64,000 bases of DNA from Amoeboaphelidium protococcarum X5 (taxonomy: Eukaryota; Fungi; Aphelidiomycota). The notes under the pieces are model-generated. The model did not search any database, was not told the DNA's origin, and saw only the letters and a list, made by a program, of their open reading frames with translations. Of this stretch, positions 1 to 64,000 are shown in pieces. The stretch lies in the NCBI GenBank assembly GCA_023515725.1, contig JALDTO010000136.1:186001-250000 (forward strand), read 5' to 3'. Position numbers and translations under genes: made by a program. The first letter of the stretch is position 1. Every line of letters begins with the position of its first letter.

Positions 1-1587
1 TCTTTGCCTGGTTCGAATATGTCATGTCCTAGTTTGCCATGTACTTTGAGCCCGAGATGTTGATCGTCTCAAATCTGAATTATCGGAGTGATCGCGCCGT
101 GTTGTTTCAACGCGTCTCTGTCCTTGTCTCTGAGCTGTTACTTCTTATTGCTACTCTTAGGTGAGATTTTTGCTCACACTCTATTTAAATATCGCGATTT
201 ACACTTTTTTGTGTAGACTTTGTAAAGATTTGTCTAAAGATGTGGCAAAGTGGCTTTTGCTATTCGGTACTTTCTGCAGTGTGGGGTTGCTCATCGTTGA
301 CCATATTCATTTCCAGTATAATGGTTTTCTGCTTGGTATGTTCATTCTAGCTATACATGAGATGTCTCGGGTAATATTCTCCATGTGATATTGTTCTCTT
401 ACCGCTGACTATATAATCTGCATGTAGAATAATTTCTTGATGGGTGGATTCTTATTCGCTGCGCTGTTAAATTTCAAGCATATATTCCTCTACGTTGGCC
501 CTGCGTTCTTTATTTACATTTTGAGGAATTACTGCATGTCATAGTAGACTTATTAGCCAAAGTTGGTGAATTTCATCAAGATAAGTTTTGTTGTTGTATT
601 AGTCACTTTGGTAAGTTTGTGGCCTTTCCGGTATCAGTTGCCTCAGTTAACGGCGCGACTATTTCCATTCAAACGCGGCTTAGTTCACGCGTATTGGGCA
701 CCAAATTTCTATGCTCTTTACTCTTTTGCTGACAAGATATTGTGCAAGGCTTTATCGCGTTCTGCGTAAAGTTCTAATACTGCTAGTGGTATAGTGTAAG
801 AGACAGTGTTCTGCGTATTGCCACAAATCAGTCCCAGAGTGACTTTCATGTTGACTTTGACATCTCATTCAGTACCTCTATATCGCCTGTGGAAACGACC
901 AGAATACAATCAATTTGTATTGACCATAGCTCTCTGTGCACTCGGGTCCTTTATGTTTGGCTGGCATGTACACGAGAAGGCAATCTTGCTGGCGTTGTTT
1001 CCTCTGTGGTAAACTTTAGCCTCTGTTAGTACTAAGTAAAGTTATCATTGATGTGTAGTGTCTATGTCTCATATCATGGCTCGTAATACGTAAAAAAGCT
1101 ATTATGGCTTCTTCAAGTCTTTGGTTATTTAGGATTGCTTCCTTTATTATATCAATTTGAAGGTGAGCTCTTTCATTACTATTAATTGTAATGCAATCGC
1201 TATCCTGTTCAGTGTAGAAAGTCCTATCAAGATCTTGGCATTTATCATATACACAGCCGTATCATTTAAGTTTTGCGGCTTGAGGTAAGATTTACATCGT
1301 ATGCTGTATTTTTTTTAACTGATATGTGTAGGTTGGGAGATTTTACTCATTTTGAATAAGCGTTTACCTGTCTATCTCCATTTGTCATTGCTTTCGAGTC
1401 TAGCAGCACAGTGATTACTAGAGAGACCATTAAATTTCTCCCACTAATGCTGACGTCTGTCTACTGTGCTGTTGGCGTCTCATACAGCTGGCTATTATTG
1501 ATGTTGTTTAACTCGTCTGTCGCAGTTAAAGTCAATTAGAAGTGGAGTAGTTAAAGCTCTGAGTTGCAACAATATGAGAAAAGTTGA
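1..1587 (+). CDS. ALG8: Dolichyl-P-Glc:Glc1Man9GlcNAc2 alpha-1,3-glucosyltransferase ALG8 (5'-truncated by window, about 5 short introns)
   Basis: Motifs [73 protein letters not shown]. Introns e.g. 161-216 and 371-427 (GT...TGTAG). First in-frame TGA at 1585-1587. Confidence 0.92.
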
Positions 1588-2042
1588 AGAAAAGGTACAG
1601 TTGGTTGTAATTAAATTTACTGATTTTTTTTATTCATTGCTCTAGCACTGAACAGCACTTTCGTTTTTTTTATGATGAGGATGCAGCTGAGAGATAGAGT
1701 CGCCAACAGGAGAGAAGTTCGTATGACTGTGTTACCAAGTACTAGAGAGGACCATCATTGAATTTATAGACAGGCCATACCAACACAGAACTTCTGGCAA
1801 ACTCGATTGTGAGGAGAACCACAGCAGCAAGCATCTCAATGTAATAATAATAATAATAAAAATATAAACTCTTGCCAAGGAGATCAAGCCAACTCTTAAC
1901 TGTAGACTACAGAGCAGACAAAGACGCCTTGACAAATTCGAATGGAGAAATCTATAATCTAATATCTAATGACTCTACTGTACTTCCAATGAATGAATGA
2001 CTATAATACAGATGATATGAACTACGGAAGCACAGTAATAAT

Positions 2043-2430
2043 ACTCTTGCAGTGACGCCTATGAAAGTTGACTACGGCGCCACATGCAACCAATGATAGA
2101 GAACCAGCCAAAGATACCTATGAATCTATACTACGGTATCAGTGGCTATAGGGAGAGGAGGATGACTCTTGCAGCAACGCCAATAAAAATAAACTGCGGC
2201 GCCACATGCAAAGGATGATGAGGACCAGCCAAAGATACCTATGAATCTAAACTACGGTACCAATGGCTATGAGGAGGAGGGTTATAGAGAGAGAGAGAGA
2301 GAAGAGGAGGACTCTTGCAGCGACACCAATAAGACTAGACTGCGGTGCCACATGCAAACAATGACAAGGACCAGCCGGAGATGCCTATGAATCTAAACTA
2401 CGGCACCTATGGCTATGAGGAGGGAGGACC
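2043..2430. repeat. Three diverged tandem units of ~120-146 bp inside element copy 1
   Basis: Units start ACTCTTGCAG at 2043, 2165 and 2311 and share CGG(C/T)GCCACATGCAA...ACCAGCC...CCTATGAATCTA.ACTACGG. An (AG)n tract lengthens unit 2. Confidence 0.9.
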
Positions 2431-3254
2431 AATTTGGGAATTTTAAGTACAGCTCGCCAGCCAGTCAATGAGGGAATACAATATTTAGACCAGCAGGACG
2501 AGTGACAGCACTGAGGATGGAGCAATACAGCATGCCTTGTATTAGCAACCATCCAAATAAGGGGGTGAGACTTACAGCAGAGGAAGGGACGAAGCTATCA
2601 ATAATCAGAGTCGGGCCATTTAAGTGCTCAAGTTTAAATATAACTCTGCAAGGCCATCTAGACTCAACTTTTATCCTCTTCCACCAGCTCACTTTTTTTA
2701 TCACCTTGGCATTAGCACTGACAGCTATTGATAATTTTTATAGGGCCAGTTAAACTTAATGCCAATACCAAGGCGGCGCGCGAGTCAAGCATGCCAGCAG
2801 TTAGCAACACCAGGACAGAGCTATTTCATTGGCAAGCCACTATAATTTGGTCGACAGACAGTGGATTAAGATTTTTATCCAACAGCTGGCCAGAAAGATT
2901 GGGATTGTGCAGTCCTTGTCGGTATTCAGCTATAAGAGAGACCCGCGCGCCAATTTAATTTACACCACCAGGGCCACTGGCCCATTCCAAACCCAGCACT
3001 TTGCCGGGCATATAATTACTGGCCTTCACCGGCCACCACCCACTCAGCTTTCTTCTATGGCCATCACCGGCCCACCCTTCCATCCGCCAGCCAACCAGCC
3101 AGCTTTTCTTTACGGCCAACACCGGCCCACCAACCAAACACCCAGCTACTCATGGCCCTGCAATGACCATAAGTGCTTTAATATGACTGAGACCCATCCA
3201 GCACCTCTTCGCCAAGTAGCCAGAGTAATCACCAACCTGAGAAGCAGCGATCCG

Positions 3255-3930
3255 ATAGAATGACAGCATAACCTCTGCTGCTGTCATGGCACAGACCAGC
3301 ACTACAGGACCAGCTCGAGCTCCAACCACCAGCAAATGAACCAGCAGAAGGAGACTTCCAGGAGGAGACACTCTAGCAAGCAAAGAAGACAGGACAAGTC
3401 AAGACGCGACCAGACGACACAGAGCAGAGGGACTCTGTGCTAAAGCAAATTTATTCTCATGCCCATTAGTATAAGGGCTTCTTTACATAATGATGAGCCA
3501 ACTCACAGGAAGATTTCCATCTGTGAGGCTCTCTAGCTTCAGACACCACAATTGGTTGTGCCAGTCCTTTCAAAGGCACCATTTTTTAATTTTCAAAAGC
3601 AATGCCAGGATGCCCTGCAGGCTAGCTCAACTTTTTTTCTTTTTAAACCATTTGGCCTTCTCAATAGCCATTAGACAAGAAACTCAACCCAACTGGTAGC
3701 TGCGGTTCAATAGAAAGGCAAGCATGACCTCTGCTGCTGCCTTGGTACAAACCAGCGCTATAGAGCCAGCACAAGCTCCATCTACCAGCACATCAACCAG
3801 AGGACGGAGACCACCAGTATGAGAAAACTTCAACCAGCTATTGAGAAGCAAACGGTGTTAGACGACCTTTTTATTTCACGGAGCAGAGGACCCCATGTGG
3901 TGATAACTTTAAACCCATTAGTATTTAGGG
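3255..3930. repeat. Diverged ~220 bp internal direct repeat (about 3255-3477 vs 3710-3930)
   Basis: AGCAT(A/G)ACCTCTGCTGCTG...ACCAGC...AGCTCCA...GAGCAGAGG...CCCATTAGTAT occurs twice. Confidence 0.75.
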
Positions 3931-6250
3931 TGAATTGATAATTTATAGACTTTCTTCTGCCATCATTAAGCAGAGATCTTTCATAGATAATCTTTAATAT
4001 TAACTCACTTAGTGAGAGAATAAAGGCATCATTTAGTGCACACGATAGACAAGGTCCTTTTTACAATCTAACAGATTTTTAAAGCAATGAATAATACACT
4101 TTATAGCGAATTTTTGGTTACTATGAGCAAATATTAACATCCAGTGCATATAAGATCAGGTCTTTACAAACTTCAGGCAGTATGAGCACTGCGTAAAGCA
4201 TACAGCCAGTATTTCAGTTTTTAAAGAGCGACCTAGATACATTCGTCATAGAGAACCAACAACCAATTAAGAAAGCTTTCTTATCATCAATTAACGTCAG
4301 TACCAAGAGTAGATTAGCCATTGGACGTCAAGACACAGAAGCCCAATAAACAAAGTCTCTGGAGAGCCATTTTACGACAGAGGCAATATCACATAAATCA
4401 AAAGACATGGAAGTAATGGCCCAATAAACAAAGCCTTAATGTAGCGTTGTGCGGTAGTCATGAATGACATGGAAAAGCAGCTGTGCAGTGAACAAAGACT
4501 TTGCAGTGCAATTTGGACAAATCATTAAGCACATATAGTGAGCCAGTGTTAGAAACACGTAGCAGCAGTGTAACTAAATCTTGAAGTTATCTTTTTACAT
4601 ATGACAACAGCCATTCATAGAGCAATTGCACACGACTACCTTGTGAAGTAGTCTATTACCAGAGTTAGAGGCAAGAGCAAAGACGTGAACAGCAAACATA
4701 GAGTTGAACTTTGATCTAGATCCGACACAAACCACCACATGCACACTAGGAAGTTTTCAGCATACCAGTAAGCAATTCATGCATCATTCGGCCTGAGAGA
4801 AACACCAAATGAGTGATTTTAGAAACAGAGCCTTGAATCAACTGAGAGGCGCTTCAGTTATAATCTTGAATGCTTCTTCTAAACTGACAGTGAAGCGACA
4901 ACCTACACAAATACAGTAGTAATGGATAAAACAAAACAGTACAAGTCTGTATAATAAGCTTACGGGATAAAAGAGATTAATGAATAGAAGCCTTATAGTC
5001 AAGCAATAAGAAGGACAGCAGGACTGAGAAACATTAGAGAGCAGCCAACCTTGTATACAAGCCTTGTAAACAGATGTCATCGAGTAGCAGCATGAGATTA
5101 GAAAGGAGTCAAAGTGAGCTTTGAGAGAGCTAAGAGATTGAGGGAAGCTTTGAGGCCGCAGAGAGCAGGAGAGCCACCATAAAGACACATCATTCATCAA
5201 ATCAAACCAACCCAAACTTGAGAGGACCGCAGTAGATAGATAGACAGAACAGAACAGGACAGTAGACGGATCGTTTCACATGGAGAGACCGAGAGACAGC
5301 ATGACCACCAGCGAGCGATGAGCATCGGATATCGAGACCTCCACCAAGTAGCATTAATATCGCAGATAGGATGCACAGCGAGTTATCAACCATGGGAAAT
5401 GTTCTTGGATGAAGAGTGATAATGAAAGTGGAGAAGAGAGTAAGACTGGGATTGTGGGATTGTTTGATTGTGGAACATTGTGCGATGGTTTCAGATTTGA
5501 AACGGGGCTTGAGTGAAACGGGCACCACTAAATGGTAACTTGGTCAGTTCTTGATCAATTTCTTTGGGAATAAGCTCATCTGCCGTTTCAGAAAACGATC
5601 TATCGATTGGTATTAATATCGACGGTACTCCAGAATGAGTGTTGAGTTGGAGCATGTTTCGTGAGTGTGAGTGGTCGTCCCAATTAGGAAACTCGTGCGC
5701 GCTCGCTCGTCGCTGAAACGGGTCGACCGGGTCGAGACAATGAGTCCGAAAGTCCAACTATGGACAACACAGACGGTAGGCGTAAAGCATTAGCATAGAC
5801 TAGAGTATCAAATATATATATATCTCCATGTTGCTAAAATTATTAATATTCACCTCTAGATGACTCTTTTCAAAGAAGCTATAAAGCTAGCATAATCTCT
5901 TGGTTCATCTAGTAGGTTATGGTTCACATCATACGAACGGAATTTCTTTTGCCCAAGTCTTAAGCACCGTTAAGTTTTGTCAAAGCATATGAGGAGCCTG
6001 ATCCTCACTCTAACTGTACAAACTAGCTGTTATATAGTACGTTAGTTGAATCAAGAAGGATCTTTCACACAGCATGCGCGTTGTATTTAATCGGTAAAAG
6101 TTCTACCATTAAAGCCATGTAAACCGCGCCACGATGAACTTTTGAATTCTCTGGAATTTCAATATTCATTCTCTCTCTTTATCTACTAGCACACAGCATT
6201 TTTCATTTAATCAGTGAATAATTAATCACTGACAGCAATTAGAGAATATC

Positions 6251-7009
6251 ATGTTTGGAAACTTTGCGGAAACATCAGCTAATAGCAATATAATGCTAGT
6301 ATAACGGGAAATGTTTGATAGAAATAGCGCCATGACTTGTCCAAGTAAGAGATTCGATTAGATCAGAAAGATGAATTAGGATATAATCTTGAAAGATTCT
6401 ACAACTAAGTAAAAGTAATCTTAATCCAAGTCAGCGTCAGAGAGGGATGCTACAGCTGCTGCTAATACTCAAGAAATTACCAAGAAATCAACTGGATTAT
6501 CTAAAAAGAAAGGTATGCCAGTCATTCTGCTGCCCAACTCCACCACATGTCTAATTAGTCTGGATAATTGTAAAAAATTGCTGGAAGATTTCCAGTTTGT
6601 GTCACCATTGTTGTAGACTTAAAGTACTGCTGGTAGAAATCAAGATTCTCAAGTCATAATTAAGCATAATGATATTTAATTCTTGGTCACTGATGATGCA
6701 TAGTACGTGAAGGATAACAATTTATGGCCGTGTGTCGTGGCTGTCTTTACAACAGGATAAAGCTGGCAGTTTAAAGATTATTTGTACAAGGATCCCACCT
6801 CGCTGTTCAGCAACGTACAAGGTTTTCATCTAAAGTATGCAGATCCTTCATTGAACGCACAGGTGAAGAATGATGTCTATCAGTGGAATGTACATATCAT
6901 GGAGATATCTAGGCACAAAAGGCATTTGGATTCCACCTGTGTTTTGCGCTTCTGGAACATTCTCGATCAATTCATTCGCACCAAGAAGCCTGAACTTGTT
7001 TAACAGTGA
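6251..7009 (+). CDS. CDC73: Paf1 complex subunit Cdc73 (C-terminal Ras-like domain), start uncertain
   Basis: PVILLPNSTTCLISLDNCKKLLEDFQFV, WPCVVAVFTTGQSWQFKDY, WNVHIMEISRHKRHLD with TAR=Q. TGA at 7007-7009. Confidence 0.85.
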
Positions 7010-7296
7010 TTTTCATTAATGTGAAAGTTTCCAACTTAAACATGGCGTCTCTATTTCTGTTTCCATCGCGATAGTAAACTCTGCCAAATCGCATTGAGCG
7101 TGTTTGAAATTCTTTGATCAGAACATGGGCTCTTTATCAATGCTTTCGCGCTTTCTCTCTCTCTTTCTGTCTTTCGCTCTTTGCGCGTTTCACAACTGTT
7201 CTTGGAGTGTTCATCTGAGCGCGTCTGAAATCTCTCACATCGATTCTCTTACTGTATTTTATAGTGCTATCAACATATCATTGCAGTATTAATATT

Positions 7297-10200
7297 ATGG
7301 TTGAGAATATGATTGAAGATGAACGTTTGATAGGATCAAATGGGGCTAGGAATGATGATTTTCTAAAAGATTAAATTCAAGTATAGTCTGTGGACGATGG
7401 TCTCTATCTGGATTCTTTAATCTCTGCAGATTTCCATGACAAGGATGTCACGATTGATAGGAATTACAAGACACTTTTTTACGCCAAAAGAGTTTGGGAT
7501 AGTCAACACGTTAAATTTATCCATTCTGTCCTTATGGGTGACGCATCTCAAGATGGTGAATTCTACTTTTTGATTCTCTAAGGCGACGTGTTGAGATTAA
7601 TATCGTTTGAGGCAGACTACTCTGATTATCGTGTTGTGGCAGAGTATGAAGTACTTACTGAAGTATTGGACATTATGGTGCATAGTTCCGATAATTCCTC
7701 TTAAGATGAGACTGTTGAGAAATTTGTGCTCTCTATTCTAGTTATGGATAAGCGTTAACGACTTTTACATTTAAAGTTGACTAATGCGTTAAAGTTCTCT
7801 CTAGTACGTACAGTTGATCTCACTTTATCATCTTAAATGTCCACTGGCCAGCTGGAGCATAAAAAGTATACCAAACTCATTCGCGCTCACTCTATGATGG
7901 AATACACCGGGTGTTATGCTTACTGTGATAATTTGACTTTTCTGAAATGTGATGCATCTTAGAGTTTGGCGGTAAATGACGGCTCTCGACCAGTAAATGA
8001 TTGTCATTGTTAGAAGATTGATTTATAGAGACATGTTGTATGGAACGCGGTTATGATGAAATCTTTGGCTGGTTCGTAGTATTCTATAGTGTTGAGTTAC
8101 CAGCATGAGAGAGGCTTCTTCATATCCGTAATCAATGTGGCGGCAAATCAAGTTGAAAAGTCTATTAATCTTCCACAGATTAGTGGCGAATCGTCATCAG
8201 GTGATATATACCCTCTATCAATGTCCACGCTGACTTAGTGTCCTGAATCTATGCTGATTGTGTGGTAGGACCATTTTGTTATTTTAAGGCTCAGTCAACT
8301 GCTCAATGGCAATGTAAATTACAAGAAGATTAATCCTTTTGGAGATCAGGATGACTTTATAAGTTGCGTATCAGACTCTATCAGCACCGAGTAAGATCAA
8401 GATGTATTTGCATTTGTCTGTCAGAGGAGCAAGAAACTTGTTAAAGTCGAAATCAATGAAGATCTCTCAATGGAAATGTACCAAGTTGGAGTATTGTCTC
8501 ATCTACCTGATGGAGTTACACTCTTGTCTGATAGATTGCTCCTTGTAAGTGATGTTGTTAGTGATAGTACTCTGTACCGACTCAATGATGTTGATGATAG
8601 ACTAATGGAGATGTATAAGTTTATGAACATCAGCGGAGTGGTGGATTATTACTTAGAAAGACCTCAACGTAGTAGCTTTTTATCTTCATCACCAGTCTAA
8701 TCGAGCTTTTATCTATAGATGTAAAATGAATTTAGAATGCGAACTACAAAGAGGCAGTTTACATTGTGCAAGCAACGCGATTAATTTCACGTATACTAAT
8801 ATGAGAATGTTGTGCCTGTGCGGGTAATGTCAACTTCTGGTGGAGATGATTTTATCGGAGTGTCTGATATTTGGAATGTCTTTAGTGGCGCGTTCTTGGC
8901 GTTGAGGCTGTAATCTTACACTTACCTCTTCAAGGCTTCGTAATCTCTGACATAGAGTGGTGGTGGTCACGAATTGGAAAGTTTTGAGTAGTTTGGAGAT
9001 TTTCGTAGTGAAATGGAGTCTGTCTTATGGCACACGATTGATGATAAGCTATGTGTGCACGTTCATCCCCAAGGCGTAGTTTTATATGATTCGCAACTGA
9101 CCAAAATTCATTGCATTGAATATAAGGACAGCATTCGCTTGGCGACTGCTGATGGAGCATCGCTGATCATGTACTTTGACAAACTTATTGTATGGCTTGA
9201 GGTTGATTTGAGCAGTAGGCAGTTGCACGTCATGACGGAATATTCTATTACTTTTGCCGCTTCCTGTATCTGCCTCTCTAGCTCGGAACCTAAAGATGGA
9301 CAATTTAAGACTTTGTTTGTGGGAGGATACGACGGATGTTTAAAATCTTTACTTCTGCATAAATCCATGAAAATTATTGAGGATAGTGGAGCTTTAGCGT
9401 TTGAAGAAGACCATATGAAGATTATTGATCGTTATGGCGGCCAGGCCGATGCTATAGAATCCATAGCGTTGGGCTAGGGTGAAGATATGCCATTCAATAC
9501 TACTCTGTAATCATTTACTATGAAGGTCTACATTGGTACGAGGATGGGGAAGATAATCGTCTCTGAATGGAATCACATGCCCACCCTTGGTTGTCTCTGG
9601 CGGTGCGGAGAAGTAAGAATTGCCGGTCTTAATATGCCTGTTAAGTGCACCAGTATACAGGGCGAGATATTTTGCGTTTGCGGACATTAGACATTCAAGT
9701 TGGTCTACATGAATTACCAATATCTATTTGTGTAGCTATCTGATAGTTTCAAGCTTGCAACGTCGTGGTCGGCCAAGACTGCTTATATGATCTCCCCTGA
9801 TGGCGCTCTTGTTTACGGAAGTCTAAGCTCTGACAAGTTGAAAGTGGTACGGAGAGTCTTTTAATGTCCAGCTGACAATACCCATGTACAGTTTATCCAC
9901 TCTAATGGAGATTTGTTGATTATCAAGAAAGTGGACAGTGGTTAAGTGTAGATGTCTATTAGTCAACTCAGAACTATTAATGATAGGAGTCCTGCATTTC
10001 AAACTCTCGATGTTGGCGCAGATTTCAAATTTAAGGCATGTGTCCCGTTCACTTGTGTGGACCAGAGTTAATACATGGTAATCTTTGTCTAAAGTGGTGG
10101 CGACTAGATGCATTTGGATACTAAAGGTAATAACGGCTTGGCAGTTCGCAAATGCAATTATAGAACATTTCTTGTGCTCTAAGATGGTACAATAGTAGGC

Positions 10201-11082
10201 GATAAACAAGTAGAGCTGTCTGAACATGCCGGCAATCTGGTTTAAGTTACACATTTTAGGGATGAGCTATATGCATTTGCCTATGATGATAATGTTGTCA
10301 CTATTGACTAGTACTTTGCCTTTCGTCCAGACTATCGAGCACCTGCCAATTTTATAGGTAGTATGATTAGTTTTGCTACAATGTCATTAAACTGCAAGAT
10401 CAAGACTATCTAACACTGGAAAGATGATTATCTCCTCGTTGGATGCGAAGAAGAAGGGTTGAATATACTGCAATTTTAATAACTGCAATCGCCACAATAA
10501 GGTACTGAGCCGGCTATTTTACATATGGGCCACTTTGAGTTTTGTGCCTCTGAGAATCTATGCGCCAATGTAGATGATTTAATCTAGTATGAGACTGGTG
10601 ACTTTTTGGTGATTGATAAAGGCTCCCCTTAGTTCGGATCTGTATCTGAGTATTATCCAAATGTTAGCTCCCAAAACCTGCATTCCGGAAAGATAAAGTT
10701 TATGCTCGGCGGACTTCCTGTATCAATTAGACGGGACCCATACGATTGCAAGAATTTCTATATAGTCACACTCACGGGAGCCATATACAAAGTTGTTGTA
10801 GCGGGTGGCACAGTATTTGATGATGTGGCATGTGGAATTGATTAAGAGCTGCAGCTTGGTTATGTGGCTACTACTAAAAAGAGTCGCGGAAGTAATAAGG
10901 CGGTATTGAATGGGTAATCTATTTCGATATTTGTGAATTTGAAGTCTCAAGATGCTGAATCTATAATGATGAGACATTTTGGGGATGATCTATTCAAGGA
11001 TGCAGTACAATAATACTCTCAAGTTTACAGTTTTAAGATGCGATAATCGCTACTGAGCTGTCAACTGAGGACTCTCTTTTGA
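7297..11082 (+). CDS. DDB1/Rse1/CPSF160-family multi-beta-propeller protein (Mms1/Rik1-like), ~1261 aa
   Basis: Single frame joining ORF fragments 7390, 8470 and 9013 when TAR=Q. Motifs FMNISGVVDY, TLFVGGYDG, VYIGTRMGK and C-terminal YLNGQSISIF resemble the DDB1 family. Very divergent. Confidence 0.65.
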
Positions 11083-11216
11083 ATAACCAGTGTAAAGTCC
11101 ATAGTATATGAAATTGTATTCATTTGAAAAGAATAAACTAATGCTCTTATAAGTTATAATCATAAATAATGCAATTATCATATATTGTAAACAAATTATC
11201 AATCTCTCTGTATTAT

Positions 11217-11474
11217 TCAGCAACTAATAGCCTGCTAGTATTATAAACCATCATTCTTATCATCCTCACCCTCCTATTACTCAAAATCTTCTGAGTCAAA
11301 TATGACGCGAATTATCAGCGAACACGATGGACACCGAGCGATATCATCACCTTCAATCAACTCTTGCTTAGATATTTAGAACAGATCACCACATGGGCAC
11401 GGATAAGTGTAAATTCCAGTCTCTTCATCAAACTGGAAATCTTCAATCTCAATCTCATCATAAAACGACGTCAT
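11217..11474 (-). CDS. DPH3: Diphthamide/Elongator cofactor Dph3 (Kti11), CSL zinc finger, 85 aa
   Basis: [35 protein letters not shown]...[14 protein letters not shown]. Missed by the ORF track because of TAA=Q. Confidence 0.95.
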
Positions 11475-11907
11475 CTTTATTATGTATGTCGGGCAATGTA
11501 ATTATAATAATAAGCCGGAATTTAATGACTGCCACGATCAACTAAAATCAATGCCAATAGTATCACAGCGAAATAAAAAAAAGAAAAGGACTTACCGCGC
11601 TTTGATCGAGTTACTGACGACGCGCCAATTAATCGAGAAGGGTACCGTTTTAATTATAATATTAATAAAGTTCCTCAACAGGTATCAGTTTCTCATACTT
11701 AAGGGTAAAAAAATGATTATTAGCAAGTACTAGTTGCTGACGAGGAATTCTACGTATCATTTTATCAGAACGCGACTTACACTGCCAAATCGCTGCGCTC
11801 TAAAGCTGCCTCAAAGTCAAGCATCGTCTTTCTCTCCTCTTATACACGCAAAGCCGTAACTTTTTTAACACGTTAGTACACCTTAGGCAAATTCACTAAA
11901 CAGAGAA

Positions 11908-13185
11908 ATGACTCAAGACGCTACTTTAATTGGGAAAGTACTGCAAATGGTATCCGCCATTTCTGGCAAAAATGTCAACGCTGAACAAGATATTAAAGTG
12001 GATGAAAAGTGTACATTGACTGATCCGGTCGCCAAGATGCAGTACCTGCTGGCCGGCACCGCGAACGAGACTCTACTTGGTACGAACAATGGTGATCGCG
12101 CGGGTGTTCATCAGTGGATCAACTATTCGCTGTCTACTATTGCTGAGGCTGCTGCGAATAATGATGTTGGTGCTCAGAAGCAGTGGTCTACCTTTGTGAA
12201 TGAGTGGCTGTAGTTCCGCACTTTCATGGTATCTAATCATGTCACGCTGAGTGATTATGTCGTCTACGTCTACGCACATGACTACCTGGCCAAGACTACT
12301 GATAAGCGTCGCGTTGAAATCTGCAATTTGGTTAGATGGTTCGATTTGATCTAGAATTAGTAATGGAGTCGCTAGTACTTGCAGTTGCCTCTGATAGAGT
12401 TTGACTTGGTGGCTGCCACTGCACCTACTGTTGATAATAATAAAGAGAAATAGAAAAATGCTAGCGATGGTGGCAAGTAGGCTAAAAAGTCTGATGGTTC
12501 TCCTGGTAAGAAGGCCGCCACTCCCAATGGAAATGATAAACAAGCAGCAGCGGCTGATGGTGGTAAGAAGTAGAAGTCAAAGGAGAAGAAAGAGAAGAAG
12601 CCAGCTGCTTCCGCGGCATCAGATGAAGTTCCTGCTTGGAATCCCGCCAGATTAAAGATGTTGGTCGGCAAGATTGTGGAGGTGAAATAGCACGAGAATG
12701 CTGATTCACTGTACGTTGAGTAGATAGATGTTGGTGAGGCACAACCGCGCACCATAGTCTCTGGTCTGGTGAAGCACGTTCCCCTGGCTGAGATGCAGGA
12801 TCGGCTGGTGGTGATATTGGCTAATCTGAAGCCGGCATCGATGCGCGGTGTTAAGAGTGAAGGTATGGTGTTGTGTGCCACGGGAAGTGATGGCAAGGTT
12901 GAATTGTTGAATCCGCCTGCCGATAGCACGCCAGGAGATGTGTGTTACTTTGAAGGTTTTCATCGTGATGAGTGGCAGAGCGATGCAGTCCTTAACCCGA
13001 AGAAGAAGGTTTGGGAGACTATTCAGCCGGCTCTATTTACTGATGATCAGTGTGACGCTTGTTATCAGGTGCCTGATGACGCCAAGTGTTAGTTGCCAGA
13101 GTTGGCCTCAGTTTCTGCCTCTAAACTAATGACCAAGAAGGGAGTAGTGCGCGCTTCCACTGTCACTAAAGGTACCATAAAATGA
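11908..13185 (+). CDS. ARC1: Aminoacyl-tRNA synthetase cofactor Arc1/AIMP1-like (GST-like N-terminus, Lys-rich linker, OB-fold tRNA-binding domain), 425 aa
   Basis: [70 protein letters not shown]. N-terminal LVRWFDLIQ GST-like motif. Confidence 0.9.
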
Positions 13186-13374
13186 TCATTTCTTTTACAA
13201 TTTAATAAAGCTCATACTTATATTAATGTTTTTCTGATTTAAATTATGTTTATTCCCAGTGTTAGGCTCTTCTACTTTCAGCCGTGCGTGTGATCTTCCT
13301 TCTTCATTGTTATTGCTCTTGTTATTCTAATCCTAAAAAATCAAATTGAAATTAGAAGTTTATTTCAGTTAAAG

Positions 13375-42500: not shown

Positions 42501-43785
42501 CTTAATCCACTGTCTGTCGACCAAATTATAGTGGCTGGCCAATGAAATAGCTCTGTCCTGGTGTTGCTAACTGCTGGCATGCTTGACCCGCGCGCCGCCT
42601 TGGTATTGGTCAAAAAATCAACTGGCTTTATAAAAATTTTGATACAAGTCAATGCCAATACCAAGGATATAAAATTTGAGCTGGTGGAAGATGACAAAGA
42701 CTGAGTCTAGATGGCCTTGCAGAGTTATATTTATACTTGAGCACTTAATTGGCCCGACTCCTACATTTGATATTTCTGTCTCTTCCTCTACCGTAAGTCT
42801 CACTCCCTTTTTGGATGATTGCTAATACAAGGCATGCTGTATGGCTTCATCCTCGGTTCTCTAACTCGTTTTGCTGGTGCAGCCTTGCTGGCCTCGTATC
42901 TGGTTGTTCCTCTTATTCTGGCCGGCGAGCTGTACGAAGAACTTTTTTTATTGGTTCTCCTCCTCATAGTCACAGGTGCCGTAGTATAGATTCATAGGCA
43001 TCTTTGGCTGCTCCCTATCATCATTTGTATGTAGCGCCGCAGTCTATTCTTATTGGCGCTACTGCAAGAGTATCCATCCTCCTCCTCCACTTACTTATAG
43101 CCACTGGTGCCGTAGTTTAGATTCATAGGCATCTTTGGCGGGTCCTCATCATCATTTGCATGTGGCGCCGCAGTTTATTTTTATTGGCGTTGCTGCAAGA
43201 GTCATCCTCCTCTCCTCATCGCCACTGGTACCGTAGTCTACATTCATAGGTATCTTTGGCTGGCCCTCTATCATTGGTTGCATGTGGCGCCGTAGTCAAC
43301 TTTCATAGGCGTCACTGCAAGAGTATTACTGTGCTTCCGTAGTTCATATCATCTGTATTATAGTCATTCTTTCATTGGAAGTACAGTAGAGTCATTAGAT
43401 ATTAGATTATAGATTCCTCCATTCGAATTTGTCAAGGCGTCTTTGTCTGCTCTGTAGTCTACAGTTAAGAGTTGGCTTGATCTCCTTGGCAAGAGTTTAT
43501 CTTATTATTACATTGAGATGCATTGCTGCTGTGGTTCTCCTCACAATCGAGTTTGCCAGAAGTTCTGTGTTGGTATGGCCTGTCTATAAATTCTATGATG
43601 GTCCTCTGGTACTTGGTAACACAGTCATACGAACTTCTCTCCTGTTGGCGACTCTATCTCTCAGCTGCATTCTCATCATAAAAAAAAAACGAAAGTGCTG
43701 TTCAGTGCTAGAGCAATGAATAAAAAAATCAGTAAATTTAATTACTACTAACTGTATCTTTTCTTCATCCTTTTTGTTATTGTAT
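39571..43785. mobile_element. ~4.2 kb dispersed repeat element, copy 2 (inverted relative to copy 1)
   Basis: Reverse complement of 1570-5738. On the minus strand it ends GCTCGT-CGCTGAA-ACGGGC-CGAATGGGC-CTAG. Confidence 0.75.
42958..43324. repeat. Three tandem ~120-130 bp units inside element copy 2
   Basis: Recurrent CCGTAGT..A.ATTCATAGG.ATCTTTGGC and TGCAAGAGT blocks. Confidence 0.88.
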
Positions 43786-44603
43786 CACAGCATTATACTT
43801 TGCAGTTGTGACAACTACTGTAACAAGTGCCCGCTTTACGTACGCGCGTCTCTTTCACAGTAACGCTTTTTCAAACTTTTAAGGAAACCACTCAATAGTT
43901 TTACACTCGGAAAATTTCAAATTGAATTGCTTCACTTGTATAAACTAAAAAACACCAATTGAGTATCGATACGCCAGATTAATGGGATTATCCAGTTCAA
44001 TTTCATGGACTGTGTGCTGTTTTCGGCTAGGAAGTGAGGGAACTCGATCAATTGTCAAGCGATAAGTCAGAGTATGAAACTTTTGCCATGGTACCCACTC
44101 ATAGAGATATAAAGGTGACCAAGAACGAGGCATAAAAGATTGAACGTTAGATTGCACAGCGACTGATAGAGGAGCAGAAGTTTTGTGTAAATGAATCTTG
44201 GACTAGACTGTATCACATGCACATGTATATCAGAGAATCTACAAGCTCATACTCAACGATTTGACATTAAAAAACGTTCAAGCGAACTAAGGACCTACAA
44301 AGCTTTCCGCTTCTACATGACCCCTGATTCAGACTTTACGTATAGTAAATATCTGGTTTGTAATAATTTCTCAAGGACATGTCTAAGCTGTAAGAACTTC
44401 ATATCTACACCTTGGGATCGCGTTCTTTGGAAATTCGGCTGATCGCAGCCTCCTATAGATCCGCAACAAGCTCTTCAAGAGATCCTCGACCCATCGCTAA
44501 TCAAACGACTATATACTGCGCAATTAACGACGCGAACTAACGCTCGCCCTTCTTAATAGCAAAAAGGCCACTTCCTCTGGTGAACCTAATCTGATAAAAA
44601 AGA

Positions 44604-45272
44604 ATGGACGCAGCTCATCTGGCAAAAGAGTGCCGTATTGCTTACGGATGGAATAGAAGAGACTCTGCATTTTACGTGAGTGAATTTTTGAATTTTTGGA
44701 TGCCTTTGAAAGCGTATGCCGGAGACTTTGATGGAATTATAATATCGCCACCAGAGATTATTGACAAGGTATGGCACGTTGCGCTTTTGGATACCAAGGA
44801 ATACTCTGATCATTGCCAACGCGTGTTGAGAGTTCAATTCATCCACCACAGTTCTAAGCGAGCCTATGATGACTAACGAACGTTAGCGGAGAGGAGATAG
44901 AACACATTGGCCTTATTTGATTAGAAATGGCCTGGAGAACGCGACGTGTCCGTTTGGAATTTTCCTTCTGATCGAGCCGCCGCTGATTCTCAATAAGATG
45001 CCCGACGCTCGAAACGATTGAAGGCAGATGCCACGTAATGGATTGCGGTGAACATTACGACTCTTACTGGAAGGAAGTTCAATGTCTTTGTATAGGACAA
45101 CTCTACAGTTGAGGCCCTAAAACAGAAGATTTATATTAGAGAAGGGTTACCTGGAAAAGACCAACGTCTGATCTTTGCGGATTAGTAACTTGAAGATGGG
45201 AGAACTTTATAGTCCTATAATATTAAGGATCACTCGGTCGTGCATTTGGCATTACGTTCAAGAGGATGCTGA
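44604..45272 (+). CDS. GRDP/DUF1399-like domain plus ubiquitin-like domain ending LRSRGC (paralogue A), 222 aa
   Basis: YGW...SEFLNFW...SPPEIIDKVWH...DTKEY..HC..VL..FIHH, then TLTGRK...EGLP..DQRLIFADQQLEDGRTLQSYNI...HLALRSRGC-TGA. Confidence 0.88.
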
Positions 45273-45665
45273 ATGTCTTTATCTTTTTCGTGATTGCGGA
45301 TGTTTAATCAATATATGGTTTCGTTTTGTTTCATGGTGCCACTACTGGCTGAATATCGAACGAGGGCGTTTTCTCAAGTTGGCACAAAACGTTACGGCTA
45401 TGAGTATAATTTATATCTATCTATTAGTTTACTTGGCGTCTTTCCTCTTAATTATTTAGCTTGTCATAAACATGAGAGTTTAAGGGAATAATGAATATTT
45501 TCGCTGCATTTCATATTCTGCACATGCACTGACAAAGTTGGCAATTTCAAAATATCAGAGACGCGCTCTTGCTTCTTCTTGTACTTGTACTTGCACGTTT
45601 CACAATATCATTTTCCACTGCTCTTTATATCTCATTACTTTGTAAATCTGTATTACATTCAGAAC

Positions 45666-46337
45666 ATGGATTCTGGACACTTGGCCAGAGAATGTAGTCG
45701 AGTCTACAATTGGAATAGAAGAGATTCTGCCTACTATGTCAGTGAGTTTCTAAACTATTGGATGCCGCTTAAAGCTTATGCTGACGATTAAGAAGCCACG
45801 ATACTATATCCGCCCAAAGTGATTGATCAAGTATGGCTCATTGCCATATTAGATACTCAAGAATACGAAGACCATTGCCACGAATTGCTAAATGTTCCGA
45901 TAATGAATTACAGCTCCAAACGTGCTTACGATGAAGTTGAAACATTGAGAGATCGTCAGGAGATGACAATCGCGCTGTTCGACAAGAGGTGGCCTGGTGA
46001 GCGTGATGAGTCCGTGTGGAGCTTCCCTACTAATGATGATGAGAATACACCTCCGGCTCAGACAACAAGACGCTCTAAACGTCTTAAATCTGGTGCTTCA
46101 GAAAAAATTAGCTTCATTATCAAAACGTTGACTGGAAAAAGCATATCAGTCACTTTAAAACAGTCCTCCACTGTGGAACGTTTGAAATGCGAACTGTTTT
46201 TAAAAGAAGGCATACCCACAAGGCAATAACGCCTTATTTTCAGTGGTCGTCAACTTGAAGATCCGAAAACTTTGCAAGATTATCACATCGAAAATGATTC
46301 GGTTTTGCATTTAGTATTACGTTTGTTGGCATGTTGA
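45666..46337 (+). CDS. GRDP/DUF1399-like domain plus ubiquitin-like domain ending LRLLAC (paralogue B), 223 aa
   Basis: Aligns with paralogue [10 protein letters not shown]...[29 protein letters not shown]...[13 protein letters not shown]. Confidence 0.88.
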
Positions 46338-46560
46338 AGAAGTGTAGAACTTTGTATATTTTAGTTCCTATGTTTTATCATCATAGTGTTTCAGCTTCAA
46401 CACCTTCGTGTCTACTGTGACGCGTTCCTTCTCCTGTTCGCGTTGTGCCTCTTCTGCGTCATCAAACGGAACTTTGGCCTGTTTTAGCTTAACAATTGCC
46501 GACTCTTGCATTGCTTTGCGTCTTCTACTATAGTATTTAGTAGCACTTTATACTATCATT

Positions 46561-47238
46561 ATGGACACTCTATATTTGGCAAAAGAATGCTCAAAAGTAT
46601 ATGGCTGGACTAGAAAAGATTCGGCATATTATGTCAGTGAATTTATCAATTTTTGGCTCCCTCTTAAAGCGCATGCAAAAGATTTCGATGGTACAAAGTT
46701 GTCACCGCCTTATATTATTGATCAAGTATGGCATCTGGCTCTGCGAGATAGCTAGGAATACAGTGATCACTGCACCAATGTTTTAAAGACAGAACAGCTG
46801 ATTCATCACAGTACTAAAAGAGCTTATGACGATATCAAGACCTTGACTGAGAGAAGATAGCGCACATTGGACTTGTATGATGAACTTTACCCGGGCGAGC
46901 GGGATGAAACTTTATGGAAGTTGCCTGAAGAATCATCAACTGCTACGGCACCGGGCAAGTCTGTGAAGACTAATAAGCGTCAAAGGCCTGGAGTTAAGCC
47001 GAGGATTAGTGTAGTAGTAATGACTGAAGAGGGGAATCGATTAACTTATAGTATATCAGAGACTACAAGGATTTAGGCTTTGTTATCAGCATTATCATCT
47101 AACTTGGGGATTCCTTTCGAGAAGTTGCGTCTGTTCGACGTAACAGCAGAAAGGCTATACGCGCACAGATCGCTGCAAGAGAGTGGCATTTAAGATAATG
47201 ACCTAATACATGTGATAGTAGAAAAATGCGGCTGTTGA
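46561..47238 (+). CDS. GRDP/DUF1399-like domain plus SUMO-like/divergent Ubl domain ending EKCGC (paralogue C), 225 aa
   Basis: N-terminal domain aligns with A and B. C-terminal RISVVVMTEEGNRLTYSISETTRI...GIPFEKLRLF...SLQESGIQDNDLIHVIVEKCGC-TGA. Confidence 0.85.
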
Positions 47239-47374
47239 AGACTGATGCTATTTAATGAGTTACCAGTGAATAAGAAAGTGTTGGTGTTTTATTTGCACTA
47301 TTGTCCTTAAACAGCTGAAAGTATCTAAAGGGAAACATAATGAGTGATTTCACTTGATCTTATGTATTTAAAAT

Positions 47375-50068
47375 TCAAAGTTCACGACTCAATGTTTTGA
47401 AGCTGAATGGAGTAAACGGATGGCCACCACCTTCGTAAAACTTTCCATTGAACTCGACCCAATGCAGACGCAACGCGTGTAAGAATGCAGATAATCCCTC
47501 CATACCTACTAGGATACCCACAGTCAACTGGAACCACATGTAGAATCCGGCTACAAGCATCACACTAGACAGAGTGGACTGAATCGTCATCTCCCACAAC
47601 ACTTCTGACAGCTGGGCATGAGCCAGACTTAGAGCCCAGAGACGTAGATACGACGCCGTGTTGGATATAGCACCGAGACAGAACTCGATCGTGTGAATAA
47701 CCTGATGAATAACAATCTCACCAAACTCAAATTTGCCGCCATGCTCTCCACCACCACCATGGAAATCGCCACTACCATCAGTAATAGATGCAGCATCAGC
47801 AATTCCATTTCCGTGCTGTAACTCAGTTGCCGTTGGAAGCAAACTTGCACCACCAGCAGCAGCAGTACTTGCACCACCATTTCCATCCAGATTAACGTGT
47901 ACATCCGGCTTGATGACTTCGCTGTCATGAGATCTAGCACCAGGACTATCACCACCTATAGTAGTGTATCCCATTGCAATATTGCGCTAGTGTTACTTGT
48001 ACAGTTTATAAGGCTTAACACACAACATCCACGGCACACATATCACAGCGACGAGTAGCAAAATGGTCTACACAACAGCCTGACCACCAAACAGCTCCGT
48101 ACCTTCCTTAACACCACCTAGTCCCAGGAACATGTAGATCAGAGTATTCAGCAGACTAGGAGGATCATCACCAGGCACACGCCATGGATACAGCCACTTG
48201 AAGATTATCAGGAAAGAGAGATAACCAAAAATGCTGAGCATAAACAGCAGTTATGGAATGAACTCGTGATACAAATTCAATGGCCGCTTAAAGTATCTAC
48301 TATTGTAGACAGTCAGAATGATACCAAAGCACATGTGCAGCACACCAATCAGAATAGACTACTTCATTTTGTATGAATTCAGAAAGAGAAGACTATTATC
48401 AGCCTATCTCCATGCAGGATCAATACCGAAGGCATAAGGATACAAGAACGTGGAGTTGAACGACTATACCTGAGTAGTCTCATTCTTAAATATCTCAATA
48501 TCCCAGCCAGAACTCTACATGTACAGCGGTAGGGAGAAGAAGTCATTATAAATCAAGCCTACATACATTGAAAAGAAGCCCATCAGTAAAACTATATATC
48601 TTCCACCAAATACAATCGCCACCATTTCACCCAATTCCATCTACTCCATTTTCTTTTCGTTCAACACCAAACACAAGCCGGCAAAGAACACCAGCAGACC
48701 GTGCCCCAAATCACCAAACATGATGGCGAACAGGAATGGGAAGGTAATAACGGTGAACAGTCCCGGATTAACTTCTTTGTACGTAGCTACGCCATATGAA
48801 TCGATAATCGCCTGAAAACCAAAGGTGAACTTGTTAGTCTTATGATAAGTAGGAGGCTAATCGTGAGTCTACAACTGATTAACAATAGGCGGCACAAGCG
48901 ATCCATTACGTTCACTTACAGAGTGCAGTGCATATTGTACAGCATTTATAGACTTGCTAGGACACCATCCCTCAGCTATCAAGCACTTTCTAGTAGAATC
49001 ATAATTAAACATGTCCATAGTAGAGTATATGGCCTTTTCTTTGCGCACAAACGTGGCCCATTTACCGATATGACGACTGATCACTTTCAACTCTGCAAGA
49101 CGCGTTGCATTTCCATTATCCAGGACCATTCTCAAATCATCCAACTTCACTGTGACGTCTCTTAAAGCTGCAGCGCGTCTACCCTCATCAACATCGACAT
49201 CATATACTGTACCTCCGAAAGACTGAGTAATCTTCTTGATCTTGTTAATCAATTCATTTCCATGGGCGAATACAATAAACACATTCTTCTCAATCTCTTC
49301 CTCACTCACAGGATCGACAATACGCTCAGAGATTTCAGCGTAATCCATGAACACATTACCTCTTAATGCGCGCCACAAAATACGCTCAAATACCTGCATC
49401 CTGCCGCGGGGAAGAGTACCAGTTACAAATTGTAATCCTGTTGAGGCTGTGGATGATCTGTTACCAGCTTCAACTTGGTCCAGCAGACTTTCTTCATAAT
49501 CATCATCATAATTCGACGCTGGTGCATTGAAAGAACCACCTCTTCTACCACCACTAGACTAAGACTGCTAGGCAAAGAAGTACTCGCACTCGCGCAATAC
49601 CTGACGCAACTCTACCAATTCCAAGTATCTCTTATTCAACTACTCCTACTAACCGTTCATCTACTGCAATCGCTATTCATACTCCTAGAATGACGACTCC
49701 AGCTCTTCCATCTATTGCATAGATCTACCTTTAACGCCAAATTTATCACCAGCAGAAGATGATGACGCTGGTGACGAATACATACTGGCGCCATTACTCG
49801 GATCAGTCAGCTTGTATTGAACATCATTCTTATCCAGTTGTGTCTTGAAGAATCTAAGCAGGCGCTCCAAGTCATCAATACGCTTCAGCTCATTAATGAA
49901 CGTACGCTGGAAAGCATTCAATCCTGAATTCAAATCTTTAAACTACACCATGCCCAACTCGCCGAGTTCAGCTACAGAGTCATGAGCCAACTCTGATGGA
50001 ATATAAAGTTGGACCAGCGACATGGTCTCGCTCCTAAACAGGGAGGACTCTTATTCATTAGCCGCCAT
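47375..50068 (-). CDS. VPH1: V-type ATPase V0 subunit a, 897 aa
   Basis: [89 protein letters not shown]. Confidence 0.97.
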
Positions 50069-50486
50069 ATTTATATATAACTAAAAAGCAGATAGCCGAA
50101 TAGAGCCAGCTGATCAATTAATTAAATTAGGTGCAATTTTCCAAGCGGGAAAAGGAGGAATCAATCGCTATTCGGCAATGCGATGATTTTACGGCTCAAC
50201 TGAACACTTTTTTAACGGAAAGTTGATGATCGCGCGGATTTGCTGGTTGAAAAATAGACACGCCGACAGGTTTAGAGTGCAGAGTTGTCATGACTGCGGT
50301 ACACAACTATAATTAAATCCGGTATTCTATTTTAAAACATACCGTGATATTTGCAAAGGATGGACATTGTTTATCAGGACTTCCCTTATCTCCTCCACAA
50401 CCAGGCTGATCGCTATCATTCATTTTACAAAGTCTTTTAATATCACAAGCGGTTAAGTTGATTGATTACTGCTGGCTATAACCAGA

Positions 50487-52862
50487 ATGAGTTCAGATCC
50501 GATAAAATTAACTAGCATTGACACTCGCTAACTATAAGATTCTTCTAGCCAACTGCTGCTTGACTCTATCCGTGAAACTGATGAAGATTAGAGAGATGGT
50601 GAAGAAGAAGACATGGTCTGTAACAATACTCAAAGCTTTGCATATGGTTAGAGAGATCAGTCCTTATCGCCCGCTGAGAAGGAGTACGTAGATAATCAGT
50701 TTCGCGCCATTTAAGACCTGTCGCTGTAGAAGTCTGCAAAGATTGTGGACGCGTTTGCACATCACTCGCCATCTGGTGCCACAGGAACTATAGTTGTCAG
50801 GCCGTCAGTGGCTGGTGTGTCGCTGCACTAAATCTAAAGTCCAATCGCGTCAAGATCGCAAATATCTGCACGAAGATTCAAGACCAAGTAGCAGATTTGG
50901 GTTAGTACTTCTGGAGATGGTGTGATTTCGAGTTACAATGATGCCGCCGAGTCCATGTTTGGTTCTGACGTTGTATCTGGTAAAGGTAACTTATTAGATT
51001 TTGTTCAAGGACCTGGTTCTGTAATAAATGATCTACGATAATTGCCTGCTGCAGTCACTGCCGCTGTTGAAACCAGTAAAAAATCTGGCAATTAAAAGCA
51101 ATTAATCAGATCCGGTTAAATTGTTCAAGTAGTGCATAATGGTGCATTACATCCGTATTCTTGTTGGCTGACTGCTTATGCAGACAATGGCAGTATAGTT
51201 AAAATGAATTGGGTGTTGGAGAAGGTTGATGGTGAGATTACTTTTGAATTCAAGTTGGATGAGAGAAATTAAATCAGCAGACTTGATTCTAGTCATGAAG
51301 TCTTTTTAAATCAGGTTGATATTGTATAGTTCTCCAAGAATGTCTAGAAGCTGAGCGATGACTACTTGATCGTCAGAGTACATGGTCATAATGTTCCAGC
51401 GCGCAAGATTCGTGATGATTAACGACACGTCATTCATGTCAAGATTGTTCCCAAGATGAGTGGTATGATTATGCTGGATTCAGCGAGTTTGGTTATTTTG
51501 AATGCTAATTAAGCTTTTTTGAATTACATATTTGGATATTAGCTGGCTGATGTCATCCAGATGAATGGAGGTGTGTTGTCCACGATAATTGCGAATGTCA
51601 AACAGTTGGAAGATGTAATATCTTTGATAGATTCCAAGTCTCCAACTAGTGCCTCTACTCAGAGCTCCGTCTCCACCCAAAGTCCCGTCTTAAGTCCTGT
51701 ATACATTGACTCGGTGTTGTCTGGGAGTAAGGAGGCGCGGTTGAAGCTGACTGCTATTCATAAAACTGGAGCATAATTTGAACTGACTGCAGATATTAGA
51801 CTGATCAGTCGCAAATCTAGTCAACGAGTTGCTCTTTGGCTCACCTATGAATTGCCAGCCATTAAAAGATCTGCAGAGTAGTCTAAAGATAAGGAGAAAG
51901 CGGAAGATTAGAGTGTGAAGTAAGAACGATCTTCAGTGTAATCCAAAGAGCCTCAGTTCTCGGAATTGGCTCAATTGTAAGGATTGACTGTTGTATCACC
52001 GATTGATGAAATTGATAACAAGAGTAAGGCTTAATCGCTGTCAGATTATGAGATTGTATAGAGATTGGGAGAAGGTGCTTTTGGATCCGTGTATTTGGTG
52101 TAGAACAAGCTTGCCGTTGATGGAAAGTAATCAGTGTTGAAGTTTATAATTCAGAAAAAGGTCAGATAAGAGTCGTGGTATGTCGATGCCGCAACCGGTG
52201 AGAGAACTCCATTGGAAGTCTAGATCTTGTAAGAGTTATCCTCGCCTAAATTGCAGCACCCCAACATTGTGCAGTTGAAGAATGTGTTTAAGGATCGACA
52301 CAACTTTTACCTTGAGATGCCTCTACATGGTCGTGGGATGGACTTGTTTGACTATGTCGATCTGAAATTGTAAATTCCTGAATGGGAAGTCCACACAATA
52401 TTCAAGCAAGTGTGTAGTGCCGTCAATCATCTTCATATGAATGGGATTGTGCATCGCGATATCAAGGATGAGAATATCATTATTGACAGCAACATGCAGA
52501 TTTAAATTATAGACTTTGGTAGTGCGTGTCATTATAATGAGAAATCGCAATTTAAAGCATTCTGTGGTACTTTAGACTATATCAGCCCTGAAGTGTTGAA
52601 AGGCTAATTCTATAATGGACCACCACAAGACATTTGGGCGTTGGGAGTTTTATTGCATATTCTCATTTACAAAGATAATCCATTCCATTCTATGGACGAG
52701 GTGATCAAAAAGATTATAAAAGTACCGTTCGTACTAAGTGCTGGTAGTAATGACTTGCTGCAGAGGCTACTCAAAAAGAATCTCAATGATCGTATCAAGA
52801 TGGCAGATATCATGAACCATCCCTGGATACAGCAGAAATATAGTGCAACTGATTCAATGTGA
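50487..52862 (+). CDS. PSK1: PAS-domain Ser/Thr kinase (Psk1/PASK family), 791 aa
   Basis: PAS-like [16 protein letters not shown]. Kinase motifs [63 protein letters not shown]. Confidence 0.9.
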
Positions 52863-53046
52863 ATGTATATATAATATAGAAATGTACTTGCACTTTTTGC
52901 TAGATTCAGACATTATAATATAAAATGGTGAAATTGATAACTGATTTCAAATGCAATGCATAGAATAGATGTATTTGACTGAATAGCGACAATCTCAAAG
53001 CACTCAATGTAAAATAGTATAGAAGAAGTGGTGAACAATGATTAGA

Positions 53047-53748
53047 TCAACAACAACCACCACTTCTGGACTGATTACCATCTTGTAAGCGAATAGGCTC
53101 AGGGAAATCACTGTAAAATTCCACATCAGCCTCACGAGCAAGAGCATTACGCGCAATAGTGACGAAAGCATCCTCCACATTCAATCCATCCTTGGCACTA
53201 GTCTCATAATAAGGCAGTGGATTATCGCCACCTTTCGCCGAGCACCAAGCCTGAGCCCGCTTCCCAGTCACAGCCCGCTTATCCTCCTCCACATCAACCT
53301 TGTTACCGAGGAGCAGAAATGGAAACGTGGCCGGATCTCTTGGACTAGCCTGAACCAGGAATTCATCTCTCCAGCTATCCAAAGTCTCAAAAGATTTGGC
53401 GTTATTCACATCATACACCAGAATACAGCAATCCGCACCACGATAAAATGCGACACCCAGCGATTAGAATCTCTCCTAACCAGCTACACACAAATAAATG
53501 TCATAACGGGAGTAATTATTAGATACAATCAAAGCTAATAATTATATAATCTTACCAGTATCCCAAATCTGCAGAGTCACTGTTCTATCATCAATGACCA
53601 CTTCTTTAGTGAGAAAATCTGCTCCAATCGTGGCCTTGTATTAATTTGAAAATTTCTTGTTCACATACTAATTCATCAGCGACGTCTTGCCCACACCGCT
53701 ATCTCCTAGAATTATCACCTTTAATAATACCTTCTTTCTAGTCGCCAT
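53047..53748 (-). CDS. YPT7: Rab7/Ypt7 GTPase, intron 53484-53555
   Basis: [68 protein letters not shown]-terminal GGCC. Confidence 0.98.
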
Positions 53749-54228
53749 ATTTTACTCTCGCTGACAATGAAATTTAGAATCTATTAACTGTAACTAATAG
53801 AATTTAAATTGAGGGAATAGAAAGGAGTTGACTCGATTTTCTAAAATGTTAGGCGGAGAGGCGAAAGATTTCACGCGACACGCCCAGCTGAAAGCTTTAG
53901 ATTTGATCTATGCGAGTTGGCACTTTGATCATCATCTCCTCTTGAGATCTTAATACTTCATAAAACTAACATTGATAAGTTACGCTATGCGATGCTTGAC
54001 CTGCATTGTAAGTTCAAGTCTAAATTTAACTACTTGCAAGCGCATTTTAACTCTCTAATTGCCTATTCATTAATCGTGTGAATGACTGATCGTCCCCTGA
54101 AATTATTTCTCGAAACTTTCAAGTCGCTGCGTCGTCGCTTCATCTTCCTTAAGAGTATTCAAGAATCTTTTAAAATTTGAATAATCAAGGCGTAGAATTA
54201 TAAACAGTATTAACCAGGTTATAAAGAA

Positions 54229-55416
54229 ATGAAAGACTTTACTATTGCAGTGGCACATGTGGATCGCTAGGCGAATAATGGAAAAGATGCCGTGTACAAG
54301 TTGGAGTATAGCACCACGATGGATCAGTATAGTCGTAAATCTGGGAGTGATCTGCCGCGTAGATACTCTGACTTTGTATGGTTGCAGCGTGAGTTGTAGG
54401 AGAATTTCCCAGAGTGTTTTGTCCCGCCTGTGCCTCAAATGAAGTATGCCACCGCATCATCATCTAGCTCCGGTAGTAGTAGTAGCGGTAATGGTTATAC
54501 TCAGCTCTCTCAGACTGCCGTGGATGAAAAGACGCGTCAGATGATGGAAGAATTTTTGAATTTGATTGCAGCTCATCCTAATCTCAAGACATTTCAAGGT
54601 TTGTAGCAATTGCTGGAGAGTGGAGCTAATTTTACGCCATATTCTGCCAGTAAATCTGGTGGCTCATCCTCTCTGTTCTCACGTGTTGCCAAGTCTGTCA
54701 AGTCTTAGAAAGATCACGATCCATGGTTTGAATAGCACAAGCATGATCTGGAGGTTTACCAATCCCTGTTGGAGAAGTGCACCAAGTCATTGGAGAAGGT
54801 GGCCAAGTATTAGCGTTCCCTCGCCGCCAGTTACCAAGATGTCGCGTTGTTGGTTTCTGAGTTGGGATCCCAGGAACCGAATATCCACTTGGCTGGTGGA
54901 CTTCGCAAGCTGTCTGCATCATTTGAAAAGACTTCCACTACTATGCATCTCGTTGCGGATACCCAGATTCTGAACATGGGTGAGTACATGGTGGGAGCGT
55001 AGCGTTATGCCGAGTGTGGTCAGAAAGCTATGGAGAATCGCGTCAATGCTCTGGCTGATTATGAATCTGCTGGTAAGAGCACGCTGAAGAAGAAGTAGGC
55101 CGCTGACAAGTTGAAGAGTTCTGGTCACAGTACATCCAAGATTGAGAGTGCATTGTAGGATCTGAATGATGCCAAGACTGCCGAGTCGGAGTTGAATGCC
55201 CTGGTGAAGAAGATTACTGAGAATATTAAGGAGCGTGAGTGGGACAACTTTGAGCACGTCCAAGCTGAACAAGTGACGCAGTACATGACGAGATATGCCG
55301 TGGCTTTGAAAGAGAATGAACGTAAGTAGGCGGAAGATTGGACTTTAGTGTACAATGACATTAAAAGTATTGATCTTTAGATTACCGGACATGGCCAAGT
55401 ACAGGAGGCCTCTTGA
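54229..55416 (+). CDS. PX-BAR sorting nexin (Vps17/Vps5/SNX5-6-like), 395 aa
   Basis: PX motifs RRYSDFVWLQREL..NFPECFVPPVP and FLNLIAAHPNL, followed by a helical BAR region. Confidence 0.85.
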
Positions 55417-55631
55417 AATATGAATTAGGATTGATATGAAATGAAAGATTGATTATAGGGAAATAAATTCATTATATATATTTACCTTGAGCTTCTTCTT
55501 TTTACGCGTTGTTTAGATAGTCGCGCGGTGGATATCAATCCAGTTTTAATGGACTCCTTGAAATCCAATTTCTTGAAACAAGCTCAATCTCCTTGATCAA
55601 TCTTATTTTCTTGCATCTAAAGCTTGATATC

Positions 55632-56186
55632 TCAGTGTTTACAGCTATCTTTATATAAATGAACGCGTTTGTGGTTAGTGCTATACGTCCGGAGCAAGCA
55701 TGCAGAGATCGCACAATTACCTTTCATCAATGAATTTAATACAGTTACTTGGCGATATTAGGCCTCATTCTTCTCCAACTGACTGCACGGTGAAACGCGT
55801 GCCACACCAAAGTATACATTATCGCCCAACTTTGAGGCATCATAGTTGTACAGCATGACACCATTACACAAAGTGTAATTGTGGCCAGGAGTCTCGGATG
55901 TCTTCTTGATCATGAAAAACATGATCCCATTGTAGGACATTGAGAGACGAGCAAAAGGCACTCTGCCTCTAAACTTTTCAAACAATAGTTCTTCCATCAA
56001 GTCCTGAATGACGTCCAATGAGCACAGAGACGCATCACCACCAAATTAGGATATCTACTGCAACAGCTGCGTCCTAAAGTATAGTGCAGAGAATCCATAA
56101 AAGCACTCGGCGTACACGAAGTCTTTTAAGCACACTTGCAAATACTCTTTCAAATACTCTGTTTGATTATTACACAATGCTGCCAT
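55632..56186 (-). CDS. Hypothetical protein (~184 aa, 3' end uncertain, possible intron)
   Basis: ATG at 56186 is in frame with ORF 55758-56018 when TAR=Q. No family recognised. Confidence 0.5.
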
Positions 56187-56748
56187 GTCACTATCTTGTT
56201 TGCTGTAGAATTTTATAACGCGCAATTAAAGCTAGAAAGTTTGATGATAATTTAGGGGGAAAAGACAAGACTGTCAAAGAGAAACAACTTGTTCACATGA
56301 ACGTAATCAATCGATTTTCGAGCCAATCTAATTATTGGACGCCAAAATCAACCAATCGGATGAATGTAAAATATCTCACATTTACTGAACTCAAAATTTT
56401 TACAAGTCCTTTGGGAAATAAGTTGAAGATATAATTAATATTTTCGATTACAAGTTTAATAGTCAATCGGGAATAAAAATATCAGGATCAGCGACGATCG
56501 GCGACGATCGACGACGCGAGGCTACAAACTGTAGCTCATCTACTGCGCCACCACAGCACATCTTCATCGCCTTGACAATCATAATCGCAACAAGATCTTT
56601 GTGAATGAAAATCAACCTTAACCTTAGGAGGTGATGATATATTGATTGGACTGAAGTTGGTTTTGAAGAAAATTTAAAAGTCGAAACAAAAGGTTAAGAT
56701 TTTTACATAGAATAAAATTATTTTATTTCTCACTTTTCACTTCTTGAC

Positions 56749-59127
56749 TCAGTTACCATATTGCTGTCTTAACGCTTTTGTTGCATTGACCATGTTGACC
56801 AAGGAAGGCATCACCTCTTGCCAGCGTCTCGTTTTCAATCCACAGTCGGGGTTAATCCAAACCCCGACTGCGTCCAAAAATCCACCATCAATGCACAGCT
56901 AAATCTTCTCCTTCATCTCCTCAGATGAAGGGACGCGTGGCGAGTGTATATCATACAATCCAGGTCCAATGGCATTAGTGTACTTGTACTCCTTGAAAGC
57001 ACGCAGCAACTTCAGATCAGAGCGGGCATTCTCAATAGTGATAACATCAGCATCCAGATCCTTGATAGACTAGAAAATGTCATTGAAATCAGAGTAACAA
57101 AAGTGAGAGTGAATCTAAGTCTCATCCTTGACTCCAGTGCTAGACAGCAAGAAAGAGTCGACAGCCCACTTCAAGTACTCACCCCAACCGCTCTTACGCA
57201 GGGTCAAACCTTCACGGATAGCAGGCTCGTCAATCTGAATGACACTGATGCCAGCCTTCTCCAGATCAACAACCTCCTTACGGAGAGCAAGAGCCAATTG
57301 GAAGGAAGTCAGCTTACGTGGCTAGTCATCACGCACAAAAGACCACTGCAACATAGTAACAGGACCAGTCAACATACCCTTCATAATCTTGGTGGTATTC
57401 TGCTGAGCAAACACAGACTCCTTCACAGACATGGCGGAAGGACGGCTGACATCACCATAAATAATTGGAGGCTTCACACAGCGAGAGCCATAGGATTGCA
57501 CCCAACCATTCTCACTAAAGACGTAACCCTTCATCTGCATACCAAAGTACTCAACCATATCGGTACGCTCAAACTCACCGTGCACCAAAACGTCCAAACC
57601 AACTTCCTCTTGACGACGGATACACTCAATAGTCTCCTTCTACAAAAATTGCTCATAAGACTCAGCAGTAATTTCTCCCTTCTTGAAAGCCAGACGAGTC
57701 TTTCTAATCTCAGGAGTCTGAGGGAAGGAGCCAATGGTGGTGGTTGGGAACAGAGGCAGGTTCAGCAACTGTCTTTGTCTCTCGTAACGGACAGCAAAAG
57801 GGCTCTGACGACGCATCATCTAAGGACTAACACGACCCATCTCAGCCTGAACGTTCTAATCGTGAATCAACGAAGAAGTCTTTCTAGCCTAAACAGACTT
57901 CTCGTTGGCAGCCAGCTCAGCTTTGACACTGTCTGGGCCATTATTCAAAGCCTTGGTTAGCACAACCAGCTCGCGCAACTTCTCCACGGAGAAACTCAAC
58001 CAGTCCAAAATCTACTTGTCCATCTTGGTCTCGGCCTCCAGAGAGTATGGAGTGTGCAGGAGAGAACAGCTAGGAGATACGATCAATCTCACAGGAGCCA
58101 TCTCGTTCCCATTGTTGTCCACAGTCTACAGAGATGACTTGATCTTATTCAACAGCTCCAGAGTTGCACCCAAATTGTTCTTCCAGATGTTTCTACCGTC
58201 GATAACACCAGCGGACAAGGTGAAGTTCTTTGGCAAAGCTGCGAGCACAGCGTCCAACTCCTGGGGAGCACGAACCAAATCAACATGCAGACCATCAATC
58301 GGCAATGCAGTGACAATCTTCAAGTTCTCAACCAATTCACCAAAGTAGTTTGCCACCAACAGCTTGGTTGAGCCAGCAGCCTTCTTCAAACGAGCATAAG
58401 CTCTGTCGTACAATGGCTTGTATACAGCCAGGTCCAGATCCAGAGACAAGATAGGCTCATCCAGCTGGATCCACTCAGCACCCAGCTAGTTCAACTTCTG
58501 AAGCAGCTTCTCATACTCAACCAGCAAAGAGTCCAACAAAGACAGACGATCAAACGACAGATCCTCAGAGCTAACCTTACCCAAACGCAGCAAAGTGATA
58601 GGACCAATCAAGACTGGACGCGTCTTGACACCCAAAGCCTTGGCCTCCTCAAACTCGCGCACTGGTTTAGGATTAGCAGACAGAGCAAAAGATTGACCCT
58701 TGAAGAACTCAGGCACAATGTAGTGGTAGTTGGTATCAAACCACTTCTTCATCTCCATAGCAGGAAGATCAACCTTGATGGCAGCATCCTGCGCGCTCTA
58801 CAGACCACGAGCCATAGCAAAGTACTTGGTCAGCTCAACAGTCTCAGCAGAAGCACTCTGGTCCACTTGCATAGTCTAGTAACGCTGAGGAGTGGCACCA
58901 AACAGCAGAATAGAGTCCAGCACCTGATCATAGAAGGAGAAGTCGTTAGAAGGAACAAAGTCGACACCCAGATCCTTCTGCAGCTTCCAGTGCTTCTCGC
59001 GCAAGCTCTTGGCACCAGAGAGCAGAGCCTTCTCATCAATCTTGCTAGCCCAGTAGTTCTCAACCATCTTCTTCAATTCACGGTTCTGGCCGACACGAGG
59101 GAATCCCAAATTGCTAGAGTAGATCAT
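56749..59127 (-). CDS. MET6: Cobalamin-independent methionine synthase, 792 aa
   Basis: [80 protein letters not shown]. Confidence 0.98.
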
Positions 59128-59453
59128 CGTTGTTAATTTCACGTTCTTTGTTAACAGAGTTTAAATAGCTGTATTAAATTGTACACAGTTAGAGAGAGAG
59201 AGAAGAAGAAGAAGAGAAGATGATGGACGCGGAATCGATTAAAATGACGAGACGCGACATTGAGCGAAGAGGTGGCGTTTTCCGTCTTGGTCGCCCGCCT
59301 TACGAATAGACTTTTGCCCGGGTGGCGTTCCTTCCATCGAACGTGCGTGCGTGAACATTGCGATCGTTTCAAATTCGGATCAAGTAAATTCACACTATGA
59401 AACAAAACACTGAGATTCAAGCTATACATTGGAACAATTCACATTGCATATTC

Positions 59454-60452
59454 TCAGTCGTCATCAATCTCCATTTCTTCTTCCTCGTCGTCCTCTTAAC
59501 TCTAAACATGAGTGTTGGCGGAATTAATTGCATAAGGAACGGATTATTAATGATTCAAAACTTGTACTGGGAATAACGCTTATCTTTGAGCCAGAGGAAG
59601 AGATTGCAACTATTTTAGAGACAAAGGAGCTGGCAGTTGTAAAAATACATCTTGATCGGTGTACTAAATGGTTTGCACAACAGCAAAATCATGCCAATCT
59701 ATAGCCATAAACTAAATCTTATTCCTCTCCTTCTACTCCTCCTCTTGCTTCTCCTTCTTAGCAGCATATCTGTTCCAAACGACGCGTTACTTGCAGCGTT
59801 TCAAGACGGAAAACACGTCTTTGCTCTGCTGTGACAGCTAATCTCGAGCAATTTATGGATACTCTTTAATCTATATATACTGTTGTACGTAAGAGTTAAA
59901 TATGGCATGCAAGCTGTGACTTGGATTTAAAAAGCCAAACTACGGGTCGTTGGTATGAGATGACTACAGATCAATCAAAAACTACTCACCTTTGATAGTA
60001 AAGTACTTGGCAGTGAGGAGCATAACGTCTCTATCTAACGCAGATGTTACTTCTTATTAAGGCAGAAATATTAATTCAGGCGGTTAAGTTGGAATAACCT
60101 TCCGTTTACGTTTCTTACTGGATTTCTTGGAGCCTGATTTGCTCTACTAATGAGAATCCACAGTCTCTTACGCGCCACTATCAGATTGCGAACTCTCATG
60201 AGACTTTTCTTATATCTACTGATCTGACTTTTATGCTTAATCATTTTGTGACTGCGCGGTGCTCTCTTGACCATATTTCTATAGCATATGCTGGTAATAA
60301 TCATAATACGGATCATCCGACTGGAGGAAGGAGAATTTCATATTACCAGCTTCTCTAATCTTAATCTTGGCCTCAATTTCACGACCTTTTAATGCCACAT
60401 ACTCTGCAGTTTTGTCCGCAATTTTTCTAATTTCTGGTGGTGGTTTGATCAT
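59454..60452 (-). CDS. PRP21: Splicing factor SF3a subunit Prp21/SF3A1 (two SURP domains), 332 aa
   Basis: PPPEIRKIADKTAEYVA...KFSFLQSDDPYYDYY. Second SURP LTAKYF...QFGFLNPSHSLH. Acidic tail. Confidence 0.85.
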
Positions 60453-60697
60453 AGCGTTCTTATATGGATAAAGTGGTTCAACAAGAACTGCAAGGCTCTC
60501 TAGCGCGAAGGAAAATTTAAATTTAGAATGGGGTTGAGAAGCGAAGATGAGTGCGTACAATATGAAAGGCTAAATATAGAACGCATTTCGATGAATGCTT
60601 TTTATGTAAAATCATTTCATCTTTATAAGCCAATTGAGTGCACGCCATATTGCTATTTTCATAAAGTATTATTGTTAAAAAATCAGTCCATCCCATA

Positions 60698-63271
60698 ATG
60701 AACATCCAATATGTAACAAACTCGTATCATTGCAGCCGCGCGCTAATACGGTAATTAGATGGAATGGTATTGATCACTTGTGTTGTGGCAAACAATAGAA
60801 ATTATGTTGCTGTTATTAATCCCCTTAGTGGCGCAATTGCTTCTGAATGGACATGGGCCACCTCAAATGGGCAAGATCATCTTAGAGACTTTGCTATCAA
60901 CGCGGCGACCGGAAACATTGTCGCAGTGGGTGGCACTGCAGTCAAATCGTAAGGTATCATCTATCCTCAGTCACAAGTCTCAATTTTGAGTTCAACTGGG
61001 TCTCTGCTTGTGGTGAAGTAAATCAGTAGTGGAGGACGAGATACCGAAGTTGCGAAAGCAGTCGCTCTTCACCCTTAGAATGGATCCATATTCGTTGGCG
61101 GTTATACTACAGGACTTCTCCCTTAATCTCAATCGCTTTTAATTAATGGAGGTAATACGTCAGATTTGTATTTGGCTAATTTAGATCCTGTTACTTTGAA
61201 TATAAATTGGATCAAATAATTTGGTAGCAGCGCCAACGGTGACCTTCTATCATCAATTGTCGCTACTAACGATACCGTATTTGTCTGTGGCAGTTTGAGC
61301 CTCCCGTCTGGTTATCGCGGCTTTGTTAACGCGTTTGATTTTGATGGCAATCTGAAGTGGAATTACAGTTTATTTCCAGTAGGCTTTGGCTAGTCTTAGC
61401 AGTTGACAAAGCTCTAAATCTTTGATGAATATTTGTATGTTTCGGGACACGCTAAAGGCCAGTTTAGTAATGTAAGTATGGCCGCGTAGAGCTTGTTTGT
61501 GATTAGATTTAATAGCTTAAACGGCTCTATTGATAACACGTGGCAATTCATATCTTAATCAACCGTAGATTAGACTAGTGCAGACTTTTAAATCGATCCT
61601 TTGACGCGCAATTTGTTACTTTATGGAAACTAACTAGGTACTGATCTACTTATGACTGTGTCTCCGGATGGCGTTATTTTAAAATAGTCGTCGCATTTTA
61701 TCAATGCTGATGCGCGCGGCTTGCTCATCAATAATAATTAGAAGAAATTAGTTTTGACTGGACAAGATGTTTCTGGATTTTATGCGATCTTGGACTTGCC
61801 GTGGTAAGAGATTGCTTCCTCCTCTATTATTCGGCCGATTGCTACATCATCATCAACATTGTTATCTACGCCATCATCGACTGTAAATCTCCCAAGCTCT
61901 ACATCTATCGATGCTTCTTCACCTTCATACTCGAGTACATTGGTTTGGGTAACTGAAAGTTCCCTTGGCACTAATTATAATGCATCACAAAGTATATAAT
62001 CATCTAGTCTTTCCATATTGGTAAATTCAAAGTCTTCTAATTTAGTTACCACCACCATTATAGCGTCATCAGGAACAGGGGTCTCTCCTTCAAGTGCTAG
62101 CATTACTCAGAATAATGTGATATTCACCTATGATACTGCTGTCAAGGACAAACCAATTACTACTACTGCGGCGGCTTCTAATGGTATTGGAGGATCAGTT
62201 GTAAATGTAAATTAGAGCTCCCTATTCCTATATGCTTTGTATGCCGCTATCCCTGTACTATTTCTCATTCTGCTAATTGGTATAATTATGGTTAGAAGGC
62301 GGTTTAAACAGAAAAGAGCGAAGGCACATTAATATAGCAAATAAGCAGTGTCCACCGAGTTTAGTGATGCTAATGGAGTATCTATTGAGCCTAGTAAGTA
62401 TGAAGTCATTGCTCTCAATGAATCCAAATACTCTAAAACTGGATATACTGATCTATTAGGAACAACTCTGTTTAGAACTCAAGGAGAAATTGCCATTCCC
62501 GCCTATCTTAAAATGTAGTACATCAAGGATTTTAAACGAGGGTAACTAATAGCAATTGGTGGTGGTGGAATGATATATTAGTGCCAAGTAATCAGCAATG
62601 AGCTGAAGCAACTTTCGTCTAACCATAGTGCTTTAATTGTCAAAGTGATGTAGAATCACCAAAGTCCTGAGATGATGACTGCTTTCTATCAAGAGCTGTC
62701 TCTATTATAATATTTGAAAAGCTGTCCTCAAGTGGCACAAGTAATTGCTTACACTCCAACACCTCCTTGCATTCTGATGAAGTATTACTAAGCCGGATCT
62801 TTGGCTGATCTCATATCGGGCACTTCAATCATTTGTGATCGAGTTGACTAGTGTCCTAAAACACCAAAAGTTTGGCTAAAAATCATTGGTGATGTTGCAC
62901 GCGGGCTTTAGTTTATTCATAATTTACAAGTTGCCCATTGTGATATAAAGTCGGCCAATATATTGCTGGATGTCACTGAAAACCATTCAATTCAAGTATC
63001 CGCCGTGATTACCGATTTTGGTCTATCTCGCATAGTTGACTCGCAATCGTTGCTCGTTAAAGAGTTCAAAGTATCAAAATTGAAAGGAGGCTCGTATTCC
63101 TACGCATCTCCAGAAGTATTCATGATGCTTGGTAGCCAAAAAGGTGATAGTATTTAGAGTACAAGTTTTGGACAGTTATCTTCCATCGCGTCAGTGCTCA
63201 AGGCGTCCGACACGTTTGCGTTTGCTGTCGTCCTTAATGAGTGTCTAAATCATAGACTTGCTTGGAGGTGA
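60698..63271 (+). CDS. Receptor-like TKL kinase: beta-propeller (SBBP-like) ectodomain, Ser/Thr-rich stalk, one TM helix, non-RD kinase, ~857 aa
   Basis: Repeats SIFVGGYTTG, WIKQFGS, VFVCGS, LYVSGH. TM LYALYAAIPVLFLILLIGIIMV followed by RRRFK. Kinase motifs IAIGGGG, LIVKV, HCDIKSANILL, TDFGLS, YASPE. Confidence 0.85.
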
Positions 63272-63700
63272 TATGATGAGAGTATTTGATGCTTTATTTT
63301 GAACGTTAATATAATTTTGACGCCAATGAGTTTTTAAATCCACAGAGAATAAATATCTTTCTATTTATAGATGCGATGACCGCCTAATGCGTTACATTAG
63401 CGATAGTTTCATAGTTTCGTTTTAACATCATTGTGAGTGACATTAGATGGATGCTATCTCATTCTTCTTCTGTAGCACCAATTTTTAAATTACTGGGGCT
63501 CTTAGATGGCGCAATCAAGTTCCTAAATTTAGACCGGTGATATGTGCAGCTGCGTAGTCGAAGAATTCTATCAGGCTATTAATAGCGCAGCAGCCCAAAT
63601 TTCGCGCCTCCAAGTCTGTTGATTGTCCTCTTTATGATTTTCTTCTATTATTGCATTATAGACTGCATTTATAAGGTGTAAATCAAATATAGAATTGCTA

Positions 63701-64000
63701 ATGAGCGCCATTCAGTTATCTGATACTTCGTCTTGCTAGGCCGTTGCTTATAGAGAAATCGACTCCGTCTTTGTTTTGGCATGTGTACGCTCTCCATATG
63801 GCAATCAATTGGTATTTGTTAATGCGACTAATCTCTCTATAATCTAGCGGGTTGACTGGGATGTGCTCTCATAATATGATTATCTTAATGATGTAGCTAT
63901 CAATTAAACTACTGGTAACGCTATTGCTGTTGGTTACGGTTATTCTGGTGGCGTAGGGCATAAAGCCACTGTGTCTTTAGTGAGTAGGAATGGCTCTGTG
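63701..64000 (+). CDS. Tandem paralogue of the receptor ectodomain (3'-truncated by window)
   Basis: MSAIQLSDTSSCQAVAYREIDSVFVLACV...DYLNDVAINQTTGNAIAVG aligns with MNIQYVTNSYHCSRALIRQLDGMVLITCV...DHLRDFAINAATGNIVAVG of 60698. Confidence 0.75.

Follow-up and report, generated by a model that had tools for sequence, protein, structure and literature searches.

A tandem trio of GRDP-like/ubiquitin-like fusion genes

The window analyzed here is a 64,000-nucleotide (nt) stretch of a contig of the aphelid Amoeboaphelidium protococcarum. The whole window yields long genes when translated with genetic code table 6, and its open reading frames were read under this code. The window contains three intronless genes arranged head to tail, whose products carry an N-terminal domain (N-domain) and a C-terminal ubiquitin-like (Ubl) domain. 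Their features are as follows:

44604..45272, + strand: gene 1, 222 amino acids (aa); GRDP-like/UCP032817 domain, linker, and ubiquitin-type domain, ending in SRGC
44604..44963, + strand: N-domain of gene 1 (aa 1 to 120), all-helical (AlphaFold pLDDT 96.7, conservation)
Within this N-domain: conserved residues K36, D41, D54, W57, H58, Y67, C71, H81, H82, R97, and W118
45003..45023, + strand: basic linker of gene 1, RRSKRLK (from the sequence; a low-confidence stretch of the predicted model)
45042..45269, + strand: ubiquitin-type domain of gene 1, 37/71 residues identical to ubiquitin
45267–45269, + strand: terminal Cys codon of gene 1, TGC
45429, + strand: site of poly(A) addition, 157 nt downstream of the gene 1 stop
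45666..46337, + strand: gene 2, 223 aa; architecture of gene 1, ending in LLAC
46107–46334, + strand: ubiquitin-type domain of gene 2, up to the LLAC end
46561..47238, + strand: gene 3, 225 aa; gene 1–like N-domain and SUMO-leaning domain, ending in KCGC
about 47005–47235, + strand: SUMO-leaning domain of gene 3, up to the KCGC end

The table 6 reading frames, an NCBI protein identical to the read-through translation of gene 2, and unspliced transcript-like contigs (see below) confirm the earlier note's description of three intronless Cys-ended Ubl fusions, and the linker sequences also match that description. A cluster mate of gene 2 carries an A. protococcarum protein annotation, and a protein from another strain (P0004) is a near-identical counterpart of gene 1. 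As proposed earlier, the C-terminal domains have a Ubl fold, which was recovered by both Pfam and fold searches (β-grasp, Z of about 15). Ile44 is retained in the Ubl of gene 1; Lys48 and Lys63 are absent from the Ubl domains of genes 1 and 2.

The final Cys codons of genes 1, 2, and 3 are TGC, TGT, and TGT, each directly before TGA, and the sequence downstream of these TGA codons is not conserved. In alignments with ubiquitin and SUMO encoded in the same genome, the terminal Cys of the trio falls at Gly76 of ubiquitin and at the last Gly of SUMO, the register that had been claimed. The residue preceding it in gene 2 is Ala (Ala75), not Gly. No glycine-rich tail is present in the trio sequences.

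The paralogues have reached saturation at synonymous sites, and the trio is therefore old. The N-domains are 55 to 66% identical to each other; identities between the Ubl domains are 49, 24, and 21%, with 14 of 78 Ubl columns invariant. Taken alone, the trio provides weak evidence on the terminal Cys, which could have been retained in three paralogues by chance.

A hydropathy measure, as distinct from a dedicated predictor, revealed no hydrophobic signal peptide (the highest 12-residue hydropathy within the first 35 aa was 0.3 to 0.86). An N-terminal Ubl translocation header of the Crinkler type is also absent; the Ubl of the trio sits C-terminally.

A repeat-like island (window positions 39400–43800) lies just upstream of the trio; it has an inverted second copy at 1600–5800 and recurs at the homeologous locus. 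An intact V-ATPase a-subunit gene (47375–50068, − strand) converges on gene 3, with a poly(A) end near 47348.

Expression of the trio and other copies in the aphelid genome

Four public sequencing runs were analyzed. They are not recorded as RNA; their RNA status was deduced here from their resemblance to poly(A) RNA, i.e., zero coverage between genes and contigs that terminate in a poly(A) stretch at 45429 or a poly(T) stretch at 47348. Position 45429 for poly(A) addition to gene 1 comes from a loose poly(A) end of run X2; in addition, contigs end at 45426–45431 in the four runs. Gene 1 is spanned by one ungapped contig (44383–45431) with a single difference, and its Cys-stop end is thus unspliced. 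A contig at 46153–46342 matches the end of gene 2 with zero differences. For gene 3, which has the deepest contigs of the trio, a divergent allele with 27 differences provides gap-free coverage. Splicing or read-through to a GG or CAAX tail is excluded for genes 1 and 2, whose contigs match across the stop; gene 3 is ungapped. The genes are thus expressed, as the earlier idea required, since contigs resembling mRNA cross the trio with no sign of splicing or of an extended tail.

The genome contains five copies of the N-domain, two of them broken, and an aphelid-specific expansion was rejected on this count. A PF07173 search of the same genome returned no match anywhere, control loci included, and is thus uninformative. 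The two broken copies are located in a region of contig C244 that is colinear with, and about 90% identical to, the trio locus. In the first (L017, 5227–5884), the reading frame shifts around codon 30 and is interrupted by an inner TGA, and the end still reads LRLRGC. The second (L017, 6268–6942) is a chimera of a gene 2–like start and a gene 3–like body, in which a TGA at the second-last codon position stops translation before the Cys. Intact Cys-ended counterparts (P0002, P0004, and P0258) exist in another strain.

When homeologues were compared, dN/dS was 0.09 for the N-domain, 0.76 and 0.59 for the Ubl body, and 0.03 for the neighboring V-ATPase subunit. These values indicate purifying selection on the N-domain and drift of the Ubl body. 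Gene 3 and P0258 share 97% of N-domain residues and 41% of Ubl residues, and both end in GC. The fast divergence of aphelid Ubl domains could be due to relaxed or diversifying selection; since Ubl dN/dS is below 1, these values do not demonstrate an arms race.

The N-domain

In plants, the GRDP/DUF1399 domain influences growth, tolerance of stress, and seed size; it is also present in bacteria. We know of no solved structure of this domain and of no chemistry or biochemical function assigned to it. The N-domain of the trio matches PF27765 (UCP032817-like), which borders PF07173 (GRDP-like); P0004 and many relatives carry a precomputed PF27765 annotation. PF07173 is matched by 12 of 52 aligned N-domains, and the aphelid domain falls below its threshold. 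In the Atlas, the gene 1 N-domain matched GRDP-like/UCP032817 models with TM scores of 0.80 to 0.88 (0.80 to 0.82 for bacterial UCP032817 models). The profiles and the fold matches together bear out the GRDP-like assignment made from the sequence. The N-domain of gene 1 is modeled with confidence as a small helical domain, and a fold search of the PDB revealed no solved structure resembling it (best Z 3.6).

The core motif, D..WH.H.L.T..Y...C..HH..W, is present in genes 1 and 3 except for H60, which is Ala. The WH/HH pattern ascribed earlier to all three proteins holds for genes 1 and 3 but fails in gene 2, which reads WL and NY: H58, H81, and H82 are replaced by L, N, and Y, and C71 is kept. 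Among Cys-ended members of the family, W57 and Y67 are invariant; K36, D41, W118, R97, and D54 are conserved at 94 to 99%; and H58, C71, H81, and H82 are conserved at 87 to 91%, with C71 replaced in about 10%. At least one of H58, C71, and H82 is missing in 19 of 78 Cys-ended members. H82 has been lost in 4 of 11 members without a terminal Cys versus 7 of 77 members with it (P = 0.03). The full-length model (pTM 0.59) gives no indication that the two domains dock.

The terminal Cys across the family

Relatives were collected using residues 1 to 90 of gene 1 only as a query, which yielded 286 relatives among 50% representatives. Since the query contained no Ubl, the count of Cys ends is not biased toward the tail. 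A Ubl domain forms the C terminus in 73 of the best 148 non-aphelid hits, and in 65 of those 73 the last residue is Cys. This is far beyond chance, given that the Cys frequency within Ubl bodies is 1.3%, and chance retention was rejected on the family-wide count. A profile search gave 115 further hits, 105 of them ending in GC and mostly close pelagophyte-like sequences. Even among relatives lacking a terminal Ubl, 5 of 72 end in Cys (P = 0.015). A metagenome pattern scan for the family produced no match. The last residues tabulated across the family thus uphold the earlier suggestion: judged by sequence conservation, the terminal Cys is under selection.

Named hosts of the family include Pelagomonas and Aureococcus (pelagophytes), Biecheleria (a dinoflagellate), and Sanderia (a jellyfish). 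Atlas clusters with the GRDP-like plus Ubl architecture are mostly from diatoms. At the level of architecture, the N-domain fold is also matched by a protein of Terrestrivirus that carries a Ubl annotation. Profile and fold matches assign the trio to a branch of the GRDP-like/UCP032817 family that is broadly distributed in eukaryotes and extends to a giant virus. The earlier idea of a nuclear-targeted decoy specific to the parasitoid finds no support in this comparison: the family is found in free-living algae, a jellyfish, and a giant virus; there is no hydrophobic signal peptide; and an NLS-like basic motif occurs in just 27 of 80 linkers. An aphelid-specific effector is not supported by these features or by the five genomic copies.

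Two further loci are of note. On an animal-like contig (L055, 3158–4428 and 8001–8720), a SUMO-type family gene that has a frameshift and ends in RTGC is separated by 3.6 kb from an intact ubiquitin-type one that ends in LRGC. In Pelagomonas (L082, 6001–9230), a family gene lies tail to tail with CDC48/p97, a single case that may be due to chance.

The stops after the terminal Cys were inspected at eight loci (TAA at four, TAG at three, and TGA at one). These mixed stop codons and the lack of conservation past the TGA of the trio reject a Gly-Cys-Sec end of the thioredoxin reductase type. No CAAX box is present at the eight loci or in the trio, where Cys is the last residue. A lipidated terminal Cys serving as a membrane anchor, as in MUB/UBL3, was among the functions suggested earlier, and we now consider it very improbable. 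MUB/UBL3 are described as Ubl folds that use C-terminal cysteines (PMC6158211), a precedent to which the CXC end of gene 3 can be added. However, a stop follows straight after the Cys in all eight loci and the trio, leaving no CAAX, and CXC ends are rare (3 of the 65 Cys-ended Ubl relatives).

Gly precedes the Cys in 55 of the same 65 relatives. Gly75-Cys76 could in principle be a latent acyl donor, with an N-to-S shift placing Ubl(1–75) as a thioester on C71 for E1-independent transfer to an amine. The conserved Cys, His, and Arg of the N-domain recall transpeptidases. C-terminal Gly-Cys motifs, including that of engineered Ub G76C, form interceptable thioesters chemically (PMC13292101). Yet this chemical route requires heat, acid pH, and days (PMC13292101), C71 is replaced in about a tenth of Cys-ended members, and gene 2 has Ala75, which makes an acyl donor highly doubtful.

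Exchange of ubiquitin- and SUMO-type modules

The tails of 80 members were classified as ubiquitin-type (57), SUMO-type (18), or unclear (5). On the N-domain tree, the SUMO type requires seven changes, at least two of which are forced by strong branches, and a single SUMO clade was rejected (p-AU 7e-40). Tree and alignments indicate that ubiquitin- and SUMO-type modules have been exchanged repeatedly with the Cys retained. In the jellyfish clade, P0155 and P0281 have N-domains that are 83% identical, and their ends are ubiquitin-type LRGC and SUMO-type FTGC, respectively. P0047 contains an older, decayed Ubl followed by a Ubl that has 63 of 76 ubiquitin residues and ends in LRLRGC. Each swap would have either re-made the Gly-to-Cys change or kept the existing tail by recombination; either way would require selection for the Cys.

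The best pairwise hit of the gene 3 Ubl is aphelid SUMO, with which it shares a one-residue insertion, located after the RF motif in aphelid SUMO. A clean capture of aphelid SUMO was dropped, since on the tree the Ubl type of gene 3 lies between ubiquitin and SUMO, and we refer to the domain as SUMO-leaning. The two SUMO homeologues of the genome (L056 and L057) differ straight after the di-Gly (GGNMAIN and GGCMAIN).

Ubiquitin-type members retain the Ile44 face and the LRL.G tail: R42, I44, G47, H68, R72, L73, and G75 are kept at 67 to 91%, compared to 13 to 44% for other surfaces. These values, together with the exact Gly76 register of the Cys in nearly all members and the occurrence of the family in a parasitoid and giant viruses, speak for the possibility, close to the warhead proposed earlier, that an unmodified Ubl-Cys acts as a decoy, trapping the catalytic Cys of E1, E2, HECT/RBR E3, or DUB/ULP enzymes, own or host, in a disulfide. 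Engineered Ub G76C, the precursor of the cascading Ub-dehydroalanine (Ub-Dha) probe, does form disulfides with E2 (PMC11727022), but it does so under oxidizing conditions with Cu2+ (PMC11727022). Moreover, the retained residues are largely a generic Ubl signature, the obligate N-domain and the Cys tails of bacterial relatives would be left unexplained, the proteins lack a hydrophobic signal peptide, and the family is present in free-living species. We therefore regard such a decoy as rather improbable.

Bacterial and plant relatives of the N-domain

Among the 34 relatives from bacteria and viral contigs, D54, W57, H58, H60, Y67, and H82 are invariant and C71 is kept in 94%; K36 and R97 are not retained. 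A Cys is located within the last 15 residues in 27 of the 34, mostly in Gly/Ser tails with CxxxC spacing. Neighborhoods of tail-less bacterial copies were examined in five cases chosen by eye from nine, without a control; such copies adjoin Cys-containing peptides, including RiPP precursors with NHLP leaders. Among plant relatives, GRDPs have a glycine-rich C-terminal domain with a GGGCGG consensus and an RNP-1–like motif (PMC4299439). TIGR04222 proteins have been proposed to be RiPP-like substrates modified on their Cys tails (PMC12452194), and one TIGR04222 protein carries a GRDP-like/UCP032817 domain.

At locus L030 (3196–5279), two RiPP precursors that have NHLP leaders and CxxxC cores come after a stand-alone GRDP-like gene; as no other obvious modifying enzyme lies within the locus, it is a candidate new RiPP system. 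Two Bacillus loci (L025, 2522–4315, and L028) encode a 58-aa peptide of repeated Cys units, a 382-aa protein that is probably a transporter, and a stand-alone GRDP-like protein. At L034 and L052, tail-less copies lie near genes whose products have Ser/Gly/Cys tails. L023 (3935–5040) and L024 (402–824) encode GRDP-like proteins with CxxxCxxxC tails, and the L023 gene is followed by a 2-oxoglutarate dioxygenase–like gene.

The cysteine switch of metalloprotease pro-domains is a model for a static Cys-metal latch. By analogy, and in line with one of the roles offered earlier, the terminal Cys of the family might complete, as a static fourth ligand, a site for zinc or another metal formed by H58, C71, and H82, acting as a latch or a metal/redox sensor without any chemistry. 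The conservation of three potential ligands and one distant Cys, the weak coupling between H82 loss and Cys loss, and the resemblance of the CxxxC-spaced tails of bacterial and plant relatives to metal-binding tails (PMC4299439) are compatible with this. We nevertheless consider a purely static ligand unlikely: the Cys persists in gene 2 and in 18 further members that have lost a ligand, K36, D41, and R97 are better conserved than the His/Cys residues, and the model confidence does not indicate docking.

A possible function of the N-domain in handling the terminal Cys

From bacteria to plants, the constant partner of the N-domain is a C-terminal cysteine, and the Ubl is variable. The N-domain can therefore be read as binding and chemically acting on the terminal Cys via a His/Cys site, with the Ubl as an exchangeable carrier. 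We favor this reading tentatively. The N-domain would be a Cys tail–handling module, in which a pocket formed by W57, Y67, and W118 takes the terminal Cys, and K36, D41, and R97 may suit the free C-terminal carboxylate. A probable metal site (H58, C71, and H82) would lie beside the pocket. The terminal Cys could reach the pocket either in cis, by way of the flexible linker of 25 residues, or in trans, being supplied by a paralogue; the N-domain would activate it as a thiolate and then modify it. The ubiquitin/SUMO fold would present the tail and could still bind ubiquitin receptors, and the loss of Gly76 would keep the protein outside normal E1 conjugation. Copies lacking the His residues, such as gene 2, may be substrates for active paralogues.

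The idea that the N-domain handles the terminal Cys is consistent with Cys ends in nearly all Ubl-ended relatives and in some Ubl-less ones, with Ubl swaps in which the Cys is kept, and with the low dN/dS of the N-domain. It also agrees with the Cys tails and peptide neighbors in bacteria, with more frequent H82 loss in members without the Cys, and with the proposal on TIGR04222 tails. Against it are the Cys-ended members without a His/Cys ligand, a full-length model that shows no docking, and the uncontrolled choice of bacterial neighborhoods; the kept Ile44 face and LRL.G tail fit binding to ubiquitin enzymes equally. Since no solved structure resembles the N-domain, it has no catalytic precedent.

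An extension that we view as distinctly improbable is that the N-domain is a RiPP-like enzyme that makes its own terminal Cys electrophilic (dehydroalanine or enethiol). The product would be a self-arming, Ub-Dha–like trap of E1/E2/E3 or DUB/ULP enzymes, with ubiquitin- and SUMO-type modules aiming it at two pathways.

Comparison with known systems

No residue in ubiquitin biology is more fixed than Gly76, and a C-terminal glycine is needed for normal tagging. That a natural family has repeatedly recruited ubiquitin and SUMO, each time with Cys at this position, suggests that the fold is used outside the E1-E2-E3 rule and points to a cysteine-based job for ubiquitin folds. It also offers a small (25 kDa), soluble, single-cysteine handle on the GRDP/DUF1399 domain. 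Each of the two domains already has a catalog entry, and their combination is present in the Atlas in the form of unnamed clusters. In the literature searched, mostly papers outside subscription, we found no published description of the GRDP-like plus Ubl fusion or of its terminal Cys, and the family is apparently undescribed.

The trio shares the N-domain motif, the predicted fold, and a distant Cys-containing C-terminal tail with AtGRDP1/2 of Arabidopsis and with bacterial TIGR04222 fusions. Known GRDP-like (PF07173, DUF1399) and UCP032817-like (PF27765) members have low-complexity Gly/Ser/Cys tails with several Cys, whereas the trio has one terminal Cys on a folded ubiquitin/SUMO domain and lacks the GGGCGG/RNP-1–like glycine-rich domain of the AtGRDP1/2 type.

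The β-grasp fold is common to the family and to ubiquitin, NEDD8, and SUMO, and the Ile44 face and tail length are kept. Type I modifiers end in Gly-Gly; in contrast, the trio has Cys and then a stop in both the genome and transcript-like contigs, and its Ubl follows another domain, without a processing site. Rad60/Esc2/NIP45 proteins likewise have a non-conjugated C-terminal SUMO-like/ubiquitin-like domain (PF11976 hits), but they have neither the GRDP-like N-domain nor a conserved terminal Cys; one hit of the Rad60-SLD type in the aphelid genome ends in QQAK.

MUB/UBL3 resembles the trio family in using a C-terminal cysteine, not Gly-Gly, on a Ubl fold. It is stand-alone and has a CAAX box, whereas the trio family has a single last Cys in the Gly76 register and an obligate N-domain. 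The C terminus of engineered Ub G76C (LRLRGC) is identical to that of many relatives. Ub-Dha, made from Ub G76C, passes along and traps E1, E2, and E3 (PMC11727022), and no natural counterpart of these probes was found in the literature searched. Ub G76C and Ub-Dha are laboratory reagents, unlike the family described here, which carries the same terminal Cys naturally.
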